A stretch of 64,000 bases of DNA, taken from assembly GCA_963739295.1 (NCBI GenBank), contig CAVTZS010000015.1, positions 13,574 through 77,573 on the forward strand, given 5' to 3'. The notes under the pieces were generated by a model, which did not search any database, was not told where the DNA came from, and saw only the letters and a program-made list of their open reading frames with translations. This DNA is from an uncultured delta proteobacterium. Lineage in GTDB: Bacteria; Desulfobacterota; Desulfobaccia; Desulfobaccales; 0-14-0-80-60-11. The translations under genes and the position numbers were made by a program. Positions within the stretch are counted from its first letter, which is position 1. Each line of letters begins with the position of its first letter. Shown one piece after another: positions 1 through 64,000 of this stretch.

Positions 1-1025
1 GAGGGGCCCTTGAAGGAGACGCTCTCAATGACGTCCGGGTATAAGGTGCCCTGGGCCAGGTATTCCACCCCCCCCAGTTTATCGGCCTCCGCGGCAAAGA
101 TGCGGATGAATTCATGGCCGATCGGACCCGCTTTTCTTCCGGGTCGGTGACCCCTTTAAGCAGTTGCAAGAAATCCTGCGCGGCGTCCACATGTATCAGA
201 TTCAGGTGATGGTGGTCCCGGAAGAGATGAAGCACCTCCTCCGCTTCCCCTCGGCGCAGCAAGCCGTTGTTCACGAAGATGCAGGTGAGGCGGTCGCCCA
301 CGGCCCGGTGCAGCAGCACCGCAGTGACGGAGGAATCCACCCCGCCGGACAGGGCGCAGATGACCCGCCCCTCTCCCACCTGCTGGCGGATGGATTGGGT
401 GGTGGCTTCAATAAAGGAACGCATGGTCCACAGGGGCTGAAGCCCGCAGATGCGAAAGAGAAAATTGGCCAGGATCTCCTTGCCCTGGGGAGTATGCTGC
501 ACCTCCGGGTGAAACTGTACTCCATAGAGTTTGCGGTGCTCATCCCGGACCGCCCCCACCTGACAGGTATCGCTGAAACCGATGACCTCAAAGCCCGGGG
601 CTAGCTGTTCCACCTTATCGCCGTGGCTCATCCACACGGTTTCGCTGCGATTAAGGCCATAGAAGAGGTCTTTAAAATCGGTGCAGGTAAAGGATTTGTG
701 GCCATATTCCCGGTGCGTCGCCGGAGCTACCCGGCCCCCCAGGAGATGGTTGAGGAGCTGAATCCCGTAACAGATGCCCAAAACCGGCACCCCCAGGTCA
801 AACAACGCCGGGTCGATACTGGGTGCCTCAGGCTCATAGACGCTGCGGGGCCCCCCAGACAGGATGATGCCCCGGGGCGCGAACTCCCGGATGCGCTCCA
901 AGGGCCATGAGAAACGGATGGATTTCGCAGTAAACTTTAAGTTCCCGCACCCGGCGAGCGATAAGTTGGGTGTACTGGGAGCCGAAATCCAGGATCAGAA
1001 CTTTTTCCTGATGGGGGTCAATCAT
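1..1025 (-). CDS. guaA: GMP synthase (glutamine-hydrolysing); 3' end runs off the left edge; frame broken twice
   Basis: Minus-strand start at 1025 gives [38 protein letters not shown]. Further guaA motifs ([52 protein letters not shown]) are readable only after changing frame near 905-915 and again near 121-131. Confidence 0.85.
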
Positions 1026-1111
1026 CCGGTTTGGGTCGGAGGTTCTAAGTTTTTTAATAAATTAACTAATTATAGCGGCCCAAGGGGAAAAAAGCAAACC
1101 CTAGGGCTTTC

Positions 1112-1138
1112 CCTTTCCGGGGCCGGAGGCCCCGAAGG
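1112..1138. repeat. solitary GC hairpin resembling the central module (GGGGCC-N3-GGCCCC core) of the composite intergenic repeat
   Basis: CCTTTCCGGGGCC-GGA-GGCCCCGAAGG. Confidence 0.4.
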
Positions 1139-1271
1139 CCGCGCCTAGGCTAGATTCCCTTGGGTTTGACAGGAAGGCCGGGGTTACCATTACCATTTGC
1201 CCCTTGATTGGACCGTAGGGGTTGATTGGTGGAGCTTCGTTATTATTTTAAATTCACCAGGAGGATAATCC

Positions 1272-1382
1272 ATGAAAGAGGGGTGGCAATTTCTTTCTTT
1301 TCGGTGGTGGCTGGTGCATTTTCTGGGTCTGGCCCTGGTGTACGCCGCAGGTCGCCTGGCGTCCCTTTGGTTTAAAGGGTGA
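1272..1382 (+). CDS. hypothetical 36-aa hydrophobic peptide
   Basis: ATG preceded by AGGAGGA. Translation is MKEGWQFLSFRWWLVHFLGLALVYAAGRLASLWFKG. It is below the ORF-track size cutoff and was read by hand. Confidence 0.3.
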   Translation: MKEGWQFLSFRWWLVHFLGLALVYAAGRLASLWFKG

Positions 1383-1385
1383 GCG

Positions 1386-1493
1386 GTGATCAGATATCTC
1401 AGGTATGTGCTTTTCCCGAAACCCGGCTGGTTTATCCTCCATGCCCTGGCCATTACCCTGGTGTTCCTGCTGGGCTATACCATCAAGTTTTAG
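1386..1493 (+). CDS. hypothetical 35-aa hydrophobic peptide
   Basis: GTG start 4 nt after the previous stop. Translation is VIRYLRYVLFPKPGWFILHALAITLVFLLGYTIKF. It is co-oriented with 1272 and 1503. Confidence 0.25.
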   Translation: MIRYLRYVLFPKPGWFILHALAITLVFLLGYTIKF

Positions 1494-1502
1494 GGTAAAT
1501 CT

Positions 1503-1898
1503 GTGAAAGCGCAGCGCCATCTACTCTGGGTGGCCCTGGTGCTCCTGGCCCTGGGCGGCACCCTGCTCCATTTCCGAATCCATCCTCCTTCTAAAGGTCT
1601 TACCTACCTCTGGCCCAACCTCTTTGGCTGGGTGGACCTGGTGCTGGTCAGCCTTTTGTTCCTAAACCGAAGCACCGCCATCCTGGGACTGCTGCTGAAC
1701 AGCTTTCTGGCCTTCCTGGGCATTATCCTGATGGGGGATTTCTCCCTCCATGCCACCCTGGCCGGCACGATTGCAGTCATGCCCCAGAAGAGCCTCTTGG
1801 GCTGGCTGCTAAGTACCACCCTCCCGGATATCTCCATCCTGGTGGTGGACTTCCTGGTGGGACTGGCGCTTTACCGGGCCATCCTGGCGGAACATTGA
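1503..1898 (+). CDS. hypothetical integral membrane protein
   Basis: 131-aa ORF with several long hydrophobic stretches (LLWVALVLLALGGTLL, LVLVSLLFL, LGLLLNSFLAFLGIILMG, ISILVVDFLVGLALY). Confidence 0.5.
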   Translation: MKAQRHLLWVALVLLALGGTLLHFRIHPPSKGLTYLWPNLFGWVDLVLVSLLFLNRSTAILGLLLNSFLAFLGIILMGDFSLHATLAGTIAVMPQKSLLGWLLSTTLPDISILVVDFLVGLALYRAILAEH

Positions 1899-1910
1899 GA
1901 TGGAAGATTT

Positions 1911-2103
1911 TGTGGGGGAGGGCCAGGGAGTTGAACTCCCTGCCCTCCCCCCACGCCCCCCTCCCAACCCGCTTAAGTTGACCCATAGAAGTCGGGGCCT
2001 CAGGCCCCGACTTCTATGGGTCAATTCTAAACATAAGGGGTTGGGGGTGGGGGTGAGGGGGAGGATTGTAAGTGGGCCTGCGGCCCCTGGCCCCCTCCCC
2101 CTC
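1911..2103 (+). repeat. composite intergenic repeat, full-length copy (hp1-hp2-hp3), forward
   Basis: hp1 is GGGGGAGGGCCAGGGAGttgaaCTCCCTGCCCTCCCCCC. hp2 is CCTCCCAACCCGCTTAAG, a 43-nt GC hairpin, then ATAAGGGGTTGGGGG. hp3 is GGGGGAGGATTGTAAGTGGGCCTGCGGCCCCTGGCCCCCTCCCCC. Confidence 0.9.
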
Positions 2104-2108
2104 AATTT

Positions 2109-3459
2109 CTATAACCTCCCCTCAGCCTGCAAGGCGTTTTTCAGGGCCAGGGCCTTTTCGGCCACGGCCATGGGGGTGGGGCCCAGGATGCGGATCATGG
2201 GCTCCTTGCCCACCTCGCCCTTATCGTAGATCAAGTCCGGGGGCGCTTCTCCGGGCTTCAGCACCGAGGCCACGCCCCAGGCCAGGGTGCCGCCTTCTTG
2301 GTCCTTGATTTCGTGCGGCTCCTGAGAACGGTCAAAGCTGGCCAGCCGCAGGTGCAGCAGGGGGGCCAGGCCTTCCAACCCCTCGAGATATTTGATATTC
2401 ATGGCGCACCGGAGGTCCGGGTGGGTTTCCATGGCGGCTAAGATGATGGCGGCGATGTGGCGGGAAGCGCCGAATGCCGGGGGCGCAGGGATGATCAGGC
2501 CCTGGGGGCTTTTCAGCAAGCGGCCTGGAAAGGCCGCCACATCCTGGGGCCCTTCGGGAAAAGGGGTGGCATAGCCCAGATTGGTCATAACTTCCGGCAC
2601 CAGGGACTCAATTCCTTCCTCTTGCAGGCGGGCCGCGGCGATTCGCAAAGACTCCAAGACCTCATAGCGGGACAACTCCCGGGCAAAGGGGGCATAGGGG
2701 TTGACCGGCCCCCGGCCCCGGCCCAGGGGTAGACCATAGCGGAGGGCCTGGGCCGTCAGGCGGCGGGCTTGATTTACCGCCTCCGGCATGGAGAGCCCCA
2801 GGGCCAGACCCGCGGCGCAGGCCGTGGCCAGGGCGCAGCCCGAGCCATGGTTGTGGGGCGCAGGCAGGCGGGCTCCCGGCAGTTGATAAGAATTCTTCCC
2901 ATCGGTGAGGAGGTCCACCGGCTCTCCCGGGCAGGTGGCCACCCTTGGCCAGGACCCAGCGGGGTCCCAGGGCTTGCAGGCGACGGGCCGCTTCTTCCAG
3001 GTGCGAGGGGCTAGTGATTTCCAGACCGGTGAGCCTGGCCGCCTCAAATACATTGGGGGTCAGGAGGTGCGCCAGGGGGAAGAGCTCCTCCCTCAGGGCC
3101 TTGACCCCGGCCTCCTCCAGCAAGGGGGAACCGTCGCTGGCGGCCAGGATGGGGTCCAGCACCAGGGGGAGGGAGAGCTCCTTAAGGAGCCGGGCCACCG
3201 TCTTAACAATCGCGGCCGTGCCCAACATGCCTATCTTGACGGCAGCCACCGGGAAATCACTCACCACCGCTTCCAGCTGGGCGGCCACCACCTCGGGGTC
3301 CACCGGGTGGACTGCCTGAACCCCCTGGCTATTCTGAACGGTTAGGGCGGTAGCCACGGTCAGGCCGTAGGTCCCCATGAGGGTGGCCACCTTCAAATCC
3401 TGCTGCAGGCCCGCGCCCGCGCCCGGATCGGAGCCGGCAATAATCAACACGGTCTTCAT
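2109..3459 (-). CDS. thiDN: ThiD (HMP/HMP-P kinase) fused to a ThiN-type thiamine-phosphate synthase domain; one apparent frameshift near 2925
   Basis: MKTVLIIAGSDPGAGAGLQQDLK...VLAKGGHLPG continues after a 1-nt frame change as EPVDLLTDGKNSYQLPG...HNHGSGCALATACAAGLA. A ThiN-like domain follows (VPEVMTNLGYA, DVAAFPGRL, FGASRHIAAIIL). Span is 1351 nt = 3n+1. Confidence 0.8.
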
Positions 3460-4442
3460 CACATCCTCCGGCCAAAGTGGAGACAACGCCGGGCCTCGCC
3501 TATCAAAGCCCGGCGCCAGTCCCAGGGAAGGTAATCATTTCGAGCAATGCGTAACTCAGCCAAGGCCATGTAAAAGGGGTTGAGAAGTACAAGGCGCTGG
3601 GCCAGGTCCGGGGGCGCCTGAACCGCGTTCAGGTATGAGGAAAAAAGGTGGCGGATGTAAGGTTCGGCCCGGCCCATCTCTCCGGTGCGCCAGCCCCAGG
3701 CGTGCTTCAGTTCGCCCGCCACCCAGGAAAGGTCCCAGAGGCGGTCCCCGATCCTGAGACGCTCCAGGTCCAGGGCCACCACCCGGCCCTCGGGAAAGAG
3801 GAAATTGGTGGGGGTGGCATCGCCGTGGATCAGTACCTGGCGGTCAGGAAATCTGCCCAAGCGGACTTCCCAGGCGACCCTTTCTTTTTCCAGGGCCCCC
3901 TCGTCCTCCGGCGTCAGCAGGCCCAGCCCCCGTAACTGGCCCCTGAGCTTATCCAGGTAATGGAGAGCCGGGTCAGGGGAGACCGGGCCTTCCGGGATGG
4001 GGCGGGTATGGAAGATCGCCAGGAGTTCGCCCAGGTTTTCCAGGCCGCGGTAAAGGAGGTCGCTCCCGCCATTGGCGCAGGCCTGGATCATGAGCTGGTC
4101 CAGGTGGGGGCCGGGTATATCCTCCAGCAGCAGACCCAGGCGCACTTGGGCGCGGCATCCCAGCAGCCGGGGTATCAGGCGCGCCCCCGTGCTCAGCCCC
4201 AAATCTGCGGCCCAGAGATAATTATCATATTCTCGCACCAGGCTCCGATCCCCGGGTGAACGGGGGGGATAGGCGAGGAAGAATTTCCCCACGGCTCGAG
4301 CCCTGCTTTGAGTGCAGACCAAGCGATAGACCTGGCGGGATGAGGGCAAGGGCTCCAGAATTATTTCTTCCGAGGGTGAGCCAGCATTCTCCGTAGGCAG
4401 CAGCTCGCCCAGCGCGCTGGCCAGGGGCTCACCCGCCAGCAA
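3459..4442 (-). CDS. phosphotransferase (APH/choline-kinase-like) family protein
   Basis: Kinase-like motifs HGDATPTNFLF and ALDLERLRIGDRLWDLS. ATGA stop/start overlap with thiDN. Confidence 0.6.
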   Translation of the reverse strand: MLAGEPLASALGELLPTENAGSPSEEIILEPLPSSRQVYRLVCTQSRARAVGKFFLAYPPRSPGDRSLVREYDNYLWAADLGLSTGARLIPRLLGCRAQVRLGLLLEDIPGPHLDQLMIQACANGGSDLLYRGLENLGELLAIFHTRPIPEGPVSPDPALHYLDKLRGQLRGLGLLTPEDEGALEKERVAWEVRLGRFPDRQVLIHGDATPTNFLFPEGRVVALDLERLRIGDRLWDLSWVAGELKHAWGWRTGEMGRAEPYIRHLFSSYLNAVQAPPDLAQRLVLLNPFYMALAELRIARNDYLPWDWRRALIGEARRCLHFGRRM

Positions 4443-4448
4443 ATCGGC

Positions 4449-5210
4449 TCATGGCCGGCCCCGGTCAAGGTGGCTCTGGGCCTCCAGGCAGCACCCCAGA
4501 GCGCCGTTGAACTGGGGGTGGGGGGGCACCGTGACCTGAAAATCGCTCCGTTCCGAAAGGAGCTGCACCACCGCCCGGTTTTGGGCCACTCCGCCCACAA
4601 AGACCAGGGTGCGGCAGGGGTAGCGGCGCACCATGGTCAGGGCCCGGCGAGCCACCGAGGCGTTGACCCCCGCGGCGATGCGGGCCGGGTCCACCCCTTC
4701 CAGGAGATGGCCGATGAGTTCACTTTCGCCAAAGATGGCACAGGTCTGGGAAATGTCCACCGGGTCCTGGGAGGCCGTGGCAAACTCAGTGAGGGGCATT
4801 TTTAAAAACCGCGCCATATTTTCCAGATAGCGGCCGGTGCCCGCGGCGCACCGGTCGTTGGTGAGAAAGTCAAACACCCGACCGTCTTTGATGTACAGCA
4901 CCTTGGTGTCCTGACCCCCCACTTCCAGGAGAATAAAATGGTTAAGCCCGGTCTGCTGGCGAGCCCCCAGGAAATGGGCCCGGATCTCGGTGATAGTGGG
5001 AAAATAATCCTGGAGCAGCTTCTTGCCATAGCCGGTGACTACCAGGGCCTCCGGTGGGGCCAGGCCCAGGCGCTCCCAATCAACGGCCAGGCCGCCATCT
5101 ATTCGGGCCAGATAATCCCGATAAAAAATAAGACTGTCCAACTGGCGCCGGCCAAAACCTCCCTCCCCCTTGGCATAAACCAGCTTGACAAACCGGCTGC
5201 CAAAGTCCAA
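4449..5210 (-). CDS. BadF/BadG/BcrA/BcrD-type ATPase (acyl-CoA dehydratase activase-like); start uncertain
   Basis: LGLDFGSRFVKLV, EVGGQDTKV, NDRCAAGTGRYLE and VFVGGVAQN. The first ~77 aa of the track ORF (4449..5450) are a translation of a repeat copy, so a TTG/CTG start near 5210-5216 is assumed. Confidence 0.7.
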   Translation of the reverse strand: MDFGSRFVKLVYAKGEGGFGRRQLDSLIFYRDYLARIDGGLAVDWERLGLAPPEALVVTGYGKKLLQDYFPTITEIRAHFLGARQQTGLNHFILLEVGGQDTKVLYIKDGRVFDFLTNDRCAAGTGRYLENMARFLKMPLTEFATASQDPVDISQTCAIFGESELIGHLLEGVDPARIAAGVNASVARRALTMVRRYPCRTLVFVGGVAQNRAVVQLLSERSDFQVTVPPHPQFNGALGCCLEAQSHLDRGRP

Positions 5211-5231
5211 CCCCAGGGCGGAGGGAGAGTG

Positions 5232-5418
5232 GTGGGGGGAGGGCCAGGGAGCTGAGCTCCCTGCCCTCCCCCCAGTTCCCCCTCCCAACCCGCGGATGGG
5301 GCTGGGGGAAGCGGGGCCAACGGCCCCGCTTCCCCCAGCCCAAAAAATATCAAGGGATTGGGGGTGGGGGTTTGGGGGAGGATTGTCAGGGGGCCTGCGA
5401 CCCCTGGCCCCCTCCCCC
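5232..5418 (+). repeat. composite intergenic repeat, full-length copy, forward
   Basis: Same three-module architecture as 1911-2103, with a different but self-complementary hp2 tip (GGGCTGGGGGAAGCGGGGCCaacGGCCCCGCTTCCCCCAGCCC). Confidence 0.9.
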
Positions 5419-5427
5419 AAGTCTTTA

Positions 5428-6432
5428 CTACGGCCGCAGGACATCGACAAAGGCCTCCAGGCGCATGCGGGTGCGGGAATCCAGGGGTGTGGGGCGGTCC
5501 CCTTCGATGGTCAAAATGGGTACTGGCAAGCGCTCCCGGAGCATCTGGTCAAACATCTGGCGGAAGCAAAAGCTCTGGGTGTAATGCACCAATCCGTCCA
5601 GGCGGCGCCTGGCCACCGCCTCCTCCAGATCCGCCAGACGCCCGAAAATATCGTAAGGATAAGTGTAATGGAGATATTGATCCACCAGATCCAGTTCCGG
5701 ATGGGGCATACTGAATTGCCGGGGGATTTCATGGAAGACCACGGCCGCCCCCAATTCTTCCAGGTAGTTCCACAGGTCGGTGAAGATGGGGGGGATGCCC
5801 GCAAATCCCAGGCGGACCCGGGCCGGGTGAGGCGGGCGTCCCTCTGCCTCCTCAAGAAAACTTGCCACCTTGCGAGAAAACGCCTCCACCTCGGATTCAA
5901 AATCCGAGCTGGCAATGAGAAACTTAAAATTCTCCTGGCCCCGCACCTGGCCCGACTCCCAGGTGAGGCGATCCAGGCGGCGCAAATCCCGGCGCAGAGG
6001 TTTAAGCCGGGCCTGAACCCGGGCCACCTCCGCCTCCTGGGTGCCCAGGCGAGCCATCAGGGCGGTTATCTCTTGATGCAGTTGCTCTCGGTCTTTGGGG
6101 TAGGGAAATTTGAAATGGATGACCTCTCGCCCCTGGGCCTCCAGGATTTCTCCCAGGGCCTGGGTGTAGGAGCAATCTCCCTGGCAGGCGACGATGACCA
6201 CCTGAATTTCCGGGTGGCCTTGAAGCGCCGCGTAGATGCCTTTGACCCAGGCGCAGATGGTGCGGGGAAAGCCCGCGCCTTCCGCGTCGCTCACCCGGCG
6301 GTAGGCCTCGGGTTCGCCAATGAACACATTATTCAGGTCCACCGGCACCAGCCCCGCGGCCAGTACCACCTCCACCGGAATGGTGGTGGTCAAGCCCACT
6401 TTGGTGCCGGGAGGGTAAGTTTTATGTTTCAT
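5428..6432 (-). CDS. 2-hydroxyacyl-CoA dehydratase family protein
   Basis: 334-aa ORF with family-typical segments (TTTIPVEVVLAAGLVPVDL, VVIVACQGDCSYT, HYTQSFCFRQ). It lies directly upstream of the activase-like gene. Confidence 0.7.
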   Translation of the reverse strand: MKHKTYPPGTKVGLTTTIPVEVVLAAGLVPVDLNNVFIGEPEAYRRVSDAEGAGFPRTICAWVKGIYAALQGHPEIQVVIVACQGDCSYTQALGEILEAQGREVIHFKFPYPKDREQLHQEITALMARLGTQEAEVARVQARLKPLRRDLRRLDRLTWESGQVRGQENFKFLIASSDFESEVEAFSRKVASFLEEAEGRPPHPARVRLGFAGIPPIFTDLWNYLEELGAAVVFHEIPRQFSMPHPELDLVDQYLHYTYPYDIFGRLADLEEAVARRRLDGLVHYTQSFCFRQMFDQMLRERLPVPILTIEGDRPTPLDSRTRMRLEAFVDVLRP

Positions 6433-6456
6433 AAGATAAATTTATAGTTTTCTGCC

Positions 6457-6577
6457 TGGGAAGGCGGGCTTTCAGCCCGACTTCCCAAAATCCCTGACGC
6501 AGATGGAAGGGTATGGGGGGAGGGCGGGTCAGGGGCGGTTCGGCGAACCGCCCCTACGCCCCTGGCCCTCCCCCCAC
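6457..6577. repeat. composite intergenic repeat, partial copy with nested palindrome
   Basis: An hp2-like hairpin TGGGAAGGCGGGCtttcaGCCCGACTTCCCA is followed by GGGGGGAGGGC...GCCCTCCCCCC arms. The arms enclose AGGGGCGGTTCGgCGAACCGCCCCT. Confidence 0.8.
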
Positions 6578-6580
6578 ATC

Positions 6581-7282
6581 TTATTCGCCCCTCCCAGGCC
6601 GTTGCCCGAAGATGGCGGTGCCCACCCGCACCAGGGTAGCCCCTTCCTCCACCGCCACCTCAAAGTCCCCGGACATGCCCATGGAAAGTTCGTTCAGGGG
6701 ACTGTCGGTTACCCCCCGGCGCCGCAGCCGGTCCCGGAGTTCTCTCAGCGCCCGGTAAAAAGGACGGACCCTTTCCGGGTCGGCAAAGTAAGGGGGCATG
6801 GTCATCAAGCCCAGCAGGCGCAAATGGGGGAGTCGGGAAATCTCCCGAACCAGGTCCGGCACCTCCTCCGGCGGGGCCCCGGATTTGGACGCCTCTCCGG
6901 CCAGGTTAACCTCGACGAGGATTTCTTGAATCTTATCAAGGCGGGCCGCGGCCTGCTCCAGGGCCTGGGCCAATTTTACCCGGTCCACGGAGTGGATCAG
7001 CTCAAAGAGCTCCACCACGGCCCTGGCCTTGTTGGTCTGCAGGTGGCCCACGAAGTGCCAGTTCACCCCCGGCCCCAGGGCCAGGATCTTGCCTCTGGCC
7101 TCCTGGAGATAATTCTCTCCGAAGAGGCGCTGGTCCGCGGCCACCGCCTCTTTCAGAAGTTCGCCGGGCACCGTCTTGCTCACCGCCACCAAGCGCACCT
7201 CCGCCGGGTCCCGGCCCACGGCCCGGGCCGCGGCCGCCAGGCGCTGTCTCACTTCCTCCAGGTTCCGGGCAATCTGGCTCAT
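6581..7282 (-). CDS. yggS: YggS-family pyridoxal-phosphate homeostasis protein
   Basis: RLVAVSKT, FGENYLQE, WHFVGHLQTNK, LSMGMSGDFEVAVEEGATLVRVGTAIFG. Confidence 0.85.
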   Translation of the reverse strand: MSQIARNLEEVRQRLAAAARAVGRDPAEVRLVAVSKTVPGELLKEAVAADQRLFGENYLQEARGKILALGPGVNWHFVGHLQTNKARAVVELFELIHSVDRVKLAQALEQAAARLDKIQEILVEVNLAGEASKSGAPPEEVPDLVREISRLPHLRLLGLMTMPPYFADPERVRPFYRALRELRDRLRRRGVTDSPLNELSMGMSGDFEVAVEEGATLVRVGTAIFGQRPGRGE

Positions 7283-7297
7283 ATTAGGTGTAGGTTA

Positions 7298-7342
7298 TGG
7301 GGGAGGGGGCTAAGGGCCTCAGGCCCCTGGCCCTCCCCCCAC
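7298..7342. repeat. composite intergenic repeat, solo hairpin derivative
   Basis: TGGGGGAGGGGGCTAAGGGCCtcaGGCCCCTGGCCCTCCCCCCAC. It contains the tatD stop codon. Confidence 0.8.
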
Positions 7343-8137
7343 AATCTCTTCCTCCGGCCTCCCGTCCAGGCCGAAGGCGGTCAGGGTATTTTGCCAGGTC
7401 TGGCTGGCCACTTCTTCCAGGGAGAGGTCCAGGATTTGCGCCAGTTGTTGGGCCGTGGCCCTGACGTAGGCCGGCTCATTGCGTTTCCCCCGCCAGGGCT
7501 GGGGAGGCAGATAGGGACAATCGGTCTCCACCAGCACTCGATCCAGGGGCAGTCTTTGGGCCACCTGGCGCAGAGCCTCCGCCTTGGGATAGGTGAGGGT
7601 GCCGGAGAAGGACAGGTACAGGCCCAGGTCCAGGAAGGCCTGGGCTTCTTCCAGGCTGCCGCCGAAGCAGTGCATCACCCCACCCCAAAGCCGGCTGCGG
7701 TATTCCCGGAGGATGGCCAGGGTGGCGCTGGTTGCCTCCCGGGTGTGAACCACCACGATTTTTTTCAGTCCATAAGCCCATTCCAGTTGCCGGCGAAACC
7801 AATGCTCCTGCACCGCCTCGGGGGCGCGGCGGCGATAGAAATCGAGGCCGGTCTCGCCCACGGCCACTACCTTGGGATCGGCGGCCAGGGAACTTAGGGC
7901 CTCCAAATCCTGGTCCTTGAGAGACCCCACCCCATGGGGATGAACCCCGATGGTGGCAAAGACCCCGGAGCACTTCCGGGCCGTGTTCAGGACCTGGCGG
8001 GATTGGTTTAAGCCGATCCCCACATTGATAATCAAAGCCACCCCAGCCTCCCGGGCCCGCTGCAACACCTCCCCTTGGTCGGGTTGGAGCTCCGGCAGAT
8101 CCAGGTGGGCATGGGCGTCAGCCAGGCGCATGGTCAT
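7319..8137 (-). CDS. tatD: TatD-family metal-dependent hydrolase
   Basis: MTMRLADAHAHLDLPE, GVHPHG, VAVGETGLDFYR, HTREA, ETDCPYLPP. The internal Met at 8137 is preferred over the track start at 8203. Confidence 0.8.
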   Translation of the reverse strand: MTMRLADAHAHLDLPELQPDQGEVLQRAREAGVALIINVGIGLNQSRQVLNTARKCSGVFATIGVHPHGVGSLKDQDLEALSSLAADPKVVAVGETGLDFYRRRAPEAVQEHWFRRQLEWAYGLKKIVVVHTREATSATLAILREYRSRLWGGVMHCFGGSLEEAQAFLDLGLYLSFSGTLTYPKAEALRQVAQRLPLDRVLVETDCPYLPPQPWRGKRNEPAYVRATAQQLAQILDLSLEEVASQTWQNTLTAFGLDGRPEEEIVGGGPGA

Positions 8138-8212
8138 ATCTTTAAGCTTATGGACGAATGTTCCCTTGCATGGTAAAATAAACAAAATTTCGGCGCCCTG
8201 CAAGGAGAGGCG

Positions 8213-9043
8213 GTGATTTCCAGGGTTTTTGGGATTTTTCTGATGTGCTGGGCTTACTTGGGGGTGCCCTCATTAGCGGTGGCCGAGGATTGGGGCCACA
8301 CCCCACCCAAATGGCAGGTTTTGAGCCGGGGCCTAAGTTTTTCTCTGGTGGAGGTGCTGCGGGACGGGGAAGAGGTGGGATACTTGGCCGTGGTGAAGAT
8401 AGACCCCGCCACTAATGCCTTCCGGGTCTTCCACCACGCGCCTAAGGCCATTACCGACTGGCAGAAAGAACTGAAGGCAGCCGTGGTATTCAATGCCTCC
8501 TATTATAGCCCCGATGGGAAACCTTGCGGCCTCATCCTGGCAGATGGCAAGCCCGTGGGACCGGCGCGCAATCCGCAAATGCGGGGTATGTTTGTGGCGG
8601 AACCCAAAGGCATGTCCCCGGATTTACCCCGGGCCACCATTCTCGACCTGACCCTCACTCGGGTCTCACCCCAGAATCTGCCCTGGAGCCAGGGGGTGCA
8701 ATCCTTCCCCCTGTTGCTGGATTCCCAGGGGCGCATTCGGGTGCGCCAGAGTGAGAAAACCGCTCCCCGCAGCGTCATCGCCACGGACCGCCAGGGCAAC
8801 ATCCTGGTCTTTAATACCAATAACGGTTATTTTACCTTATATGATTTGGCCCAATTTCTGAAAGAAAGCGACTTTGAGGTGGACACCGCGCTCAATCTGG
8901 ATGGCGGCAGCGAGGCGCAGCTTTATATCAAGGTCAAAGACTTCGAGCACTTCTCTCCCACCTATTGGGAGACGCAGATTGGCAGCTTCATAGATCGGAA
9001 GCAGTTTGAGTTGCCCACGGTGGTGGCAGTATTTCCCCGTTGA
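8213..9043 (+). CDS. phosphodiester glycosidase family (DUF2233/NAGPA-like) protein with N-terminal signal-like segment
   Basis: Hydrophobic N-terminus VFGIFLMCWAYLGVPSLAVA. C-terminal ALNLDGGSEAQLYI is typical of the family. Confidence 0.6.
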   Translation: MISRVFGIFLMCWAYLGVPSLAVAEDWGHTPPKWQVLSRGLSFSLVEVLRDGEEVGYLAVVKIDPATNAFRVFHHAPKAITDWQKELKAAVVFNASYYSPDGKPCGLILADGKPVGPARNPQMRGMFVAEPKGMSPDLPRATILDLTLTRVSPQNLPWSQGVQSFPLLLDSQGRIRVRQSEKTAPRSVIATDRQGNILVFNTNNGYFTLYDLAQFLKESDFEVDTALNLDGGSEAQLYIKVKDFEHFSPTYWETQIGSFIDRKQFELPTVVAVFPR

Positions 9044-9054
9044 GGTTTGAGGGC

Positions 9055-9726
9055 ATGGCAAGGTATCTTATTCTGGGCGCAGGAAAATTCGGCCGCCTGG
9101 CCTTGGAACGCCTGGCCCGGCAGGATGACGAGGCCAGCTTCCTGGTGGTGGATGAATCCTCCCAGGCCCTGGCCGCGGCTCGGGCCCTTTTCAATAATAA
9201 TCGGCTGCACGTGGTAAAGGCGGAGGCCGTGGCTTTCCTGCTGAAGTTTCTGAAGGAAGACCCCGGCTGGGACTGGACCATCCCCATGGTCCCGGTACAT
9301 GTGGCCTTTCAGTGGCTGTGGCAGGGCCCCCTGGCGGGATTGGGCTGGCATCTGGCGGAGGTCCCGGAAGCCGTAGAAAAACTGGCCCCCCATGCCCAGC
9401 ACGGCAAACAAGGCGAACTCTACCTGTCCCGGGCCACCCAGCTGTGCCCGGACGATTGCTCCGAACCGGATTTCTGTCCTGTGACGGGCGAGTCCCGGGA
9501 GGTTCCCTTGTATGTGGAATTGGCCGCGCTTAAAATCTCTGATTTTCAGGTCATGGTCGTGCCCAGCCGGCAGTTGGCCCCGGGAGTGGGAGGCTATCCC
9601 AGCGCCTGGTTGCCGGCCCTGGGTCAAGAGTTAACCTCCCTTCAGGGTAAAGTCTTGATCGCCACCGCGTGCCGCTGTCACGGGGTAGTTAATGCCCTGG
9701 CCCGGTGGCCCTGGGGACCCTTTTGA
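9055..9726 (+). CDS. hypothetical protein, N-terminal GxGxxG Rossmann-like motif, Cys-rich second half
   Basis: [20 protein letters not shown]; [15 protein letters not shown] and [11 protein letters not shown] at 9055 preceded by GAGG. The end overlaps the next ORF by 22 nt in another frame. Confidence 0.45.
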
Positions 9727-10667
9727 GCTTCGATTTTGCAGGGGTCATCGGCGTATCCGCCAGGATGCAGGAGATTTATCGTCTCCTGGAACTGGTGTCC
9801 GCTTCGGAGGCCACGGTACTGTTGCTGGGGGAAACCGGCACGGGCAAGGAGCTGGTGGCCCAGGCCATTCATCGCAACAGTCCCCGGTGCCAGGGTCCCT
9901 TTGTGGTGGTCAATTGCGCGGCCCTGCCGGAGACCTTGCTGGAGAGCGAACTCTTTGGCCATGAACGGGGGGCCTTTACCGGGGCCACCAGCCGGAAGGA
10001 GGGCCGGTTTTCCCTGGCCCACCGGGGCACCATGTTCCTGGACGAGATTGGCGACCTCAGCCTGGCTACCCAGGTTAAGATCCTGCGAGTCCTCCAGAAC
10101 CGGGAGTTCGAACCCCTGGGAAGCACTCGCACCCTGAAGGTGGAGGTGCGCATCATCGCCGCCACCAACCGGGACCTGGAAGCCATGGTGCGGGAGGGGC
10201 GCTTCCGCAACGACCTCTTTTATCGCCTCAATGTCTTCCCCGTGGTGCTGCCTCCCCTCCGGGAGCGGATGGAGGATCTGCCCTTGCTGGCCCAGCACTT
10301 CCTGGCCTGTTACCGGGAAAAGAGCGGGCGGCAGGTGAAAGAGCTCTCGGAAGAGGTGCTCCAGGCCTTTAATCGTTACTCCTGGCCGGGAAATATCCGG
10401 GAGCTGGAGAATGCCATCGAGCGGGGGGTAATAGTCTGCCAGAGGGAGACCCTCACCTTAAATGATCTGCCTCCAGGGTTGCAACGCTACGGGTTCTGGC
10501 CGCCGCCGGGCGAGGACGTGGAACCTGAATTGCCGGAACTGGAGAAGCAGTTGATCAGCCGCACCCTGGAAAAAGTGGCTGGCCAGCGCCTTCAGGCCGC
10601 AGAAATCCTGGGCATCTCCCTGGATGAGTTGAATCTCAAGATCCGCTCCTACCGTCTGGAGGACTGA
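9705..10667 (+). CDS. sigma-54-dependent transcriptional activator (AAA+ plus Fis-type HTH) without a sensor/receiver domain in this ORF
   Basis: [15 protein letters not shown] (Walker A), [15 protein letters not shown] (GAFTGA), FLDEIGDL (Walker B), C-terminal [22 protein letters not shown] start. Confidence 0.85.
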
Positions 10668-10678
10668 CAGGTGTCGTT

Positions 10679-11350
10679 ATGATCTTTCCGCCGCTGATCC
10701 TCCTAATGATGCTGGCCTTCTTTCTGGTGGCCCTGATCCTGCTCCCCTTCTTAATGGTGGGGCTCATGGGGGGGGCCTTCATGAAATTGGGGCTCTCCCC
10801 CGGCACGATGTTCTGGCTCCTCATCTTTACCCTGGTGGGCAGCCTGGTCAATATCCCCATCTATTCCCTGAAGGGCCGGGAGGTGGTGGGAGACCTGCTG
10901 GTTTCCTATTACGGCATGCGGGTCCGGGTGCCCCGGGTGCGGCGCCCCCAGGAGACCATCCTGGCCGTCAATGTGGGGGGCGCCGTAATCCCCGTGGGGC
11001 TTTGCCTCTATTTGCTGACCAAGATCGATTTTGGCCTCTACTTGCCCATCCTGGTGGCAGTAGTGACCGTGGTGGTGAATCGCCTGGCCCGGCCCATCCG
11101 GGGCCTGGGCATTGGCGTGCCGGGCCTCATTCCCCCGCTGGTGGCGGCCCTGGGGGCCTATCTCCTCTCCCCTCCGGAACTCAGGGCCGCCAGCGCCTAT
11201 ATCGCCAGCACCCTGGGAATTTTAATCGGCGCGGACCTCTTGAAGCTGGGAGAGATCGCCCAACTGGGCGCGCCGGTGGCTTCCATCGGCGGCGCCGGCA
11301 CCTTTGACGCCATCTTTTTGAGTGGCATCATCGCCGTATTGCTCAGTTAA
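10679..11350 (+). CDS. DUF1614-like integral membrane protein
   Basis: 223-aa polytopic ORF. The family assignment is recalled from its N-terminal pattern (FMKLGLSP...LVGSLVNIPI). Confidence 0.55.
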   Translation: MIFPPLILLMMLAFFLVALILLPFLMVGLMGGAFMKLGLSPGTMFWLLIFTLVGSLVNIPIYSLKGREVVGDLLVSYYGMRVRVPRVRRPQETILAVNVGGAVIPVGLCLYLLTKIDFGLYLPILVAVVTVVVNRLARPIRGLGIGVPGLIPPLVAALGAYLLSPPELRAASAYIASTLGILIGADLLKLGEIAQLGAPVASIGGAGTFDAIFLSGIIAVLLS

Positions 11351-11467
11351 TCCTGGTCAGGCGGGCTTAAGAAGGAACGATTTATTGGAGCGAGGCGGAC
11401 CTCGCGGCTATTACCCTCATTCAGGTAGCCACCAGGCCTAAACGGTATCTTGAGGGAGGTTGAGAAA

Positions 11468-11923
11468 ATGGCGGGTCGGATCAACCACAGCCTGTGGCAC
11501 AAGAGAGCGCCACGATGGGCGATCATCCTGGGCATACTGCTGCTCCCGGTGATTTTGGTGGCCTGGAGCGATGTCAGCGGCAACACCATCAACCCCCGCT
11601 TTGTCGCCAAGATCAAAGACGGGCAGACCACCAAGCATGAGATCCTGCTCTATTTTGGGGAACCGGACGAGGTGGAGCGCAACCCGGAGGGACTGATATT
11701 CAAGTACGCCAGTTACAAGGATGCCCCCCCCATGGGGATGCCGAAGGGGTTTCTGGATCGGGAGATCAACGAGCAATCCCCCCTCCCGTACTTTTTGGAT
11801 GAAGACAAGAAAGTAAAGAAGGTGCAGCCCAAGAAGGAGAGCAAAGTGCTGCGCAGCACCTTGACCATCCGCTTCAAGCCTGACGGGGAGACGGTGCTCA
11901 GCCACGAATATCAGGAATATTAA
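11468..11923 (+). CDS. hypothetical membrane-anchored protein with BamE/SmpA_OmlA-like segment
   Basis: ATG at 11468 lies 9 nt after GGGAGG. One TM (WAIILGILLLPVILVAW). KIKDGQTTKHEILLYFGEPDEV resembles the SmpA_OmlA core. Confidence 0.4.
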   Translation: MAGRINHSLWHKRAPRWAIILGILLLPVILVAWSDVSGNTINPRFVAKIKDGQTTKHEILLYFGEPDEVERNPEGLIFKYASYKDAPPMGMPKGFLDREINEQSPLPYFLDEDKKVKKVQPKKESKVLRSTLTIRFKPDGETVLSHEYQEY

Positions 11924-11935
11924 CGGGAGAGCCGG

Positions 11936-13291
11936 ATGACGGCCTTTTCGGACCTGGCCCAGGCCACGGCCTGGGTCTTTGACTTACAGAAATTCGGCAT
12001 CAAGTTCGGGCTGTCCTCCACCCGCCGCCTGCTGGCCCGGCTGGGCCTGCCATATCAGACGGGCCGCTATATCCACATCGCCGGCACCAACGGCAAGGGT
12101 TCGGTGGCAGCCATGCTGAGCGCCATTCTCACCCGGGCCGGCTATCCGGTGGGCCTGTTCACTTCCCCCCATCTGGTACATTTTAGGGAACGCTATCGCT
12201 TGAAGGATCTGGAGGTCTCGGAAGAGCGCCTGCTGGCTTTGATCAACGAGGTGCGGGCCGCGGTGGACGGGTCCGAGCCTCCCACCTTTTTTGAGTTCGC
12301 CGCGGCCCTGGCCTTTCTCTACTTTTTCCAGGAAGGCGCGGAGCCCATCATCCTGGAAACCGGCATGGGGGGGCGACTGGATGCCACCAATATCATTCGC
12401 CCCCGGGTAACGGTAATCACCAATGTTTCCCTGGACCATCAGGAATATTTGGGAAATAGTTTAACTGCCATTGCGGGAGAAAAGGCCGGGATCATTAAAG
12501 GCGGAGCGCCTTTAGTTACTTTTGCCAAGCAAAAACTGGTGCTGGACCTGCTCCGGCAGCGCTGCCGCCAGCGGGGCGCGCCCCTCTATCTGGGCGGGGT
12601 GGATTTTAAGGTTAGGGGGCGAGGCCAGCAGTTCGATTACCAGGGTCTCCACCAGAGACTCCAGGGCCTGACCCTGAGCCTGGCGGGGCGCCACCAGTAT
12701 CGCAATGCCGCCCTGGCCCTGGCAGTGCTGGAGATTCTGAACCGGGACGGCTTTACGGTAAGTGAGGCGGCGATCCGGGAAGGTCTCAAGCTGACCCGCT
12801 GGCCGGGCCGCCTGGAGCAGGTTCCCCAGGACCCCCAGGTTCTGCTGGACGGCGCGCACAATCCGGCGGCCGCCCTGACCCTGGCCCAGGCCTTGAAAAA
12901 TGGCCACCGCCAGGGGCGTCTCATCCTGGTGGTGGGCATCATGGCCGACAAGGACGTGGAGGGCATCCTGGCCCGGCTCCTGCCCCTGGCCCAGATGGTT
13001 ATCTTCACCCAGCCCCGCTATTTCCGGGCTGCGACCCCCCAGGACCTGGCCCGGCGGGCCCAACCATACAACCTTGAGATTATTCAGGTTCCCCAGGTGG
13101 CGGCGGCGGTCCGGCGGGCCCAGGAACTGGCCGGGCCCCAGGACCAGATCGTGGTCACCGGCTCCCTTTATACCGTGGGGGAGGCCCAGGAGTATTTTCA
13201 GGGGACGGGGGGAGAGGGCCAGGGGTCAAAGACCCCTGCCCCCACCTCAAGGGGAGAGTCAAAATGCGCATCTTTGTCTCCGGTTCTCTAG
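11936..13291 (+). CDS. folC: bifunctional folylpolyglutamate synthase / dihydrofolate synthase
   Basis: HIAGTNGKGSV P-loop, FTSPHLVHFRERY, ETGMGGRLDATN, LDGAHNPAA. The 3' end reads through a degenerate repeat copy. Confidence 0.85.
   Translation: MTAFSDLAQATAWVFDLQKFGIKFGLSSTRRLLARLGLPYQTGRYIHIAGTNGKGSVAAMLSAILTRAGYPVGLFTSPHLVHFRERYRLKDLEVSEERLLALINEVRAAVDGSEPPTFFEFAAALAFLYFFQEGAEPIILETGMGGRLDATNIIRPRVTVITNVSLDHQEYLGNSLTAIAGEKAGIIKGGAPLVTFAKQKLVLDLLRQRCRQRGAPLYLGGVDFKVRGRGQQFDYQGLHQRLQGLTLSLAGRHQYRNAALALAVLEILNRDGFTVSEAAIREGLKLTRWPGRLEQVPQDPQVLLDGAHNPAAALTLAQALKNGHRQGRLILVVGIMADKDVEGILARLLPLAQMVIFTQPRYFRAATPQDLARRAQPYNLEIIQVPQVAAAVRRAQELAGPQDQIVVTGSLYTVGEAQEYFQGTGGEGQGSKTPAPTSRGESKCASLSPVL
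13207..13247. repeat. degenerate solo hairpin of the intergenic repeat inside the folC 3' end
   Basis: GGGGGGAGAGGGCCAGGGGTCaaaGACCCCTGCCCCCACC. Confidence 0.6.
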
Positions 13292-14220
13292 CCTACGACC
13301 GCATCATGGATTTTCCTGGGCGGTTCGCGGATCACATCCTGCCGGAGAAGATCCACATCCTGAACGTCTGCTTCATGGTGAACGGCTTGACCGAGCGGTT
13401 CGGCGGCACCGCCGGCAATATCGCCTATAATCTGGCCCTGCTGGGGGAGAAACCCATCATCTTGGCCACCGCGGGGCGGGATTTCGGGCTTTACCAGGAG
13501 TGGCTCCGGCAGCTGGGTCTGCCCCTGGAGGGGATCAAGGAGATCCCCCAGGAGGTCACTGCCGGAGCCTATATCACCACGGATCAGAGCGACAACCAGA
13601 TCACCGGGTTCAATCCCGGGGCCATGAAGTACCCCTCCCAATATAGCTTCGACGGAGTATCCCCTAAGACGGCCCTGGCCATCGTGGCTCCTGGAAACCT
13701 GGAGGATATGTTGGTCTACACCCGGCAATATAAGGCCCTGGGGGTGCGCTACATCTTTGACCCGGGACAGTCCATCCCGGCCTGGGGCCAGGCCGAGCTC
13801 CAAGAGATGGCTGACGGCGCCCTGGCCTTGATTGCCAATGATTATGAACTGGAGATGTTTCGGAAAAAAACCGGCCTGGATGACGCCCGCCTCCTGGAAG
13901 GCACCGGCATGCTCATCACCACCCGGGGCGAGGAGGGCTCAGAGTTGCTTTCGGCCCAGGGGAGAGAACGGATCCCGCCGGCCAAGGCCCGAAAGGTGCT
14001 GGACCCCACCGGCGCGGGGGATGCTTACCGGGCGGGACTTCTCAAGGGGCTGGCCCGGGGTCTTACCTGGACCCTCTCGGCCCGGCTGGGCGCGGTTTTG
14101 GCCTCCTTTGCGGTGGAACAACAAGGCACCCAGGAACACCGGATGTCCTTCCAGGATCTCTGGGGGCGTTATACCCAGAACTTTGGTCCGCCTCCGGCGC
14201 TGCTTAAGGAAGTCCTATGA
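13264..14220 (+). CDS. PfkB-family carbohydrate/nucleoside kinase
   Basis: GGTAGNIAYNLALLG near the N-terminus and DPTGAGDAYRAG near the C-terminus. Confidence 0.8.
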   Translation: MRIFVSGSLAYDRIMDFPGRFADHILPEKIHILNVCFMVNGLTERFGGTAGNIAYNLALLGEKPIILATAGRDFGLYQEWLRQLGLPLEGIKEIPQEVTAGAYITTDQSDNQITGFNPGAMKYPSQYSFDGVSPKTALAIVAPGNLEDMLVYTRQYKALGVRYIFDPGQSIPAWGQAELQEMADGALALIANDYELEMFRKKTGLDDARLLEGTGMLITTRGEEGSELLSAQGRERIPPAKARKVLDPTGAGDAYRAGLLKGLARGLTWTLSARLGAVLASFAVEQQGTQEHRMSFQDLWGRYTQNFGPPPALLKEVL

Positions 14221-14555
14221 GCTACCCGAGCCTGGCTGCCGACACCTCCCCAACCGAGCTTTTGGGCCGGATTCAGGATCTTTTCCGGGAATTGGGCCTC
14301 TTCGAGCAAAGATTAGCCCTCACCCATGAGGGCCAGAAATACCTGTCCAGCTGCAACGGAGCTGCCTTCACCGTTTATCGCCTGAACGAAAACAGCCATG
14401 TGCCTCCCGGGATCCCGGGCTGGCCCGTTTGCCTGGTAACCGCGGAGGCGGTGATAGACGAAACCAGCCCGCCCTTTCTGGCCGAAGACGAATTCGCCTC
14501 GGGCCTTACCCTCCAAGACTGGCTCCGCCTGATCGAAGAGACGTTTCGGAAGTAA
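14217..14555 (+). CDS. hypothetical protein
   Basis: 112-aa ORF with ATGA overlap with the kinase gene. No motif recognised. Confidence 0.4.
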   Translation: MSYPSLAADTSPTELLGRIQDLFRELGLFEQRLALTHEGQKYLSSCNGAAFTVYRLNENSHVPPGIPGWPVCLVTAEAVIDETSPPFLAEDEFASGLTLQDWLRLIEETFRK

Positions 14556-14560
14556 TTTTT

Positions 14561-14753
14561 TGGGGGAGGGGGCCAGGGGTCGCAGGCCCACTTACAATCC
14601 TCCCCCAAACCCCCACCCCCAATCCCTTAAGTTAAATTTTGGACTGGAGAAGTCGGGGCCTTCTCAGGCCCCGACTTCTCCAGTCACTTAAGCGGGTTGG
14701 GAGGGGGGTGTGGGGGGAGGGCAGGGAGGTCACCTCCCTGGCCCTCCCCCCAC
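14561..14753 (-). repeat. composite intergenic repeat, full-length copy, reverse
   Basis: Reverse complement of the hp1-hp2-hp3 order. hp2 tip is CTGGAGAAGTCGGGGCCttctcaGGCCCCGACTTCTCCAG. Confidence 0.9.
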
Positions 14754-16631
14754 AGGCGGCGGGGCCTCCGGCGCAGGGCGAGGAGCTTCCGGAGGCGGCG
14801 TGGGCTCGGTATAGCTCATGGTGAACCGAAAATGGGGAAACAGCCGGGGCAGGCGCATCATGTTGAACACCATGACGCCGATGGCCAGTCGGTCCAGCCA
14901 GGAGGACATGGGCCAGCCCAGGTGCACCGTGACCTGGCGGTCGGCAAACTCATATTGCACCACCCGCAGCAGGGCCACCATGCGGTGATAAAGGCTCAGT
15001 TTGAGGAGCGGCAGGCGGAAATGGTTGGGGGCCATCTTGGGTGGGATGCCGGCCCGGGGAGAATACAAGGTCATGAAGGCGGCATTATCCTGAACCTCGT
15101 GACCCGCCTCCCCGGAGCGGCGGAAATAAATATGGATATCCGGGGAGGAAGATTCAGCCAGATACAAGATCATCTCCATCTCGCTGTCGCCTTTCTCGAT
15201 CTCCTTGCGTTCCGGGGCGCGCTTCTGGGCCATGAGGAAACCGCCCAGCAAGACTACCCCCGTGACCGTGGCCCACAGGATAGTTCCATGGATTTTCTTT
15301 GACGCCAGAAAGACAAAGCAACTTAAGAAGACGATCCACATGATCAGGGTCACCAGACGGCTGGTGTTGAAGTGGATCACCTCCTTGGTGCCCATGAAAT
15401 AGCGATAGATGATGAGGGACCCCATATTGATGCAGAAGCTGGCGATGAGTCCCAGGGCATACATGTCCGCCAGGGTCTCTTGCCGGCCCGCAGTGATAAA
15501 GATGATGAGAGAAAAGAAGGTGGCATTGGTCAGGTGGATGCGATAGAGGGACTGGCGGCGGTTGGTGGCGATGAGCCAGAAAAATCCATAGCGATGGGCC
15601 ACTCGCTCCAGCAATTCGCTGGAGGCCACAAACGCGGTATTGACCGCCATGATCAGGGTGAAGCTGGCCAGGGCCGCCACCGCGACTCCAAAGGGGATGC
15701 CGTTTATCAGGGTGGCGTAGTGGGTGATCAGGTCTCCTTCATGCGCCTTGAAATCAATATGTGCTGATAGGGCCAGGGCCGCCACCAGGGGGGTCACCAG
15801 GCCCACGGTGCAGGCCAGGAAGATATAAGCCTTGCCAGTCTCCCGCCAATTGCGCACCAGGCCGGCGGTCTGGAGTACGGATTCCACTCCGGAGTAGGCC
15901 AGGATACAGAAGGCCATGTTGGCGATGAAGATCTGATAACCCTGGAAGAAGGTACCCTGTCCCAAGAGCCGGCCCGCGGTCCAGACTTCATCTTTCATCC
16001 GCCCCAAGGTGGCGCTGTCCAGGGCCAGAACGCCGGAGGCGATCAGGTTAAGGAAGATGAACGCCGCGGCTATGAAAATCGTGAAGGTGACCCGGGCGTT
16101 TTCCCTGATGCCCATGATATTCAGTCCCGCTATGACCCAAATAATGACGAGTACCAGAATCATCAACACATTATGGGACAGGGCGAAAAAGGAGGCCGCG
16201 TTGGACACTGCACTCACCGCCGAAATACAGGCGGTGAGGATATAGTCCACCATGATGGAGGCCACGGCCACGAAGGAGGTCATGGGCCCCAGGACCAGGT
16301 AAGAAAAGGAATAGACCCCGCCGCCGATGAGCCCATGATGCTCTAAGATTTCGGCAATCTCCACCAGCCGGGTGGTCATGTAGTGGATGAACAAGGAGGT
16401 AAAGGCAATAAAGAAAATGGCGCTGGCGCCGATGAAGCGGAAGGCTTCCGCGGGGGCGTAAAACACCGAGGTGAGCTCATCCATCAGGGTGATGACCGCG
16501 ATGGACAGCCAGGTGAGCCACCATCGGCCATTTTGATAGTAGGAGAGCCGCCCCGGCTTGCGGAGCAACAGGAAAAAGACGGCCACCACGGCCAGGTTGA
16601 TTACCACCAGGACGCTGGTTTTCATATCCAA
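14730..16631 (-). CDS. APC-superfamily permease with C-terminal cytoplasmic domain (KimA-like, putative cation/K+ transporter), paralogue 1
   Basis: 633 aa, about 12 TM. GGGVYSFSYLVLGP...VDYILTACISAVSA resembles the KimA GGGAY...VDYILT pattern (recalled). The C-terminus runs into a repeat copy. Confidence 0.6.
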   Translation of the reverse strand: MDMKTSVLVVINLAVVAVFFLLLRKPGRLSYYQNGRWWLTWLSIAVITLMDELTSVFYAPAEAFRFIGASAIFFIAFTSLFIHYMTTRLVEIAEILEHHGLIGGGVYSFSYLVLGPMTSFVAVASIMVDYILTACISAVSAVSNAASFFALSHNVLMILVLVIIWVIAGLNIMGIRENARVTFTIFIAAAFIFLNLIASGVLALDSATLGRMKDEVWTAGRLLGQGTFFQGYQIFIANMAFCILAYSGVESVLQTAGLVRNWRETGKAYIFLACTVGLVTPLVAALALSAHIDFKAHEGDLITHYATLINGIPFGVAVAALASFTLIMAVNTAFVASSELLERVAHRYGFFWLIATNRRQSLYRIHLTNATFFSLIIFITAGRQETLADMYALGLIASFCINMGSLIIYRYFMGTKEVIHFNTSRLVTLIMWIVFLSCFVFLASKKIHGTILWATVTGVVLLGGFLMAQKRAPERKEIEKGDSEMEMILYLAESSSPDIHIYFRRSGEAGHEVQDNAAFMTLYSPRAGIPPKMAPNHFRLPLLKLSLYHRMVALLRVVQYEFADRQVTVHLGWPMSSWLDRLAIGVMVFNMMRLPRLFPHFRFTMSYTEPTPPPEAPRPAPEAPPPVGGGPGR

Positions 16632-18589
16632 GTTGTTCGTCTAACAGGCGGGGGATGAGATAATCTTGCGGTAAAACCCGCAAGATGTCCAGGGCTCAAT
16701 CCCAAAGCGGTTACTTTCAAGATCTCAGGCAGCCATCCCCGGGGCGCGCTGGGCAACGGGGTGCGCTTGAGGTACCTGATGATGAATTCAAACTGGGGGA
16801 AAAGGCGGGGCAGGCGCATCAGGTTGAAAACCATGACCCCGATGGCCAGGCGGTCCAGCCAGGAAGACAGGGGCCAGCCGATGTGCACCACCACCTTCCG
16901 GTCCCCCAGTTCATACTCCACTACCCGCAGCAGGGCCACCAGACGGTGATACAGGCTTATTTTGGTCAAGGGGAAGCGGAAATGGTTGGGGGCCACTTTC
17001 GGGGGTATGCCGCCCCGGGGAGAAAAAAACGTGATATAAGCCACATTGTCTTTGGCGAAGCCATGCTCCGGTTCTTCAGAGCGGCGGAAAATAAGATGAA
17101 TATCCGGGGCGCTGGACTCCGCCAGGAACAGGATCATCTCCATCTCGCTGTCGGCCTGGGCGATTTCCTTGCGCTCCGGGGCTCGCTTCCGCGCCACCAG
17201 GAACCCGGCCAGCAGCACCAGGCAGGTGACCGTGGCCCACAGAATGACCGCATAGTGCTTGTCCTTGGCCAGAAGGATAAAGCAGCTTAACAGGATGATC
17301 CATAATATCAGGGTGCCCAGACGGCTGGTGTAATAATGGATCACCTCCTTGGTGCCCATGAAGTAGCGGTAGATGATGAGAGAACCCATGTTGATGCAAA
17401 AGCTGGCGATGAGGCCCAGGGCATACATATCCGCCAGCAGCGCCTGGCTGCCGTGGGTAATAAAGATGATGCAGGAGAAAAAGCTGGCGCTGAGGATATG
17501 GATGCGGTACAGGGACTGCCGGCGGTTTAAGGCGATGAGCCAGAGAAAGCCATAGCGGTGGGCCACCCTTTCTAACAATTCGCTGGAGGCCACAAACGCG
17601 GTATTTATCGCCATGGTCAGGGTGAAGCTGGCCAGGGCGGCCACCGCTACTCCAAAAGGCACCCCATTCAGCATGGTGGCGTAATGGGTGATCAGGTCCC
17701 CCTCATGGGCCTTGAAATCAATGGGGGCCGACAGGGCCAGGGCCGCCACCAGAGGGGTGACGATGCCCACGGTGAGGGCCAGGAAGGTATAGGCCTTGCG
17801 AATATCCCGCCAGCTGCGCACCAGCCCGGCCGTCTGGAGCACGGATTCCACCCCGGAGTAAGCCAGGATGCAAAAGGCGACATTGGCGATAAAGTTGTCG
17901 TAGCTCCGGATAAAGGAGCCGGTGTGAAGATTCTTGGCCGTATCCAGGGCTGCCTGGGACATCACCCCCAGGGAGCCCCGGTCCAGGGCCAGGAGGCCGG
18001 AGGCGATGAGATTTAAGATGATGAAGACCGCGATCACAAAGACCATAAAGGTAAACCGGGCGTTATCCCGGATGCCCAGGATGTTCAAGCCCGCCACGGC
18101 CCAGATGATCACCAGCACCGACACCATGGTTTGCGGTCCGGTTAAAGAGAGGAAGGAGGCCGCGTTGGCCACCGCGCTCACCGCGGATATGCAGGCGGTG
18201 AGGATGTAGTCCACCATGATGGAAGCCACGGCCACAAAGGAGACCATGGGGCCCAGGACCAGGTAGGAGAAGGAATAGACGCCGCCGCCGATGAGGCCGT
18301 GATGCTCCAGGATCTCGGCGATCTCCGTGAGCCGGGTGCTCATAAAACGGATGAGCAGGCTGGTGATGGCGATATAGATGAGGGCGCTGGCCCCGATGAA
18401 GCGGTGGGCTTCCGCGGGCGCGTAAAAGACGGAGGTGAACTCGTCCATCAGGGTGATGACGGCCACCGCCAGAAAGGTGAGCCAGATGCGCCCTTGCTGG
18501 GAGTAAGAGAGCAGCTCCTTCTTGCGGAGCAAATAGATGAAAAAACCTGCCAGGGCCAGATTAAGGGCTAAGAGGAAATTGAATTTCAT
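16622..18589 (-). CDS. APC-superfamily permease with C-terminal cytoplasmic domain (KimA-like), paralogue 2
   Basis: 655 aa. Shares long identical runs with 14730..16631 (EIAEILEHHGLIGGGVYSFSYLVLGPM, FCILAYSGVESVLQTAGLVR, FKAHEGDLITHYAT). Overlaps it by 10 nt. Confidence 0.6.
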   Translation of the reverse strand: MKFNFLLALNLALAGFFIYLLRKKELLSYSQQGRIWLTFLAVAVITLMDEFTSVFYAPAEAHRFIGASALIYIAITSLLIRFMSTRLTEIAEILEHHGLIGGGVYSFSYLVLGPMVSFVAVASIMVDYILTACISAVSAVANAASFLSLTGPQTMVSVLVIIWAVAGLNILGIRDNARFTFMVFVIAVFIILNLIASGLLALDRGSLGVMSQAALDTAKNLHTGSFIRSYDNFIANVAFCILAYSGVESVLQTAGLVRSWRDIRKAYTFLALTVGIVTPLVAALALSAPIDFKAHEGDLITHYATMLNGVPFGVAVAALASFTLTMAINTAFVASSELLERVAHRYGFLWLIALNRRQSLYRIHILSASFFSCIIFITHGSQALLADMYALGLIASFCINMGSLIIYRYFMGTKEVIHYYTSRLGTLILWIILLSCFILLAKDKHYAVILWATVTCLVLLAGFLVARKRAPERKEIAQADSEMEMILFLAESSAPDIHLIFRRSEEPEHGFAKDNVAYITFFSPRGGIPPKVAPNHFRFPLTKISLYHRLVALLRVVEYELGDRKVVVHIGWPLSSWLDRLAIGVMVFNLMRLPRLFPQFEFIIRYLKRTPLPSAPRGWLPEILKVTALGLSPGHLAGFTARLSHPPPVRRTTWI

Positions 18590-18766
18590 CTGTCAGGTCT
18601 TTCCGTTAGGAGTGACAGGCTAAACACTCCGGGGGTTATCCCGCCTTAGCCTCAGAGTCCCCTTCCCCATGGAAATACTCAGGAATTTTAAACTCTGGAT
18701 GACGACATGACAACATTAAACTCGGTTTGCCTTGACAGGAGGAGGGCTTGGCCGTAGAAGGAATAG

Positions 18767-19354
18767 ATGAGGATCTGGATAGTCTTGACTTTATTGTTAA
18801 TATTAGCTCCCCACGCGAGTGCCGCGGCTCTGCGGATTAACCTGGTTCCCTGCGGTCCGGCGGCGCCGGCGGTCTTGGACTTCCTGAAAAGCGGCTTGCA
18901 GCAGGAATTTGCCGCGGAGGTGATCCAGAGTGAAGCGGTGCCCCTGCCGGCTACGGCCTATGATTCCCGGAGGCGGCAATACCGAGCTGAGACCTTTTTG
19001 CCCCTCCTCGCGCCTTACCGTCAAGGCCACAAGGATTTGGTGCTGGGAGTCACCGAGGTGGACCTCTATGTGCCGAATCTTAATTTTGTCTTCGGATTGG
19101 CGGACCCCCGGCAAAGATGCGCCATCATCTCCCTGGCCCGCCTCAACCCGGAAGTCTATGGACTTCCAGGCGCGCCCCATCTCTTTAAGGAACGGGCCCT
19201 GAAAGAAGCCGTCCACGAACTGGGTCACCTCCTGGGCCTGGGGCACTGCGCCAATCCCTCCTGTATCATGTTTTTCTCCAACTCCCTGGCGGACACCGAC
19301 CGCAAAGGCCCGGGCTTTTGCCCCGACTGCCGCCGTCGTGTGGGGCGGTTGTAG
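18767..19354 (+). CDS. amzA: archaemetzincin-family zinc metalloprotease
   Basis: HELGHLLGLGHCANPSCIMFFSNSLADTDRKGPGFCPDC matches the HExxHxxGxxxCxxxxCxM...CxxC signature. Confidence 0.8.
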   Translation: MRIWIVLTLLLILAPHASAAALRINLVPCGPAAPAVLDFLKSGLQQEFAAEVIQSEAVPLPATAYDSRRRQYRAETFLPLLAPYRQGHKDLVLGVTEVDLYVPNLNFVFGLADPRQRCAIISLARLNPEVYGLPGAPHLFKERALKEAVHELGHLLGLGHCANPSCIMFFSNSLADTDRKGPGFCPDCRRRVGRL

Positions 19355-19360
19355 GAATTT

Positions 19361-19552
19361 GTAGGGGGAGGGACAGGGACCTGAGGTCCCTGCCCTCCCC
19401 CTACAACCCCCTCCCCACCCGCATAAGTTAGCTGGGGGAAGGCGGGGCCAGAGGCCCCGCCTTCCCCGGCTCTAAAGAAAATCTTAAGGGGTTGGGGGAA
19501 GGGGTTTGGGGGAGGATTGTAAGTGGGTCTGCGACCCCTGGCCCCCTCCCCC
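19361..19552 (+). repeat. composite intergenic repeat, full-length copy, forward
   Basis: hp1 inner stem is GACCTGAGGTC. hp2 tip is GCTGGGGGAAGGCGGGGCCagaGGCCCCGCCTTCCCCGGC. Confidence 0.9.
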
Positions 19553-19558
19553 AATTCT

Positions 19559-21280
19559 TCATCCTTCCAATTCCCTCAACGCCTTACTTGCGAAGTCCAG
19601 GGAGGAGTCCAGGTCCAGGGCTTGTCTCAGCACGAACGCGGCTTCTTTCTGATGTCCCAGTCTGGCCAGGTTGATCCCTAAGTTGGCGTAGTCGATGGCG
19701 GAGCCGGGGTCCAGCTCGATGACCTTTTCGAAGCAGGCGACGGCCTGCTGATGGTCCTCAAGCTTGAAAAAGCAAAAGCCCAGCAGGTGATGGGCCTCTT
19801 TCAATCCGGGGTCCAGGGCCTGGGCTTGCTCCAAGGCGGCGACCGCGGCGGGGTAGTCTCCCAAGTCTTTGTGGCAGGCGCCCAGATGCACAAAGATGCT
19901 GGGAATCTCATGGGCAGGAGGGTTAAGCTCCAGGGATCTCTGAAAATGTTGCAGGGCCAGATCAGGCCGACCCAGATGCTCCAGGGTCAGGCCCAGGAAG
20001 AAGTGCACGTCGAAGCGCTCCGGAAACCTGAGGTTCAGCTTATTAAGGGCCGCCAGGGCATCCTGGGGCGGGGCGTAGAGGGCAGCCACCTTGGCCAGGT
20101 GAAAAATCACATTGGTATTGCGGGTGCGATCCAGAAAGTGGGTGCCGGGGATCAGGACATAGACCGCGGGGATGCCGATGGCCGGATGGGTCACCTCCAC
20201 GGCCAGCACCTCCAGATGGAGACGGGAAAGAGCCGAAAGGCAGTTACCAATCTCTTCCTTGAGGTTCGGGTGCGACAGGTTGGGCAGGGAATTTAGGGGT
20301 TTCAGGGGCCCAGGCTCCATCAAATAGGCGGCTTCCTCCAGGGTGCGATATTTCGGCAGGGTAGGGCGGTAGCTGGTGCGGCGGTGGAAATCCCCCGCCA
20401 GTTGGGCCACTTCGGTCAGGGCCCGGATCAGGGATTTGGTGGGATCAGTGGTGGTGCCGGCCGTGAAGACAATTTCGCTCTCCTGAGGAAAGGTAGCCGG
20501 ATCATAGGCCAGGGCCGCCACCGTGGGGATGCCGGTATCCAGGGAGAAGTCCCGGAGATAGACCTTAATGCCGTTTCTCTGGAATTTGGCCAGCAATTCC
20601 CGGGCCGCGGCATCCGTCACCGAGTCGGGGTCCAGACCCGGGGTGGAGCGGCGCTCATGGCTGATGACCGACCCCACATGGCGCTCCACCACCTCACACA
20701 AGGCTTGCAGCACCGCTTCTTCGGGACAGTTTCCCGCGGCCGGGCCGTTATATTCCTCGATCAGGTAAAACCAGTGGAGAGGGAGATAAACCGGCGCGCC
20801 GGTGGTCAAATTGGTGGCCGGGACAAAATAGAGCGGCCAGTCCTCATAGAGCCCGGCCGCGGCCAGGGCTTCTTGGGAATAATCGAAGAGGGAACGGGCC
20901 AGATAAGAAAAGCCTAAAACCTGGCCTGGGAGCTCCCGGGCCCGCGTGTAAACCAGCGGGCCTTCTTGAAGATAGGAAAAAAAGCTGAAGCGCTCCACCA
21001 GCTCCATCAGGGCGCTGGCCTCGGACTGGACCGGGGTGGCGCCTTTGCCCATCTGCTTCTGGGTGGGCACCACCCGCCGGGCGTCCACCCCCAGGAGGCT
21101 GATATAAATCGGGATATCCAGACGGCCGGAGTCGATGCGCATGGTTTCCTGCAAGATCTTAAGATCCAGCCGGGCCAGGCGCTCCCTCACCCGGGCGATG
21201 GTCTCCTGCGGGGTTAACAGCTTATCCTGGTCGTAGGTGTAGCCTTTAAAGGCGTCGGCAAGTTGCAGGGTTGGCAGCAT
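19559..21280 (-). CDS. YcaO-domain protein with C-terminal TPR repeats
   Basis: GKGATPVQSEASALMELVERFS is a YcaO ATP-binding-region pattern. The C-terminal ~170 aa show TPR-like A/L/G/Y periodicity (HFFLGLTLEHLGRPDLALQHFQRSLELNP...). Confidence 0.8.
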   Translation of the reverse strand: MLPTLQLADAFKGYTYDQDKLLTPQETIARVRERLARLDLKILQETMRIDSGRLDIPIYISLLGVDARRVVPTQKQMGKGATPVQSEASALMELVERFSFFSYLQEGPLVYTRARELPGQVLGFSYLARSLFDYSQEALAAAGLYEDWPLYFVPATNLTTGAPVYLPLHWFYLIEEYNGPAAGNCPEEAVLQALCEVVERHVGSVISHERRSTPGLDPDSVTDAAARELLAKFQRNGIKVYLRDFSLDTGIPTVAALAYDPATFPQESEIVFTAGTTTDPTKSLIRALTEVAQLAGDFHRRTSYRPTLPKYRTLEEAAYLMEPGPLKPLNSLPNLSHPNLKEEIGNCLSALSRLHLEVLAVEVTHPAIGIPAVYVLIPGTHFLDRTRNTNVIFHLAKVAALYAPPQDALAALNKLNLRFPERFDVHFFLGLTLEHLGRPDLALQHFQRSLELNPPAHEIPSIFVHLGACHKDLGDYPAAVAALEQAQALDPGLKEAHHLLGFCFFKLEDHQQAVACFEKVIELDPGSAIDYANLGINLARLGHQKEAAFVLRQALDLDSSLDFASKALRELEG

Positions 21281-21407
21281 GGGGGCTTATTCTCCGGGCA
21301 AATGTGACCTCACTCCTTACTTACACAATATATTTTCTAGATGCAATCCCTGGGGAGCCCTCAGTCGATTTTCTCTCCTTCAAGGAGGCCTCTGAAAAAG
21401 TCATCTT

Positions 21408-21594
21408 GAGGGAGGGGGCCAGGGGTCTGCGACCCCTGGCCCCCTCCCTCAAGCTCCCTCCCCCAACCCCTTGCAGGGTTAGAAAATGGCTGGAAAGTCG
21501 GGGCCATAGGCCCCGCCTTTCCAGCCCCTTCTGAGGGTTGGGAGAGGGGTGTGGGGGGAGGGCAGGGACCTCGGGTCCCTGGCCCTCCCCCCAC
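21408..21594 (-). repeat. composite intergenic repeat, full-length copy, reverse
   Basis: hp2 tip is GCTGGAAAGTCGGGGCCataGGCCCCGCCTTTCCAGC. hp1 inner stem is GACCTCGGGTC. Confidence 0.9.
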
Positions 21595-21617
21595 GAACCC
21601 ATTTCGCAGAGCTCTCT

Positions 21618-22355
21618 TCAAGATCTTGGGGCCAGGGGACCTGGCAGCCCAAAATCATCTCCCAGATAGGCGTCCTTCAGCCGGGGATGGGCCAGGAGTT
21701 CGGGGCCGGACCCTTCCAGCGCCAGGCGGCCGGTCTCCAGGACGTACCCGTAGTGGGCAATCTTCAAGGCCGCAAAGGCGTTCTGCTCCACCAGGAGGAT
21801 GGTGACCCCCCGCTGGTTAAGGCGGCCGATGATGCTAAAAACCTCCCGGACCAGGAGGGGGGCCAGGCCCAGGGAGGGCTCATCCAGGAGCAGCAGCCGG
21901 GGGTGGGACATCAGGGCCCGGCCCAGCGCCAGCATCTGCTGCTCTCCGCCGCTCAGGGTGCCGGCCGCCTGGCCCGGTCGCTCGGCCAGGCGGGGGAAAA
22001 GGTGGTAGAGCCATTCCAGGTCCCCCTGGATCTCCTTCTCAGGGCGAAAATAGGCTCCCAGAAGCAGGTTTTCATAAACGGTGAGGTGGGCGAAGATGCG
22101 GCGGCCCTCAGGAACCACGGCGATCCCCCGGCGGATGATCTCATGGGGCGCCAAACCCTGGATTTCCCGGCCGTCCATGAGGATCCGGCCGCTCTGGGGC
22201 GCGGCCAGGCCGATGATGGCCCGGATGGCGGTGGTCTTGCCGGAGCCGTTGGTCCCCAGCAGGGCCACGATCTGCCCTCCGGGCACGCTGAGGCTGAGCC
22301 CGTCCAGGGCCTGGATGGCCCCATAAGTCACTTTTAAATCCAATACTTCCAGCAT
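21618..22355 (-). CDS. livF: branched-chain amino acid ABC transporter ATP-binding protein
   Basis: GTNGSGKTT, LSGGEQQMLALGRAL, LLLLDEPSLGLAP. Confidence 0.85.
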   Translation of the reverse strand: MLEVLDLKVTYGAIQALDGLSLSVPGGQIVALLGTNGSGKTTAIRAIIGLAAPQSGRILMDGREIQGLAPHEIIRRGIAVVPEGRRIFAHLTVYENLLLGAYFRPEKEIQGDLEWLYHLFPRLAERPGQAAGTLSGGEQQMLALGRALMSHPRLLLLDEPSLGLAPLLVREVFSIIGRLNQRGVTILLVEQNAFAALKIAHYGYVLETGRLALEGSGPELLAHPRLKDAYLGDDFGLPGPLAPRS

Positions 22356-22363
22356 TGTGTTTT

Positions 22364-22467
22364 AGTAGCCAGTAGCCAGTAGCCAGTAGCAGTAGTCAGT
22401 AGTCAGTGGTCACATGGTAACTGATAACTGATAACTGGCAACTGAGAACTGGCTACTGACTACTGAC
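22364..22467. repeat. array of about 15 tandem heptamers with imperfect dyad symmetry
   Basis: Left half is AGTAGCC x3, AGTAGC, AGTAGTC x2, AGTGGTC. Right half is AACTGAT x2, AACTGGC, AACTGAG, AACTGGC, TACTGAC x2, which belongs to the reverse-complement family. The array fills the livG-livF spacer and covers the last livG codons. Confidence 0.85.
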
Positions 22468-23220
22468 CCCCAAATAGGCCCGGATGACCTCGGGGTCTTC
22501 CTGGATTTCGGCCGGGGTCCCTGAGGCGATGGTCAGGCCGTGGTCCAGCACGGTGAGGTGCCGGCACAGGCCCATGACCAGCCGCAGGTTGTGTTCGATC
22601 ACCAGCAGGGTCAGGCGGTAGCGCGCCTGGACCTCCTTCAAGAAGCTTATCAAATCCTGGGTTTCCTGGGGATTGAGGCCCGCGGCGGGCTCGTCCAGGA
22701 GCAGCAGGCGGGGCCGGGTGGCCAGGGCCCTGGCGATTTCCAGCCGGCGCTGGTGTCCGTAAGCAAGCTTGCCTGCGGGCTCCTGGGCCACCTTCTCCAA
22801 CCCCACTTCGCTGAGGAGAGCCAGCCCCTGGGCCAGTTGCTGCTGATTCTCCCGGCTATAGCGGGGCAGACGCAATACGGCCTCCCACCAGGCGGCGTGG
22901 CCCCGGCAATGGAAACCCACCAGCACATTGTCCAAAACGCTGAGTTCCCCAAACAGGCGGATATTCTGAAAAGTCCGGGCCACCCCCAGGGAAGTGATTT
23001 GATGCGGGGGCAGGCCCACAATATTTTTGCCGTTTAGAAAAACCTCTCCCTGGGTGGGCCTCAAGAAGCCGCTGATGATATTGAAAATCGTGGTCTTGCC
23101 CGCCCCATTGGGTCCGATGAGACCATAAAGACTATCTTCCGGAACTTCCAAGTGGAAATCCTCCAGGGCTAAAAGACCGCCGAAGCGCATGCCGAGGTTT
23201 TCAATCCTAATGAGGATCAT
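22453..23220 (-). CDS. livG: branched-chain amino acid ABC transporter ATP-binding protein
   Basis: MILIRIENLGMRFGG, GPNGAGKTT, LAYGHQRRLEIARAL, LLLLDEPAAG. The internal Met at 23220 is preferred over the track start at 23280. Confidence 0.85.
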   Translation of the reverse strand: MILIRIENLGMRFGGLLALEDFHLEVPEDSLYGLIGPNGAGKTTIFNIISGFLRPTQGEVFLNGKNIVGLPPHQITSLGVARTFQNIRLFGELSVLDNVLVGFHCRGHAAWWEAVLRLPRYSRENQQQLAQGLALLSEVGLEKVAQEPAGKLAYGHQRRLEIARALATRPRLLLLDEPAAGLNPQETQDLISFLKEVQARYRLTLLVIEHNLRLVMGLCRHLTVLDHGLTIASGTPAEIQEDPEVIRAYLGVSSQ

Positions 23221-23349
23221 ACGTAAATTAATCTTACAACCTCCATCCCTAGAAGGAAAGAGCCCCAGCAAGAAGAGCAATCAGATTATAGGGCTGGAAT
23301 TAGGGGTTCCGAAGAGATGGAAGGACGCTTAAGGGCATCGTGGAGGAAC

Positions 23350-23379
23350 AAAAAAGGCAGGGCCATGGGCGACCCTGCC
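23350..23379 (-). terminator. intrinsic terminator downstream of the PEP-CTERM gene
   Basis: Minus strand GGCAGGGtcgcccatggCCCTGCC followed by TTTTTT. Confidence 0.6.
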
Positions 23380-23409
23380 AGTCATGGTTAAGCCTCATGT
23401 TAGATTAGG

Positions 23410-24060
23410 TTATCTCCTCCTTTTTCTCCAGCCTACCACGCCCAGGAGGCCGGAGCCCAGGAGCCATAGGGTAGGCAGGACGGGCACTACCTGGGAACTG
23501 ACCGTTTCATTTGAACGTACGTATAACAAGTTATTATCATAATATATATTGCCACTATAAGCTTCGATATTACTCTGGGTCAATAGCTTGGGAAGGGGGG
23601 GAACCTCGCTATCGTCCCAAAATGACACGGGGACTTCCATACCAACTTCAACATCATATTGATTGCCAGAGATTTCGAAAGAAGATAAGGTCGCAAAGAA
23701 TTGGTCAAGGGTGGCTCCAGAGCTTGAGAACCAATTAAATAAGTAAGAAGGAAGAGATGAGCTGGGGGTGTAAGTCCCATCTGCATTGGTGCCGGAGAGG
23801 GTAAGGGTTAAGCCGTCCGGGTTATAAAATGCTTCGCTATATTGCAGACCTGAATTTACCGAAACGGGGGGAGAGGCCAGGGTAAAATTTAATATAAACG
23901 TGCCGGTGCCCGAGCCAATTCCCAAGGGGTCGATTGGGTTGCCAGAGTCGGCTTTGACAAAATTTTCCTGAATGTTGTAAGAGATGGTGTCCGCCTGGAG
24001 GGGATGGACCATCACGAGCGCCAGGGCCAAAGCCAACCAGATAAAAGTAGTTTTCTTCAT
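23410..24060 (-). CDS. secreted protein with PEP-CTERM sorting signal
   Basis: N-terminal signal peptide (MKKTTFIWLALALALVMVHPLQA). C-terminal VPVLPTLWLLGSGLLGVVGWRKRRR has the PEP-CTERM pattern. The gene is visibly AT-richer than its neighbours. SD is AAGGAGG. Confidence 0.7.
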   Translation of the reverse strand: MKKTTFIWLALALALVMVHPLQADTISYNIQENFVKADSGNPIDPLGIGSGTGTFILNFTLASPPVSVNSGLQYSEAFYNPDGLTLTLSGTNADGTYTPSSSLPSYLFNWFSSSGATLDQFFATLSSFEISGNQYDVEVGMEVPVSFWDDSEVPPLPKLLTQSNIEAYSGNIYYDNNLLYVRSNETVSSQVVPVLPTLWLLGSGLLGVVGWRKRRR

Positions 24061-24101
24061 GGCTTAAAAACCTCCTTACTTTCGGTTTAAACCGCCATTG
24101 T

Positions 24102-24137
24102 AAAAAAAACCGGATTGCCTCAACTCAGGCAACCCGG
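24102..24137 (-). terminator. riboswitch expression-platform terminator
   Basis: Minus strand CCGGGUUGCCU-gaguug-AGGCAAUCCGG (11 bp) followed by U8. The 5' arm overlaps the 3' strand of the aptamer. Confidence 0.7.
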
Positions 24138-24205
24138 CTATCTCCATCATTTAGAGACCCGTGGCTTTCCGTCCCCACCTTGCGATGGGTTTGGCCTTTT
24201 CTGAC
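24128..24205 (-). promoter_or_regulatory. c-di-GMP-I (GEMM-I) riboswitch aptamer
   Basis: Minus strand reads AAAGGCCAAACCCAUCGCAAGGUGGGGACGGAAAGCCACGGGUCUCUAAAUGAUGGAGAUAGCCGGGUUGCC. It tracks the recalled Vc2 pattern GGCAAACC-(GNRA hairpin)-GGGACGCAAAGCC-(hairpin)-AGCGGGGUUACC. Confidence 0.65.
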
Positions 24206-24328
24206 GATACACTGTTGTCATAACCGCAGGAAAATGTCAAGCAAAAAATGACAAAAAGTTTCAATAAAATAATAATTTTCAGGTATGGAGGTGGGAGCGG
24301 TCAGCCCCGACGAAGTGGGGGTCTTCCA

Positions 24329-25363
24329 CTATTTGGAAAGGAAGCGTTTAAAGGTGCGGCCGCAGATTTCCCAGGAGAATTCCCTCCTACCCAGAATACC
24401 CCGGCGGAAATAAATGATTACCAGGAGCAGCACTAAAGAGAGGATCACCATGCGCATGCCCGGGATGCCGGGGATGCTGAGGCCCAGGAGTTGCTGGGGC
24501 TCTTCCACGGCCCTGAGCCACTCTCCCGCCAGGGTGAAGAGCACCGCGCCCAGGACCGCGCCGGTGGTGGAGCCCAGACCGCCCACCACGATAATGATCA
24601 GAAGATTGAAGGTGAGAAAAAACGTGAACAGAGAGGGCGAAATGGTGGTGATCAGATGGGCCAGCAGCCCTCCCCCCATTCCAAAGAAGAAGGAGCTTAA
24701 GGTATAGGCCAGCATTAGGTGGCGAAAGGTATTCACCCCCATGGCCCGGGCCGCGGTTTCATCTTCCCGGATGGCCTGCATGGCCCGGCCGTAACTGGAT
24801 TTAACCAGGGCGGTGATCACCGCCACCGCGATGAGCGCCACCCCCCAGGACCACCAGAGATTGGTATAGGGGGAGAGGCCCTTGAGGCCCAGGGGGCCGT
24901 TGGTCAACCCCTGAAGATTGTTGGCCAGGACCCTAACCACCTCCCCAAAGCCCAAGGTGACGATGGCCAGGTAATCGCCCCGCACCCGCAAGACCGGAAA
25001 CCCGGTGAGGAAACCGAAGACCGCGGCCACCAGCCCCCCGGCCAGGAGGGCCCAGGGGAAGGGGAGGGACATCTGGCTTAAGGGCCCATAGAGGGGCGTG
25101 ATGATGAAGTTGATGGCCTTCTCCGCGGGCGTCAGGGTCAACAGGGCGGCGGTATAGGCCCCGAGGGTAATGAAGGCGTTGGGACCCAGGTGGAGCTGGC
25201 CGCAAACCCCGTTGATCAGATTATAACTCACCGCCAGGGTAATAAAGATGGCCATGTTGTTGAGGAGGCGCACCTGGTATTCGTCGCACCACTGGGAAGC
25301 TCCCCAGAGCAAGAGCCCCAGGACCCCGACCGCCCCCAGATTAAGCCAAGCTTTTCTCGTCAT
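24329..25363 (-). CDS. livM: branched-chain amino acid ABC transporter permease
   Basis: 344-aa polytopic ORF with a LivM-like core (GQLHLGPNAFITLGAYTAALL, REDETAARAMGVN). Confidence 0.85.
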   Translation of the reverse strand: MTRKAWLNLGAVGVLGLLLWGASQWCDEYQVRLLNNMAIFITLAVSYNLINGVCGQLHLGPNAFITLGAYTAALLTLTPAEKAINFIITPLYGPLSQMSLPFPWALLAGGLVAAVFGFLTGFPVLRVRGDYLAIVTLGFGEVVRVLANNLQGLTNGPLGLKGLSPYTNLWWSWGVALIAVAVITALVKSSYGRAMQAIREDETAARAMGVNTFRHLMLAYTLSSFFFGMGGGLLAHLITTISPSLFTFFLTFNLLIIIVVGGLGSTTGAVLGAVLFTLAGEWLRAVEEPQQLLGLSIPGIPGMRMVILSLVLLLVIIYFRRGILGRREFSWEICGRTFKRFLSK

Positions 25364-25374
25364 GGTGTTGGTTG

Positions 25375-25418
25375 GTGGGGGAGGGGGCTAAGGGCCATGG
25401 GCCCTTACCCCCTCCCCC
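25375..25418. repeat. composite intergenic repeat, solo hairpin derivative
   Basis: GTGGGGGAGGGGGCTAAGGGCCatgGGCCCTTACCCCCTCCCCC. Confidence 0.8.
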
Positions 25419-25427
25419 AAATGCCTT

Positions 25428-26324
25428 TCATAGCTTCTCCTCTCCCAACGCCTCCCCCAGCAGGCCGGTGGGGCGGGCCAGCAGGAGCAGGATTAGCAGG
25501 GCGAAGGCCAGGGCATCCCGGTAGCCGGCCCAGGAGGGGAAAAGGGCGACGATCAGGATCTCCAGCAGGCCCAAGATCAGCCCCCCTAAAACCGCGCCGG
25601 TCAGGTTGCCGATGCCTCCCAGGACCGCGGCAATGAAGGCCTTAAGTCCAGGGAGGATGCCCATGAAGGGATTGACCTGGGGGTATTTCATGGCCCACAG
25701 CAGGCCCCCGGCGCCGGCCAGCAAGGAGCCGGTAAGAAAAGTGAAGGCAATGATGCGGTTGACGTCGATGCCCAGGAGGCTGACGGTTTCCAGGTCCTGG
25801 GCGATGGCCCGCATGGCCCTTCCGGTCCGGGTACGATACACGATAAAAAACAGCAGGATTAAGAGTAAGGCGGTCACCAGGGGGATCAACAGACTGAGGC
25901 AAGGGATGAAGAGCCCGCCCCAGGCGAAGACCCCGGTAAAGGCGGCAGGCACCGGAAAGGGCTTGGGCCGGCCCCCGGCGATCACCAGGGCCAGGTTTTC
26001 CAGCAAAAAGGAGGCGGCGATGGCGGAAATGAGCAAGGAAATGCGAGGAGCCCGGCGCAGCGGCCGATAGGCTCCCCGCTCCAGCAACACCCCCAGCAGG
26101 CCGGTGAGGCCCACCGCCAGGCCGAAGGCCACGGGCCAGGGCCAGCTGAAGAGGCCCACCCCCATGACGCCCACGTAGGCCGCCACCATGAGCAAGTCCC
26201 CGTGGGCGAAGTTGATGAGCCTGAGGATGCCGTAAACCATGGTATAGCCGATGGCGATGAGGGCATAGAGACTGCCCAACGACAAGCCGTTGATCAACTG
26301 CTGCACCAGGGTGACGGAGTCCAT
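25428..26324 (-). CDS. livH: branched-chain amino acid ABC transporter permease
   Basis: LINGLSLGSLYALIAIGYTMVYGILRLINFAHGD. Confidence 0.85.
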   Translation of the reverse strand: MDSVTLVQQLINGLSLGSLYALIAIGYTMVYGILRLINFAHGDLLMVAAYVGVMGVGLFSWPWPVAFGLAVGLTGLLGVLLERGAYRPLRRAPRISLLISAIAASFLLENLALVIAGGRPKPFPVPAAFTGVFAWGGLFIPCLSLLIPLVTALLLILLFFIVYRTRTGRAMRAIAQDLETVSLLGIDVNRIIAFTFLTGSLLAGAGGLLWAMKYPQVNPFMGILPGLKAFIAAVLGGIGNLTGAVLGGLILGLLEILIVALFPSWAGYRDALAFALLILLLLARPTGLLGEALGEEKL

Positions 26325-26337
26325 AGCTTTTAGCCTA

Positions 26338-26518
26338 GGGATTGGGGGGCTATGGGCCGCAGGCCCTTAGCCCACATCCCTCGATCCCCTAAGTTTAATT
26401 TTGGGCTGGGGGAGTCGGGGCAAGCCTTGACTTCCCCAGCATTCTTAAGCGGGTTGGGAGGGGGGTGTGGGGGGAGGGCAGGGAGTTCAACTCCCTGGCC
26501 CTCCCCCCGCATCATCTA
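26338..26518 (-). repeat. composite intergenic repeat, full-length copy (hp3 degenerate), reverse
   Basis: hp2 tip is GCTGGGGGAGTCGGGGCaagCCTTGACTTCCCCAGC. hp1 inner stem is GAGTTCAACTC. Confidence 0.85.
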
Positions 26519-27739
26519 ATCCCCAATCAACTTCGAAAGCCCCAACAGGTTAATAATCTCCGGCATGACCTGGAGGCCAATTATCCGTCCCAGGCCGCCC
26601 CGGGCGCAGGCGCGCTCGCCGTATTGAGTGATATTATCGGTACGCACCAGGCCGTCCCCCACCATCATGAGGGGCACCGGGTCCCCGGAGTGGCGTTTCA
26701 GGGCGCACGGGGTGGAGTGGTCCGCGGTCACCACCAGCAGGTAAGGCGCGGTAAGGAGGAGGCGGGCCGCCACATCGATCTTTTCGATGAAGGCCAGCTT
26801 GCCCTTAAAGTCGCCGTCTTCTCCGAAGGTATCGGTGGCCTTGATATGAACGAAGGCGAAATCGTAAGGACCGGAGAGGGCCTTAAAGGCAGCCTGGAAT
26901 TTGGCCTCAATATCGGTATTGGGCAGGCCCGTGGCCCCCCGTACCTGAATGACCCTCATGCCGGTGAAGGCGCCGATGCCTTTATACAGGCCGCCGCCGG
27001 CGATGGTGCAGGCCTTGAGGCCGTAGCGCTGCTCAAATTTGTCGATTTGCTGATAATAGCCCGCGCCCCGGCCCAAGAGATAATTGGCCGGCGGCTTACC
27101 CTGGGCCAGGCGCTCCTGGTTCAAGGGATTGGCCTTAAGGATCCGGTGGGCCTCGGACAAAAGGTGATTGAGCACCCGGGCGGTGAAGGCCGCCTCCTTG
27201 GAGCCGTCCAGGGGGTGCACTTCATGGACCTTAACCCCCACTTCGTGGGGGTCATTGTCAGAAATAAGGCTGCTGAGCCCCGGACCCCTAAGGATAATGC
27301 CGGCCCGATGGCCGGTGCCGGGCTTAACCAGCAGGGTGACGCCCTGGTAAGTAAGGCCGTTCAGGTCTTTGACGAAAGGCCCGGTGTCGGTGATGCGCCC
27401 GGCCCGGCGGTCCACCACGATGAGATTATCGTCCACGGTGCCCAGGTTGCCCCGGAGGGCCACATCCCCGGGCTCCAGTTCCATGCCCAAGCCCGCTACC
27501 TCAATGGGGCCCCGGCCCGTGTAGTACTTATCGATATCATAGCCCAAGATGGCCAGGTGGCTGGTATCGCTGCCGGGCCGGGCGCCGATGCCGATGGCGT
27601 TCATGATGCCGGTAATGCCACGGGTGGCCAGGGCATCCAGGTTAGGGGTCCGGGCCGCCTCCAGGGGGGTCAGGTTTCCCAATTCCTTAATGGGGCGGTC
27701 CCCCAGACCGTCCATGACGATGAGCAGGGCCTTGTTCAT
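26516..27739 (-). CDS. apgM: cofactor-independent phosphoglycerate mutase, archaeal-type
   Basis: [40 protein letters not shown]. Confidence 0.85.
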
Positions 27740-27850
27740 GGAATGCTCCTCAGTTATCAGAGATCGCTGGGATATTATATTGATTACCAGTAAATATCAT
27801 GGATATTGCTGGTCGCCAGCCAATAGACCTTTGGGTGTTCCTCCATCCCG

Positions 27851-28477
27851 TCAAATAATTATCGGTTGATAGCCCTCAGGGGTGATGGTGGCAAAATAGT
27901 AGGGAGGTCCTACCTCTTCCTTGATCTGGGCCATTTTTTCCAGAAAATCTCGGCTCATTTTTAGAAGTTCATCCAGGTTGGCGCCTTCCTGGAGGGCCTT
28001 GAAGAGCCGCATCTCCATCCCCAGGTTCCGGGGCATAACTACCATCTGGCTGGCGGGAATCAGGCGCAGGGGAAGTTCATTTTCTTCGCTCGCCAGAAGA
28101 AACAGCCAAAAGGGGGGCGGGGGCTGATCCGGGGCGTAACCTGCCAGGATAAAGTAAATGCGCCGCAGGCCCTCGGGCTCAGGGCCATGTTGCTTAAGGT
28201 GGCGGGCATACCCCTGGGAGAGAAAGTCCCGGGCGAATTCCACCATTTCGTCAAGGTCCTCCCAACCCCGCCGCCGCTCGATTTCCCAGCGCAGGGACAG
28301 AGACAAGGGCACGCTCACGCCCGCGCCGCCGCTCAGAATAGCGCCATACTTCCCCAAGGGGAAAAGCTTTTCCACCTGAAAAAATTCCGGGCGGCCGGAG
28401 GCGTCAAATCGGGTGGCCCGGCTGTCCGTGGCCAGGGAAAGGCCGTGCTCATTAAACCCCGCCAGGGCCTGGGTCAT
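27851..28477 (-). CDS. hypothetical protein (weak proteasome/Ntn-hydrolase-like impression)
   Basis: The Met at 28477 is preceded by GAGGA. The upstream 22 aa of the track ORF are repeat-derived. No firm motif. Confidence 0.4.
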   Translation of the reverse strand: MTQALAGFNEHGLSLATDSRATRFDASGRPEFFQVEKLFPLGKYGAILSGGAGVSVPLSLSLRWEIERRRGWEDLDEMVEFARDFLSQGYARHLKQHGPEPEGLRRIYFILAGYAPDQPPPPFWLFLLASEENELPLRLIPASQMVVMPRNLGMEMRLFKALQEGANLDELLKMSRDFLEKMAQIKEEVGPPYYFATITPEGYQPIII

Positions 28478-28493
28478 GGGAATATCCTCGTTG

Positions 28494-28629
28494 TGTGGGG
28501 GAGGGCCAGGGAGGTGTTGAACTCCCCTGCCCTCCCCCCACACCCCCCTCCCAACCCGTGTAAGGGGTTGGGGGAGAGGGCTTGGGGGAGGATTGTAAGT
28601 GGGTCTGCGACCCCTGGCCCCCTTCCCCA
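28494..28629 (+). repeat. composite intergenic repeat, forward, lacking the hp2 tip hairpin
   Basis: hp1, then CCTCCCAACCCGTGTAAGGGGTTGGGGG, then hp3. Confidence 0.85.
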
Positions 28630-28630
28630 G

Positions 28631-29960
28631 TTACTTCTCCTCCACCATCTCAACCATTTCCGGCAGAGGTGCGGCCTGGGGATGGTAAAAGATTCGCATC
28701 TCCGCCGGGGCCAGGGGTAACTCCAGGCCGCGCCGGAGTTTCAGGGGCGGCCCTTCGGGGGTCAGGTCCCGCCAGGCCCCGGGCGGTCTGCCCAGCATCT
28801 CGAAAGTATCCGGCATGACCGCGGTCTGGGCTTCATGGGTAGCATTGATCACCGCCAGCACCCGGCCTCTTTCGTTATCTCTGGATTTAAGTAACATCAC
28901 CACCGGCTCATCCTCAGGGCTCAGCCGGACCTGGGGGCCCTCCTCCAGCAGCACCGGGCACCGGCGTTTCATGCGGTTCACCCGGGTGATGAACTCCGTC
29001 AGGTCATAAGTAGGGGTTTCCCAATCCTCGGGTCTCGTTTTGACCACGTGCAGGTGTTTCTGAAAACCGTACTCAAAGCCCATGGGCATCATCAAGCCGC
29101 TGGAGAAATAGGCGGCGAAGAGATAGCGTTGCCGGGCCACCTCCATGGCGCCGCCGCTCTCCGCCGCCAGCCTTGGGGTGTCGTGGGTCTCCGGGAAGCT
29201 GATGGAGGGGGCCACCCGCCGGAAGCGCTGGTACTGCTGCAAACACCAGTCTGCCTGGAAATCCCACCATTTGGAGCTGTTGTACAGGAAGTCGAAGCCC
29301 GCGAGACGAGAGTTGGGCGCATTCCTCCAAGCGGCAGCCCAGGGTCTCGGCAAAGAACCGGGCCCGGGGTTCCAGGCGCCGGGCCTCAGAGATCAGGCGC
29401 TCCCAGAACTCTCCGGGAATCTTGTAAGCGGCATCGGCCCGGAAACCCCTAAACCCCAGGCGCAGATATTTGGCCACCACCGTATGCCAGAAGTTAAGCA
29501 AACCCTCAGGATCAGGGGGCGGCCAATACTCCAGTTCCGCCAGGTCGCCCCATACCGTCACCCGGGTGGCATCCGCGGGATCGATGGCCCCGGGATGTTT
29601 AATCTGGCCGTCCTCGTCCTGGGCATACCATTCCGGATGCTCCTTAACCAGGGGGGAGTCGATGGCCGTGTGGTTGATTACCAGGTCCAGCATGACCTTC
29701 AGGCCCCGGCGGCCCGCGGCCTTAAGGAAATGCTCCAGGGCAGCCTCCGGGTCCTTTCCGGAATCGGGAAAAAAGAGGGGATTGAGGCCAAAGTAATCCT
29801 TGACGGCATATAGGCTCCCGGAAAGCCCAGGGGTGTGAATGGGATTCAGGTAGAGCCAGGTGAAGCCCATGGCCGCAATGCGCTTCAGGTGCTCCTCCCA
29901 CCGGGGGATGGGACCCAGCAGAGGGGGAAAGAGATTGTAGATGAGAGTGGCTTCAGGCAT
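28631..29960 (-). CDS. GH13 alpha-amylase-family enzyme (GlgE/maltosyltransferase-like); one apparent frameshift near 29300-29335
   Basis: GFTWLYLNPIHTPG, VMLDLVINHTA, GFRADAAYKIP, FFAETLG, then in another frame AGFDFLYNSSKWWDF, ISFPETHDTPRLA. Span is 1330 nt = 3n+1. Confidence 0.75.
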
Positions 29961-29982
29961 GAGTTACCTCGTTAGAGTTATG

Positions 29983-30045
29983 GTGGGGGAGGGCCAGGGA
30001 CCTGAGGTTGAATGGGCCTCCGGCCGGCCCTTAGCCCCCTCCCCC
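29983..30045. repeat. composite intergenic repeat, short hybrid copy
   Basis: GTGGGGGAGGGCCAGGGACCTGAGG...GGGCCTCCGGCCGGCCCTTAGCCCCCTCCCCC. It contains the malQ stop. Confidence 0.75.
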
Positions 30046-32309
30046 AGAATTTCCTTTCCCCCGATACCGATTTAATCGGGCCGCCAGGCGGGTCGTCTCC
30101 GGGGCCTGGCGCATCTGGTTCAAGGTCAGGGGCAGCTTCCGGCGCCAGTTGGGGTGCTCCTCCCTGGTGCCGGGCAGATTCTGCTGCTGGGCCCAGCCGA
30201 AGATCTCTTCCAGGCGTACTTCCAGCAGGGCGGCCTCGCTTTGGGCCAGATACTCCAGGACCGCGAGGCGTAATTCCTCCGGGCAGCATTGTACCGCATC
30301 GCCTTCCACCGGGAAATTAGGAGGTAAGAGCTCCCGTTGCAAAAGCGCCTCTAACAACTTCAGGCGATCCAGCTTCCGGGCCACGGTGTCCTTTTCCGCC
30401 AACTGGGGATCGGGATAAAGGTTTAAGGCTCGTTTAAGCTCAATATCCTTTTCCTGCCAGAAGCCAGCCAGCGTCGGCAGGTCGTGGGTGGTGACTGCGG
30501 CCACCGCCTTGGGGGGATAATCTTCCGGAGCGCGAAAGTCCCCGCCCCAGGTCCGTTCAAAGTAAAAGACCCGGTAGGAGAAGACCCCGGCTCGGCCCAG
30601 ATCCCGGCGGATGCGGGGGGCCACGGTGCCCAGGTCCTCCCCGATGATCAGGGTGCGGCGCCGGGCGCTCTCCAGGGCCAGGATGGCCAAAAGCTCCCGG
30701 GCCGGGTAGGTTACGTAAGCCCCGTGCCGGCGGTCTGGCCCGGGGGAATCCAGAACAACCGGAATAAGCCCATGACGTGGTCCAGGCGGAGCATGCCCTC
30801 CTCCGGCAAGTTGGCCCGCAGGGTGTCGATAAAGAATTGATATTTTGACTGCCGCAGGCGCTCCGGGATCATGGGGGGGAGCCCCCAGTTCTGGCCTTTG
30901 GGGTTGAAGCCATCGGGGGGCGCGCCGAGGGCGGCTCCCTGGGCGAAAAGTCCCGGATGGGCCCAGGTGTCAAATCCTCCCGGGTCCGCGCTTAGGGCCA
31001 GGTCCTGGTAAAGGGAGAAGGGGAGGCCCTGCTGGCGGGCCTGCTGGCAAACCTGGGTCAGTTGGGTGGTGGCCAGCCATTGTCCGTATTGGTGCAGGCG
31101 GATTTCCCGGCCGTGCTCCCGGAAGAAGGCGGCGACGGCAGGGGCTTCAGGTGCTTGATAGGCTGGGGGCCAGCTCCGCCAGTCACTTTGTTTAAAATGA
31201 TCGGCCAGCGCGCTATATAGCCCGAATTTAGCCAGAGACTCCCCCGACGCGGCCAGGAACCGGGCGAATTCCACCCCCCGGGAAGTCCGGGGCGCCTCCG
31301 GCGGCCCATGCCGAGACTCAAAGGTCTTATGCAGCAGTTCCAGAACTTGCCGCTTTAAACGATAAACTTTCGAATAGGCTACCAATTCCCTGGCCTGGAG
31401 GCGAGACTGGGCTAGACCGAAGTCCCGCCCCGTCAGAAAGGCTCGGGCTTCCGGAGAGTCCGTAAGTTCAGGGATCATTTCCAGGTTCAGGTATAAGAAA
31501 TTAAGGAAAGCGCGGCTGGTGGGGGCATAGGGGCTGGGGTCGGCGTTGGCCTCCGGTTGTGGCGCGTGCAGTGGATTTACCCCTACAAAAGCGGCTCCCA
31601 GCTCCTCGGCCCAGGTAATCAACTCCAGGAGATCGCCGAAATCCCCCATGCCCCAGTTACTTTCACTTCTAAGGGCATAGAGGGGCAGATTGAAGCCCCA
31701 GACCCGGCGGCCTGGGGTCAGCCAATCCGGCAGATAAACCCTGGCGGGGGCGATGATCAGGCGTGATTGCCCTGTTTCCTGGCGACTGCTGGCCTTAACT
31801 TGCAGGGTCAGGTCGTAATACCCCAACTCCAGGTCAGGGGGAAGGGGAAGCTCCAGCCGGGTCCGAAAACCTCTTTTCACCTGCAGGCTAACCGGCTTGA
31901 CCGGGAACTTGGCCCGGGCCTCCCAGGTCGACTTTTGGCCGGACTCATCCGTAATCTGCCCCTGAATCTCAACCGTTGGTGGCAGCTCCAAGGAGGGCGT
32001 CCAGGGATAGACGACCACTCGGGGGGCCCGGCCAGCCAGAGAGATTGCCTGAACCGGCGACAGCAAGGGGGGTAAGGACTGCCGGCGCCGTTCCTTTAGC
32101 TCCTGGTTCAGCCGGGCCGGATCCTCCCAGGGGAGGCCCATGGCGCGGAGCAGGGCTTGAAAGGTGGCCAGAGAAGTGCGCCGGCGCCGCCCGAAGTTAT
32201 CCCGATACTCCGGGGCAATGCCGCACAGGCGGCCCAAGGCCGCGATCTTGTCGGTGGTTTCTTGGTCGGGCATGAGGGCCAACTTAAACTGCCGCGGCGG
32301 CTTGGGCAA
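30031..32309 (-). CDS. malQ: 4-alpha-glucanotransferase (GH77); one apparent frameshift near 30718-30730
   Basis: GVNPLHAPQPEANADPSPYAPTSRAF, HVMGLFRLFWIPPGQTA, then in another frame GAYVTYPARELLAILALESARRRTLIIGEDLGTV. Span is 2279 nt = 3n+2. Start may be the Met at 32273. Confidence 0.85.
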
Positions 32310-35300
32310 TTACGCCGTCGGCGATGGTATAGCAAGCGATCAAGGCATCGCGGTACTGAAGGTCGTGGCGAACTCTGGCAAAAATCTCCCGGAATTCAGG
32401 ATGGCAGGAAAACAGCAGCACCTGCTGCTCCCGGGAAAATTCCAGGATCACCCTGGCCGCCTTAGCCCGGCGGGTGGGGTCAAACTTCACCAACACATCG
32501 TCCAGAATAACCGGCAGGGGCTCCAGGTGTCGGCCGAACTCCCGGGCCAGGCCCAGGCGAATCGCCAGGTAAACTTGATCCGCCAGCCCGGCGCTCCAGC
32601 AGATTTCCTCTTTGCGTCCCAAGGACGACCTATCTTCCAGTTGGATGCTGTCTTCGCCCACGGACGACACCAGACGGTAGCGGGCCTGGGCCATGGTGTT
32701 AAGAAACCGGTCGGCTTCTTGAATCACCTGGGGCTGCCGTTCCCGTTCGTAAACTGACCGGGCCTGCTCCAGGAGATGGCGGCAGACCATCAGGGTGGCC
32801 CAGCGCCGGGTGGCGTCGGCCAGTTGTTCTTTAAGAGTGCGCTGCTCCAGGAGCAACTCGCCCAGTTTCTCGTTCTGGGCCAGGTCGGCCAGCCTGCGGT
32901 TTAAATCGCCCACCTCCCGGTTATCTTTAGATAATGAGTCGGTTAACTCGTTTTGGCGTGATTCCAGTATTTCCTTCTCTGCCTGCAGGGCCGAGGGCTC
33001 AGTCTGGCTGAGCTCTTCTTCCAGGGCGGCCTGGGCTTCTTCGGTGCCGGCCAGGGTGCGCAGGGCAATCTCGTTGTCCTCGATTTCCTTCAGCCAATCG
33101 CGCCATTCCTGGTAAGAGGCGGCTTGGTGCCGAAATTCTTCTTCGTCTCGGGCCCCGGCTTTCTGGAACAATTCCCTCAGTTCACCCTCTTTGGGGTTTT
33201 CCTCTTCACCCAGCCGGGCCGCATGAGATTGGGCTTCAGTGAGTCGCCTTTCCAGGTCAATCTGCTGCCGTTGGGCTTTTAGGGCCTCTTCCAGGACCCG
33301 GCCCAGGGTCCGCAGGTCCTCCACCCCCACTTCCGGAGCCGCCGAGGTCCTCCCGCAAGAGTCCAGAATCTGGTGAATCTGGTCCCGGGTTTGGGTCAGG
33401 TAATTTCCCAGATCTCCCAGGCGTTGGCGGTACCCTTGAAGGTTGCCCTGGGCCACCCGGGCACTTTCCACGGCTTGCAGCACTGCCTCAAACCCCGGCG
33501 GGCGTACCTGGACCGAAAACTTACGCTCCCCCAGCCACTTTTCCCACTCACCCCGCAGCCGTTGAAGTTCCTGGGAGGCCTGGTCCGCTTCCCGGGCGGC
33601 TTTTTCCAGCTTCCCCCGGACCTCCAGGCATTGGGCTTCGGCCTTGACCCTTTCCCGTTCCCGGGTCTTCCACTCCTGCCACTGCCGGGCCGCGTCTTCC
33701 ACTCGCCCGGCCAGGCGTTCCAACTGGGTCAAGTCATGGGGCCGCTCCAGGGCCGCCTCCTGGGCCAGGCGGTCCAGTTCCCGGTCCAGGTCCTCCATCT
33801 GCCGGTCAAAGTGGTTTATTTCCTCAGCCAGCGTTTTATGGGCCTGGGCCACCTGCTCCTGGTCTTCCGAGAGGCGTTTAAGCTCCTCATGGCGCAAGCG
33901 GCGGCGCCAGAAATGGAAAAAAGCCGCCAGGCCCGCGCCCGCCAGGAGGGCCAGGCCCGCAGCAAGGTAAGCCCTCTGCCAGACGGCCAACACCCCCGCG
34001 GCGGTGAGCCCGGCTAGCAGTACGGGGAGCCACAGCCACCCGGGCCAGGGCTCCGGCGGTTCCTCCATCTGCCCCTTAAGCCGGGCCAGTCGAGCTGCTG
34101 CCTCTTGCTGGGCCGCCAGCTTATCCTTGCTTTGCGTGGCCAGCACCTCCCGTTGATGCAGAAGCGGGCGCAGCAGTCGCACTGCGTCCTGTTGGCCCTG
34201 CAACTGCCGGTCATCCGCCATGGGGGGCAAAGGAAGTTCCTGCCATTGCCGCTGGGCCTCCTCCGCCGCGGTTTCTGCGGTGGCCGCGTCCTCGCCTCGG
34301 CGGCGCGCCTCGGCCTGGGCCGCCTCAAAGTGACGTTCCGCCGCGTCCAACAGGCGCCCGAACTCCTGCACCCGCTGCCGCACCTGCACCGAAGTATCCA
34401 CCTGGGCCAGCCGGGCGGCATCCCAATCGGGTCCCAATTCCTTAAGGCGCCTTAAGAATTCTGCCTCTGCCTGCTGCATCTCGCTCTGAACTTTGGGATG
34501 ATCGCTAAGCGCCGAGGCCAGTTGTCCGGTTTCCCCCAGCAGGGCGGTGATGGCGTCTTGGTGGCTGATGATGACCTCGTCCACGGTGAGTCGGCTTAAT
34601 TCCTGGGCCAGACGCAGGGCTTCCCCTTGCTGGGCCTTCTGTTCCTGGCCCAGGCGGTCCAGGTCCTTTTTCAAATTATCCAGCCGTTCCAGGCCATTAG
34701 GGGGAAATTCCCCGGCGAACTCCAAACCTTTGGCTTTCCGGCACGCCAGAGAGCAGCGCACCCAGGGTTCCCGCGCCTGCTGTAGCTGTTCCAGCCGCTT
34801 AAGCTTCCGGCGGAGCTCCTCGGACTCGCTTTGGCATTGTTTGATCTGCTCCTCTAGTTGCTCCCTCTGTCTTTGGGCTGCGGCATATTCCGTAGCCAGT
34901 CCCCGGAGCTCCTTGATCTGGGCCTCGGCCTCTTTCAGATGCTTAAGCCCCTGATTAATCCGCTGCTGCGTCCCTCGCTGACTGAGGAGATTCCCCAGCT
35001 CTTTGTCCAGGTTTTGCATGGCCAGGGGAACCGAGGCCGCGCCCAGGCCCGCGCCCGCGGAAAACAGGCGTCCCCCCACGCCTTCCTGGGATAGCACGCC
35101 CAACCCCTGCAAGTCCTTAAGGTCTACGGCAAAAACGCGCTCGAAAGTATTGCGGTCAATACCGCCCAGTAATCGCTCCGCGGGGATGGCCTTTTCCGGG
35201 GCTCGCCCGGGTTCCGCAATGGTGGCCTGGCGCCCCACTCTTTCTACGGTGAACTGCTTGCCGTCTTGCCTTAGCAGCTGTAATCTGCCGCCATGGTTGC

Positions 35301-35496
35301 CGCCGCGCAGGGGGGGATAAAGATTGCGGATATCCCGTCGGGGGAAGCCGAACAGCACGGTGCGGATGAACTCCATCAGGGTGGTCTTGCCGCACTCGTT
35401 ATCCCCGAGAAACAGGACCAGGCCGCCGGAAAGGTCCTGTGCTCCTTGATCGTGGTAAATCCCAAACCCGTCGATATGGAAGCCGCTGATGATCAC
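32284..35496 (-). CDS. AAA/SMC-like ATPase with long coiled coil (YhaN/SbcC-like)
   Basis: N-terminal FLGDNECGKTTLMEFI (Walker A), about 700 aa of coiled coil rich in E/Q/R/L with a central hydrophobic pair, and C-terminal ILDDVLVKFD (Walker B-like). Confidence 0.7.
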   Translation of the reverse strand: MIISGFHIDGFGIYHDQGAQDLSGGLVLFLGDNECGKTTLMEFIRTVLFGFPRRDIRNLYPPLRGGNHGGRLQLLRQDGKQFTVERVGRQATIAEPGRAPEKAIPAERLLGGIDRNTFERVFAVDLKDLQGLGVLSQEGVGGRLFSAGAGLGAASVPLAMQNLDKELGNLLSQRGTQQRINQGLKHLKEAEAQIKELRGLATEYAAAQRQREQLEEQIKQCQSESEELRRKLKRLEQLQQAREPWVRCSLACRKAKGLEFAGEFPPNGLERLDNLKKDLDRLGQEQKAQQGEALRLAQELSRLTVDEVIISHQDAITALLGETGQLASALSDHPKVQSEMQQAEAEFLRRLKELGPDWDAARLAQVDTSVQVRQRVQEFGRLLDAAERHFEAAQAEARRRGEDAATAETAAEEAQRQWQELPLPPMADDRQLQGQQDAVRLLRPLLHQREVLATQSKDKLAAQQEAAARLARLKGQMEEPPEPWPGWLWLPVLLAGLTAAGVLAVWQRAYLAAGLALLAGAGLAAFFHFWRRRLRHEELKRLSEDQEQVAQAHKTLAEEINHFDRQMEDLDRELDRLAQEAALERPHDLTQLERLAGRVEDAARQWQEWKTRERERVKAEAQCLEVRGKLEKAAREADQASQELQRLRGEWEKWLGERKFSVQVRPPGFEAVLQAVESARVAQGNLQGYRQRLGDLGNYLTQTRDQIHQILDSCGRTSAAPEVGVEDLRTLGRVLEEALKAQRQQIDLERRLTEAQSHAARLGEEENPKEGELRELFQKAGARDEEEFRHQAASYQEWRDWLKEIEDNEIALRTLAGTEEAQAALEEELSQTEPSALQAEKEILESRQNELTDSLSKDNREVGDLNRRLADLAQNEKLGELLLEQRTLKEQLADATRRWATLMVCRHLLEQARSVYERERQPQVIQEADRFLNTMAQARYRLVSSVGEDSIQLEDRSSLGRKEEICWSAGLADQVYLAIRLGLAREFGRHLEPLPVILDDVLVKFDPTRRAKAARVILEFSREQQVLLFSCHPEFREIFARVRHDLQYRDALIACYTIADGVIAQAAAAV

Positions 35497-35499
35497 GGG

Positions 35500-36774
35500 C
35501 TAGCCTTCCTCGGGAAGCAATTGATCCAGAGCCAGGGTTTCCGCGTCACTTAGAATCTCCAGGAGGTCGGCTTCAGAAAGCTGCTCCAGATCCCGGGCAA
35601 TCAGGCGGTGCTCCGGACGCTGGCCCAACACTTGGCGCAGCCTGGCGCCAGGGTTAGCCTCACTCCGGATGGCCTGGGCGGCCCGGAGACAATCGCCGAC
35701 GAAATCCTGGACGGTGCGCCTTTGGGGGAGGTCGATCACTGGCCGGGTGTGGTTCTGCACCGATTCCACCCAGACAAAGTCCTGGCGTTCCATCTCATCC
35801 TCCCGTAAAGGCACCGCCAGGTCGCGCTCCGGGTCAGCCCGCCGCAATTCGGCATGCAGCTCGCCTCGTCCGCATAACTGCAATCTCAGTATGGCGGCCC
35901 GTCCCTGGGCCGCGGTCCGCACTTCCTCCCGCGCCCGGTAGAGCCGGTCCAGGAGACCATCCCAGTTATTCAAGTCAGTGAGGTCAATATCCTGGATAAA
36001 CCAGCGCACCACATCGGTGGCCACGAACTCCGGGGTGATTCTTCCTGACTGGTCCACCCGCACCAGATAACAGCCCCTGGCTCCCAGCTCCCGCCAGTTA
36101 CGCCCCTGGGTGTTGCCTGGATAGATGATGCAAGGACCGTGTTCCTTGAGGACTTGTTGGGCATGGACGTGCCCCAGGGCCCAGTAGTCCATCCTGCCGG
36201 CGAGCAAGTCCTCCAGGGTGCAGGGGGCATAATTATCGTGGTTGGGGTTTCCGCCCACGTTGCAGTGGAGCACCCCGATGGCAAAAGGGCCAGGGCCCTG
36301 GCGCGGGAATCTGGGGACGAGATTCTCTTTGATTTCCCGGACCGGATAGCTGATGCCATAAATATAGGCCAGGGGCGCGGCGTTACGGTTCAGCGCCACC
36401 ACCTGCTCCACCTGCCCGCCCCCGAAGCGGTGGACCAACTCGGGCATGCTCAGATTGGCCTCCCAGCCCGAGAGCGGGTCGTGATTGCCATGGACCACAA
36501 AGCACTTGATTCCGGCCGCCAAGGTGCGCCGGAGCGCCTCCCGGAAGCGCAACTGGGCCCGCAGGCTGCGGTCGGCGCCGTCATAGACGTCACCGGCCAC
36601 GATGATAAAGTCGACGCGCTCCTTGAGGGCGAGATCAATCACGTTATTAAAGGCCTGAAAGGTGGCCTCCCGCAGCACCGCGGCCACCTGGGGCTCCAAA
36701 GCGTGGAGCCCCTCGAAGGGGCTGTCCAGGTGCAGGTCGGCGCAATGCACAAAGCTAAATGAGGCGTCGTTCAT
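35500..36774 (-). CDS. metallophosphoesterase DNA-repair exonuclease (YhaO/SbcD-like)
   Basis: FVHCADLHLDSPF, IVAGDVYD, VHGNHDP, GHVH. Confidence 0.75.
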   Translation of the reverse strand: MNDASFSFVHCADLHLDSPFEGLHALEPQVAAVLREATFQAFNNVIDLALKERVDFIIVAGDVYDGADRSLRAQLRFREALRRTLAAGIKCFVVHGNHDPLSGWEANLSMPELVHRFGGGQVEQVVALNRNAAPLAYIYGISYPVREIKENLVPRFPRQGPGPFAIGVLHCNVGGNPNHDNYAPCTLEDLLAGRMDYWALGHVHAQQVLKEHGPCIIYPGNTQGRNWRELGARGCYLVRVDQSGRITPEFVATDVVRWFIQDIDLTDLNNWDGLLDRLYRAREEVRTAAQGRAAILRLQLCGRGELHAELRRADPERDLAVPLREDEMERQDFVWVESVQNHTRPVIDLPQRRTVQDFVGDCLRAAQAIRSEANPGARLRQVLGQRPEHRLIARDLEQLSEADLLEILSDAETLALDQLLPEEG

Positions 36775-36795
36775 AATGACTCGGGGAAATTGCTT

Positions 36796-36981
36796 TTGGG
36801 GGAGGGGGCAAGGGCCAGGTCGCAGACCCCTCCAGCCCCCTCCCCCAAACCCTTAATTTTTTTTAATTAAGCCGGGGGAGTTGGGGGACCTAAACCCCCA
36901 ACTCCCCCGGCTCCCTTATGCGGGTTGGGAGGGGGGTGTGGGGGGAGGGCAGGGGCCTCAGGTCCCTGGCCCTCCCCCCAC
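36796..36981 (-). repeat. composite intergenic repeat, full-length copy, reverse
   Basis: hp2 tip is CCGGGGGAGTTGGGGGACCtaaaCCCCCAACTCCCCCGG. hp1 inner stem is GGCCTCAGGTC. Confidence 0.9.
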
Positions 36982-36993
36982 AATAATTATTGC

Positions 36994-37290
36994 CTAGCGC
37001 GTCGGCGATCTTCTCATCTCTGTATAAGACAATCCCGCGGCAATTACCAGAGGAACTACTCCCAGGAAGATAAATACCAAATCTCCGGGCATGCGGCACC
37101 ATTCGATCATTTTTACAAAATCTTGAGTCACATAATCAAGGCCCCGGGCATGCCAGTAGCCGAGGTTTAAGACATTATAAAATTACAGGACGCCGCCGGG
37201 AAAGAGGTTGCCCAGCACAAAACATAACTCCGACAAGCCGCAGTAACCAGGGTTTGGGGGCGAAGGAGGGATATTTTTTCGAGAAAGGGA
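36994..37290 (-). pseudogene. C-terminal remnant of a nitric-oxide reductase large subunit (qNOR/NorB-like) with in-frame TAA
   Basis: Minus strand reads ...VLGNLFPGGVL-TAA-FYNVLNLGYWHARGLDYVTQDFVKMIEWCRMPGDLVFIFLGVVPLVIAAG. The GYWHAR...W.R.PGD..F..G..P pattern is recalled from qNOR C-termini. No upstream body is present. Confidence 0.45.
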
Positions 37291-37461
37291 TAAATTATCT
37301 TGAGAAGGTCTATAGTTCCGGGATGGTTATCATACCGCTCGTCTAAGGCCGGGAATTTCTGCTCTTGGCGGGGCGGAAAAACGATTCAGTAAGTATAAGG
37401 GACGGAGGACCATTTCTTGGTTTGGTCCTCACCTAGGTTCCTGAGGAGATATTCCTTATCT

Positions 37462-37650
37462 TTATCTTTCTTTCTCCGATTTTTTCTTCGTGTCTGCCGA
37501 CTCTTTAAGAATGACCACCATTATTACCACGAAGATTACCATCAGAAAGATGGCGGGGGTTAAGCCAGGGATTAGGCCAGATGTGGGTAAACCTACCAGA
37601 GCGCACCCTGGCACCGTAAACGAAAGGAAAATGGTCAAGGTGGCCTGCAT
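37462..37650 (-). CDS. hypothetical small membrane protein
   Basis: The Met at 37650 is preceded by AGGAGA. Translation begins MQATLTIFLSF...IFLMVIFVVIMVVIL and ends in a basic tail. Confidence 0.3.
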   Translation of the reverse strand: MQATLTIFLSFTVPGCALVGLPTSGLIPGLTPAIFLMVIFVVIMVVILKESADTKKKSEKER

Positions 37651-37728
37651 CTGAATTCTCCTGGGCCTCAGTGCCCCGTGGGGAACACCTCCAGATGGGC
37701 GCGCAAAAATGCCGGGGAGGTGCATTGA

Positions 37729-37950
37729 TTAATTAATTTTTCTCTTTCTCATTTCACCTTGCAGGTCATTCCGGGATCGGCCGTTGTGGCAACTCATGCA
37801 TACGAAGTTGCCTTCCGTCAACACGGCAATGGACCCTCCGGGAATTTCCTTTTCACATCGGAAACATCTAACCTCTGTCTGGTCATGCAGCCGAACGATT
37901 TTTAAGACCGAGTATTCCCTTTTCCAAGAATCCAATTTATAGATTTCCAT
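37729..37950 (-). CDS. hypothetical zinc-ribbon protein
   Basis: CFRCEKEIPGG...FVCMSCH (two CxxC pairs). The Met at 37950 is preceded by GGGAGGAAAG. Confidence 0.3.
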   Translation of the reverse strand: MEIYKLDSWKREYSVLKIVRLHDQTEVRCFRCEKEIPGGSIAVLTEGNFVCMSCHNGRSRNDLQGEMRKRKIN

Positions 37951-38042
37951 TAAATCTTTCCTCCCTCGGTTTCTCCTTTCCTCCGCTTCTACCATACATG
38001 AACAATTTCCTATAAATAAAATAGAAAATATCTATTGTTTTA

Positions 38043-38270
38043 AGGAAAAGTCATAGGAGAATTTAATCCAAAGCCAGGGCCCAGGGCGGCTTGCGCCAGG
38101 TGTGTGGGGGCCCCAGGGTCTAGGGCATGGGAGGCGTGGCCATGCCTGAGCCAATGGTGGCTAAGTTGGCCCTGGACCCCGGCCCGGCTTGCGGTGGCAC
38201 CGGGTATCCGCCAAGCCTGGGAAGGGTGCAAGGGGCCTCCTTTGCGGCGGGCAAACAAGGAGGTATCCAG
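38043..38270 (-). pseudogene. tyrosine recombinase (phage integrase family) C-terminal fragment
   Basis: RKGGPLHPSQAWRI...LSHHWLRHGHASHALDPGAPTHLAQAALG matches the HxLRH...GH catalytic region. The N-terminal domains and the catalytic Tyr segment are missing. Confidence 0.65.
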
Positions 38271-38299
38271 GCGGGGCTTAGCCCTTGAGGGCGGTTAAT

Positions 38300-39856
38300 T
38301 CAGCCCGTGGAGGCGCGGCTAGTTTTCTCCCGCAGTTCCATGACCGCAAAGTGGCGGGATTCCTTTACCGTTTGGTAGTATCCCTGAAGCCCATGGAAAA
38401 TTGCCCTGCCATCAACTCCCGGGTCACGCCTGAGAGATTGAGGGATGAAAGGCACAAACCAGGCTTCGAGATCAGGACCGTACCAGGTGATCACCAGCCA
38501 GCGGGCCCCTTTGGCCTTGGCCGCTTCTACCTGGGAGACGATATCCTGAAGGTTGGCCGAAGTTATCTCGGCATTCCAACCCTGGCGCTGGGACAGATAA
38601 AACATGGACGGGTCCATACTTTCGCCGATATTATTGCGGTCATGCAGACTTATGGAGAAAATGAGATCATCGGGGCGGCTGGCCTGCTTCACCGCTTCGG
38701 CTGCGGCCCACATAACCCGGTCATGCCTTAAGACATAAAGGCTGGTAATGATACAGCCTGAGGCGAAGAGCACAATGAGGCTATAGAACAGAATCGCTCG
38801 CCCCTTCTCCCATCTCCTTCTTATGGTTAAGAACCCCCTGGCCATGAAAAAAGCAAAAATGGGAACCGTTACATATAAGTAGTAATATTGATCGCTGACG
38901 GTGGGGACGGTCACGAAGTACAGGGGGATGCCGGCGAGGAGCAAACCTTCCTGCCCTGTCAGCCGCCCAAGGCCCACAATAAAGAACAGCACTCCGATTC
39001 CACTGCAAACGATTGCCCCAATAGTGTAAATGGGTTTGATGTAGTACCGCAGCGTCAGAAATCGGCTCATATCGCCGAGGAGAAATATGTCGAAAGGGGT
39101 TTCTAATTCGGGATGAGTCAACTGCCCTCGAAAAAGATACCAGGCCACAAAGGGAACCAGAAAGAGGCAGGTGGCGGCCACCACCTCCTTGATCTGGGGC
39201 ATCCGCCAACGCCCATCTTTGATAAGGCAAGCAGCGATCATGATGGGGAGATAAGGCACAATGATGGGAAACTTTGCCAGTCCTGCCACCAACAGGCTGA
39301 GACAAAAAAAGACAAAATGTTTCCCTGAAGCTTGGTCCCGCCATTCGGCAAGGCAGAAAAGGGCGAGCATCTGGAACATCAAACCGAAGGCGTCAGGTTG
39401 CACCGCGGTTCGCATGAGCAAACCTACCGGGCAACATATGAAAAACAGGGCGGTGGCGGTCGCTAAAGGATCACCGTAATATTTTTTTACTAAGGCAAAA
39501 AGAAGCCCCAAGGTGACGAGGGAGGCAATGAGGCTGATCAATTTGCTCCAAAACACAGTCTTCTGAAAGGCCAGAAAGAGTACCCCGGTGACAAAATTAT
39601 AAAAAGGGAATTCCAAGACCAGCGTTGGTTTGTCATAACCATGGACATTGAGGTAAAGGCCTTTCAAGGAAAAACCTTCCCGGGCGAAGTTCTCCGAGAG
39701 CATTGCCGTTTGTGTCTGTCGTGCGATGGTGGGGGTGATGGGAGGAGAAAAGAGGTCATATAAGGAAACCACAATAAGAAGTCCCATCAGCAAAAGAAGA
39801 AGTTCTCGGGACGAGGTACCAAAAAAACTGGTCAAATAGTGGTTGGTTTTAATCAT
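38300..39856 (-). CDS. GT-C-fold glycosyltransferase-like membrane protein (ArnT/PMT_2-like) with C-terminal soluble domain
   Basis: 518 aa with about 11 hydrophobic segments, followed by a ~130-aa hydrophilic C-terminus. The family call rests on topology and a weak N-terminal loop resemblance. Confidence 0.5.
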   Translation of the reverse strand: MIKTNHYLTSFFGTSSRELLLLLMGLLIVVSLYDLFSPPITPTIARQTQTAMLSENFAREGFSLKGLYLNVHGYDKPTLVLEFPFYNFVTGVLFLAFQKTVFWSKLISLIASLVTLGLLFALVKKYYGDPLATATALFFICCPVGLLMRTAVQPDAFGLMFQMLALFCLAEWRDQASGKHFVFFCLSLLVAGLAKFPIIVPYLPIMIAACLIKDGRWRMPQIKEVVAATCLFLVPFVAWYLFRGQLTHPELETPFDIFLLGDMSRFLTLRYYIKPIYTIGAIVCSGIGVLFFIVGLGRLTGQEGLLLAGIPLYFVTVPTVSDQYYYLYVTVPIFAFFMARGFLTIRRRWEKGRAILFYSLIVLFASGCIITSLYVLRHDRVMWAAAEAVKQASRPDDLIFSISLHDRNNIGESMDPSMFYLSQRQGWNAEITSANLQDIVSQVEAAKAKGARWLVITWYGPDLEAWFVPFIPQSLRRDPGVDGRAIFHGLQGYYQTVKESRHFAVMELREKTSRASTG

Positions 39857-40019
39857 AAGGCCATTTCTAGGCGTATGAAGAGGAAGATGTTCACATTATC
39901 CTTAGGCAACGTCGATTTCTTCCGACCTACGCTATTGGTGAGTGTGGCGGTAAGTAAAGGCTAAGGGCATTTCACTTACGTTTCAAAGTGGGATAAAAAC
40001 TCGATAACACTATCAGGTA

Positions 40020-40640
40020 CTAAGTCTTAAAAAAGCCGAATTTTTTCATCAAAAGTGGTCCAAAAGAGGGGGCAGCTTCATAAGGATAATCACAGTATTT
40101 GCATATTGGTATCATTTTTCTGTTGCCCGCAGATAACTTTCGCCGATATTCGATAAATCTTTGATTGTTCCATATTTCTAATAAACTGTTGTCATGAACA
40201 TTGCCCATGACATATTCCCCATAAAAATCCTGACAGCACAACAGAACGTCACCCTTCCAATTTATTACCATGTCACGGGAAGGTCTGAGGCAAGGAATTC
40301 CTAATGTTACCCCCCTTTTAAATATTTTTCCTGCTCTATCGATTTTCTGAATATCTCTACCTTTGATGACCTTGATGTTAATTGGATATTTTTTTTCAAG
40401 TAAAGTAAGTTCTGGTTTTTCAATATTATCATGGTTGGTTACATCAAAAAAGTCCACTCCTTTATTAATTAACTCTATAAACAAATCCTCTTTAAGCATG
40501 TCACCATTTGTGTAAATAACAACAAAACAATTGGGGATATATCTTTTTCATTGGTTCACTATTGCCAATTTTAAAAAAATGAGCACTGCATAGTTTTCTT
40601 CATTAATTCATTCATATTCCCGAAGAAATCATTCTTTGAG
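40020..40640 (-). pseudogene. radical SAM / SPASM-like enzyme remnant
   Basis: 40020..40499 encodes the C-terminal half (CLRPSRDMVINWKGDVLLCCQDFYG, IPICKYCDY). In-frame upstream reads ...YIPNCFVVIYTNGDMLKED after a stop. No intact CxxxCxxC segment remains. Confidence 0.55.
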
Positions 40641-40783
40641 AAGCATCCTACCCGGGATTATGCGGCAGAAATGCCTTTGGGGGCCCCTTTTACCGAGTTT
40701 CACCCCGACAAGGTTCCTCTTCTTGTCGCCAAATTGTCTGGTCAGGGGCATGAAAGAACTAATTCCGAGAGGGAATAACTGAT

Positions 40784-41122
40784 TCATAATCCGTTGCTCC
40801 GGACCACCGGGCGAGGGTCATCAACTATTGCAGGACCGGGGAGCGGATGGAGGTTTATGGATTTATCGGAGCCTTTATCTTTATCCCCCCAAAACAGTAA
40901 CCCTGAGGTTTGACTTGCCGCCCGAATCAGGACCACCAAAAAGACAAGGTATCCAAAGAAGCAATAGAAAGGCATACCGTACTTCCGCGAGAGGGGGCAT
41001 TGAATCAGGCCACTAGGGTGGCTCAGGCCGGCGCCTTTCTTTATCCAAAAGCGCACAACCTCATCAGTTTTACCCAGATTTTCATAAGGAAGGTTGGAAA
41101 TAAGGTTGGAAATTATAAACAT
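40784..41122 (-). CDS. hypothetical protein
   Basis: 112-aa ORF next to tRNA-His with no recognisable motif. It may be non-coding. Confidence 0.2.
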   Translation of the reverse strand: MFIISNLISNLPYENLGKTDEVVRFWIKKGAGLSHPSGLIQCPLSRKYGMPFYCFFGYLVFLVVLIRAASQTSGLLFWGDKDKGSDKSINLHPLPGPAIVDDPRPVVRSNGL

Positions 41123-41169
41123 GAATTAAGCAGGGGTTGCGGGATTAGCCGTAACCCCTTGATTTTCTT

Positions 41170-41246
41170 TGGGGTGAGCGACGGGACTTGAACCCGCGAC
41201 CGCCGGGGCCACAACCCGGTGCTCTGCCACCTGAGCTACGCCCACC
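41170..41246 (-). tRNA. tRNA-His (anticodon GTG) with encoded G-1 and CCA
   Basis: Hand-folded cloverleaf: G(-1), acceptor GTGGGCG/CGCTCAC, D arm GCTC-AGGTGGCA-GAGC, anticodon arm CCGGG-TTGTGGC-CCCGG, variable CGGTC, T arm GCGGG-TTCAAGT-CCCGT, discriminator C, CCA. Confidence 0.9.
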
Positions 41247-41417
41247 ATCTAAGGTTTAATTAACACATAATTCCTCCCCTGGCAAGGCCGTGGAATCACC
41301 AGACGATCAGGGGGTCATGGCCCAGAGCCTGCAAATAATGACCCTGGGCAAGCATCTGCCCTTTACAAGCGCGGCATTTGGTCATAGCATTGAAATTAGC
41401 GGGGGTAGGGAGAGAAC

Positions 41418-42431
41418 ATGCATAAGGCCAGATTTTGGGAAAGCTTAGAAGACCAGAAGGTGCAGTGCCATCTGTGCGCCCACGAATGCCAGATCAACTC
41501 GGGCAAAAGGGGCCTCTGCCATACCCGGGAAAACCAAGAGGGCACCCTTTACTCCCTGAATTACGGCAGAGTCATCGCCGAGCACATCGACCCCATCGAG
41601 AAAAAGCCGCTGTTCCATTTCCTGCCCGGCACCCGCTCTTATTCCATCGCCACCGTGGGCTGCAACTTCATGTGCCTCCATTGCCAGAACTATGATATTT
41701 CCCAGTATCCCCGCGTCCATGAGGGCAGGATCGCCGGCGTGGAGCGGGAGCCGGAGGCCATTGTGGCCTACGCCCTGGCCAGCCATTCGGCCAGCATTTC
41801 CTACACTTACACCGAGCCCACGATCTTCCTGGAGTACGCTCAGGACACCGGCCGTCTGGCCCGGGAGCATGGCCTGCGCAACGTCTTCGTGTCCAATGGC
41901 TACATGACGGAGCAATCCGCCACGGCCCTGGCAGAATTTATTGATGCCGACAACGTGGATTTAAAAAGCATAAAGGATGATTTTTACCGGAAGGTATGCA
42001 AGGCCAAGCTCCAGCCGGTGCTGGATACCATCATCAGGTTGAAGCAGTTGGGGGTCTGGCTGGAGGTGACCACCTTGGTCATTCCCGGGCATAACGATTC
42101 CACTTCGGAACTTACCAAAATCGCCCAGTTCATCAGACAGCTGGGGCCAGGCACCCCCTGGCATGTCACCGCGTTTCACCCCACCTTTAAGATGATGGAC
42201 CGCGCCCCCACGCCCGCGGCCACCCTGCGCAAGGCCCGCCAGATCGGGCTGGAGGAGGGGTTGCGCTATGTCTATATCGGCAATATCCCAGGAGAGGGCG
42301 GAGAGAATACTTACTGTTATAGCTGCCGGGAGCTGCTCATCGAGCGCCTGGGCTACACCATCCGGGTCTACCGGCTAAAAGACGGCCGCTGTCCCCAGTG
42401 TAAGACCCTCATTGACGGGGTGTGGAAATAG
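41418..42431 (+). CDS. AmmeMemoRadiSam system radical SAM enzyme
   Basis: VQCHLCAHECQI, DPIEKKPLFHF, GCNFMCLHCQNYDISQ (CxxxCxxC), C-terminal CPQC. Confidence 0.85.
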   Translation: MHKARFWESLEDQKVQCHLCAHECQINSGKRGLCHTRENQEGTLYSLNYGRVIAEHIDPIEKKPLFHFLPGTRSYSIATVGCNFMCLHCQNYDISQYPRVHEGRIAGVEREPEAIVAYALASHSASISYTYTEPTIFLEYAQDTGRLAREHGLRNVFVSNGYMTEQSATALAEFIDADNVDLKSIKDDFYRKVCKAKLQPVLDTIIRLKQLGVWLEVTTLVIPGHNDSTSELTKIAQFIRQLGPGTPWHVTAFHPTFKMMDRAPTPAATLRKARQIGLEEGLRYVYIGNIPGEGGENTYCYSCRELLIERLGYTIRVYRLKDGRCPQCKTLIDGVWK

Positions 42432-42607
42432 GCATAATTGCCCATCCAAGTCCCCCTGGTTTAAAAGGATTTAGCTGAATTTTTTAAGGGAAGGAGGAAG
42501 TTGGCCTGAACTGATTTTTGAGTTTATCCTTAACTCCTAAGCTTCTCCCCCCAGTCAAGGATGGCAGGGAGCTTCCAGAAGTCCCTTAACTAGGAGGTAA
42601 GCCCCCC

Positions 42608-43951
42608 ATGGATGTTCTGATGCTCTCTCGCCTGCAGTTCGCAGTGGCCACTTTCTTCCATTTCCTCTTTGTGCCCCTGACCCTGGGCCTGTCCATTCTC
42701 ATCGCCGTCATGGAGACCATTTACGTCCGGACCGGGGACGAGGATTACCGCCGCATGGCGAAATTCTGGGGCAGGCTGTTCGTCATCAACTTTGCCATTG
42801 GCGTGTTGACCGGCATTACCCTGGAATTTCAATTCGGCACCAACTGGTCCCGGTATTCCCGGTATGTGGGGGACATCTTCGGCTCTCTCCTGGCCATTGA
42901 GGCCACCCTGGCATTTTTCCTGGAATCCACCTTCCTGGCGGTCTGGGTCTTTGGCTGGAACAAGCTCTCCCCCCGGCTCCATGCCCTGTGCATCTGGCTG
43001 GTGGCCTTGGCCTCGAACCTCTCGGCCTTGTGGATCTTGATTGCCAACTCCTGGATGCAGCACCCGGTGGGCTTCACTATCCGCGGGGGCCGGGCCGAAC
43101 TCACGGACTTTCTGGCCGTGGTCACCCAGCCCTTTGCCATCCAGCAATTCTTCCATGTCATCAGCGGGGCTTACATCCTGGCGGGCTTTTTCGTCATGGG
43201 CGTCAGCGCCTATCACCTGCTGCGCCAGCAACACCGCCCCTTTTTCACCAAGTCTTTCCGCCTGGGCCTGATCCTGGCCCTGGTCTTCTCCATCGCCGAG
43301 ATCTTCCAGGGTCATCTCCACGCCGGCGCTGTGGCCCAAATTCAACCCACCAAGCTGGCGGCCATGGAATCCCTCTGGGAGACCAAGGCTGGGGCGCCCA
43401 TGTGGCTGTTCCTCATTCCGGATGAGGAAAACGAGCGGAACCTGGTGGAATTCGGGGCCATTCCCGATGCCCTGAGCATCCTGGCCTTCCATTCTCCCCA
43501 GGCCACGGTTCAGGGGCTCAAGGATTTCCCCAAGGACGAGAGGCCCCCGGTGACCCTGACTTTTTTGGCCTTCAGGCTGATGGTGGGCCTCGGCCTGCTC
43601 TTTGTCCTGCTCTCGGTAATCGCCTGGTTTAAGCGAAATCAGCTGGAGTCCAGCCCCCGCTTCCTGAAGGTGCTGCTCTATGCCATCCCGCTGCCCTATG
43701 TGGCCTTGCAGGCGGGCTGGCTCGTCACCGAGGTGGGCCGGCAGCCCTGGATCGTCTATGGGCTGATGAAGACCCAGCAGGCCGTGTCCCCCATTGCCGC
43801 CTCCCAGGTCGGGGCCACGTTGGCGGCCTTTATCGTGGTTTACCTGGCCCTGGGAATTATCGCCTTCTACCTCATCCGTAAATATGCCGTGCTCGGGCCT
43901 GAACCGGAAGGGGTGCTGACGAAATCAGGGGAGGAGCTGAGTCATGCTTGA
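42608..43951 (+). CDS. cydA: cytochrome bd-type quinol oxidase subunit I
   Basis: LSRLQFAVATFFHFLFVPLTLGL, WMQHPVG, GWLVTEVGRQPW. Confidence 0.9.
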   Translation: MDVLMLSRLQFAVATFFHFLFVPLTLGLSILIAVMETIYVRTGDEDYRRMAKFWGRLFVINFAIGVLTGITLEFQFGTNWSRYSRYVGDIFGSLLAIEATLAFFLESTFLAVWVFGWNKLSPRLHALCIWLVALASNLSALWILIANSWMQHPVGFTIRGGRAELTDFLAVVTQPFAIQQFFHVISGAYILAGFFVMGVSAYHLLRQQHRPFFTKSFRLGLILALVFSIAEIFQGHLHAGAVAQIQPTKLAAMESLWETKAGAPMWLFLIPDEENERNLVEFGAIPDALSILAFHSPQATVQGLKDFPKDERPPVTLTFLAFRLMVGLGLLFVLLSVIAWFKRNQLESSPRFLKVLLYAIPLPYVALQAGWLVTEVGRQPWIVYGLMKTQQAVSPIAASQVGATLAAFIVVYLALGIIAFYLIRKYAVLGPEPEGVLTKSGEELSHA

Positions 43952-44969
43952 GAGCGTGTGGTTTATCCTGTGGGGCGTCCTGTGGGCGGTTTACTTCATG
44001 CTGGACGGGTTTGATCTGGGACTGGGGACCCTGATGCCGGTGCTGGCCCAGAACCACACGGAGCGGCGTCTCATCTACCAGGTCATGGGTCCCTTTTGGG
44101 ATGGCAACGAGGTCTGGCTCATCACCGCCGGGGGAGTGACCTTTGCCGCCTTCCCCACCACCTACGCGGTGATGTTCAGCGGCTTGTATTCGGCCTTAAT
44201 GCTCATTCTGTTCGCCCTGATCCTTAGGGGTGTGGCCTTTGCCTTCCGGGGGGCGGTGGATAACCCCCGCTGGAAGTGCCTTTGGGATGCTTGCCTGGTC
44301 ATCGGCAGCTTCCTGCCGGCGCTGCTCTTTGGGGTGGCCTTTGCCAATATTTTCCAGGGCATTCCCATTGATGCCCAAGGGATTTATCACGGCAACCTCT
44401 TAACCCTCTTAAATCCTTACGGAACTGCTGGTGGGGTACTTTTTGTTTTGCTGTTTCTGGTTCATGGCTCCTTGTGGCTGGCGGTTAAATCCCAAGGAGA
44501 GCTGCACCGCCGCGCCGCGGCCATGGCCCGGAGGCTCTGGCCCCTGCTCCTCGTCATGGCTGTGGTGTTCCTGTTGGCCACCCGGCGCCTGACCCATCTT
44601 TACGATAATTACCTGAAATATCCGGTGCTTTTTATTATTCCGGTCATCACGGTGGTGGCCCTGATCCTGACCCGGGCGTTCATGCGGAAGGCTGCCTGGT
44701 GGAAAGCCTGGTTTGCCTCTTGCGCCACCATTGCCACCGCCGTCCTGTTTGGGGTGGTGGGTCTTTACCCGAATCTCTTGCCGTCCAGTCTGGATCCGGC
44801 CGATAGCCTGACCGTGTTCAACTCGGCCTCAAGTCCCTTGACTTTGAAGATCATGCTCATCGTGGCCCTGATCTTTGTGCCCCTGGTCATTGCCTACCAG
44901 GTGTGGGTGCACTATCTCTTCCGGGAAAAGGTGAAGGAAGAGGATTTAGCCCACGGCGAGGGATATTAA
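43944..44969 (+). CDS. cydB: cytochrome bd-type quinol oxidase subunit II
   Basis: VWFILWGVLWAVYFMLDGFDLGLG, WDGNEVWLI. Overlaps cydA by 8 nt. Confidence 0.9.
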   Translation: MLESVWFILWGVLWAVYFMLDGFDLGLGTLMPVLAQNHTERRLIYQVMGPFWDGNEVWLITAGGVTFAAFPTTYAVMFSGLYSALMLILFALILRGVAFAFRGAVDNPRWKCLWDACLVIGSFLPALLFGVAFANIFQGIPIDAQGIYHGNLLTLLNPYGTAGGVLFVLLFLVHGSLWLAVKSQGELHRRAAAMARRLWPLLLVMAVVFLLATRRLTHLYDNYLKYPVLFIIPVITVVALILTRAFMRKAAWWKAWFASCATIATAVLFGVVGLYPNLLPSSLDPADSLTVFNSASSPLTLKIMLIVALIFVPLVIAYQVWVHYLFREKVKEEDLAHGEGY

Positions 44970-44976
44970 AAGAAAG

Positions 44977-45004
44977 TTTTCGGTTTTCGGTTTTCGGTTT
45001 TCTG
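44977..45004. repeat. heptamer tandem array TTTTCGG x3 plus TTTTCTG
   Basis: Starts 8 nt after the cydB stop. Confidence 0.8.
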
Positions 45005-45045
45005 TGGGTTAGGATCAGTCTCCCTTCAGGCCTGAGCGTACTCAT

Positions 45046-45080
45046 CCTCCCCCTTGATGGGGGAGGGTAGGGTGGGGGTG
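45046..45080. repeat. mini hairpin related to the intergenic repeat (possible bidirectional terminator between cydB and cobO)
   Basis: CCTCCCCCttgatGGGGGAGG followed by GTAGGGTGGGGGTGA. Confidence 0.5.
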
Positions 45081-45101
45081 AAATAGACTTTTAGCTCCTG
45101 G

Positions 45102-45638
45102 CTACCATTCAATACCCCGGCGGGCCGGGATTCCGGCGTGGTAGTAATGCTTGAGGGGCCGCATTTCGGTGACCAGATCGGCCAGGGCCACCAGCTCTGG
45201 CGGGGCCTGGCGCCCGGTAAGGACCACCTCCACCCACGGGGGCCTCTCCCTAAGGAGAGCCAGGGCTTCTTCCAGGGGGATGAGCCGGTGAGTCAAGGCC
45301 AGGTTGATTTCGTCCAGGATCACCAGGTCATGGTCCCCGGCGGAGATCACCTGTCGGGCCAGGTCCCAGGCCTCCCGGACCAGGGCCAGGTCCTCGGGAG
45401 CCGGAGATCTGAGATTGATCAGTCCAGGGCGCCCAAAGGTGCGCACGGTGAAATCCGGCGCCAGACGGGCCGCGGCCCTGGCTTCCCCCGTCTCCCGGCC
45501 TTTTATGAACTGCACCATAAAGACCTTTAGCCCCTGACCCACGGCTCGCAGGGCCAGGCCAAAGGCGCAGGTGGTCTTGCCCTTGCCATCCCCGGTGTAA
45601 ACCTGAATCAGTCCTTGGGGCAATCGTTCTTTTGCCAT
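45102..45638 (-). CDS. cobO: cob(I)yrinic acid a,c-diamide adenosyltransferase
   Basis: IQVYTGDGKGKTTCAFGLALRAVGQGLKVFMVQFIKG, ILDEINLA. Confidence 0.85.
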   Translation of the reverse strand: MAKERLPQGLIQVYTGDGKGKTTCAFGLALRAVGQGLKVFMVQFIKGRETGEARAAARLAPDFTVRTFGRPGLINLRSPAPEDLALVREAWDLARQVISAGDHDLVILDEINLALTHRLIPLEEALALLRERPPWVEVVLTGRQAPPELVALADLVTEMRPLKHYYHAGIPARRGIEW

Positions 45639-45688
45639 GGCATGGTTTTTCCTTTATAGCCGGTCAGGGCCAGCGTTGCAGGCGGTTC

Positions 45689-45875
45689 GTGGGGGGAGGG
45701 CCAGGGACCTGAGGTCCCTGCCCTCCCCCCACACCCCCCTCCCAACCCGCAGAAGGGGCTGGAAAGGCGGGGCCTATGGCCCCGACTTTCCAGCTATTTT
45801 CTGACCCTGTAGGGGGTTGGGGGAGGGAGTTTGAGGGAGGGGGCAGGGGCCCACCGGCCCCTGGCCCCCTCCCTC
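45689..45875 (+). repeat. composite intergenic repeat, full-length copy, forward
   Basis: hp2 tip is GCTGGAAAGGCGGGGCCtatGGCCCCGACTTTCCAGC. Confidence 0.9.
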
Positions 45876-45877
45876 AA

Positions 45878-47017
45878 TCACTTCTTCAGCAACTCCCGGG
45901 CGATCACTAGGCGCATGATTTCGTTGGTGCCTTCGTAGATGGGGCCGGCCTTGGCGTCCCGGAGGTACCGTTCCATGGGGTAATCTTTGAGGTAGCCGTA
46001 GCCCCCCAGGATCTGCACCCCTTCCAGGGCGGCGGCCATGGCACAGTCGGTGGCGAATCTTTTGGCCATGGCCGCGGCCACGCCGTAAGGCTGGTTCTGG
46101 TCTTTGAGCCAGGCGGCCTTCATAACCAGCAGGGCCGAGGCTTCCAGATCGGTGGCCATGTCCGCCAGCTTCCACTGGGTGGCCTGGAACTGGGCGATGG
46201 GCTGGCCGAACTGTTCCCGGCGGCGTCCGTAAGAGAGGGCCTCGGCCAGCACCGCCCTGCCCAAGCCCACGGCAATGGCCGCCGAGCCCACCCGGGCCGC
46301 ATCCAGGGCGGCTAACGCCACCCTGAGGCCCTGATTCTCCTTTCCCAGGAGGGCATCGGCGGGCAGGCGGGCCTCCGCAAAATGCAAGGAAACGGAGCCG
46401 GCGCTGCGCAGGCCCAGTTTATCCTCCAGTGGCCCACGGGTGATTTTCGGAGTGGTCAGGTCGACAACGAAGGAGCTGATGCCTTTGGGGGTCCGCTCCG
46501 GGTCGGTAACCGCCGGGACCACCGCATAGCGGGCCACATGACCGGAGGTCACGAAGTTTTTCTGGCCCGTAAGCACCCACTCCGGGCCATCCTGCCGGGC
46601 CACGGTTTGGAGGCGGGCCGCGTCGGAGCCGGCCTCGGGTTCGGTCAGGGCAAAACAGCCGAAGATTTCGCCTTTGGCGATAGGTGGCAGGTAGTTGAGC
46701 TTCTGCGCCTCGGTGCCGAATTGCATCACGGCGGTGCCGAAAATGGAGTGGTTCACATGCAGGATCAGGGCGGAAGAAGGGCAGGCCTGGGCCAGTTCCA
46801 TCTGGGCCAGGACATAGGTGACGTAATCCATGCCCGCGCCGCCGTATTCCTTAGGCAAGGCCAGCCCGAACATACCTTCGTGGGCCCAGGTCTTGAGGAT
46901 TTCCTGGGGAAACCGGGCCTCCCGATCCAGCCGGGCGGCTTCTGCTTTGGCCTCCTGGGCCAGACGCCGGGCCTTTTCCTGAACCGCCTGTTGCTCCGGG
47001 GATAAAGAAAAATCCAT
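45878..47017 (-). CDS. acyl-CoA dehydrogenase
   Basis: 379 aa. ALTEPEAGSD, C-terminal YEGTNEIMRLVIAREL. Confidence 0.85.
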   Translation of the reverse strand: MDFSLSPEQQAVQEKARRLAQEAKAEAARLDREARFPQEILKTWAHEGMFGLALPKEYGGAGMDYVTYVLAQMELAQACPSSALILHVNHSIFGTAVMQFGTEAQKLNYLPPIAKGEIFGCFALTEPEAGSDAARLQTVARQDGPEWVLTGQKNFVTSGHVARYAVVPAVTDPERTPKGISSFVVDLTTPKITRGPLEDKLGLRSAGSVSLHFAEARLPADALLGKENQGLRVALAALDAARVGSAAIAVGLGRAVLAEALSYGRRREQFGQPIAQFQATQWKLADMATDLEASALLVMKAAWLKDQNQPYGVAAAMAKRFATDCAMAAALEGVQILGGYGYLKDYPMERYLRDAKAGPIYEGTNEIMRLVIARELLKK

Positions 47018-47039
47018 GGGATCTACCTCCCATTTTGGG

Positions 47040-47172
47040 GATTGTCCTGCTGAAAGTGGGCAAGGTTAGGGGAGCCGGAGTAAATCGCGCTCTCACTTGC
47101 CCTGCAAACCATCCTAATCATATTCCGGCAACTCGGTCAACGGGAAAGGGCTGGACATCCTTTCCTTTTTCG
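47040..47172 (+). promoter_or_regulatory. structured 5' leader of cobUTS, candidate cobalamin riboswitch/attenuator
   Basis: GGGCAAG...CTTGCCC stem encloses UUAGGGGAGCCGGAGUAAAUCGCGCUC. Later GUCAACGGGAAAGGGC. Resemblance to recalled cobalamin-riboswitch core blocks is only partial, and no clear B12 box was seen. Confidence 0.35.
47142..47170 (+). terminator. terminator-like hairpin inside the cobU leader
   Basis: GGGAAAGG-gctggacat-CCTTTCC followed by TTTTT, 46 nt upstream of the cobU start. There is no upstream plus-strand gene to terminate. Confidence 0.5.
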
Positions 47173-47215
47173 GATAAGTCAAGATATCTTAAGAGTTTGA
47201 CGGAAAAGGGAAGGC

Positions 47216-47761
47216 GTGGAGCGAACCGGGCCGAATTTTCGGGTGGCCCTGATTCTGGGCGGCACCAGGAGCGGCAAAAGCCGCTATGGCCTGTCCCTGG
47301 CGGCCCAGTTTCCCCTGCCCCGGCTCTTTGTGGCCACCGCCGAGGCCGGGGATGCCGAGATGGCGGCCCGCATTGAACAGCACCGCAAAGAGCGGGGGCC
47401 GGATTGGGACACCCGGGAAGCTCCTCTAGCGCTGCCCCAGGCCCTGGCCGAAGCTCAGGACAAGTACGGGGTCATCCTGGTGGACTGCCTCACCCTGTGG
47501 TTGACTAACCTGATGCTCCGGGAAAATGCCCCGGAAGGAGAACTGGAGGCCAACTGCCAGAGCCTGCTCAGGGTGGTGGAGCACGCCACCACGCCCCTAA
47601 TCCTGATCAGCAATGAGGTGGGATGGGGGATCGTGCCGGAGAACCCCCTGGCCCGCCAGTTCCGGGACCGGGCCGGGATGCTCCACCAACGCCTGGCCCA
47701 GGTGGCCGACCTGGTGACCCTAATGGTAGCCGGATTGCCTTTGACCATAAAGGGCGGGTGA
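47216..47761 (+). CDS. cobU: adenosylcobinamide kinase / adenosylcobinamide-phosphate guanylyltransferase
   Basis: LILGGTRSGKSRYG P-loop, ILVDCLTLWLTN, LISNEVGWGIVPENPLARQFRD. GTG start. Confidence 0.85.
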   Translation: MERTGPNFRVALILGGTRSGKSRYGLSLAAQFPLPRLFVATAEAGDAEMAARIEQHRKERGPDWDTREAPLALPQALAEAQDKYGVILVDCLTLWLTNLMLRENAPEGELEANCQSLLRVVEHATTPLILISNEVGWGIVPENPLARQFRDRAGMLHQRLAQVADLVTLMVAGLPLTIKGG

Positions 47762-47766
47762 TGGAT

Positions 47767-47828
47767 TTGGGGGAGGGCAGGTAGGGGCGGTTCGCGAACC
47801 GCCCCTACGTCCCTGGCCCTCCCCCCAC
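47767..47828. repeat. intergenic repeat, solo hairpin with nested perfect palindrome
   Basis: TTGGGGGAGGGCAG-GTAGGGGCGGTTCGCGAACCGCCCCTAC-GTCCCTGGCCCTCCCCCCAC. Confidence 0.85.
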
Positions 47829-47857
47829 AACTATTAAATTTCCTTGAGGTCTTATTC

Positions 47858-48919
47858 ATGATGACTGATTTATCCCAGGTAATTTCCCGGATAGAGCCCA
47901 TCGATCCCACCTGGCTGGCCCAGGCCCAGGAGCGGCTGGATTTCCTCACCAAGCCTCCCGGCAGTTTGGGCCGGCTGGAAGAACTGGCGGCCCGATATGT
48001 GGCCATCCGCCAGGAACTGATGCCCACCCTGGAGAAGAAGCGGATCGTGGTCTTTGTCGCGGACCATGGGGTGGTGGCCGAGGGGGTCAGCGCCTTTCCC
48101 CAGGAGGTCACCTTCCAGATGGTCTACAATTTCTTGCGGGGGGGCGCGGGCATCAACGTTCTGGGCCGGCATGTGGGCGCCACGGTGGAAGTGGTGGATA
48201 TCGGGGTAGTCTATGACTTCGGGGAGGAGCCCGGACTCATCTCCCGGAAGGTGGCCTATGGCTCCCGCAACCTGGCTCAGGAGCCCGCCTTGACCCAGGA
48301 AGAGGCCGTAAAAGCCGTGATGGTGGGGGTAGAGCGGGCCCAGGAGGCCTGCGCCGCCGGGGTGGACGCCCTGGCGGCCGGGGACATGGGCATCGGCAAC
48401 ACCACCCCGGCTGCGGCCCTGGCCGCAGTCTTCACCGGACGGCCGGTGGCCGCAGTCACCGGCCGGGGCACCGGCATCGGCGATGCCGCCTTGCGCCACA
48501 AGGTGGCGGTGATTAATCGCGCCCTGTCCCTGCACAAGCCCAAGGCGGAGGAACCCCTGGCCGCGCTGGCCCAGGTGGGTGGGTTGGATATTGCCGGCAT
48601 TGCCGGATTAATCCTGGGGGCCGCGGCGTGTCGGCGCCCACTGATGCTGGACGGCTTCATCGCCACCGCGGGTGCCTTGGTCGCAGCCCGTTTGGCCCCC
48701 GCGGCGGTGGACTACCTCATTGCCGCCCACCGTTCGGTGGAGCCGGGGCATCAGACCATGCTGGACGCCTTGGGGTTGAAGCCCTTGCTGAACTTGGGAA
48801 TGCGCCTGGGAGAGGGTACCGGGGCCGCCTTAGGGATGGGGCTGCTGGAGGCCGGGATGAAGATCTACCGGGAGATGGCCACCTTCGCCGAGGCCAGAGT
48901 GGCGGAAAAGCCGGCATGA
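47858..48919 (+). CDS. cobT: nicotinate-nucleotide--dimethylbenzimidazole phosphoribosyltransferase
   Basis: LTKPPGSLGRLEEL, GDMGIGNTTPAAAL, MRLGEGTGAA. Confidence 0.9.
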   Translation: MMTDLSQVISRIEPIDPTWLAQAQERLDFLTKPPGSLGRLEELAARYVAIRQELMPTLEKKRIVVFVADHGVVAEGVSAFPQEVTFQMVYNFLRGGAGINVLGRHVGATVEVVDIGVVYDFGEEPGLISRKVAYGSRNLAQEPALTQEEAVKAVMVGVERAQEACAAGVDALAAGDMGIGNTTPAAALAAVFTGRPVAAVTGRGTGIGDAALRHKVAVINRALSLHKPKAEEPLAALAQVGGLDIAGIAGLILGAAACRRPLMLDGFIATAGALVAARLAPAAVDYLIAAHRSVEPGHQTMLDALGLKPLLNLGMRLGEGTGAALGMGLLEAGMKIYREMATFAEARVAEKPA

Positions 48920-49653
48920 AATGCACCCTGCCCCTGGCCCTGACCTTCCTCACCATCCTGCCCTGGCCCCGGCTGGGTTTGGCCGGGCCGGAAGATCTGG
49001 CCCGCTCCATGTTCTGGTTCCCCTGGGTGGGGGCCTTGTTGGGTGGCATTTATGGGGTAGCCTGGGCCGGGCTCCACAAAATCCTCCCTGCCCCCGCGGC
49101 GGCCGCCCTCCTCCTGGGTTTGACGGTATGGCTCACGGGCGCCCTCCACCAGGACGGCTTGGCGGACACCGCAGACGGCCTGGCCGGGGGTGCAAACCCC
49201 GCGGAGCGCCTGCAAATTATGAAAGACTCCCACCTGGGCACCTTCGGGGTGGTGAGCCTGATCCTGGTGCTTCTCTTAAAATTTGCCTTTTTTCTGGCCT
49301 GGGCCGATAAGGGGGCGGGCAGGATTCTCTTCCTCTATCCGGTGATCAGCCGCTGGGGGATGGTGTATCTGGCCTTCCTGTCGCCCTACGCCCGCCCCGA
49401 GGGTGGTCTGGGCCAGGCCATGACCACCGGGGTCGATGGCAAGGTGGTGGCCGGCGCCACCTTGAGCGCCCTGGCCCTGGCCCTGGTTATTTATGGCTTC
49501 CGGGGGCTGGTGCTCCTTGCCGTGGCCGCTCTCTGTGTTTGGCTGGGGAGCCTATATTTCCAGAAAAAGTTGGGCGGGGTCACCGGCGACGTCCTGGGCG
49601 CCGGCAATGAGCTGCTGGAAGTACTGGCCCTGGGAGGAAGCTTGTTTTTTTAG
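48916..49653 (+). CDS. cobS: adenosylcobinamide-GDP ribazoletransferase (cobalamin synthase)
   Basis: ATGA overlap with cobT. LTFLTILPW, HQDGLADTADGL, GGVTGDVLGA. The track ORF 48628..49653 over-extends upstream. Confidence 0.85.
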   Translation: MKCTLPLALTFLTILPWPRLGLAGPEDLARSMFWFPWVGALLGGIYGVAWAGLHKILPAPAAAALLLGLTVWLTGALHQDGLADTADGLAGGANPAERLQIMKDSHLGTFGVVSLILVLLLKFAFFLAWADKGAGRILFLYPVISRWGMVYLAFLSPYARPEGGLGQAMTTGVDGKVVAGATLSALALALVIYGFRGLVLLAVAALCVWLGSLYFQKKLGGVTGDVLGAGNELLEVLALGGSLFF

Positions 49654-49658
49654 TCTTT

Positions 49659-49687
49659 TTGACAAATGATTACGGTTCAGTTATAAT
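49659..49687 (+). promoter_or_regulatory. sigma-70-type promoter (consensus -35 and -10)
   Basis: TTGACA (49659-49664), 17-nt spacer, TATAAT (49682-49687). GAGGA SD at 49703, ATG at 49717. Confidence 0.6.
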
Positions 49688-49695
49688 TGAAATAA
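49683..49695 (+). repeat. 13-bp direct repeat ATAATTGAAATAA, left copy
   Basis: Identical 13-mer at 51348-51360. Confidence 0.6.
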
Positions 49696-49716
49696 CTCCT
49701 TTGAGGAATTAGTAAT

Positions 49717-50868
49717 ATGCCACGCACTATAGAAACGAGTGTAAATCCCAAAGTATTGCAATGGGCTAGAGAGAGTATTGGATTGGGAGTTAATAATGTC
49801 GCTAAAAAAGTGAAATTAAAAGAGGAAGCAATAAGAAAATGGGAATCGGGTGAGGGTAAAATTAGGTTAACTCAGCTAGAAAAACTTGCCGATATTTATA
49901 AACGACCATTAGCAGCATTTTTCCTATCGAGCCCACCAAAAGAACCACCATTACCTGATGATTTCCGTGGATTAGCAAAAGGTCAATTAGCATTTTCTTC
50001 AAAAACATTACTTGGAATTAGAAGAGTAAGATATATTCAATCATTATATTTTGATTTGGCTGCATCAATGAATGTTCGGCCGAATGCGAAAATAAAAAAA
50101 ATAGAACTATCGAATAATCCAGAACTATTGGCAAATGAGATAAGAAATCAATTAAACATTCATATAGAAGACCAATTCCAATGGAATGACGAAAGAAGCG
50201 CCCTTATCGAATGGAAAAAAATAATAGAAAGCCAAGGGGTATTAGTTTTAGAAATTGCTATGCCTTTAGAAGAAGCAAGGGCTTTCTCATTGGCTGGCGA
50301 AGGAATACCGGTTGTTGTGCTCAATTACAGCGATTACCCTAATGGAAGGATTTTTTCAATATTTCACGAATATGCTCATATTCTGCTTAATCATGGCGGA
50401 ATATGTAATCCTTTGGCAGAAGAGACAGAGGAAATCTCAATAGAAAAATTCTGTAACCATTTTGCTGGAGGTTTTTTAGTTCCAAAGACTGCCTTATTAA
50501 AGTTAAATGAAGAATATGATAAGAAGTATGATATTGATAAAAAATTAACTAAACTTGCTAGCAAATTTAAAGTTAGTAGACAAGTAATCTTAAGACGATT
50601 ACTATCGTTGGAATTAATTAACAAAGATTATTTCCAAAGAAAGAATCAAGAGTTAATTGCTGAATTTAAAAGAATTAAAAGACAGATAAGAGGGAGGGCT
50701 GTTCCTTCCGAACAGTGTATTCGGAAAAATGGATTTTACTTTGTTTCACTAGTTTTAGATGCTTATAGAGGAGGTAAAATAACCTATAGCGATGTTTCGG
50801 ATTACTTAGGTATAAAACTTAAATATGTTCCTAAGGTTGAAGAACGCCTTGGGGAAATATTTTCTTAA
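49717..50868 (+). CDS. XRE-type HTH fused to ImmA/IrrE-family zinc metallopeptidase
   Basis: N-terminal HTH-like VLQWARESIGLGVNNVAKKVKLKEEAIRKWESGEGKIRLTQLEKLADIY. HEYAHILLNH is the HExxH motif. Confidence 0.75.
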   Translation: MPRTIETSVNPKVLQWARESIGLGVNNVAKKVKLKEEAIRKWESGEGKIRLTQLEKLADIYKRPLAAFFLSSPPKEPPLPDDFRGLAKGQLAFSSKTLLGIRRVRYIQSLYFDLAASMNVRPNAKIKKIELSNNPELLANEIRNQLNIHIEDQFQWNDERSALIEWKKIIESQGVLVLEIAMPLEEARAFSLAGEGIPVVVLNYSDYPNGRIFSIFHEYAHILLNHGGICNPLAEETEEISIEKFCNHFAGGFLVPKTALLKLNEEYDKKYDIDKKLTKLASKFKVSRQVILRRLLSLELINKDYFQRKNQELIAEFKRIKRQIRGRAVPSEQCIRKNGFYFVSLVLDAYRGGKITYSDVSDYLGIKLKYVPKVEERLGEIFS

Positions 50869-51339
50869 ATGAATAAAGGCTTGTTTCAGAAATATTGCAT
50901 AGACACAAGTTCTCTAATAGAATTAAGGCATTACCCTCGGGTAACATTCCCTTCATTGTGGGAGAAGATTGAGGAACTTATAGGTCAGGGAATTCTAATA
51001 GCTCCTAGGGAGGTATATAGGGAACTTAAGCAACAAGCAGACGATATATATTTTTGGGCAAAGAATAATAAAACAATGTTTAAGGCTATAAATGGAAAAG
51101 AGTTATCAGAAGTGAAAGATATTTTAAAAGTTTATCCAGACCTTATTAATTATAATAAAACTACACCCGACGCCGATCCTTTCATCATTGCTTTAGCTAA
51201 GCATAGAGCATGTACTGTTATTACTCAAGAAAGATTGAAGCCTTCTGGTAAACCAAAAATTCCAAATGTTTGCAAAGATTATGGAATTAACTGTATTGAT
51301 TTATTAAGTTTATTTATTGAGCAAGAATGGTCTTTTTGA
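50869..51339 (+). CDS. DUF4411-family (PIN-like nuclease fold) protein
   Basis: ATG immediately follows the upstream TAA. YCIDTSSLIEL, DADPFIIALAK, VITQE match the recalled DUF4411 pattern. Confidence 0.7.
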   Translation: MNKGLFQKYCIDTSSLIELRHYPRVTFPSLWEKIEELIGQGILIAPREVYRELKQQADDIYFWAKNNKTMFKAINGKELSEVKDILKVYPDLINYNKTTPDADPFIIALAKHRACTVITQERLKPSGKPKIPNVCKDYGINCIDLLSLFIEQEWSF

Positions 51340-51347
51340 AAAAGTGG

Positions 51348-51360
51348 ATAATTGAAATAA
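51348..51360 (+). repeat. 13-bp direct repeat ATAATTGAAATAA, right copy
   Basis: Identical to 49683-49695. Confidence 0.6.
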
Positions 51361-51453
51361 TGATGGAATATTATTTATGATGAAATAGTGATAACCTATT
51401 GATATAATATTAAAAATATAGAATAATTAAGTTAGATAAAAAAGGAGTACAAT

Positions 51454-52564
51454 ATGTTACCTGAAATAGCCGAAATCCGGGCCAAATTGAAAGAATTTAA
51501 AGATAAGCTCACGCTCCTCCGAGGGCATCTTTGATCTGGAGGACAAGCAGGCCAGATTAGCAGAGTTAGAAAAGCAACTGGCCACGCCGGGACTGTGGGA
51601 GGATGCCACCCAGGCCGCCGACCTCTTAAGAGAGCGCAGCGCCCTGACCCAGGTGGTGGAAGATTGCCAGCAGCACTTTAAGCAGGTGGAGGACCTGGAA
51701 GTCCTGCTGGACCTAGCCCTGGAAGAGGACGATCAAGGGGCCCTGAAGGATGTGGCCCAGGACCTGGCCGTCCTGGAGGAAACCTATCAGGGTTGGGAGC
51801 TCAAGCTCCTTTTTACCGAAGAAGACCAGAAGAACGCCATCATTACCATCCATGCCGGCGCCGGCGGCACTGAGGCCCAGGATTGGGCCGAAATCTTGCT
51901 GCGCATGTATCTGCGCTATGCGGAACGCAAGGCCTTCAAGACCGAGACCCTGGACCTGTTGGTCGGGGACGAAGCCGGGATCAAGAGCGTCACCTTTACG
52001 GCCTCGGGAGACCACGCCTACGGCTATTTGAAGAGTGAAAGCGGCATCCACCGCCTGGTGCGCATCTCTCCTTTCGATGCCAGTGGCCGCCGCCATACCT
52101 CCTTTGCCGCGGTTCAGGTGCTGCCGGAGGTGGATGAAAAAATTGAGATCGACCTCAACGAGAAGGACTTGCGGATCGATACCTTCCGGGCCAGCGGCCC
52201 CGGCGGGCAACACGTTAATAAGACCAGCTCCGCGGTGCGCATCACCCACCTGCCCAGCGGCATTGTCGTCACCTCCCAAACCGAAAGATCGCAGCACCGC
52301 AATAAAGAGCTGGCCATGAAGGTCTTGCGGGCCCGCCTCTACAGTCTGGAGCAGCGCAAGCGGGAAGAAAAGAAACAGGAGCTGCAAGAGTCTCAGAAAG
52401 AAATCGCCTGGGGCAGCCAGATCCGTTCCTATACCCTTCAGCCCTACCGCCTGGTGAAGGACCACCGCACCAAGCACGAGGAAGGCAACGTGGATGCGGT
52501 CCTGGACGGCGACCTGGACCCCTTCGTGGAAGCCTATTTGATGCAGCCCGGGGAGGCTAAGTAG
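51454..52564 (+). CDS. prfB: peptide chain release factor 2, with programmed +1 frameshift (51454..51531 joined to 51533..52564)
   Basis: AAGGAG SD. MLPEIAEIRAKLKEFKDKLTLLRGHL, then in-frame TGA at 51532. The +1 frame continues DLEDKQARLAELEKQL... with SPF and GGQ motifs (SPFDASGRRHTSF, GPGGQHVNKTSSAVRITH). Confidence 0.9.
51522..51535 (+). promoter_or_regulatory. prfB autoregulatory +1 frameshift site
   Basis: GAGGG (SD-like), CAT, then CTT TGA T. Same layout as the classical AGGGGG-UAU-CUU-UGA-C site. Confidence 0.85.
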
Positions 52565-52645
52565 GTTGATGGGAGGGCTGGGGGCTGCGGCCTTTACCCC
52601 TGCGCAGCCGCATCTCAGGGCCATAAGTCCCAAAGAGGAGCATTC

Positions 52646-54376
52646 ATGAAAGTTTCCAGGTCGGCGCTTTTGGGGTTGGGGGCTCTGGTCGTGCTGGTGG
52701 CCGCCCTCTGGTACACCAGTCGTGCGGTTACCCCCAAGGAAGCCACCCGGGAGGACGTGCTGACCGAAGCCAGAGATGGCGGCTACCGGATCATCGACAC
52801 GGAAGAACTTTGGGAATATTGCCGCCAAGGCGCCCAAGACCTGCTGCTGGTGGACGTCCGGCCCGAGTGGGACTACCAGAAAGGTCATATCCAAGGGGCG
52901 GTTAACTTTCCTCTGGAACCCACCGCCTGGTCCAGATGGTGGAAAAAAGAGGCCCTGGAAAATTTTCTGGGACCTGATCGAAACCGGATAATCGTCTTTT
53001 ACTGAGCCGGGCTGGCCTGAGTCCGGAGCGACTCGGCGGCCCGGGTGGCCGTTAGAATCGGTTATAAGAACGTCTGCCGTGACCCCAGGGGCTTCCCGGA
53101 GTGGCAGTCCCGGGGTTTGCCGGTGGAACGCCCCTCGCTTGAACTCGCCGCCATCTCCCTGGACCCCAAGATTCCCGGGCCCTTATATGGCTGGGCCATG
53201 ATTTGGACGCTGCTGATGATCTTTGTCGGGGGCGTGGCTCTCAATCTGACCCCGTGCGTCTATCCCCTCCTGCCCATCACCGTCTCCTGTTTCGGGGGTC
53301 GCAGCGGCCAGACCCGGGGCCGGCTGGTGATCCACGGGCTGCTCTATGTAGGGGGCCTGTGTCTCACCAACTCCCTCCTGGGGGTGGCGGCGGCCCTGAC
53401 CGGGGGCCTTATGGGGGCCATGTTGCAAAGCCCCTGGGTGCTGGTGGCCGTGGCCGCGATCCTGGTCTTTTTTGCCACCAGCATGTTTGGCTTCTGGGAA
53501 CTGCGTCTGCCCGGGGGCCTGACCCGGGCCGCGGCCAAATCTTGCGCCGGTTACTTCGGCAGCCTGTTCATGGGATTGACCCTGGGGGTGGTGGCCGCGC
53601 CCTGCGTCGGTCCCTTTGTGCTGGGCCTGCTTACCTGGGTGGCCAGCCTGGGCTCCCCGCTCCTGGGTTTTATGGTGTTCTTCACTCTGAGCCTGGGCCT
53701 GGGTCTGCCTCTCTTCTTCCTGGCGGTCTTTTCCGGGAGCTTGGAAAAGCTTCCCCGTTCGGGGGAATGGCTTATCTGGGTGCGCCAGCTCATGGGCTGG
53801 GTCCTCCTCGGCATGGCCGCCTATTTTATCAGGCCGGTTCTTTTCGATCCTTGGGGAGTAATCCTCCTGGCGGCCATCGCCCTGGGAGCGGGGGTGCACC
53901 TGGGCTGGCTCGACCATACCATGGCCCATTTCCGGGCTTTTCCGTGGCTGAAGGCTGGCGCGGCGCTGGCGGGCCTCCTCCTGGCCCTCCTCTTCCTGGC
54001 AACCTGGGCGCTGCGCAGCCCCGGAATGGTCTGGCAGCCTTATTCCGAGGAGCTTCTGGCGGAAGCCAGGTTGCAGGGAAAACCGGTAATTATCGACTTT
54101 TATGCTATCTGGTGCGCCCCGTGCCAGGAAATGGAAAAGACTACCTTTCGTAATCCAGATATTGTTAAAATCGCGGCCCGGAATTTTATTACCATCAGGG
54201 TAGATCTCACCCGGTCCGGGAACCCCCTCAACCAGCGGTTGCTGAGGCAGTATGGGATCAAAGGGGTGCCCACGGTGATATTTTTGGATAGCCAGGGCCA
54301 GGAGCGCCCTGACCTGCGCCAGGTGGGTTACCTGCCGGCCGAGCAATTCCGTAACCGGATGGCCCAGATAAAATGA
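52646..54376 (+). CDS. rhodanese - DsbD/CcdA-type transmembrane core - thioredoxin fusion; two in-frame TGA codons (53003, 53018) read as putative selenocysteine
   Basis: One frame throughout (53045-52646 = 399). It reads ...RNRIIVFY-TGA-AGLA-TGA-VRSDSAARVAVRIGYKNV...FPEWQSRGLPVE. The first ORF stops at the rhodanese active-site loop and the second begins mid-domain. Downstream: LNLTPCVYP, AAPCVGP (DsbD core), FYAIWCAPCQ (Trx). Confidence 0.65.
53014..53041 (+). promoter_or_regulatory. SECIS-like hairpin after TGA 53003
   Basis: GGCC-UGAGUC-cggagc-GACUCG-(gc)-GGCC. The stem includes the second TGA. Confidence 0.4.
53035..53053 (+). promoter_or_regulatory. SECIS-like hairpin after TGA 53018
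   Basis: GGCGGCC-cgggu-GGCCGUU, starting 15 nt after the TGA. Confidence 0.45.
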
Positions 54377-54439
54377 ATGGAAGACAAAATGGGTCGCAGA
54401 CCCTTCGGCCCATATAGGAAAGGAAATTTAGGAGGTAAC

Positions 54440-54757
54440 ATGCTGAAGGTCAGGTGCTTCCTTAACGAACCCAACGGCAAACCCTGAAAGCATTTTCTCA
54501 AGATGGTGCCCAGGTTGGGCCAAAAATACCCCCTTGAGACGGAATTCATCTCCAAGCCTAAGGCCGAATACCAGACCGAGGAATACTTTGAGCTGGACCT
54601 GCCCGTGGCCCCCGCGGTGATGGTGGGCGAAGAGATCGTGGTGGAAGGCTCGGACGTGACGGAAGACACCCTGGAGGCGAAAATTCGCCTACACCTGGGC
54701 CTGCCTCCCCTGGAGCAGGCAAAAAAGGGAATTCTGAGCCGCTGGCTCGGGAAGTGA
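54440..54757 (+). CDS. small thioredoxin-fold-like protein with in-frame TGA (54485), putative selenoprotein
   Basis: Strong SD TAGGAGGT 6 nt before ATG 54440. MLKVRCFLNEPNGKP-TGA-KHFLKMVPRLGQKYP... is in frame with track ORF 54503..54757, which itself has no SD. PAVMVGEEIVVEGSDVTEDTLEAKI resembles the C-terminal half of small Trx/Grx-like proteins. Confidence 0.5.
54506..54521 (+). promoter_or_regulatory. SECIS-like hairpin after TGA 54485
   Basis: G-(u bulge)-GCCCA-ggu-UGGGC-C. The loop lies 26-28 nt after the TGA. Confidence 0.45.
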
Positions 54758-54766
54758 GGAGATTGT

Positions 54767-54808
54767 TTGGGGGAGGGCAGGGAGCTCAGCTCCCTGGCCC
54801 TCCCCCCA
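54767..54808. repeat. intergenic repeat, solo hp1 hairpin
   Basis: TTGGGGGAGGGCAGGGAGCTCAGCTCCCTGGCCCTCCCCCCA. Confidence 0.85.
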
Positions 54809-54864
54809 ACATTCCTTTAACCATCGCTTAAACCCGCTAGGACCCAGCGGGGTTATTTGGTGGG

Positions 54865-55707
54865 TCAGGTGGAGCCGGGTTTGCAGAAGCTTTCTTTTCC
54901 AGGTTCCACCAGGATTTGGGCCTGGGCCTCGATGGATGCTTGCGCCTTGGCATCCACCAGTTTTTCCCCGTAGAACAGAGCGCCTTCCGTATAGGCCGAG
55001 CTTTTGAATCCCGTATAGCCGGCCAAACCCGCCCGGTGGAAGCCAACCTGGAGCATGAGGGCCAGGAAATCCTTTCCTGGTATGGCCCCGCCGATTCACT
55101 GATACCAGTTTTCCGCCTTGCCGGCTATCTCAGGCGGCAGGTCTTGCACCAGAACCATGTCGGCCAGCATCAGGCGACCCCCGGCCTTCAGCACTCGCTG
55201 CGCTTCCCTTAAGGCCTTTTCTTTATCCAAAGTCAGGTTGAAGACCCCGTTGGAGATAATCACGTCAAATTCGTTATCCGGGAAGGGCAGAGATTCGGCT
55301 TCGCCCACCTGGAAGGTGACGTTTTCTAAACCCAGCAGGGCGAGGTTGGCCCTGGCCTTCTCGATCATCTCCGGCGTCACGTCCAGGCCCACCACCCGGC
55401 CCCGGGGGCCCACCAGCTTGGCGGCCACCAGGGTGTCAAAGCCATTCCCGCAGCCAATATCCAGGACGGCCTCTCCCGCATAGAGCGGGCCCAGGCTGAA
55501 GGGATTTCCCACCCCGCAGAAGGAGTCCACGATGGGTTTAGGAAAAACCCGGATAATTTCCGGAGGATATTTTTGCTGCCTGAGCCCCTCTTCCCCGATG
55601 GGGTACTGGAAGCAGCAGGCGGTGCCCGAGGCCGCCACCCGGGAATATTTTTCCCGGATGCCATCCCGGATGGTGACCCTTTCTTGATCCGTCAGGTGTT
55701 GCGTCAT
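54865..55707 (-). CDS. ArsM-like SAM-dependent methyltransferase with in-frame TGA (55098..55096), putative selenoprotein
   Basis: VLDIGCGNGFD (motif I), N-terminal CC pair, FCGVGNP, then ...AENWYQ-TGA-IGGAIPGKDFLALMLQVGF. This aligns with the ArsM W.GC(V/I)AGA...GF segment. The two track ORFs (55096..55707 and 54865..55056) are in one frame. The SNC(V/I)xNL cysteine is Gly here (ISNGVFNL). Confidence 0.7.
55062..55080 (-). promoter_or_regulatory. SECIS-like hairpin after TGA 55098..55096
   Basis: Minus strand CCAGGAAA-gga-UUUCCUGG, starting 16 nt after the TGA. Confidence 0.45.
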
Positions 55708-55746
55708 GGCGCCTCTCTTAAGGATGCTTACTAACTCAAGTTTATA

Positions 55747-56319
55747 TTATTTCTTTGCCTCTTTCAGCTTTTTGCCCGCGCTCCAGGCCTTCCCGGCGTG
55801 CTCTCCCACGGTCCAGTAGTTATTGTCCGGCATGGTCAGGAGCAAGGGATTCATTTTGCGGATGTCAAGCTTGCCGTCCGTGAGGTAGCGTTCCTCGGTG
55901 TAGCTGGAGACGATTTCGCCCACGAACAGGTGATTGCCGGGGAACTCCACGATGTCCACCAGCTGACATTCCAGGCACAGGGGGCACTCCTTGATCATCG
56001 GCGCGGTTTTAAGTTCTCCGTAAAAGACCTGAAAGAGGCTGGATTTATCGGCTTTCCGGCCCGAGACCAGCCCGCAATAGTCAGTCTGGGCTACCAGGTC
56101 GGCGCTGGGAAAGTTCACGCTGAAGGTGCGGTTCTCCCGGATGCCGATGGGGGTGAAATGGCCCTGGTTGAGAGACACGGCCAGAAGGGGAGGGTTGAGG
56201 TTGACCCGGGTCAGCCAGGCCACGGCCAGGAAATTGGGCCGCCCGGCCACGTTGGCCCCCACCAGGGTCACGGGCATGGGATAGACAAAGACGTTGGTGC
56301 CAAGATTAATCTTGTTCAT
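55747..56319 (-). CDS. flavin reductase-like (FMN-binding split-barrel) protein
   Basis: MNKINLGTNVFVYPMPVTLVGANVAGRPNFLAVAW. ATGA overlap with the upstream paralogue. Confidence 0.75.
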   Translation of the reverse strand: MNKINLGTNVFVYPMPVTLVGANVAGRPNFLAVAWLTRVNLNPPLLAVSLNQGHFTPIGIRENRTFSVNFPSADLVAQTDYCGLVSGRKADKSSLFQVFYGELKTAPMIKECPLCLECQLVDIVEFPGNHLFVGEIVSSYTEERYLTDGKLDIRKMNPLLLTMPDNNYWTVGEHAGKAWSAGKKLKEAKK

Positions 56320-56885
56320 CAGAGATCCTTTCCTATGGAGAAGGCCAGGCCCAGGTATTTCCCGATACCGTGATAGGTGCGGATTTCCGGGCCAAAGATA
56401 ATGGGTCTCACCTTTTCGATGTCGGGGAAGCCGGTCTCTCCCAGAACGGTTGCCTCGGCCTTGACGTCCAGGATTTTCCCGATGAATTGGGTATGCAGGC
56501 CGATCTCCAGGGTATGAATCACCTGGCATTCCAAAATCAGCGGGAACTCCTTAATGAACGGCGCGTCCACCAGACTGCTGCTCACCGGCGTGAGCCGGGA
56601 GACGGCGAATTTGTTCACTTCCTCTCCCGTGACCATCCCGAAGTAATCCGCGGCCTTGACGTGCTCTTCCGAAGGTATGTTGATGGTAAAGGCCTTCCGG
56701 GCCACGATGTTGCCGTAGGAGTAAGTGGCTTTCCTAAGAGAGACGGCTACGCAGGGCGGGCTGGAGCAGCAGATGGAGGCCCAGGCCGCGGTCATCACGT
56801 TGGGTTTGCCGTCTGGCCCATAGGTCCCCACCACCCAGACCGGGGTGGGGAAGGCCAGGGTCCGGGGGCCTAAAGATTTCTTCAT
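56319..56885 (-). CDS. flavin reductase-like (FMN-binding split-barrel) protein
   Basis: The Met at 56885 is preceded by AGGAGG. MKKSLGPRTLAFPTPVWVVGTYGPDGKPNVMTAAW. Confidence 0.75.
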   Translation of the reverse strand: MKKSLGPRTLAFPTPVWVVGTYGPDGKPNVMTAAWASICCSSPPCVAVSLRKATYSYGNIVARKAFTINIPSEEHVKAADYFGMVTGEEVNKFAVSRLTPVSSSLVDAPFIKEFPLILECQVIHTLEIGLHTQFIGKILDVKAEATVLGETGFPDIEKVRPIIFGPEIRTYHGIGKYLGLAFSIGKDL

Positions 56886-57028
56886 GGCGACACCTCCTGT
56901 TAAAGAAATTAAGACTTCGGGGCAAAAAAACAAGAAATTAAAGAGAGCGGCCGGCATGAATGGGTTAGCAGCCAGGGCTTAATCCTGAAAGTTATAATAA
57001 TAAGCCTTCATTTTTTTCTTGCAATATA

Positions 57029-57044
57029 ATGAGCATATGCTCAT
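57029..57044. promoter_or_regulatory. perfect 16-bp palindrome, candidate operator upstream of the DUF134 gene
   Basis: ATGAGCATATGCTCAT overlaps TATAAT (57025-57030) and ends 8 nt before ATG 57053. Confidence 0.35.
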
Positions 57045-57052
57045 AATAAGTT

Positions 57053-57532
57053 ATGTCCCGACCCAAATGTTGCCGCCGGGTGGCTGGCCTCCCGGATTTC
57101 CTCCTTTTTAAACCCGCAGGGCTACCTGCCGCGGAGCTGGAGGAAATCGTCCTGACCATGGACGAATTCGAGGCCCTCCGCCTGGCTGATCTTTTGGGGC
57201 TTTACCAGGAACAGGCCGCCGCCGGTATGCATATCTCCCGGCAGACCTTCGGGCGCATCCTGGAGGGTGCCCACCACAAGGTGGCCCGGGCCCTGGTGGA
57301 GGGAAAAATCCTACGCATTGACGGAGGTAAAGTGGAGATGCCCACAATCAGAAAATTTCAATGCTTCGACTGCCAGCATATCTGGACCGTCCCTTACGGA
57401 ACGGGAAGGCCGGGCGATTGTCCCGCGTGCCATAGAGGCAATATCTGCCGCGTGGAGGCAGAGCGCGGACCTGGGGGTCCGGGTGCAGGTGGTCCTAGCC
57501 GCCGGTGCCGGCGCGGCCAGATGCAGAAATAA
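57053..57532 (+). CDS. DUF134 (UPF0251) putative DNA-binding protein with C-terminal Cys-rich extension
   Basis: MSRPKCCRRV...FKPAG, DEFEALRLADLLGLYQEQAAAGMHISRQTFGRIL, then CFDCQ...CPAC. Confidence 0.75.
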   Translation: MSRPKCCRRVAGLPDFLLFKPAGLPAAELEEIVLTMDEFEALRLADLLGLYQEQAAAGMHISRQTFGRILEGAHHKVARALVEGKILRIDGGKVEMPTIRKFQCFDCQHIWTVPYGTGRPGDCPACHRGNICRVEAERGPGGPGAGGPSRRCRRGQMQK

Positions 57533-57572
57533 CTTTTCGAAAATTTCAATTTTTCTTCAAGAGGAGAGGTCT

Positions 57573-57959
57573 ATGAAGATTGCGGTAGCTTCGGATGATG
57601 GTATCGTTCTCGCCCCGCATTTCGGCCGCAGCCGATACTTCCTGGTGTTTGACGTCCTGGAAGGCCATATCTCCGGCCCGGAGACCCGCGCCAACGGATT
57701 CACTGCGTTTGCCCACGGGGAATGCGGCTCCCAGTCACACGGCCACCACGCCCATAGTCATGACGCCCTGGTGTCGGCCCTGCATGATTGCCAGGTGGTT
57801 ATGGCCGGGGGCATGGGTAGACGGGCGGCCCTTGATCTGCAAGACCACGGCATTCAGCCACTGGTGGTGCCTTTCGCCGGCCCTGCAGTGGAGGCCGTCA
57901 AGGCGTACCTGTCCGGGTCCATCAAATCCCTGGATACCTGGTGCTGCGGCCATCAGTAA
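57573..57959 (+). CDS. NifB/NifX-type dinitrogenase Fe-Mo cofactor-binding domain protein
   Basis: GAGGAGAGG SD. MKIAVASDDGIVLAPHFGRSRYFLVFDV, VVMAGGMGRRAALDLQDHGI. Confidence 0.75.
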   Translation: MKIAVASDDGIVLAPHFGRSRYFLVFDVLEGHISGPETRANGFTAFAHGECGSQSHGHHAHSHDALVSALHDCQVVMAGGMGRRAALDLQDHGIQPLVVPFAGPAVEAVKAYLSGSIKSLDTWCCGHQ

Positions 57960-57977
57960 CACGAATTAGGTGTCTTT

Positions 57978-58005
57978 GCTGAAAGCTGAAAGCTGACCGC
58001 TGAAA
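57978..58005. repeat. heptamer tandem array GCTGAAA x2, GCTGACC, GCTGAAA
   Basis: Starts 19 nt after the stop at 57959. Confidence 0.75.
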
Positions 58006-58092
58006 GCCATTTTCATAGAAAAGCCTGCGGTTCTAGAAATTATCGATATGAACCAGGCTTGGTATTAAGCAATTTCTGAAGGGGAAAGCACG

Positions 58093-58135
58093 TAGGGGCG
58101 GTTCGCGCACCGCCCCTGCATCCCCGACCCTCCAC
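58093..58135. repeat. nested-palindrome unit of the intergenic repeat, nearly alone
   Basis: GTAGGGGCGGTTCGCGCACCGCCCCTGC followed by ATCCCCGACCCTCCAC. Confidence 0.7.
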
Positions 58136-58169
58136 TTCTCTGAGAATTTCTACGTTTCTTCCTTCGGGC

Positions 58170-58382
58170 TCACCAGGCTGGAAACTTCTTAAGCTTTTCC
58201 TCTTCTTCGGGCGTGAGATGGCGTTTCCCCCCCAGGGAATCAAAGTTTGCACAGCTATGCTCGTCCCGGGCGAATTGCGTTGCACTCCCATCCCAGGGTT
58301 CTTGGTGAAGACATTTTCCCATTCGTAGCGAGGCCGGGTCCGGCGCAAAATGCTTGCAATCCACACAGCGAATCAGGTCCAT
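58170..58382 (-). CDS. hypothetical small Cys-containing protein
   Basis: 70 aa. CVDCKHF...GKC...SC. Confidence 0.35.
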   Translation of the reverse strand: MDLIRCVDCKHFAPDPASLRMGKCLHQEPWDGSATQFARDEHSCANFDSLGGKRHLTPEEEEKLKKFPAW

Positions 58383-58647
58383 AGCGCCTCCTTATTAATT
58401 GAAGGGTGTTAGCGGGACCAAGCTATCTGGTCCCTTTTCCCACCTGCGAGCCCAAGGTGGGGTGGGGTTATTTTAAACGTCAGGCGTAATCAAGTTTAAT
58501 ATTAGGTCGCAGGGCGAAAAACGCCACCCGGTTTCTGGGTAATCTCCCCCGCCTCCTGTCGCGGTCCATGGGTGAAGCGTCACCGTGAACCGCGCCTCAA
58601 CCTGAGCCGGCAGCAGGGGCCCAGGCCGGCATCCCAGAGGTAAGGCT

Positions 58648-59301
58648 TTAGAGAATCGTCTCTTCCCCTTTTTGGGCGTTGATGGCCACGAAACCCCCTT
58701 CCCCAAAACCAGGTTTAACCGGCTCCAGGGCCGTGATCTCCTTAAGGGGCTTAAAGATGGTCTGGCAAACTTGGAAGTTCTTAAAAGCCAGCCCTTCGAG
58801 CCATCCTATCACCTGCTGCGCCGGGTAAAAGCGGGCCTGGGCATAAAATCTGCTTTCCTGTTTGCTGGCTTCATATTGCCGGCCCAGGGGGCTGTCTCCA
58901 TCAATCATGCCGATGAGTATCCGCCCTTGCGGCTTCAGGACTCGCGCTGCTTCCGCCAGGGCCCGGAAGGGGTCTGAAAGAAAACAGAGGACGGTTACCA
59001 TCAGGACCAGGTCGAAGGCCGCGGCGACAAAGGGCAATGATTCCGCCCTGGCCTGGCAGATTTTTACTCCCCGCTTCCGGGCGATTTCTGCCATCGCTTG
59101 GGCTGGCTCTACCCCAAGGTCGATTCCCAGAGGAATGGCAAACCTTCCGGTGCCCACTCCGACCTCCAGGCTTCTCCCTCCTGGAATAAGGAATCTTTTT
59201 AGCGCCAGGATTTCCGACTCATAGGCGATCTGGTTCCGATCAAACCAGGCATCATATTCCTGAGCTGATTTCTCAAATATTTGGATAACTTTATCAATCA
59301 T
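58648..59301 (-). CDS. class I SAM-dependent methyltransferase
   Basis: SLEVGVGTGRF (motif I), FDLVLMVTVLCF, LKPQGRILIG. The Met at 59301 is preferred. Confidence 0.7.
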   Translation of the reverse strand: MIDKVIQIFEKSAQEYDAWFDRNQIAYESEILALKRFLIPGGRSLEVGVGTGRFAIPLGIDLGVEPAQAMAEIARKRGVKICQARAESLPFVAAAFDLVLMVTVLCFLSDPFRALAEAARVLKPQGRILIGMIDGDSPLGRQYEASKQESRFYAQARFYPAQQVIGWLEGLAFKNFQVCQTIFKPLKEITALEPVKPGFGEGGFVAINAQKGEETIL

Positions 59302-59440
59302 AGGGAAAAGAAACCAAGGATGCCGGAGGAGGCAGATGGCTGGCAAAATGTTTCGATGACAAATGCCGGTAATAAAAGGAGCCTGGCCAACTTAAGATTC
59401 GCCAGGCTCTTAAGGATTACCGCAGGGGACCTAATTTAGC

Positions 59441-60799
59441 TTATTCCTCTTCCTCGAATTCGATCCCGTCCCGTTCGAACTGGGCGTCACGCTCGGTGTG
59501 GGCCGCCTCGATTTCCTCCTCGCTCCAGGGCTCATAGTCCAGCACTTTGGACACCAGTTCCCAAAGGTATAGGGTCTCTTCGTAGTTGCCCATGTCATGG
59601 ACCTTGGGCAGCCCCTTCATGATCTGGTCTCGACAGTTGTGGCAGGGGGCCACGACAATCTCCGCGCCGGTGTCCTTGATCTGGTCTGCCTTCACCTTGC
59701 CGTAGGCCAGGCGCTCCTGGTCGTAGGGCATGGCCCAGGCGCCGCCCCCGGCGCCGCAACAGAAGTTGTTCAGGGGGTCGTCGCACATCTCGCGGTACAG
59801 GCTCTCGTCAATGCACTGTTTTGAAATCCAGCGGCACATCTCTCCGTTGTTAGGTTCATCCTTATAAAGCATATAGGACTTGCGCACGTAGTTGCAAGGG
59901 TCGTGCACCGTGAAGGTGTGGTGGATTTTAGTCTTGTCCAGCTTGATTCGGCCGGATTTGATGTATTCTATTAGCAGATCCATGATGCTCACTACCTTGA
60001 ATTCGTCGAAAACTTCCGGAAACCAATTGTTGAACCCGACCCGGGTTGCAAAGTAGGCGTGCCCTCATTCGGGGTACAAGATGGTTTTCGCCTTTACTCG
60101 TCGGGCGTTCTCGATGATCCGACTCACCTGTTCCTTCCAGGACGGGTCGTCACCGGAGAACAGCCCCCAGTTAACCCCTTCCCAGTTAGTCGAGGACACG
60201 GTCCAGTCTTCCTTGGCGGCATAGAAGATGCGCCACCAGAACTTCATGTCGTCGGGCTCGCCGAAGGGCTCCTTGGAGTTAATGGTGACGATGATGTTGG
60301 CCCCTTCCTTGTCCACCGGCACATAGAAGCCGGGGCAGGGCTGCTCCTCGTCTTCCTCCATCTCCTTGCCCAACTCTGCCAGGAGGAACAGGAAATCATC
60401 CCTGGGAATGCCGAGGTTGTTGCCCCTCTGCAGATTCATCATGGTGCCCTTATGGATGGGTCCGGGGACCTTGTCCCGCTCCCGCAACGTGCGGCAGGCC
60501 CGGAAGGTCTTCATTAATTTAATCCCCATGGGGCACTGATACTCGCAGCGGCCGCACAGGGTGCAGACCCAGGGCCACTTGGAGTCAATGACCTCCTGCT
60601 CCATACCGAAGACTATGGCCCGGATGGCCTTGCGGGAATCCCAGCCGGTCTCCGAGCCCGGCATGGTGACCAGGCCGGTGGCGGGGCAGCCTCCGGCGCA
60701 GGTGCCACAGGTATAACAGCGATCCGCCAACTCGGGGGCAATCCCGATTTTGCGGTGCTTCCTGTCTACCCTGACCTCTTGTATGACATCCTCTGCCAT
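59441..60799 (-). CDS. HdrD/GlpC-like Fe-S oxidoreductase (2x[4Fe-4S] plus CCG domain) with in-frame TGA (60067..60065), putative selenoprotein
   Basis: CYTCGTCAGGCP and CTLCGRCEYQCP, ...KTILYPE-TGA-GHAYFATRV..., then HDPCNYVRK and FCCGAGGG. The two track ORFs (60065..60799 and 59441..59992) are in one frame (60064-59992 = 72). Confidence 0.7.
60030..60051 (-). promoter_or_regulatory. SECIS-like hairpin after TGA 60067..60065
   Basis: Minus strand UUG-(c bulge)-AACCCG-ggu-CGGGUU-CAA. The loop lies 24-26 nt after the TGA. Confidence 0.5.
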
Positions 60800-61314
60800 T
60801 TTTCCTCCAAGATATATTCTTTAAGGCTTAATAATTTTCTTCAGCTCAAGTTAGGGTGTCGGTATCCCGCTTGCTCCGCAGACCTGCGCCCCCTCCGGTT
60901 AAATCCAGCCCCGGTGATTATCAGAGTTACCAGGACAAATTTTGGATTTGTATCTAATTATATATATATAAAATTACCACCAAAAATAAAAGATTTTTAA
61001 TTAAGCCTTTTTGATTATAGGCCCCCCACCCCCCATGTCAAGCAGAAAATACCAATTTTCACAAACCGCTTTTGGCTTGGGCCAAGGCTCCCATTGACTC
61101 AGAGCAGAGTTGATTTTATCCCGAAGCCTGGGCCAAGGGCTGCTGAGGGCTAGAATCACCTTAGGTCGGGCACCCGATAATGGTAAATTATGATATCTTT
61201 TAGGTAACAGGTATTTAAAGGAACCTGGCAATCCTTATCTTGGGGTACGGTTGGCGGCCGTGCCCGGTGTCAAGAAGGAGCAAAGGGAAAGCCAGGTGAG
61301 GGTGATACGCCAAG

Positions 61315-62499
61315 ATGTCTCAAGAGATCGAGGCCAGACTGGAGTTGTTGCGAAAATTGGGCACGCGCCTGGCCGCGCGGCGGAAAGCCCTGGTGGCCGC
61401 GGCCGGCGAAGATACCGGCACCCCTTGCACCATCGCCGGCCTGGAAGTGGACCTGGCGGTGGACCATCTCCAGACTATGCATCTGGAGGCGCCCCAGGTG
61501 GCGGGCAAAGCCCCTTATGGCACGGTGGCCGCCATCTTCCCCTATGACGCCCCTCCCATCATGCTGGCCCGGGTGGGAGGCGCCGCGGTTCTGGGCGGGA
61601 ACCTTTTTCGGTTCAGTTGCTCTTCCCAGATTCCCCGTACTGCCAGCCTGCTTGCAGATATAGTCGCGCCCTTTTCCGAGTTCGAAGCAGTACTATGGGC
61701 GGATAACCGCCGTTTTGGAGAGGATTGCCTACGCAACCCCCAGGTGCGGGTTCTGTTCATCTCGGGAGGCGGCGAGTTGGGGAAGGCCTATGCCCAGGAG
61801 GCTCACGCCTTCGATAAGCTCTTTTTCGCCGGGCCCAGCGGCCTGCCGCCGGTCCTGCTGTTCAAGGACGCCCCCCTGGATAAGGCGGTGAGGTTTGTAG
61901 TCCGGCGGGCCTTCATCAATGGCGGCCAGTATTGCACCACCCTGAAAAGGGCCTACATCCACCGGGAAATCTATGAGGCGGCCCGGGACCTTATCCTAAA
62001 AGAGATGGAATACATCCAGGTGGGGGACCCCCGGGACCTCAGAACCTGGATCGGCCCCATCAAGGTGGCCCGCACCCGCAAGCTCCTGGAACGGGCCCTG
62101 GCCGCCCTGAAAGAGCCCCACTTTTTACTGCCCCCCCGCCAGGACGGTGAATGGCAGGGTCCCTTCCTGGTGGAGACTCCCGAGCCTCCGGACCTGGAAC
62201 TCTTCGGGCCTCTGTTGGCCTTGTGCCCGGTGGCCAGCGACGCCGAGGCGGTGTCCCGCGGCCTTGCCACCCGTTATCCCTTCCTGCTGAGTTTCTTCGG
62301 CACCCCCCCACCCGGGGCCCGGGAAGAGCTCACCACCACCTTTGGCATGGTTTACGACAATCCCGACTTTCTCTTCACTCCCCTGCGGCTCCCCTTTGGC
62401 GGAAAAAAGGCCAGCGGCTGGATTATTGAGAATCGCAAGGGGCAATTGACCAAACGGGACGGCGCCTTTATCTACAGCGCCGAACTGGTGCGAGGGTGA
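61315..62499 (+). CDS. aldehyde dehydrogenase family protein (short form)
   Basis: 394 aa. FINGGQYCTTLKRAYIH contains the catalytic-Cys region. Confidence 0.65.
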   Translation: MSQEIEARLELLRKLGTRLAARRKALVAAAGEDTGTPCTIAGLEVDLAVDHLQTMHLEAPQVAGKAPYGTVAAIFPYDAPPIMLARVGGAAVLGGNLFRFSCSSQIPRTASLLADIVAPFSEFEAVLWADNRRFGEDCLRNPQVRVLFISGGGELGKAYAQEAHAFDKLFFAGPSGLPPVLLFKDAPLDKAVRFVVRRAFINGGQYCTTLKRAYIHREIYEAARDLILKEMEYIQVGDPRDLRTWIGPIKVARTRKLLERALAALKEPHFLLPPRQDGEWQGPFLVETPEPPDLELFGPLLALCPVASDAEAVSRGLATRYPFLLSFFGTPPPGAREELTTTFGMVYDNPDFLFTPLRLPFGGKKASGWIIENRKGQLTKRDGAFIYSAELVRG

Positions 62500-62508
62500 C
62501 GGAGTTTT

Positions 62509-62692
62509 AGGGGAGGGGGCTAAGGGCCGCAGGCCCACTTACAATCCTCCCCAAACCCCACCCCCAATCCCTTATGATTATGATTTAACGGAAAAGGCGG
62601 GGCCAAAGGCCCTGCCTTTTCCGACCCCATAAGCGGGTTGGGAGGGGGGCTTGGGGGGAGGGCAGGGACCTCAGGTCCCTGGCCCTCCCCCC
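62509..62692 (-). repeat. composite intergenic repeat, full-length copy, reverse
   Basis: hp2 tip is CGGAAAAGGCGGGGCCaaaGGCCCTGCCTTTTCCG. hp1 inner stem is GACCTCAGGTC. Confidence 0.9.
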
Positions 62693-63381
62693 AACCAATC
62701 TATGCGACATGCCGCATAAATTCCTGGCCTCAGACCTATCAAGAAGCGGTGGCCTTGCAGGAGGCGCTACAGCACCGGGTGGAGCTTACTCCCCTGGCCC
62801 ACCTGCCCCGCCTGGTGGGCGGCGCGGATGCCATCTGCGACCGGGAGGACCGGCGGATCTTCGGAGCCATCGCGGTTTATAGATATCCGGAATTGGAACT
62901 CGTCGAAGAGGTAGGGGTTTCGGGGGAGTGTCCTTTTCCTTACCGCACCGGCCTGCTCAGCTTCCGGGAGATTCCCATCCTGGCGGCGGCTTGGCAAAAA
63001 TTGCGTGAGGCGCCGGAGGTGTTGCTGGTGGACGGCCAGGGCATTGCCCATCCCCGGGGCCTGGGCCTGGCCAGCCATTTGGGACTGGTGTTAGATCTGC
63101 CCACCATCGGCGTGGCCAAAAGTAGGCTGGTGGGGGATGGTCCGGAACCGGACTGGCAGGCGGGCGCCGCCAGCCCGCTGATTTGGCAGGGAAATTTGGT
63201 GGGACTGATCCTTCGGACTCAAAGGGGAAAGAAGCCCCTCTATCTTTCCCCAGGGCATCGAATAACTTTACCGGAATGCCGGGAGATCGTTTTGCGGTGT
63301 GTTACCCGATACCGGATTCCTTTGCCTCTGCGCCAGGCGGACCTTCTAACCCGGCGCCTGAGGGCGGCAACTCCGCCTTAG
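62638..63381 (+). CDS. nfi: endonuclease V; start uncertain (track start lies inside a repeat copy)
   Basis: EAVALQEAL, VGGADA, GLLSFREIP, LLVDGQGIAHPRGLGLASHLGL, PTIGVAKS. Confidence 0.8.
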   Translation: MGGGLGGRAGTSGPWPSPQPIYATCRINSWPQTYQEAVALQEALQHRVELTPLAHLPRLVGGADAICDREDRRIFGAIAVYRYPELELVEEVGVSGECPFPYRTGLLSFREIPILAAAWQKLREAPEVLLVDGQGIAHPRGLGLASHLGLVLDLPTIGVAKSRLVGDGPEPDWQAGAASPLIWQGNLVGLILRTQRGKKPLYLSPGHRITLPECREIVLRCVTRYRIPLPLRQADLLTRRLRAATPP

Positions 63382-63574
63382 GCCGGGGCTCCTGGCGAAG
63401 CCGCGAGGGAGGGCCAGGGCTGAGAAGCCACTCCCGATACATGGGACAGATGGGGTAGCGGCAGTTCGAGCATTGCCGCATGGCCGAGTCCCATTCCCAC
63501 CAGAGGCAACTCTGGCAGACCCCCTTGATTTTTCCGTTCAGGCAGACGATCCCCACATCCCCGAAATTCACCAT
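63302..63574 (-). CDS. hypothetical small Cys-rich protein (doubtful)
   Basis: MVNFGDVGIVCLNGKIKGVCQSCLWWEWDSAMRQCSNCRYPICPMY. The 3' part overlaps the nfi end convergently, and the SD is poor. Confidence 0.2.
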   Translation of the reverse strand: MVNFGDVGIVCLNGKIKGVCQSCLWWEWDSAMRQCSNCRYPICPMYREWLLSPGPPSRLRQEPRPKAELPPSGAGLEGPPGAEAKESGIG

Positions 63575-63728
63575 CCCCCAGATCTCTCTAAAAAAAATAT
63601 TTTCTAGAACAAAGAACCTACCTAATCCCCCAATTAGAATAAAAAAAAAGCCGAAGTCAAATTTTTTTCCATCAAAGGCGAGAAACAAGGAGGGAGTGGT
63701 TAATCTCATCCCCCGCCATCCCGTCAGG

Positions 63729-64000
63729 TCAAAAGAAATCGCTTTTTTTGAAGACCAGGGGTTGGGCTTGGGGGTGAAGGACTTTGGCGTCCACCACTTC
63801 CCCCACAAAGAGGGTGTGGTCCCCGGCAGGAAAAGTGTCCACCAGCTTCAGATCCAGGTAGGCGTAAGCTTGGGGCAGGATGGGAGCTCCGGTGGTGGCG
63901 GTGACATATTCCAGGCCGGCAAATTTGTCCACCTTGCGGCCGCTCTTGTATCCGAAGCGTTTCCCCAACTCCACCTGGTCGCTGGTGAGCACATTGATGG
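63729..64000 (-). CDS. flavin reductase-like domain protein, 5' end runs off the right edge
   Basis: ...INVLTSDQVELGKRFGYKSGRKVDKFAGLEY...AGDHTLFVGEVVDAKVL. Confidence 0.6.
   Translation of the reverse strand, partial: INVLTSDQVELGKRFGYKSGRKVDKFAGLEYVTATTGAPILPQAYAYLDLKLVDTFPAGDHTLFVGEVVDAKVLHPQAQPLVFKKSDFF

What the first reader, a model, noticed from the sequence alone, without database searches (positions are those of the whole stretch)
52646..60799. Five in-frame TGA codons in four redox/methyltransferase genes within 8 kb: a putative selenoprotein-rich locus
In four genes the ORF track breaks at a TGA, yet the next ORF continues in the same frame and completes the same protein domain.
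- Rhodanese-DsbD-Trx fusion: TGA at 53003 and 53018.
- Small Trx-fold protein: TGA at 54485.
- ArsM-like methyltransferase: TGA at 55098..55096, minus strand.
- HdrD/GlpC-like Fe-S protein: TGA at 60067..60065, minus strand.

Each TGA sits where the family carries a conserved or catalytic Cys. Each is followed by a GC-rich hairpin starting 13-21 nt downstream, with a G-rich apical loop (cggagc, cgggu, ggu, gga, ggu) centred about 19-28 nt after the TGA. That geometry is what bacterial SECIS elements show.

These are substitution-type signals, unlike the indel-type frame breaks elsewhere in the window. Neighbouring genes use TGA as an ordinary stop, so the genetic code is not reassigned. No selA, selB, selD or tRNA-Sec lies in this window.
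Basis: partly seen in the sequence, partly recalled or inferred. Interest (0 to 1): 0.85.

Follow-up and report, generated by a model that had tools for sequence, protein, structure and literature searches.

The report
Cluster of four known selenoprotein genes

Summary
It lies at 54867..54865 (minus strand), four codons before the true TAA stop of the methyltransferase.

Three genes pass curated NCBIfam selenoprotein models:
- rhodanese/DsbD fusion TsoB (U-x4-U)
- NEPxGxxU protein TsoC
- "methyltransferase/UXPK-star double selenoprotein"

The fourth carries the UGH motif and the Fe-S plus CCG architecture of the published "Fe-S oxidoreductase-like" selenoprotein family.

Comparative evidence is strong:
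- Homologous loci from other samples keep TGA at the same columns.
- Cys-containing homologues exist for TsoC, the methyltransferase and the Fe-S protein.
- Each TGA is followed 13-20 nt later by a hairpin with a G-containing loop.
- Four hairpins show a compensatory change or are rebuilt from different sequence.
- In tsoB, the lowest synonymous variation of the whole gene lies exactly over the hairpins.

TGA is also an ordinary stop in the window, so the code is not reassigned.

It is a new member of a known kind: the "Tso" neighbourhood of Haft and Tolstoy (2025), here without tsoA. The Sec machinery of this genome could not be checked. Interest is modest.

The parts
52646..54376 (+). tsoB: a fusion of an N-terminal membrane anchor, a rhodanese domain, a DsbD transmembrane core and a thioredoxin domain. 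It has two Sec codons and ends at an ordinary TGA stop (54374-54376).
   Evidence: NF045694 seleno_TsoB scores 945.5 bits against a cut-off of 805. Pfam finds Rhodanese, DsbD_TM and Thioredoxin domains. Translation.
53003..53005 (+). Sec codon U1 of TsoB, at the column of the rhodanese active-site Cys.
   Evidence: It aligns with the FYC Cys of solved rhodaneses. It is TGA in all 11 sequences of alignment A3, 10 of them distinct.
53018..53020 (+). Sec codon U2 of TsoB, in a two-residue insertion of the active-site loop (U-A-G-L-A-U-V-R-S).
   Evidence: It is TGA in all 11 sequences of alignment A3, 10 of them distinct.
53019..53034 (+). Hairpin 1, the proposed SECIS for U1: GAGUC-CGGAGC-GACUC. 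It starts 13 nt after U1 and its 5' arm contains the last two bases of U2.
   Evidence: 94% of cells are paired in 10 distinct homologues, but without a double compensatory change.
53035..53053 (+). Hairpin 2, the proposed SECIS for U2: GGCGGCC-CGGGU-GGCCGUU. It starts 14 nt after U2.
   Evidence: Energy is -10 kcal/mol. L003 has a compensatory G-C to U-A change at two synonymous sites. The lowest synonymous-site entropy of the whole gene lies at codons U2 to U2+10, at 0.53 against a gene mean of 1.16.
54440..54757 (+). tsoC: a small NEPxGxxU selenoprotein of 105 residues. AGGAGG lies 4 nt before the ATG, and the gene ends at an ordinary TGA stop.
   Evidence: NF045708 seleno_TsoC scores 143.6 bits against a cut-off of 45. 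Sequence.
54485..54487 (+). Sec codon of TsoC.
   Evidence: It is TGA in seven loci. Cys forms P0249, P0251 and P0305 exist.
54508..54520 (+). TsoC hairpin GCCCA-GGU-UGGGC, 20 nt after the TGA.
   Evidence: The CCCAGGUUGGG core is invariant in seven loci. The outermost of the five stem pairs changes from G-C to A-U in L014 and L019. Energy is only -6.2 to -7.0 kcal/mol.
54853..55707 (-). ArsM-like SAM methyltransferase with two Sec codons. The true stop is TAA at 54855..54853.
   Evidence: NF047649 scores 496 bits, and 503 bits covering profile positions 1-283 of 283 once the tail CPTK is added; the cut-off is 460. Translation.
55096..55098 (-). Sec codon U1 of the methyltransferase (NWYQ-U-IGGA).
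   Evidence: Cys in the full-length homologues P0124 and P0125. All but three of the best 120 homologues are 199-207 aa, that is, they end at about this column.
55062..55080 (-). Hairpin CCAGGAAA-GGA-UUUCCUGG, 15 nt after U1.
   Evidence: Energy is -9.1 kcal/mol. L035 and L038 have an A-U to G-C compensatory change with the GGA loop kept.
54865..54867 (-). It is followed by P-T-K and then TAA.
   Evidence: L035 and L038 read ...CAPGGA-U-APK-stop in frame.
54833..54851 (-). Hairpin CCCGCUGG-GUC-CUAGCGGG, 13 nt after U2 and 1 nt after the stop codon, so it lies in the 3' untranslated region.
   Evidence: Energy is -12.2 kcal/mol. L035 and L038 have hairpins of different sequence, with loops GUU and GGU, at the same distance.
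59441..60799 (-). HdrD/DsrK/HmcF-like iron-sulfur protein (4Fe-4S dicluster plus CCG domain) with one Sec codon in the motif PE-U-GH.
   Evidence: Pfam finds Fer4 and CCG domains. The best NCBIfam hit, HmcF, scores 187 bits against a cut-off of 750, so no dedicated model applies. Translation.
60065..60067 (-). Sec codon of the iron-sulfur protein.
   Evidence: All 16 homologues that span the column have Cys there, and P0054 stops just before it. L033 has TGA there with in-frame continuation.
60033..60047 (-). Hairpin AACCCG-GGU-CGGGUU, 17 nt after the TGA. It extends to 60030-60051 with one bulge.
   Evidence: Energy is -6.2 kcal/mol for the core and -7.8 extended. L033 forms GACCA-GGCU-UGGUC from different codons at the same place.
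54756..54819 (.). Long GC-rich inverted repeat between the convergent tsoC and methyltransferase genes. It looks like a terminator that could act in both directions.
   Evidence: Sequence. The only Rfam matches are chance miRNA-like hairpin hits.

Best explanation
**What it is.** The four genes are true selenoprotein genes. Six UGA codons are read as selenocysteine.

**How decoding works.** This is the standard bacterial mechanism and is inferred, not tested here. A short hairpin 13-20 nt downstream of each UGA binds SelB carrying Sec-tRNA(Sec). SelB delivers Sec to the ribosome in competition with release factor 2.

**tsoB.** Two UGAs lie 15 nt apart and are followed by two hairpins with the same 15-nt phasing. 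The second UGA is part of the first hairpin's 5' arm. The hairpins would therefore be used one after the other as the ribosome advances.

**Methyltransferase.** The second UGA lies four codons before the stop, and its hairpin lies just past the stop codon.

**Function, by domain logic only.**
- TsoB looks like a DsbD-type transmembrane reductase. It would pass electrons from the cytoplasm through two membrane Cys and a WCAPC thioredoxin domain to an extracytoplasmic rhodanese domain. The active-site loop of that domain holds two Sec.
- The ArsM-like enzyme carries Sec at a column where its full-length homologues have Cys. From memory, that column is one of the arsenite-binding Cys of ArsM.
- Relatives have ArsR, DedA and flavin reductase genes nearby. 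The most likely role is therefore redox handling and methylation of a metalloid or chalcogen.
- The iron-sulfur protein appears to be an unrelated neighbour with its own promoter-like site.
For: **Family membership.** Curated selenoprotein models score above cut-off. All families are listed as known selenoproteins in PMC13188914.

**TGA conserved at the same columns.**
- TsoB U1 and U2 in all 11 aligned loci.
- TsoC in 7 loci.
- Methyltransferase U1 in L034, L035 and L038, and U2 in L035 and L038.
- The iron-sulfur protein in L033.

**Cys/Sec pairs.**

**Truncated database homologues.**
- All but three of the best 120 methyltransferase homologues end at about the U column.
- A cluster of 33 iron-sulfur fragments includes many that end at about their U column.

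**Hairpins.**
- 6 of 6 sites against a background of 8.8-9.1%.
- Compensatory changes in TsoB hairpin 2, the TsoC hairpin and the methyltransferase U1 hairpin.
- Different sequence but the same structure for methyltransferase U2 and the iron-sulfur protein.

**Synonymous sites.** The trough of the whole tsoB gene lies at U2 to U2+10.

**Other support.**
- TGA is also a normal stop.
- The gene list for L035 and L038 carries 578-residue products that run through both TGAs.
- TsoB has an N-terminal anchor followed by roughly eight hydrophobic segments in a crude hydropathy scan (my grouping of overlapping peaks). This would place the rhodanese and thioredoxin domains on the same side of the membrane.
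Against: - No selA, selB, selD or tRNA-Sec was found in the window. The rest of the genome could not be retrieved.
- No Rfam family matched any hairpin.
- The TsoC hairpin is weaker than the published energy threshold.
- TsoB hairpin 1 loses a pair in 3 of 10 distinct homologues and shows no double compensatory change.
- TsoB U2 has no Cys counterpart.
- There is no experimental evidence for any of these families.
- All functional statements rest on domain homology and neighbourhood.
Confidence: 0.9

Rival explanations
1. The TGAs are nonsense mutations or assembly errors, and the genes are pseudogenes or are truly split.
For: Automatic gene callers split these genes. Examples are the 84-aa P0241, the 203-aa P0121 and the 248-aa P0054.
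Against: - The same columns carry TGA in many independent samples and lineages, at 49-71% G+C.
- The frames continue with conserved domains.
- The hairpins co-vary.
- Synonymous sites are constrained exactly downstream of the TGAs.
Confidence: 0.02
2. UGA is reassigned in this organism, to Trp or Gly as in genetic codes 4 or 25.
For: Some ENA gene calls of TsoC homologues show W at the column.
Against: - TGA ends many clear genes in the window, including tsoB, tsoC, cobU and cobT.
- The recoded columns align with Cys, not with Trp or Gly.
- The W calls are on contigs of about 0.4-3 kb and fit a wrong translation table.
Confidence: 0.01
3. Sec decoding is real, but in tsoB a single SECIS (hairpin 2) serves both UGAs, and hairpin 1 is a by-product of the conserved V-R-S-D-S coding sequence.
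For: - The loop of hairpin 2 lies 36 nt from U1 and 21 nt from U2. Both are inside the published 16-37 nt range.
- Hairpin 2 is far better conserved and has the only double compensatory change.
- The 5-bp core of hairpin 1 is only -4.8 kcal/mol.
Against: - Hairpin 1 keeps 94% of its cells paired, with a G in loop position 2 in all homologues.
- Its distance to U1 (13 nt) mirrors that of hairpin 2 to U2 (14 nt).
- 36 nt is at the extreme edge of the allowed range.
Confidence: 0.3

Closest known systems
Tso ('three selenoprotein operon') system: TsoA, TsoB and TsoC (NF045695, NF045694, NF045708). Haft and Tolstoy 2025, mSystems 10:e0141724, as summarised in PMC13188914.
   Same: - TsoB and TsoC score above the curated cut-offs.
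- The motifs U-x4-U and NEPxGxxU match exactly.
- Other, unrelated selenoprotein genes lie next to them, as the review describes.
   Different: - tsoA is absent from all 64 kb. It is adjacent in L001, L012, L013, L015, L017, L020 and L038, and its 3' end lies at the cut edge of L002/L016.
- Here prfB abuts tsoB directly. Relatives have DUF3786 there, and L038 also has arsR and tsoA.
- I could not read the primary paper.
[quoted passage not shown]
   Same: - The match runs end to end above the cut-off.
- Sec lies in the UxxG site.
- A second Sec lies four residues before the stop, preceded by C-x-P-G-x-x.
   Different: The tail reads U-P-T-K-stop instead of U-A-P-K-stop as in L035 and L038.
Fe-S oxidoreductase-like (GlpC) selenoprotein with the UGH motif, listed in PMC13188914 (its reference 12).
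   Same: The UGH motif, and the 4Fe-4S dicluster plus CCG cysteine-rich domain.
   Different: - The review describes it in a frhA-frhD-hdrA-glpC operon. Here it lies beside a SAM methyltransferase and an aldehyde dehydrogenase-like gene.
- The closest homologue, P0001 (71% identity), has Cys.
- No curated model was available to test orthology.
DsbD/ScsB-type transmembrane thiol-disulfide reductases.
   Same: DsbD_TM core with two conserved membrane Cys, and a C-terminal thioredoxin domain with WCAPC.
   Different: - The N-terminal immunoglobulin-like domain (from memory of DsbD) is replaced by a rhodanese domain with two Sec.
- The DsbD model scores 249.8 bits, below its cut-off of 330.
Bacterial SECIS elements: the E. 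coli fdhF type and the consensus model of Zhang and Gladyshev, as quoted in PMC13188914.
   Same: Stem-loops directly downstream of UGA, a G in the first two loop positions, and 18-25 nt from the UGA to the loop.
   Different: - In tsoB there are two phased hairpins for two UGAs 15 nt apart.
- In the methyltransferase one hairpin lies beyond the stop codon.
- No sequence similarity to any Rfam family.

Membership tests
TsoB (NF045694) | Score at or above the curated whole-protein cut-off. | tested here: met
   945.5 bits against 805, covering profile positions 5-572 of 572.
TsoB (NF045694) | U-x4-U motif in a rhodanese domain fused to a DsbD core and a thioredoxin domain. | tested here: met
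   FY-U-AGLA-U-VRS. Pfam finds Rhodanese, DsbD_TM and Thioredoxin domains.
TsoC (NF045708) | Score above the cut-off, and the NEPxGxxU motif. | tested here: met
   143.6 bits against 45. The motif reads NEPNGKPU.
Tso three-selenoprotein operon | tsoA (LULAxC), tsoB and tsoC together. | tested here: not met
   tsoB and tsoC are adjacent. There is no LULAxC motif in any frame. tblastn with TsoA from L015 and L020 finds nothing at E up to 10; the L015 TsoA is verified, scoring 208.8 bits against a cut-off of 170 on NF045695.
[quoted passage not shown] | Score above the cut-off, with the match running to the end of the profile. | tested here: met
   503 bits against 460, covering 1-283 of 283 with the four-residue tail.
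[quoted passage not shown] | C-terminal U-x-P-K followed by a stop. | tested here: inconclusive
   The window has U-P-T-K-stop. L035 and L038 have U-A-P-K-stop. The U, the K, the stop and the upstream C-x-P-G are kept, but the Pro is shifted.
Fe-S oxidoreductase-like (GlpC) selenoprotein | Sec in a UGH motif within a 4Fe-4S plus CCG protein. | tested here: met
   The motif reads PE-U-GHAY. Pfam finds Fer4 and CCG domains. The Cys/Sec column is shown.
Fe-S oxidoreductase-like (GlpC) selenoprotein | Membership of PTHR43551, or orthology to WP_174406253.1. | not testable with these tools
   Neither the PANTHER model nor that sequence was available.
Bacterial SECIS consensus model | Loop of 3-9 nt, stem of at least 4 bp, a G in the first two loop positions, and 16-37 nt from the UGA to the loop. 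| tested here: met
   All six sites meet these. My counts of the distance to the loop are 18, 21, 25, 23, 21 and 23 nt.
Bacterial SECIS consensus model | Folding energy of -7.5 kcal/mol or lower. | tested here: inconclusive
   Five sites pass: -8.3, -10.0, -9.1, -12.2 and -7.8 kcal/mol. TsoC reaches only -6.2 to -7.0.
Selenocysteine-decoding organism | selA, selB, selD and tRNA-Sec present in the genome. | not testable with these tools
   None is in the window. The source contig of 158,901 bp and the rest of the genome were not retrievable.
   Only sub-threshold hits were found: PDB thioredoxin at E 0.79 with the U on the second Cys of CGPC, Thioredoxin_3 at E 0.011 and Glutaredoxin at E 0.012.

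The most novel reading that the evidence does not exclude
In tsoB, two Sec codons 15 nt apart are each served by their own mini-SECIS. The two hairpins are phased 15-16 nt apart, and the second UGA forms part of the first hairpin's stem. SelB would therefore have to be recruited twice within five codons, in a hand-over from one hairpin to the next. If this tandem arrangement has not been described, it would be a natural test case for how closely Sec insertions can be spaced. The same applies to the methyltransferase SECIS that lies wholly beyond the stop codon. A smaller point: the Tso cluster is modular. Relatives carry tsoB alone, tsoBC, or tsoA-B-C'-C. This argues that TsoB is the core component.
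Probability: 0.3. Interest if true: 0.45.

Novelty: new member of a known kind. Interest (0 to 1): 0.3.

Why it matters
**Annotation.** Gene callers split or truncate all four genes. The identical public sequence appears as an unnamed 84-aa fragment (P0241). Reading the six UGAs as Sec restores full-length proteins.

**Biology.** None of these families has an experimentally known function. The locus joins three elements:
- a transmembrane reductase with a double-Sec rhodanese loop
- a small Sec protein
- an ArsM-like enzyme with two Sec

That pairing recurs in distant lineages: L001, L035 and L038 carry an ArsM-type selenoprotein near tsoB. This supports a shared role in metalloid or chalcogen chemistry and gives a compact target for genetics.

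**Limits.** It does not open a long-standing question, and a selenoprotein specialist would not be surprised by it.

Tried and rejected
- **Rfam.** Scans at gathering and at permissive thresholds gave no SECIS family. The only hits were chance miRNA-like matches on the intergenic palindrome.
- **Other read-through candidates.** I scanned the whole window for TGAs with coding-like sequence on both sides. The extra candidates were adjacent genes in the same frame (cobU/cobT at 47759, and two genes at 4451) or antisense frames.
- **TsoA, TsoX and related motifs in the window.** None found.
- **Source genome.**
  - Exact-protein look-ups failed three times.
  - The genome-contig scan returned only relatives at 64% identity or less.
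- **Possible SelD in L038.** An AIRS-domain gene near the cluster looked like a candidate, but it carries a ThiL-like GIGDDCA motif and has no counterpart in the window.
- **prfB next to tsoB as a functional link.** The adjacency occurs only in the close relatives L035-L038, so it looks like plain synteny.
- **Primary paper.** Haft and Tolstoy 2025 is not held.

Full report
**Observation**

In each case the reading frame continues without a shift into sequence that completes the same protein.
- TsoB translates as ...IIVFY-U-AGLA-U-VRSDSAAR....
- TsoC translates as ...NEPNGKP-U-KHF....
- The methyltransferase translates as ...ENWYQ-U-IGGAIPGKDF....
- The iron-sulfur protein translates as ...ILYPE-U-GHAYFATR....

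The apparent stop of the methyltransferase is again TGA (54867..54865, minus strand). It is followed by Pro-Thr-Lys and only then by TAA at 54855..54853.

**What the genes are**

NCBIfam holds models built specifically for selenoproteins, and three genes pass their curated cut-offs.

| Gene | Model | Score (bits) | Cut-off |
|---|---|---|---|
| 54440-54757 | NEPxGxxU motif selenoprotein TsoC | 143.6 | 45 |
| 55707..54853 | methyltransferase/UXPK-star double selenoprotein | 496 | 460 |

- Adding the four residues after the sixth TGA raises the methyltransferase score to 503 bits and extends the match to the last profile position. That independently supports the sixth Sec codon.
- The fourth gene (60799..59441) has 4Fe-4S dicluster and CCG domains. 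It only weakly resembles HmcF, TmcB and DsrK.
- The same review lists TsoA, TsoB, TsoC and the UXPK-star methyltransferase. It credits them to Haft and Tolstoy 2025.
- It describes the Tso 'three selenoprotein operon' as lying beside other, unrelated selenoprotein genes. That is what is seen here. I could not obtain the primary paper.

**Comparative test of the TGA columns**

- *TsoB.* Scans of public genomes and metagenomes returned TsoB homologues at 59-66% identity. All 11 aligned sequences (10 distinct) have TGA at both positions. U1 aligns with the active-site Cys of solved rhodaneses. U2 lies in a two-residue insertion of that loop and has no Cys counterpart.
- *TsoC.* Seven loci have TGA at the column. 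A few database homologues carry a true Cys (P0249, P0251, P0305). Others show W, which fits TGA translated with the wrong table.
- *Methyltransferase.* All but three of the best 120 homologues are 199-207 residues long, so they end at about the U column. The two full-length ones have Cys there. Contigs for three truncated hits show the frame continuing through TGA. In L035 and L038 it ends ...CAPGGA-U-APK-stop.
- *Iron-sulfur protein.* All 16 homologues that span the column have Cys there. A cluster of 33 truncated sequences includes many that end at about it. Locus L033 shows TGA with in-frame continuation.

**Hairpins**

Each TGA is followed by a perfect stem whose core starts 13-20 nt downstream.

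| Site | Stem (bp) | Loop |
|---|---|---|
| TsoB U1 | 5-7 | CGGAGC |
| TsoB U2 | 7 | CGGGU |
| TsoC | 5 | GGU |
| Methyltransferase U1 | 8 | GGA |
| Methyltransferase U2 | 8 | GUC |
| Iron-sulfur protein | 6 | GGU |

- With one fixed rule, 6 of 6 sites pass against 8.8% of all 1698 TGA triplets in the window. The rule was set after seeing the sites.
- With the published bacterial SECIS criteria, the background is 9.1%. Five sites have a hairpin that passes all four criteria. TsoC misses only the energy threshold.

Comparative support for the individual hairpins:
- TsoB hairpin 2 has a G-C to U-A double change at two synonymous sites in L003.
- The outermost of the five TsoC stem pairs changes from G-C to A-U in L014 and L019, with an invariant CCCAGGUUGGG core.
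- The methyltransferase U1 hairpin changes A-U to G-C in L035 and L038.
- The hairpins after methyltransferase U2 and after the iron-sulfur TGA are rebuilt from different sequence at the same distance.
- Across 348 informative codons of tsoB, the twelve 11-codon windows with the lowest synonymous diversity all lie between two codons before U1 and 17 codons after U2. The minimum runs from U2 to U2+10, at 0.53 against a gene mean of 1.16. That is the signature of an RNA element laid over coding sequence.

**Alternatives**

- Pseudogenes or sequencing errors cannot explain TGA at the same columns in independent samples with 49-71% G+C, nor the co-varying hairpins.
- A reassigned code is excluded because TGA ends tsoB, tsoC, cobU, cobT and other clear genes.
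- One detail remains open. The loop of TsoB hairpin 2 is 36 nt from U1 and 21 nt from U2, both inside the published range. One hairpin could in principle serve both codons.
- I favour two phased hairpins. Hairpin 1 keeps 94% of its pairs and sits 13 nt from U1, as hairpin 2 sits 14 nt from U2. Hairpin 1 has no double compensatory change, however, so I give the single-SECIS reading 0.3.

**Context and likely function**

- The window shares synteny with two MAG contigs: L035 (GCA_027404775.1) and L038 (GCA_040757175.1). A database record names L038's copy of the methyltransferase as from a Thermodesulfobacteriota MAG. The shared order is cobU, cobT, cobS, prfB, tsoB, methyltransferase, flavin reductase, aldehyde dehydrogenase-like gene.
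- The cluster's content varies. L038 has arsR, tsoA, tsoB, a tsoC paralogue and tsoC. L035 has tsoB alone. The window has tsoB and tsoC but no tsoA anywhere in 64 kb.
- In the distant locus L001, an ArsM/AhpD double selenoprotein and an ArsR gene lie between tsoB and tsoA-tsoC. The link between Tso genes and ArsM-type selenoproteins therefore recurs.
- A crude hydropathy scan of TsoB shows an N-terminal anchor, then the rhodanese domain, roughly eight hydrophobic segments (my grouping of overlapping peaks), and then the thioredoxin domain. This is DsbD-like, with the two soluble domains on the same, presumably outer, side.
- My inference, which is untested: electrons pass from the cytoplasm through the membrane Cys pair and WCAPC to the U-x4-U loop. 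The system would handle a metalloid or chalcogen species that the ArsM-like enzyme methylates.
- The iron-sulfur gene lies in a segment absent from L035 and L038. A consensus TTGACA-16-TATAAT lies upstream of it. I regard it as an independent neighbour.

**What could not be done**

- The window contains only tRNA-His, and the ten large ORFs I tested include no sel gene.
- The source contig of 158,901 bp is public but was not retrievable, so the Sec machinery of this genome remains unchecked.
- The thioredoxin-fold label for TsoC has only sub-threshold support.

**Verdict**

The locus consists of new members of selenoprotein families that are already catalogued. It has minor variations: no tsoA, a U-P-T-K tail, and phased twin hairpins. 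Interest is modest.

Noticed in passing
window 51454-52564 (+), frameshift site 51529-51534: prfB (release factor 2) carries the classic programmed +1 frameshift CUU UGA. After the shift the frame joins the long ORF. This is another in-frame TGA next to the locus, but it is not Sec. prfB ends 82 nt before tsoB, with no promoter-like site between them.
   Followed up: partly
window 24124-24204 (-): A c-di-GMP-I-GGC riboswitch aptamer scores 75.8 bits against a gathering score of 59.
   Followed up: no
window 61041..61014 (-): A perfect sigma-70 consensus, TTGACA-16-TATAAT (12 of 12), lies about 215 nt upstream of the iron-sulfur selenoprotein gene.
   Followed up: no
window 54756-54819: A long GC-rich inverted repeat lies between the convergent tsoC and methyltransferase genes. 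It drew only chance miRNA-like Rfam hits and is probably a terminator that could act in both directions.
   Followed up: partly
homologues of window 59441-60799 (P0002 to P0120): Most full-length Cys homologues of the iron-sulfur protein carry an N-terminal HTH_17 (excisionase-type) DNA-binding domain. The window protein and P0001 lack it. This hints that many family members are redox-linked regulators.
   Followed up: no
L038 12329-15194 (-); L017 11753-12360: Some relatives have a second tsoC paralogue (NDPxGxxU) between tsoB and tsoC. L038 then carries seven Sec codons in tsoA, tsoB, tsoC', tsoC and the methyltransferase.
   Followed up: partly
L001 4515-5600 and 5896-6228: A Desulfobacteraceae MAG has an ArsM/AhpD-domain protein with two in-frame TGAs (KWAQ-U-EGGA and GGCNH-U-AQYC) and an ArsR-like gene between tsoB and tsoA-tsoC.
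   Followed up: partly
P0244-P0248, P0250, P0253, P0279 (TsoC homologues): Public gene calls on ENA, JGI and NCBI contigs of about 0.4-3 kb show Trp at the Sec column. This is most likely TGA translated with genetic code 4, an annotation artefact that can hide selenoproteins.
   Followed up: no
window 19559-21280 (-): A YcaO-type kinase domain is fused to TPR repeats (TIGR00702 scores 118.8 bits against a cut-off of 75.65). It is unrelated to the finding.
   Followed up: no
window 55747-56957 (-), 57053-57959 (+), 58170-58382 (-), 58648-59346 (-): Several genes lie between the methyltransferase and the iron-sulfur gene:
- two flavin-reductase-like genes
- a DUF134-type protein
- a NifX/NifB-like protein
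- a 70-residue Cys-rich ORF with no family match
- a second SAM methyltransferase, which recurs next to tso loci in L002, L015, L035 and L038
   Followed up: partly

What the first reader, a model, noticed from the sequence alone, without database searches (positions are those of the whole stretch)
52646..54376. Rhodanese-DsbD-thioredoxin fusion with a U-x4-U active-site loop (two Sec codons five codons apart)
Reading 52646..54376 as one frame gives a signal-anchor, a complete rhodanese domain, a DsbD/CcdA-type membrane core (LTPCVYP, AAPCVGP) and a C-terminal WCAPC thioredoxin.

The only interruptions are two TGAs in ...IIVFY-U-AGLA-U-VRSDSAA.... My recollection of a rhodanese subfamily with a YCxGxxCxxS loop places both TGAs on Cys columns. 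Without read-through, the first ORF lacks the catalytic loop and the second ORF starts in the middle of the rhodanese fold (VAVRIGYKNV...GLPVE), which makes no sense as separate proteins.

Two overlapping candidate SECIS hairpins (53014-53041 and 53035-53053) could serve the two codons one after the other. Bacterial proteins with two closely spaced Sec residues are uncommon. I cannot place a Sec-Sec rhodanese fused to an electron-transfer membrane module in any described family.
Basis: partly seen in the sequence, partly recalled or inferred. Interest (0 to 1): 0.8.

Follow-up and report, generated by a model that had tools for sequence, protein, structure and literature searches.

The report
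Known double-selenocysteine TsoB membrane reductase gene
This is a real gene for a membrane protein with two selenocysteines five residues apart, but it belongs to the TsoB family of sulfate-reducer relatives, which was catalogued in 2025, so it is an ordinary member of a known, functionally untested kind.

Summary
Frame 52646..54376 is open except for TGA at 53003 and 53018, and it encodes a signal anchor, a rhodanese domain, a DsbD-type membrane core and a thioredoxin domain.

Both TGAs are conserved in 81/81 orthologous loci. They align with Cys in Cys-type homologues, and the first sits on the canonical rhodanese catalytic Cys.

[quoted passage not shown] The next gene is TsoC (NF045708). 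So the claim that no described family fits is wrong: the family comes from Haft & Tolstoy 2025, as listed in a 2026 review.

What I add concerns the recoding signal. Two abutting hairpins follow the codons.
- Hairpin B (53036-53052) has strong covariation at synonymous sites and is kept in the U-U, C-U and U-C variants.
- Hairpin A (53019-53034) contains the second UGA in its stem and is intact only when both UGAs are present.

It stays open whether A is a second SelB site or a collapsible spacer.

The likely function is a periplasmic U-x4-U centre reduced through a DsbD-like relay and acting on sulfane sulfur. This is inferred, not shown.

tsoA is absent from this window.

The parts
52635..52640 (+). 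Shine-Dalgarno-like GAGGAG upstream of the tsoB start codon
   Evidence: Read directly from the sequence. It ends 5 nt before the ATG at 52646.
52646..54376 (+). tsoB coding sequence: 576 residues including Sec120 and Sec125, with a TGA stop
   Evidence: Translation. NF045694 scores 945.5 bits against a cutoff of 805.
52652..52708 (+). N-terminal hydrophobic signal anchor or signal peptide (residues 3-21)
   Evidence: Hydropathy analysis.
52802..53110 (+). Rhodanese domain (residues 53-155), predicted to be periplasmic
   Evidence: Pfam PF00581, PDB rhodanese alignments and topology analysis.
53003..53005 (+). UGA1 = Sec120, on the canonical rhodanese catalytic Cys column
   Evidence: One search aligns it with the catalytic Cys of 6mxv, 2hhg, 3d1p and PspE. 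TGA is present in 81/81 loci.
53018..53020 (+). UGA2 = Sec125, inside the rhodanese active-site loop, which is enlarged by two residues
   Evidence: This is the same column as the single Sec of the C-x4-U rhodaneses.
53019..53034 (+). Hairpin A: stem GAGUC/GACUC with loop CGGAGC. Its stem contains the GA of UGA2.
   Evidence: 96% of cells paired across 80 sequences, with one compensatory pair. Synonymous sites in the stem are frozen. It is lost in the C-U and U-C variants.
53036..53052 (+). Hairpin B: stem GCGGCC/GGCCGU with loop CGGGU. This is the canonical SECIS-type hairpin.
   Evidence: 99.6% of cells paired. Pair 42-54 shows GC 53, AU 19, CG 4, GU 2, and 0/500 shuffles reach the observed score. 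It is kept in every Sec-containing variant.
53201..54013 (+). DsbD/CcdA-type membrane core, 8 TM helices (residues 186-456), with Cys204 (53255-53257) and Cys320 (53603-53605)
   Evidence: Pfam DsbD_TM. NF001419 DsbD aligns positions 168-572. CcdA structure 5vkv matches. Hydropathy supports 8 helices. Both Cys are invariant.
54032..54355 (+). C-terminal DsbD-gamma-like thioredoxin domain (residues 463-570) with WCAPC (Cys490 and Cys493, 54113-54124)
   Evidence: The best PDB matches are DsbD gamma domains 7aye, 4ip1 and 1vrs.
54440..54757 (+). tsoC, the downstream operon partner: a 105-residue NEPxGxxU selenoprotein with UGA at 54485-54487
   Evidence: Translation. NF045708 scores 143.6 bits against a cutoff of 45. 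It lies downstream of tsoB in most loci.
54508..54520 (+). tsoC SECIS hairpin: GCCCA-GGU-UGGGC, 20 nt after its UGA
   Evidence: The same hairpin is conserved in about 60 loci.

Best explanation
Identity. [quoted passage not shown] It is followed by tsoC.

Shown here:
- One gene is translated through two UGA codons 15 nt apart.
- Both UGAs are conserved across the family, and both are replaced by Cys in Cys-type homologues.
- UGA1 is the canonical rhodanese catalytic position.
- UGA2 lies in the same active-site loop, which is enlarged by two residues.
- Two conserved hairpins follow. Hairpin B is a canonical bacterial SECIS and is present wherever either UGA is present. Hairpin A has UGA2 in its stem and exists only when both UGAs exist.

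Inferred recoding mechanism. SelB carrying Sec-tRNA is recruited at hairpin A for UGA1 (13-nt spacer). The ribosome then melts A as it moves five codons. A second SelB complex waiting on hairpin B (15-nt spacer) serves UGA2.

Inferred protein mechanism, by homology with DsbD:
- The N-terminal helix puts the rhodanese domain in the periplasm, in the place of the DsbD alpha domain.
- Electrons from the cytoplasm (thioredoxin, or possibly TsoC) pass through Cys204/Cys320 in the membrane core.
- They then reach the periplasmic WCAPC thioredoxin domain.
- That domain reduces a Sec120-Sec125 selenenyl-selenide (or a Se-X-Se adduct).

Most likely chemistry. One Sec takes sulfane sulfur (persulfide, polysulfide or thiosulfate). 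The other Sec resolves it and releases sulfide. The relay then re-reduces the pair.
For: Family membership:
- NF045694 scores 945.5 bits against a cutoff of 805, and NF045708 hits the next ORF.
- The family, its UxxxxU motif and the Tso operon are listed in PMC13188914, citing Haft & Tolstoy 2025.

The two Sec codons:
- TGA/TGA is present in 81/81 loci from Thermodesulfobacteriota and Nitrospirota.
- C/C is found at these columns in P0002, P0003, P0005 and P0042.
- Intermediate C-U (L085) and U-C (L089, L092) forms exist.
- The first U aligns with the catalytic Cys of solved rhodaneses, and the loop carries a 2-residue insertion.

The hairpins:
- Hairpin B covaries at synonymous third positions; 0/500 shuffles reach the observed score and slid controls give zero.
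- Third positions in the stems are frozen, while those in loops and the linker are free.
- Spacers of 13 and 15 nt fall within the 13-20 nt seen for tsoA, tsoC and two other selenoprotein genes.
- Both hairpins meet the loop, stem and spacing rules of the bSECIS model quoted.

Relay and topology:
- DsbD beta and gamma are collinear with residues 185-575.
- The closest solved chains are DsbD gamma domains and CcdA.
- All four relay Cys are invariant.
- There are 1 + 8 TM helices, with K/R-rich loops after TM1, 3, 5 and 7.

Sulfur chemistry: related C-x4-U rhodaneses sit next to Psr/Phs-type molybdoenzymes, TusA and other rhodaneses.
Against: - No experiment is available, and I could not read the primary paper.
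- Hairpin A has an atypical loop. It is CGCAGC in most sequences, and G[G|U] occurs in only 14/80. The tsoA, tsoC and hairpin B loops all carry GGU-type motifs.
- Hairpin A alone folds at only -4.8 kcal/mol, above the -7.5 limit of the model.
- The U-C variants keep UGA1 without a foldable hairpin A, so hairpin B may be able to serve UGA1.
- A diselenide is a much poorer electron acceptor than a disulfide (general chemistry), so reduction by a CxxC domain is not self-evident.
- The substrate is pure inference.
- tsoA, part of the canonical operon, is missing from this window.
Confidence: 0.7

Rival explanations
1. A single SECIS serves both codons. Hairpin B is the only SelB-binding element. 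Hairpin A is a collapsible spacer. While the ribosome sits on UGA1, folded A brings B to an effective distance of about 21-22 nt. After A is unwound, the linear distance from UGA2 to the loop of B is also 21 nt.
For: - Hairpin B is kept in the U-U, C-U and U-C forms, whereas hairpin A is intact only in U-U.
- The loop of A is atypical for the lineage.
- The loop of B lies 36 nt from UGA1, still inside the 16-37 nt window of the bSECIS model.
- Hairpin A is 16 nt long, almost exactly the 15-nt distance between the UGAs.
Against: - SelB would have to be exchanged on hairpin B within five codons.
- The first two loop bases of A (C, G) never vary, although synonymous CGR-to-AGR changes are possible and do occur in the loop of B.
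- The A-to-UGA1 spacer (13 nt) equals that of the tsoA SECIS.
Confidence: 0.35
2. The U-x4-U rhodanese centre does not handle sulfur. It handles selenium or a metalloid or metal (As, Te, Hg), for example in detoxification or selenium trafficking powered by the DsbD-like relay.
For: - tsoB-tsoC is flanked, convergently, by an arsenite-methyltransferase-like selenoprotein (NF047649).
- TsoA, TsoC and TsoX are small Sec proteins of unknown role.
- Two adjacent selenols are a strong soft-metal ligand (general chemistry).
Against: - The review calls the neighbouring selenoprotein genes 'otherwise unrelated'.
- The nearest single-Sec rhodanese relatives lie in sulfur-compound reductase clusters.
Confidence: 0.25
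3. The TGAs are true stops, so this is two genes or a pseudogene. Or UGA is read as a standard amino acid through an alternative genetic code or near-cognate read-through.
For: - Gene callers split the locus into 119-aa and 443-aa ORFs.
- One relative (L083) has GGA and CGA at the two columns.
Against: - The reading frame, the peptide between and after the stops, and both TGAs are conserved in 81 loci. No start codon or ribosome-binding site exists for the second part.
- Homologues have Cys, not Trp or Gly, at these columns.
- TGA also terminates tsoB itself.
- RNA covariation immediately downstream points to a recoding signal.
- Four curated or known selenoprotein families in one window all carry TGA at the family's Sec position.
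Confidence: 0.03

Closest known systems
TsoB, rhodanese/DsbD fusion-like selenoprotein (NCBIfam NF045694; Haft & Tolstoy 2025, as listed in PMC13188914)
   Same: Full-length match above the curated cutoff. It has the UxxxxU motif with 2 Sec, the same domain order, and tsoC downstream.
   Different: This locus lacks tsoA. prfB abuts tsoB directly, whereas the nearest relatives have prfB-tsoA-tsoB-tsoC.
E. coli DsbD (also ScsB and CcdA): the transmembrane thiol-disulfide electron relay
   Same: The 8-TM core has one Cys in TM1 and one in TM4. The C-terminal periplasmic thioredoxin-like CxxC domain is most similar to DsbD gamma. The predicted topology is the same.
   Different: The immunoglobulin-like alpha domain, with its Cys103/Cys109 pair, is replaced by a rhodanese domain with a Sec-x4-Sec pair. 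The DsbD model scores below its cutoff (249.8 against 330).
Single-Sec rhodanese selenoproteins with C-x4-U (YCRNFR-U-VRS). These are probably 'rhodanese form 1, UxxS' in the review table.
   Same: Same rhodanese subfamily and enlarged loop. Their Sec is on the TsoB UGA2 column. One SECIS hairpin sits at the position of hairpin B.
   Different: They have one Sec only and no hairpin A. They are standalone or AhpC-fused periplasmic proteins with no DsbD core. They lie in Psr/Phs-like molybdoenzyme clusters.
Rhodanese-related (seleno)protein LYCAU / UxU form (NF041203; Zhang & Gladyshev 2007, PMC1976440)
   Same: A rhodanese domain in which a second Sec evolved next to the first. This is a precedent for double-Sec rhodaneses.
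   Different: The motif is CxU or UxU rather than U-x4-U. There is only a weak hit here (32.9 bits against a cutoff of 115) and no membrane relay.
Bacterial SECIS as modelled by bSECISearch (E. coli fdhF type)
   Same: A hairpin in the coding sequence just downstream of UGA, with G in the first two loop positions and 16-37 nt between the UGA and the loop.
   Different: Here there are two abutting mini-hairpins for two UGAs 15 nt apart. The first contains the second UGA in its stem and has an atypical loop.
Rhodanese sulfurtransferases that use thioredoxin as acceptor (GlpE, PspE) and the periplasmic polysulfide carrier Sud
   Same: A rhodanese fold with a catalytic nucleophile that carries sulfane sulfur, and a dithiol partner that releases it (my own knowledge).
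   Different: In TsoB the reductant is fused and membrane-wired. The nucleophile is Sec, and a second Sec sits in the loop. No activity has been measured.

Membership tests
TsoB (NCBIfam NF045694) | Whole-protein HMM score at or above the curated cutoff (805 bits) | tested here: met
   945.5 bits. Residues 9-576 align with model positions 5-572 of 572 (U replaced by C in the query).
TsoB (NCBIfam NF045694) | U-x4-U motif (two Sec) in the rhodanese domain | tested here: met
   TGA at codons 120 and 125. The same is seen in 80/80 fetched loci. The motif is listed as UxxxxU in PMC13188914.
TsoB (NCBIfam NF045694) | Rhodanese + DsbD membrane core + thioredoxin domain architecture | tested here: met
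   Pfam domains and PDB matches.
Tso operon (three-selenoprotein operon) | tsoC (NEPxGxxU selenoprotein) adjacent to tsoB | tested here: met
   ORF 54440..54757 with TGA at 54485. NF045708 scores 143.6 bits against a cutoff of 45.
Tso operon (three-selenoprotein operon) | tsoA (LULAxC selenoprotein) adjacent to tsoB | tested here: not met
   No LULAxC motif and no tblastn hit better than E=0.004 anywhere in the 64-kb window. The motif is present upstream of tsoB in 41 of the 80 loci.
Bacterial selenoprotein gene (general) | In-frame UGA aligned with Cys in homologues and conserved across species | tested here: met
Bacterial selenoprotein gene (general) | Sec actually inserted, dependent on SelB and tRNA-Sec | not testable with these tools
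   No tRNA-Sec was found in the window: ARAGORN reported only tRNA-His. I did not screen the window for selA, selB or selD. This needs 75Se labelling or mass spectrometry.
bSECIS model (as quoted in PMC13188914) | Apical loop of 3-9 nt, upper stem of 4-16 bp, and G in the first two loop positions | tested here: met
   Hairpin A: 5 bp, loop CGNAGY. Hairpin B: 6 bp, loop CG[G/U]GU (model).
bSECIS model (as quoted in PMC13188914) | 16-37 nt between the UGA and the apical loop | tested here: met
   UGA1 to loop A is 18 nt, UGA2 to loop B is 21 nt, and UGA1 to loop B is 36 nt (columns of alignment A3).
bSECIS model (as quoted in PMC13188914) | Minimum free energy at or below -7.5 kcal/mol | tested here: inconclusive
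   Hairpin B alone folds at -9.5. Hairpin A alone folds at -4.8. Longer folds of the window sequence reach -27.6, but their lower stem is not conserved.
DsbD (NF001419) | Score at or above the cutoff, and an N-terminal alpha domain with a redox Cys pair | tested here: not met
   249.8 bits against a cutoff of 330. The alignment starts at model position 168, so no alpha domain is matched.
DsbD (NF001419) | Membrane Cys pair and gamma-domain CxxC | tested here: met
   Cys204, Cys320, Cys490 and Cys493 are invariant. Gamma-domain structures are the best PDB hits.
Rhodanese domain (PF00581) | Pfam score above gathering, with the nucleophile on the catalytic Cys column | tested here: met
   58.6 bits against 22.2. 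The first U aligns with the Cys of CGG-RS, CAG-RS and CN-AGRQS.
Rhodanese domain (PF00581) | Standard six-residue active-site loop | tested here: not met
   All four printed alignments open a 2-residue gap in the solved chains opposite positions within the CAGLAC loop.

The most novel reading that the evidence does not exclude
The recoding signal may be the new part. Two abutting mini-hairpins follow two UGA codons 15 nt apart. The first hairpin carries the second UGA in its own stem. It exists only when both codons are UGA: it is absent or unfoldable in the C-x4-U and U-x4-C variants, while hairpin B is always kept.

If so, bacteria solve closely spaced Sec codons in one of two ways. Either two SelB complexes are pre-loaded side by side, or a self-melting spacer presents one SECIS at the right distance twice. 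I could not check whether the 2025 paper already describes this.
Probability: 0.4. Interest if true: 0.5.

Novelty: already known. Interest (0 to 1): 0.3.

Why it matters
For genome annotation, this locus should be one selenoprotein gene (tsoB), not a 119-aa rhodanese fragment plus a 443-aa 'DsbD'. Most of the public protein calls I retrieved for the family still make this error.

Biologically, TsoB is widespread in sulfate-reducer relatives (Thermodesulfobacteriota, also found in Nitrospirota) and has no tested function. A DsbD-type relay ending in a Sec-x4-Sec rhodanese would be a new kind of periplasmic reductase.

The natural series of U-U, C-U, U-C and C-C variants, together with their hairpins, gives a ready-made design for experiments. 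These would address how bacterial SelB decodes two UGAs five codons apart.

Tried and rejected
- Long hairpin 53007-53044, the MFE fold of the window sequence. Its lower stem is not conserved: 75% of cells are paired, no better than shuffles. A shifted register is only weakly better. Rejected as the family's structure.
- RNAalifold's small hairpin between the two UGAs (cols 13-28). It shows no covariation.
- Rfam. No SECIS or other family reaches significance at 52900-53200. Only a riboswitch and a tRNA are found in the whole window.
- tsoA search in the window by motif and by tblastn with eight TsoA sequences. Nothing was found.
- My first motif filter wrongly dropped tsoB and tsoC, because TGA was counted as sense when extending ORFs. 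I redid it.
- Primary paper (Haft & Tolstoy 2025). It is not held under its PMC id, DOI or PubMed id.
- Pfam gives nothing for TsoC or TsoA.
- Two of the four metagenome pattern hits (L090, L091) are chance matches.
- I did not run structure prediction. The tool returns no coordinates, so the Sec-Sec or Sec-CxxC distances that would matter could not be read.
Full report
**Observation**

Frame 52646..54376 translates as 577 codons. The only internal stops are TGA at 53003-53005 and 53018-53020, in ...NRIIVFY-U-AGLA-U-VRSDSAARVAVRIGYKNV.... The mechanical ORFs are 52646..53005 (119 aa) and 53045..54376 (443 aa, GTG start). With U written as C, Pfam finds Rhodanese (residues 53-155), DsbD_TM (186-399) and thioredoxin-like domains (463-570).

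**Is it more than chance?**

A protein search returned more than 100 close homologues (65-76% identity). They are about 445 aa long and cover only the last 77% of the query, so they are cut at the same spot. A few full-length proteins of 578-587 aa also appeared.
- In the full-length proteins both columns are Cys: VFYCTGQTCVRSD, VFYCAGPDCVRSD, VFYCADLSCSRS, VFYCADLACSRS.
- A scan of species-representative genomes gave 596 confirmed relatives, of which I kept the best 80. They are Thermodesulfobacteriota (Desulfobaccales, Desulfobacterales, Syntrophobacterales, Desulfobulbaceae, the Olavius Delta 1 symbiont, Desulfacinum infernum) and some Nitrospirota.
- All 80, like the window, have TGA at both columns inside a nearly invariant VFY-U-[A/D]GL[T/A]-U-VRSDSAAR peptide.
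- TGA also ends tsoB itself, so an alternative genetic code is not the explanation.

**What it is**

[quoted passage not shown] The next ORF is 54440..54757, MLKVRCFLNEPNGKP-U-KHF..., with TGA at 54485. It matches NF045708, 'NEPxGxxU motif selenoprotein TsoC', at 143.6 bits (cutoff 45).

A 2026 review lists TsoA (LULAxC), TsoB (UxxxxU, 2 Sec) and TsoC. It describes the 'Tso (three selenoprotein operon)' and credits Haft & Tolstoy 2025. I could not obtain that paper. Double-Sec rhodaneses of another type (UxU) were reported as early as 2007. The object is a known family with no tested function.

**Operon context**

The LULAxC (tsoA) motif lies upstream of tsoB in 41 of the 80 loci. In 38 of these a tsoC motif also follows, giving tsoA-tsoB-tsoC, sometimes with extra tsoC copies or tsoX. 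The window has no tsoA, either by motif or by tblastn.

prfB (51454..52564) ends 81 nt before tsoB. The closest relatives L028 and L068 have prfB-tsoA-tsoB-tsoC. A syntenic Cys/Cys relative, L081, has cobT-cobS-prfB-DUF3786-tsoB, followed by the same convergent methyltransferase, flavin reductase and aldehyde dehydrogenase as the window.

**The active site**

Alignments to solved rhodaneses (6mxv, 2hhg, 3d1p, PspE) put the first U on the catalytic Cys. They also open a 2-residue gap opposite the U-AGLA-U loop. The loop is therefore enlarged, and the second U lies inside it.

Variants show that the second column is the more constant one:

| First column / second column | Example |
|---|---|
| U/U | 81 loci |
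| C/U | L085 (VFY-C-SGPA-U-PRSD) |
| U/C | L089, L092 |
| C/C | P0002, P0003, P0005, P0042 |
| G/C | P0173 |

L092 (U/C) is close kin of the C/C protein P0002.

A related but distinct family is made of periplasmic rhodaneses with YCR[NS]FR-U-[VL]RS. It has its single Sec on the second column and probably corresponds to 'form 1, UxxS' in the review. Its genes sit beside molybdopterin oxidoreductase, 4Fe-4S and cytochrome b subunits, a TorD-like chaperone, TusA and further rhodaneses. That is a sulfur-compound reductase setting.

**The relay and topology**

Residues 185-575 are collinear with DsbD model positions 168-572, which cover beta plus gamma but no alpha domain. The best solved matches are DsbD gamma domains (7aye, 4ip1, 1vrs; E about 1e-19) and CcdA 5vkv. 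Cys204, Cys320, Cys490 and Cys493 are invariant.

Hydropathy gives one N-terminal helix plus eight TM helices. Loops rich in K/R follow TM1, 3, 5 and 7. This places both the rhodanese and thioredoxin domains in the periplasm, like DsbD alpha and gamma.

By inference, electrons flow from the cytoplasm to Cys204/Cys320, then to WCAPC, then to Sec120/Sec125. The chemistry at the Sec pair is not shown. My best guess is uptake of sulfane sulfur by one Sec, resolution by the other with release of sulfide, and re-reduction by the relay. A selenium or metalloid substrate is a live alternative.

**The recoding signal**

I aligned 75 nt from 80 loci without gaps (A3; column c corresponds to window position 52996+c).

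Hairpin B (cols 40-45 paired with 51-56; window 53036-53052; loop CG[G/U]GU):
- It is paired in 99.6% of cells.
- Pair 42-54 joins the third positions of two Ala codons and shows GC 53, AU 19, CG 4, GU 2.
- Pair 45-51 shows CG 74, UA 5.
- No shuffle out of 500 reaches the covariation score, and slid controls give zero double changes.

Hairpin A (cols 23-27 paired with 34-38; window 53019-53034; loop CGNAGY):
- It is paired in 96% of cells.
- It has one compensatory CG-to-GC change in the two Nitrospirota sequences.

Third-position entropy is low in the stems: Val GTC 0.45, Asp GAC 0.10, Ala GCC 0.38, Val GTG 0.36 bits. In comparable codons in loops, the linker and the flanks it is 1.0-1.9 bits.

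The long hairpin that RNAfold draws for the window itself (53007-53044) is not conserved. In the distant C/C form L082 both hairpins and the peptide VRSDSAARVAV are gone.

**Which hairpin serves which codon?**

Spacers are 13 nt from UGA1 to A and 15 nt from UGA2 to B. For comparison:

| Gene | Spacer after UGA | Loop |
|---|---|---|
| tsoA | 13 nt | AAGGU |
| tsoC | 20 nt | (A)GGU(U) |
| Methyltransferase selenoprotein in this window | 15 nt | GGA (window sequence) |
| HmcF-like selenoprotein in this window | 17 nt | GGU-type (window sequence) |

Both hairpins meet the loop, stem and spacing rules of the published bSECIS model. B is also just within range of UGA1, at 36 nt.

Variants help but do not settle the question:
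- In the C-U form L085 and in four single-Sec relatives there is one hairpin at the B position and none at A.
- In the U-C forms L089 and L092, B is intact and A no longer folds (-1.0 against -4.8 kcal/mol). TGA to TGC breaks a stem pair, and two further stem bases have drifted.

So B goes with any Sec codon, and A goes only with the double-UGA state. The loop of A lacks the G[G|U] motif in 66/80 sequences.

I favour a tandem arrangement, with A serving UGA1 and B serving UGA2. I give substantial weight to the rival in which B serves both and A is a collapsible spacer.

**Verdict**

However, it is a regular member of the catalogued TsoB family. Novelty is 'already known'. Interest is modest (0.3) and rests on the untested function and on the two-hairpin recoding signal.

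Noticed in passing
window 54865-55707 (- strand); TGA at 55096-55098: An arsenite-methyltransferase-like gene, convergent with tsoC, reads through an in-frame TGA (...AENWYQ-U-IGGAIPG...). It matches NF047649, 'methyltransferase/UXPK-star double selenoprotein' (496 bits, cutoff 460). Its C-terminus here is ...SFCKPGST*, so the family's second, C-terminal Sec seems to be Cys in this genome.
   Followed up: partly
window 59441-60799 (- strand); TGA at 60065-60067: Two adjacent ORFs join through an in-frame TGA into one 452-residue HmcF/DsrK/HdrD-like iron-sulfur protein (...ILYPE-U-GHAYF...). A GGU-loop hairpin lies 17 nt downstream. This fits the known 'Fe-S oxidoreductase-like, UGH' selenoprotein type. 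With it, the window holds at least four selenoprotein genes and five Sec codons.
   Followed up: partly
window 51454-52564 (+ strand); CTT TGA at 51529-51534: prfB (release factor 2, which reads UGA) lies directly upstream of tsoB. It carries the classic +1 frameshift site CTT TGA at codons 26-27. The order cobT-cobS-prfB-(tsoA)-tsoB is shared with L028, L068 and L081, so the adjacency looks like lineage synteny rather than a functional link.
   Followed up: partly
window about 49650-51450: An island of 30-38% GC sits in a 60-70% GC background, between cobS and prfB. It carries an spr1629-like antitoxin/repressor (49717-50868) and a DUF4411 protein (50869-51339). It is probably a horizontally acquired toxin-antitoxin-like module. 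The syntenic locus L081 has no such insertion.
   Followed up: partly
L083 4001-5764 (CAZRES010000028.1): A tsoB relative has GGA (Gly) and CGA (Arg) in place of both TGAs, each one substitution away. Both hairpins are still nearly intact, and the upstream tsoA and tsoX keep their TGA. This is either a very recent inactivation or an assembly or polishing artefact.
   Followed up: no
L068 around 3295-3340: A U-x4-U tsoB has a 17-codon in-frame deletion (UVRSD|PLGFPEW) that removes hairpin B and part of the rhodanese fold. It is the only one of the 80 loci without hairpin B, so it is a possible pseudogene or misassembly.
   Followed up: no
L084 3001-3981, L086 1464-, L087 1618-, L088 2501-: Periplasmic rhodaneses with YCR[NS]FR-U-[VL]RS have a single Sec on the TsoB UGA2 column. 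One of them is fused in frame to an AhpC/TSA-like CxxC domain. They lie next to Psr/Phs-type molybdopterin oxidoreductase genes, a TorD-like chaperone, TusA and other rhodaneses. Gene callers truncate them at the TGA.
   Followed up: partly
window 24124-24204 (- strand): A c-di-GMP-I-GGC riboswitch aptamer (Rfam RF03167, 75.8 bits, gathering score 59).
   Followed up: no
window 53002; alignment A3 column 6: The codon before UGA1 is TAC in 74 of 78 Tyr codons (entropy 0.29 bits, against about 1.0 for other two-fold sites). The codon before UGA2 varies freely. This may be a 5' context effect on the first recoding event.
   Followed up: no

What the first reader, a model, noticed from the sequence alone, without database searches (positions are those of the whole stretch)
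54440..54757. Small Trx-fold ORF whose strong ribosome-binding site is 45 nt upstream of an in-frame TGA
TAGGAGGT precedes ATG 54440. Fifteen codons later a TGA (54485) is in frame with the 84-aa track ORF at 54503, which has no SD of its own.

The joined 105-aa product reads MLKVRCFLNEPNGKP-U-KHFLK...PAVMVGEEIVVEGSDVTEDTLEAKI. This layout, with a beta strand, a redox residue at a helix start and a C-terminal beta-beta-alpha, recalls small thioredoxin/glutaredoxin-like proteins. A bulged hairpin with a GGU loop follows at 54506-54521.

The gene sits 63 nt after the DsbD fusion, so it may be its redox partner. That last point is inference.
Basis: partly seen in the sequence, partly recalled or inferred. 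Interest (0 to 1): 0.6.

Follow-up and report, generated by a model that had tools for sequence, protein, structure and literature searches.

The report
Known selenoprotein TsoC, mis-called as truncated

Summary
AGGAGGT lies at 54430-54436, the ATG at 54440, an in-frame TGA at 54485-54487 and the stop at 54755-54757. The 105-codon reading is one gene.

With U replaced by C, the product scores 143.6 bits (cut-off 45) on NCBIfam NF045708, "NEPxGxxU motif selenoprotein TsoC". The gene 63 nt upstream has two in-frame TGAs. It scores 945.5 bits (cut-off 805) as the rhodanese/DsbD-fusion selenoprotein TsoB.

All 85 distinct Sec-form copies (80 species genomes, one metagenome contig, the window) carry TGA at codon 16. 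The 15 codons before it are conserved as protein while varying synonymously. A 5-bp hairpin, GCCCA-GG[U/C]-UGGGC at 54508-54520, is paired in every cell of a 79-sequence alignment, and its codons show almost no synonymous variation. Cys-form homologues exist, and four of six have lost most or all of the hairpin.

AlphaFold on a Cys homologue gives a thioredoxin fold with the Sec position at the start of helix 1.

The family and its operon are in Haft & Tolstoy 2025, as cited by a 2026 review. This window lacks tsoA. The biochemical role is still unknown. Low novelty.

The parts
54429..54436 (+). Shine-Dalgarno sequence TAGGAGGT of tsoC
   Evidence: Read directly. An SD-like 4-mer lies 4-18 nt before ATG1 in 76 of 85 homologues, against 1 of 85 before Met22.
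54440..54757 (+). tsoC coding sequence: 105 codons including Sec16, then a TGA stop
   Evidence: NCBIfam NF045708 gives 143.6 bits against a cut-off of 45, aligned over residues 2-87. tblastn matches cover query residues 1 or 2 through 103-105 in 80 species genomes.
54464..54487 (+). NEPxGxxU motif (N9 E10 P11 N12 G13 K14 P15 U16)
   Evidence: The translation is. The motif residues are invariant or nearly so in the homologues.
54485..54487 (+). UGA selenocysteine codon (codon 16)
   Evidence: TGA in all 85 distinct Sec-form copies. It is TGT or TGC in 6 distinct Cys-form homologues.
54508..54520 (+). Candidate bacterial SECIS core: 5-bp stem GCCCA/UGGGC with loop GGU, starting 20 nt after the UGA
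   Evidence: RNAalifold predicts exactly this helix as the consensus structure. All 395 cells are paired in 79 sequences, with one GC->UA double change and 8 wobble changes. Synonymous codon choice is nearly fixed: CCC 84/84, AGG 78/78, YTG 85/85 and GGC 79/84, against 39%, 13%, 60% and 42% elsewhere in the same genes.
54769..54806 (+). Very stable GC-rich hairpin just after the tsoC stop, likely the end of the transcription unit
   Evidence: RNAfold on 54755-54825 gives -47.2 kcal/mol with z = -5.61. The spurious miRNA-like Rfam hits fall on it.
54833..54851 (+). Terminator-like stem-loop followed by a T-rich tail
   Evidence: Consensus scan.
52646..54376 (+). tsoB: N-terminal anchor, rhodanese domain with U-AGLA-U (TGAs at 53003-53005 and 53018-53020), DsbD-type membrane domain, C-terminal thioredoxin domain (WCAPC)
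   Evidence: NF045694 gives 945.5 bits against a cut-off of 805 over 9-576 of 576 residues with U->C. Pfam finds DsbD_TM, Thioredoxin and Rhodanese.

Best explanation
Window 54440-54757 is one gene, tsoC. It encodes a 105-residue, signal-peptide-less protein of the thioredoxin fold. Its catalytic residue is a selenocysteine encoded by UGA at codon 16, within the motif NEPNGKPU.

Translation starts at the strong SD and ATG 54440. At the UGA, SelB with Sec-tRNA(Sec) is recruited by a small hairpin 20 nt downstream (54508-54520, loop GGU). Selenocysteine is therefore inserted instead of terminating. The second TGA, at 54755, has no such hairpin and terminates.

tsoC follows tsoB, possibly in one transcription unit with prfB. 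TsoB is a DsbD-like membrane redox relay in which a rhodanese domain with a U-x4-U pair sits where DsbD has its alpha domain.

What is shown in silico: gene structure, family membership, Sec/Cys pairing, the RNA constraint, the fold and the synteny.

What is inferred:
- The hairpin binds SelB.
- TsoC is cytoplasmic.
- Its selenol exchanges electrons, or sulfur or selenium, with TsoB. The most likely role is cytoplasmic-side donor to TsoB's membrane cysteine pair, the role thioredoxin plays for DsbD.
For: **Family membership**
- TsoC model NF045708 scores 143.6 bits against a cut-off of 45.
- TsoB model NF045694 scores 945.5 bits against 805.

**One reading frame through the TGA**
- TGA sits at codon 16 in all 85 distinct Sec-form copies.
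- Codons 1-15 keep their amino acids in 51-100% of copies (at least 85% at 13 of the 15). They use up to six synonymous codons each.
- ENA entries that print W at this position carry TGA in the one contig checked.
- True Cys forms carry TGT or TGC.

**The hairpin**
- It is the RNAalifold consensus and is 100% paired.
- Its codons are nearly frozen at synonymous sites.
- In Cys forms residues 25-27 drift. The 5-bp helix is intact in 1 of 6 (L083), keeps only 4 bp in 2 (L002 and L088) and is abolished in 3.

**Fold**
- AlphaFold2 on Cys homologue P0009 gives pLDDT 83.8, a thioredoxin-fold topology, and helix 14-29 beginning just before residue 16.
- The Foldseek top hits are mostly thioredoxins, with glutaredoxins and ArsD among them.

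**Context**
- TsoB lies upstream on the same strand in most loci with enough flank.
- At least three other in-frame-TGA genes in the window match known protein families across the TGA. The organism therefore appears to decode UGA as Sec.
Against: - There is no experimental evidence of Sec insertion for this gene.
- The conserved stem is only 5 bp, has no conserved lower stem, and alone is no more stable than shuffles.
- No tRNA-Sec was found in the 64 kb. None of the ten large ORFs tested is selA, selB or selD; that test was not exhaustive.
- Rfam gives no SECIS match.
- The structure model is of a 64%-identical homologue, and the Foldseek E-values are weak (1.6e-3 and above).
- Only one redox residue is universal. 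Cys83 is absent in this window, and about 8 of 85 copies have neither Cys6 nor Cys83. A thioredoxin-style two-electron donor role is therefore not straightforward.
Confidence: 0.93

Rival explanations
1. 54440-54487 is a separate 15-codon leader peptide (uORF) that ends at the TGA. The real protein is the 84-residue ORF starting at ATG 54503, as most database entries have it.
For: Most of the listed database homologues are called as 83-89 aa proteins starting at or near Met22. Met22 is conserved in 94% of copies.
Against: - The 15 upstream codons are conserved as protein with free synonymous change, and are always in frame with the downstream ORF.
- Cys-form homologues are continuous ORFs.
- The curated model and the predicted fold both need strand 1 and the start of helix 1 from that segment.
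- Only 1 of 85 copies has any SD-like 4-mer before Met22.
Confidence: 0.03
2. The UGA is read through by a near-cognate tRNA, or by a reassigned code (UGA = Trp or Gly), not by the selenocysteine machinery.
For: ENA gene calls print W at this position. No Sec machinery gene or tRNA-Sec was seen in the window.
Against: - tsoC and tsoB themselves end in TGA, so UGA is a stop in this genome.
- The residue aligns with Cys, not Trp or Gly, in TGA-free homologues.
- A conserved hairpin accompanies the TGA and decays when the codon becomes TGY.
- The position is the redox site of a thioredoxin fold.
Confidence: 0.03
3. TsoC is a real selenoprotein but not an electron donor. It acts as a carrier or chaperone that holds sulfur, selenium or a metalloid on its single selenol (TusA-like or ArsD-like) and hands it on within the Tso and neighbouring methyltransferase chemistry.
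For: - Only one redox residue is universal.
- ArsD, a thioredoxin-fold metallochaperone, is among the fold hits.
- The partner carries a rhodanese (sulfur/selenium transferase) domain.
- An ArsM-like selenoprotein methyltransferase lies next door here and in at least 8 other loci.
Against: Nothing direct. The DsbD-type membrane domain plus the thioredoxin domain of TsoB point to disulfide relay chemistry. The methyltransferase is on the opposite strand and is absent from most loci.
Confidence: 0.3

Closest known systems
TsoC, NEPxGxxU motif selenoprotein (NCBIfam NF045708; Haft & Tolstoy 2025, mSystems 10:e0141724, as listed in PMC13188914)
   Same: Full-length HMM match above the cut-off. Identical NEPxGxxU motif with Sec encoded by TGA. 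Sits next to TsoB, with other unrelated selenoprotein genes adjacent, as the review describes for Tso operons.
   Different: No tsoA anywhere in the 64-kb window: prfB ends 82 nt before tsoB. In 47 related loci tsoA sits upstream on the same strand. The usually conserved Cys83 (ICRHLG) is Arg-Leu here, and Cys6 is present instead.
Thioredoxin and glutaredoxin (thioredoxin-fold CxxC oxidoreductases)
   Same: Predicted b-a-b-a-b-b-a topology. The redox residue sits at the N-terminus of helix 1. A conserved Pro (APA) precedes strand 3. Small size.
   Different: No CxxC: the motif is GxxU, with a single selenol in the second position. No Pfam thioredoxin-family match and no sequence-detectable relative in the PDB.
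Rdx family selenoproteins (SelW, SelT, SelH; CxxU motif). Comparison from general knowledge, not tested here.
   Same: Small thioredoxin-like fold with Sec in the second position of the xxU motif after strand 1.
   Different: The first-position Cys is replaced by Gly. No sequence similarity was detected.
DsbD with cytoplasmic thioredoxin as its electron donor (E. coli paradigm, from established knowledge)
   Same: TsoB has the DsbD membrane domain with two Cys-containing helices (TPC and APC) and a C-terminal thioredoxin domain. A small cytoplasmic thioredoxin-fold protein is encoded beside it.
   Different: A rhodanese domain carrying UxxxxU sits where DsbD has its alpha domain. The candidate donor has one Sec rather than a dithiol. 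No interaction has been shown.
Bacterial SECIS elements (E. coli fdhF, Moorella thermoacetica fdhA)
   Same: A hairpin inside the coding sequence just downstream of the UGA, with G and U in the apical loop.
   Different: Only 5 conserved base pairs and a 3-nt loop. The stem starts 20 nt after the UGA, further than the 11 nt I recall from memory for fdhF. There is no conserved bulged U.

Membership tests
TsoC (NCBIfam NF045708) | Whole-protein HMM score at or above the curated cut-off (45 bits) | tested here: met
   143.6 bits, E = 1.3e-42, residues 2-87 on model positions 1-86 of 87, with U replaced by C.
TsoC (NCBIfam NF045708) | NEPxGxxU motif with U encoded by an in-frame TGA | tested here: met
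   NEPNGKP-TGA at 54464-54487. The same motif and codon occur in all 85 distinct Sec-form copies.
TsoC (NCBIfam NF045708) | Existence of Cys-containing homologues aligned at the Sec position | tested here: met
   Six distinct TGT/TGC forms: L002, L083, L086, L087, L088, L089.
Tso three-selenoprotein operon (TsoA-TsoB-TsoC) | TsoB (rhodanese/DsbD fusion with UxxxxU) encoded alongside | tested here: met
   52646-54376 scores 945.5 bits against a cut-off of 805 and carries U-AGLA-U. It ends 63 nt before tsoC.
Tso three-selenoprotein operon (TsoA-TsoB-TsoC) | TsoA (LULAxC motif selenoprotein) encoded alongside | tested here: not met
   No L-TGA-LAxC motif in any frame of the window. There is no credible tblastn hit with four TsoA sequences: the best is E = 0.004 over 25 residues. 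TsoA is present upstream in 47 related loci. About 11 other loci with enough flank also lack it.
Thioredoxin-fold superfamily | b1-a1-b2-a2-b3-b4-a3 topology with the redox residue at the N-terminus of helix 1 | tested here: met
   The AlphaFold2 model of Cys homologue P0009 has E2-10, H14-29, E32-40, H41-51, E59-62, E65-69 and H75-86, with pLDDT 83.8. Foldseek PDB hits are mostly thioredoxins, with Grx and ArsD, at TM 0.45-0.57. The model is not of the window protein itself.
Thioredoxin-fold superfamily | CxxC active-site motif | tested here: not met
   The motif is G-K-P-U, with no Cys at -3 in any homologue.
Thioredoxin-fold superfamily | Sequence-profile membership (Pfam thioredoxin clan, or relatives of solved structures) | tested here: not met
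   Pfam gives only a sub-threshold DUF5818 hit. A profile search of PDB sequences finds nothing meaningful.
Bacterial SECIS | Stem-loop shortly downstream of the UGA with G in the apical loop, conserved among Sec forms | tested here: met
   54508-54520, loop GG[U/C], 100% paired in 79 sequences. Synonymous sites are frozen. Most or all of the helix is lost in 4 of 6 Cys forms.
Bacterial SECIS | Binding of SelB and selB/selC-dependent Sec insertion | not testable with these tools
   This needs experiment. No Sec machinery genes were identified within the window.

The most novel reading that the evidence does not exclude
In this lineage the Tso system has been reduced to a two-gene tsoB-tsoC pair without TsoA. 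TsoC is the dedicated cytoplasmic selenol donor that feeds the DsbD-like membrane module of TsoB. That would make an all-chalcogen relay: Sec in TsoC, then the membrane Cys pair, then the thioredoxin CxxC, then the extracytoplasmic U-x4-U rhodanese. Cys6 would have been recruited to replace the lost Cys83 as the resolving residue. A related point: the conserved P-R-L-G residues of TsoC are held largely by the RNA hairpin rather than by the protein.
Probability: 0.2. Interest if true: 0.55.

Novelty: already known. Interest (0 to 1): 0.22.

Why it matters
The biology is already published, so the value here is mainly practical.

- **Annotation.** Most of the homologues listed by the search are stored as 83-89 aa fragments. 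They lack strand 1 and the selenocysteine active site, because gene callers stop at the TGA. The window's own product is on record only as an 84-aa entry.
- **Family detail that can be tested.** The work defines a minimal 5-bp SECIS core whose sequence dictates four codons. It finds rare Cys forms in different genomic contexts that have shed the hairpin. It shows that the second cysteine is variable and that tsoA can be absent.
- **Open question.** The function of the Tso system is unknown. A DsbD-type relay ending in a diselenide-capable rhodanese domain would be an unusual piece of anaerobe redox chemistry.

Tried and rejected
**Readings considered and rejected**
- Leader peptide, or a start at Met22. 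Rejected on N-terminal protein-level conservation, the continuous Cys forms, and the SD position.
- Pseudogene. Rejected because TGA is at the same codon in every Sec-form copy and the flanks are conserved.
- Genetic-code reassignment. Rejected because tsoB and tsoC both terminate at TGA.
- The longer upstream start at ATG 54377 listed by the ORF finder. Rejected because homologues begin at MLKV with their own SD.
Neither is conserved.
- Strict complementarity of Cys6 and Cys83. Not supported: 15 copies have both and about 8 have neither, although Cys6 is enriched where Cys83 is missing (not corrected for phylogeny).
- The two adjacent minus-strand ORFs at 28630-26519, apparently joined by TGAs, are two ordinary genes.

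**Searches that gave nothing**
- Pfam.
- PDB sequence-profile search.
- Rfam, which returned only spurious miRNA-like hits on the terminator hairpin.

- The window protein could not be folded.
- The primary paper, Haft & Tolstoy 2025, is not held in the library. Its proposals are known here only through the 2026 review.
- The contig of the identical 84-aa database entry could not be retrieved.

Full report
**1. Observation**

- TAGGAGGT lies at 54429-54436 and the ATG at 54440.
- Fifteen sense codons follow (MLKVRCFLNEPNGKP), then TGA at 54485-54487.
- The frame continues KHFLK-M(54503)-VPRLGQKY... to a TGA stop at 54755-54757.
- The upstream gene ends at 54376, 63 nt before the ATG.
- GCCCA-GGU-UGGGC forms a hairpin at 54508-54520. 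In this window one further G-C pair (54506/54521) encloses a bulged U.

**2. What it is**

With U written as C, the 105-residue product matches NCBIfam NF045708, "NEPxGxxU motif selenoprotein TsoC". The score is 143.6 bits against a curated cut-off of 45, and the match runs over almost the whole model. Pfam has no family for it.

The upstream gene, 52646-54376, reads through two in-frame TGAs at 53003-53005 and 53018-53020. They spell FY-U-AGLA-U-VRS in the rhodanese active-site loop. [quoted passage not shown]

Both families appear in the selenoprotein table of a 2026 review (PMC13188914), along with TsoA (LULAxC), TsoX and TsoY. The review attributes them to Haft & Tolstoy, mSystems 2025. 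It describes the "Tso (three selenoprotein operon)" as three selenoprotein genes with further unrelated selenoprotein genes adjacent. The primary paper is not in the held library.

**3. Independent evidence that the TGA is decoded**

*Homologue survey.* A protein search with the U->C sequence found 2359 relatives.
- Most of those listed are stored as 83-89 aa proteins beginning near Met22.
- The 103-106 aa entries read MLKVRFFLNEPNGKP[W/C]KHF.
- In the one W entry checked, the DNA carries TGA translated with a Trp-reading code (L001).
- The C entries checked are genuine TGT or TGC (L002, and others).

*Genome survey.* A scan of one genome per species found 391 genomes with a relative. The best 80 are labelled Desulfobaccales, Syntrophobacterales, Syntrophales, Desulfobacterales, or more broadly Deltaproteobacteria, Thermodesulfobacteriota or Pseudomonadota. 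All match query residues 1 or 2 through 103-105, that is, across the TGA.

*Codon 16 and its flanks.*
- All 85 distinct Sec-form copies carry TGA at codon 16.
- Codons 1-15 keep their amino acid in 51-100% of copies, and in at least 85% at 13 of the 15.
- The same codons use up to six synonymous codons: Leu2 and Arg5 use six, Gly13 and Pro15 four. This is the signature of translation in this frame.

*Start site.* An SD-like 4-mer precedes ATG1 in 76 of 85 copies and Met22 in 1 of 85.

*UGA is still a stop.* tsoC and tsoB both end in TGA, so UGA remains a stop codon in this organism.

**4. The RNA element**

RNAalifold on 79 TGA-containing sequences returns exactly one consensus helix, alignment columns 30-34 with 38-42. 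That corresponds to window 54508-54512 paired with 54516-54520.
- All 395 cells are standard pairs.
- The nine departures are one compensatory GC->UA change and eight wobble changes.

Base-pair covariation is necessarily sparse because the stem is almost invariant. The stronger argument is codon choice:

| Codon | Use in the hairpin | Same amino acid elsewhere in these genes |
|---|---|---|
| Pro24 | CCC in 84/84 | CCC 39% |
| Arg25 | AGG in 78/78 | AGG 13% |
| Leu26 | YTG in 85/85 | YTG 60% |
| Gly27 | GGC in 79/84 | GGC 42% |

In the six distinct Cys-form genes, residues 25-27 drift (R/K/V/G, L/I, G/K/D/E). The 5-bp helix is intact in one (L083). It is reduced to four pairs with a different loop in two (L002 and L088). 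It is abolished in three. The hairpin therefore travels with the TGA, as expected of a SECIS.

Caveats:
- The conserved stem is only 5 bp with a 3-nt loop.
- It starts 20 nt after the UGA.
- It has no conserved lower stem. It appears in the minimum-energy fold of 66 of 79 sequences.
- As an isolated 24-mer it is no more stable than shuffled sequence, with z = -0.04.
- Rfam has no matching family.

**5. Fold**

AlphaFold2 was run on the 64%-identical Cys homologue P0009 with an 86-sequence alignment. The window protein itself could not be submitted.
- The model has pLDDT 83.8 and pTM 0.73.
- Its elements are E2-10, H14-29, E32-40, H41-44/47-51, E59-62, E65-69 and H75-86.
- This is the b-a-b-a-b-b-a thioredoxin fold. 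The Sec position (16) lies at the N-terminus of helix 1, and the invariant A57-P58-A59 lies just before strand 3, where thioredoxins have their cis-proline.
- Foldseek against the PDB returns mostly thioredoxins, with glutaredoxins and ArsD among them. The scores are weak: best E = 1.6e-3, TM 0.45-0.57.
- A sequence profile finds no solved relative.

The motif is G-x-x-U, so there is no thiol in the first position. The next most conserved cysteine, Cys83 in ICRHLG, is present in 62 of 85 copies and is replaced in this window by IRLHLG. Cys6 is present here and in 30 of 85 copies, and it is enriched where Cys83 is missing. About 8 copies have neither. The only universal redox residue is therefore the selenol.

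**6. Context**

*Synteny with TsoB.* tblastn with the three TsoB domains shows TsoB upstream of tsoC on the same strand in most loci with enough flank. It lies either 20-150 nt away or with about one gene between.

*TsoA.* TsoA (HL-U-LAxC) lies further upstream in 47 loci.
- The window has no TsoA. The motif is absent in all six frames, and tblastn finds nothing credible.
- prfB ends 82 nt before tsoB. Seven related loci have prfB on the same strand upstream of tsoA, in the order prfB, tsoA, tsoB, tsoC.
- About 11 other loci also lack tsoA.

*Transcription unit.* Promoter-like sites cluster only upstream of prfB (51336-51427). A -47 kcal/mol hairpin and a terminator-like site follow tsoC. This suggests a prfB-tsoB-tsoC transcription unit, which is an inference.

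*TsoB topology, read from the sequence.* TsoB has an N-terminal anchor, about eight hydrophobic helices with TPC and APC cysteines, and a WCAPC thioredoxin domain. This is the DsbD layout, with rhodanese(UxxxxU) where DsbD has its alpha domain.

*TsoC location.* TsoC has no signal peptide, so it is presumably cytoplasmic.

**7. Mechanism**

Shown in silico: one gene; Sec16 specified by UGA plus a conserved downstream hairpin; a thioredoxin fold with the selenol at the canonical active-site position; conserved linkage to TsoB.

Inferred:
- SelB recognises the hairpin.
- TsoC exchanges electrons with TsoB, most simply as the cytoplasmic-side donor to the membrane cysteine pair, by analogy with thioredoxin and DsbD.
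- A carrier or chaperone role for a sulfur, selenium or metalloid adduct is a serious alternative. The grounds are the single selenol, the rhodanese partner, the ArsD-like fold hits, and the ArsM-like selenoprotein next door.

**8. Novelty and verdict**

The family, its motif, its partner and the operon concept are already published and built into NCBI's annotation models. This is a correct rediscovery, not a new kind of element.

This analysis adds modest, partly new detail. Without access to the primary paper I cannot say which points were already reported:
- the minimal SECIS core and its grip on four codons;
- the decay of that core in Cys forms;
- the variability of the second cysteine;
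- a tsoA-less arrangement.

Interest is low, at about 0.2.

Noticed in passing
window 52646-54376 (+), TGAs at 53003-53005 and 53018-53020: The upstream "DsbD fusion" is itself a double selenoprotein, TsoB. Its rhodanese active-site loop reads FY-U-AGLA-U-VRS, so a diselenide is possible. Gene callers split it into a 119-aa and a 443-aa ORF. A stable structure follows the first TGA and encloses the second (-34 kcal/mol, z = -2.45).
   Followed up: partly
window 55707-54865 (-), TGA at 55096-55098: An ArsM-like methyltransferase has an in-frame TGA (WYQ-U-IGGA). It scores 496 bits against a cut-off of 460 on NF047649, "methyltransferase/UXPK-star double selenoprotein". Here the C-terminus is F-C-K-P-G-S-T-stop, so the second Sec implied by the family name appears to be Cys. 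A relative with at least 64% identity over nearly the full length lies downstream of tsoC on the opposite strand in at least 8 related loci.
   Followed up: partly
window 60799-59441 (-), TGA at 60065-60067: An HdrD/DsrK/HmcF-like iron-sulfur protein has an in-frame TGA (ILYPE-U-GHAY). The HmcF, TmcB and DsrK model alignments run straight across the TGA. It is probably a fourth selenoprotein gene within 8 kb.
   Followed up: partly
window 51454-52564 (+), shift site 51526-51535: prfB (release factor 2, which reads UGA) has its canonical +1 frameshift site, CAT CTT TGA T. It lies directly upstream of tsoB here. It is also upstream of tsoA-tsoB in seven other species' loci (L003, L010, L012, L014, L031, L050, L064). 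This is probably lineage synteny, but it is a curious neighbour for a UGA-recoding operon.
   Followed up: partly
window 54769-54806 (+): An exceptionally stable, nearly perfect GC-rich hairpin (-47 kcal/mol, z = -5.6) sits immediately after the tsoC stop, between the convergent tsoC and methyltransferase genes. It drew a string of spurious miRNA-family Rfam hits.
   Followed up: partly
L083-L085, L086, L087, L088, L089, L002: Cys forms of TsoC are rare among the close relatives. In two of the contigs with an informative upstream flank they are not next to a TsoB. In L084/L085 the upstream gene is an HTH-rhodanese, followed by CCG/Fer4 genes. In L087 the Cys form follows a DUF8269/TauE gene, and a second, Sec-form copy lies upstream of that gene. 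L002, by contrast, follows a DsbD-type Trx domain, and the 554-aa gene upstream in L089 was not characterised.
   Followed up: no
L011, L015, L054, L065, L077: Some genomes carry two TsoC paralogues in tandem or close by. The second copy often has a GKT-U or GLT-U variant and a divergent central YSK/LNLP region. Both copies keep the TGA and the hairpin.
   Followed up: no
window 55747-56957 (-): Two adjacent flavin-reductase-like ORFs (weak RutF, StyB and HpaC matches) follow the methyltransferase on the minus strand. A NifX/NifB-C-terminal-like small protein lies at 57570-57959.
   Followed up: no
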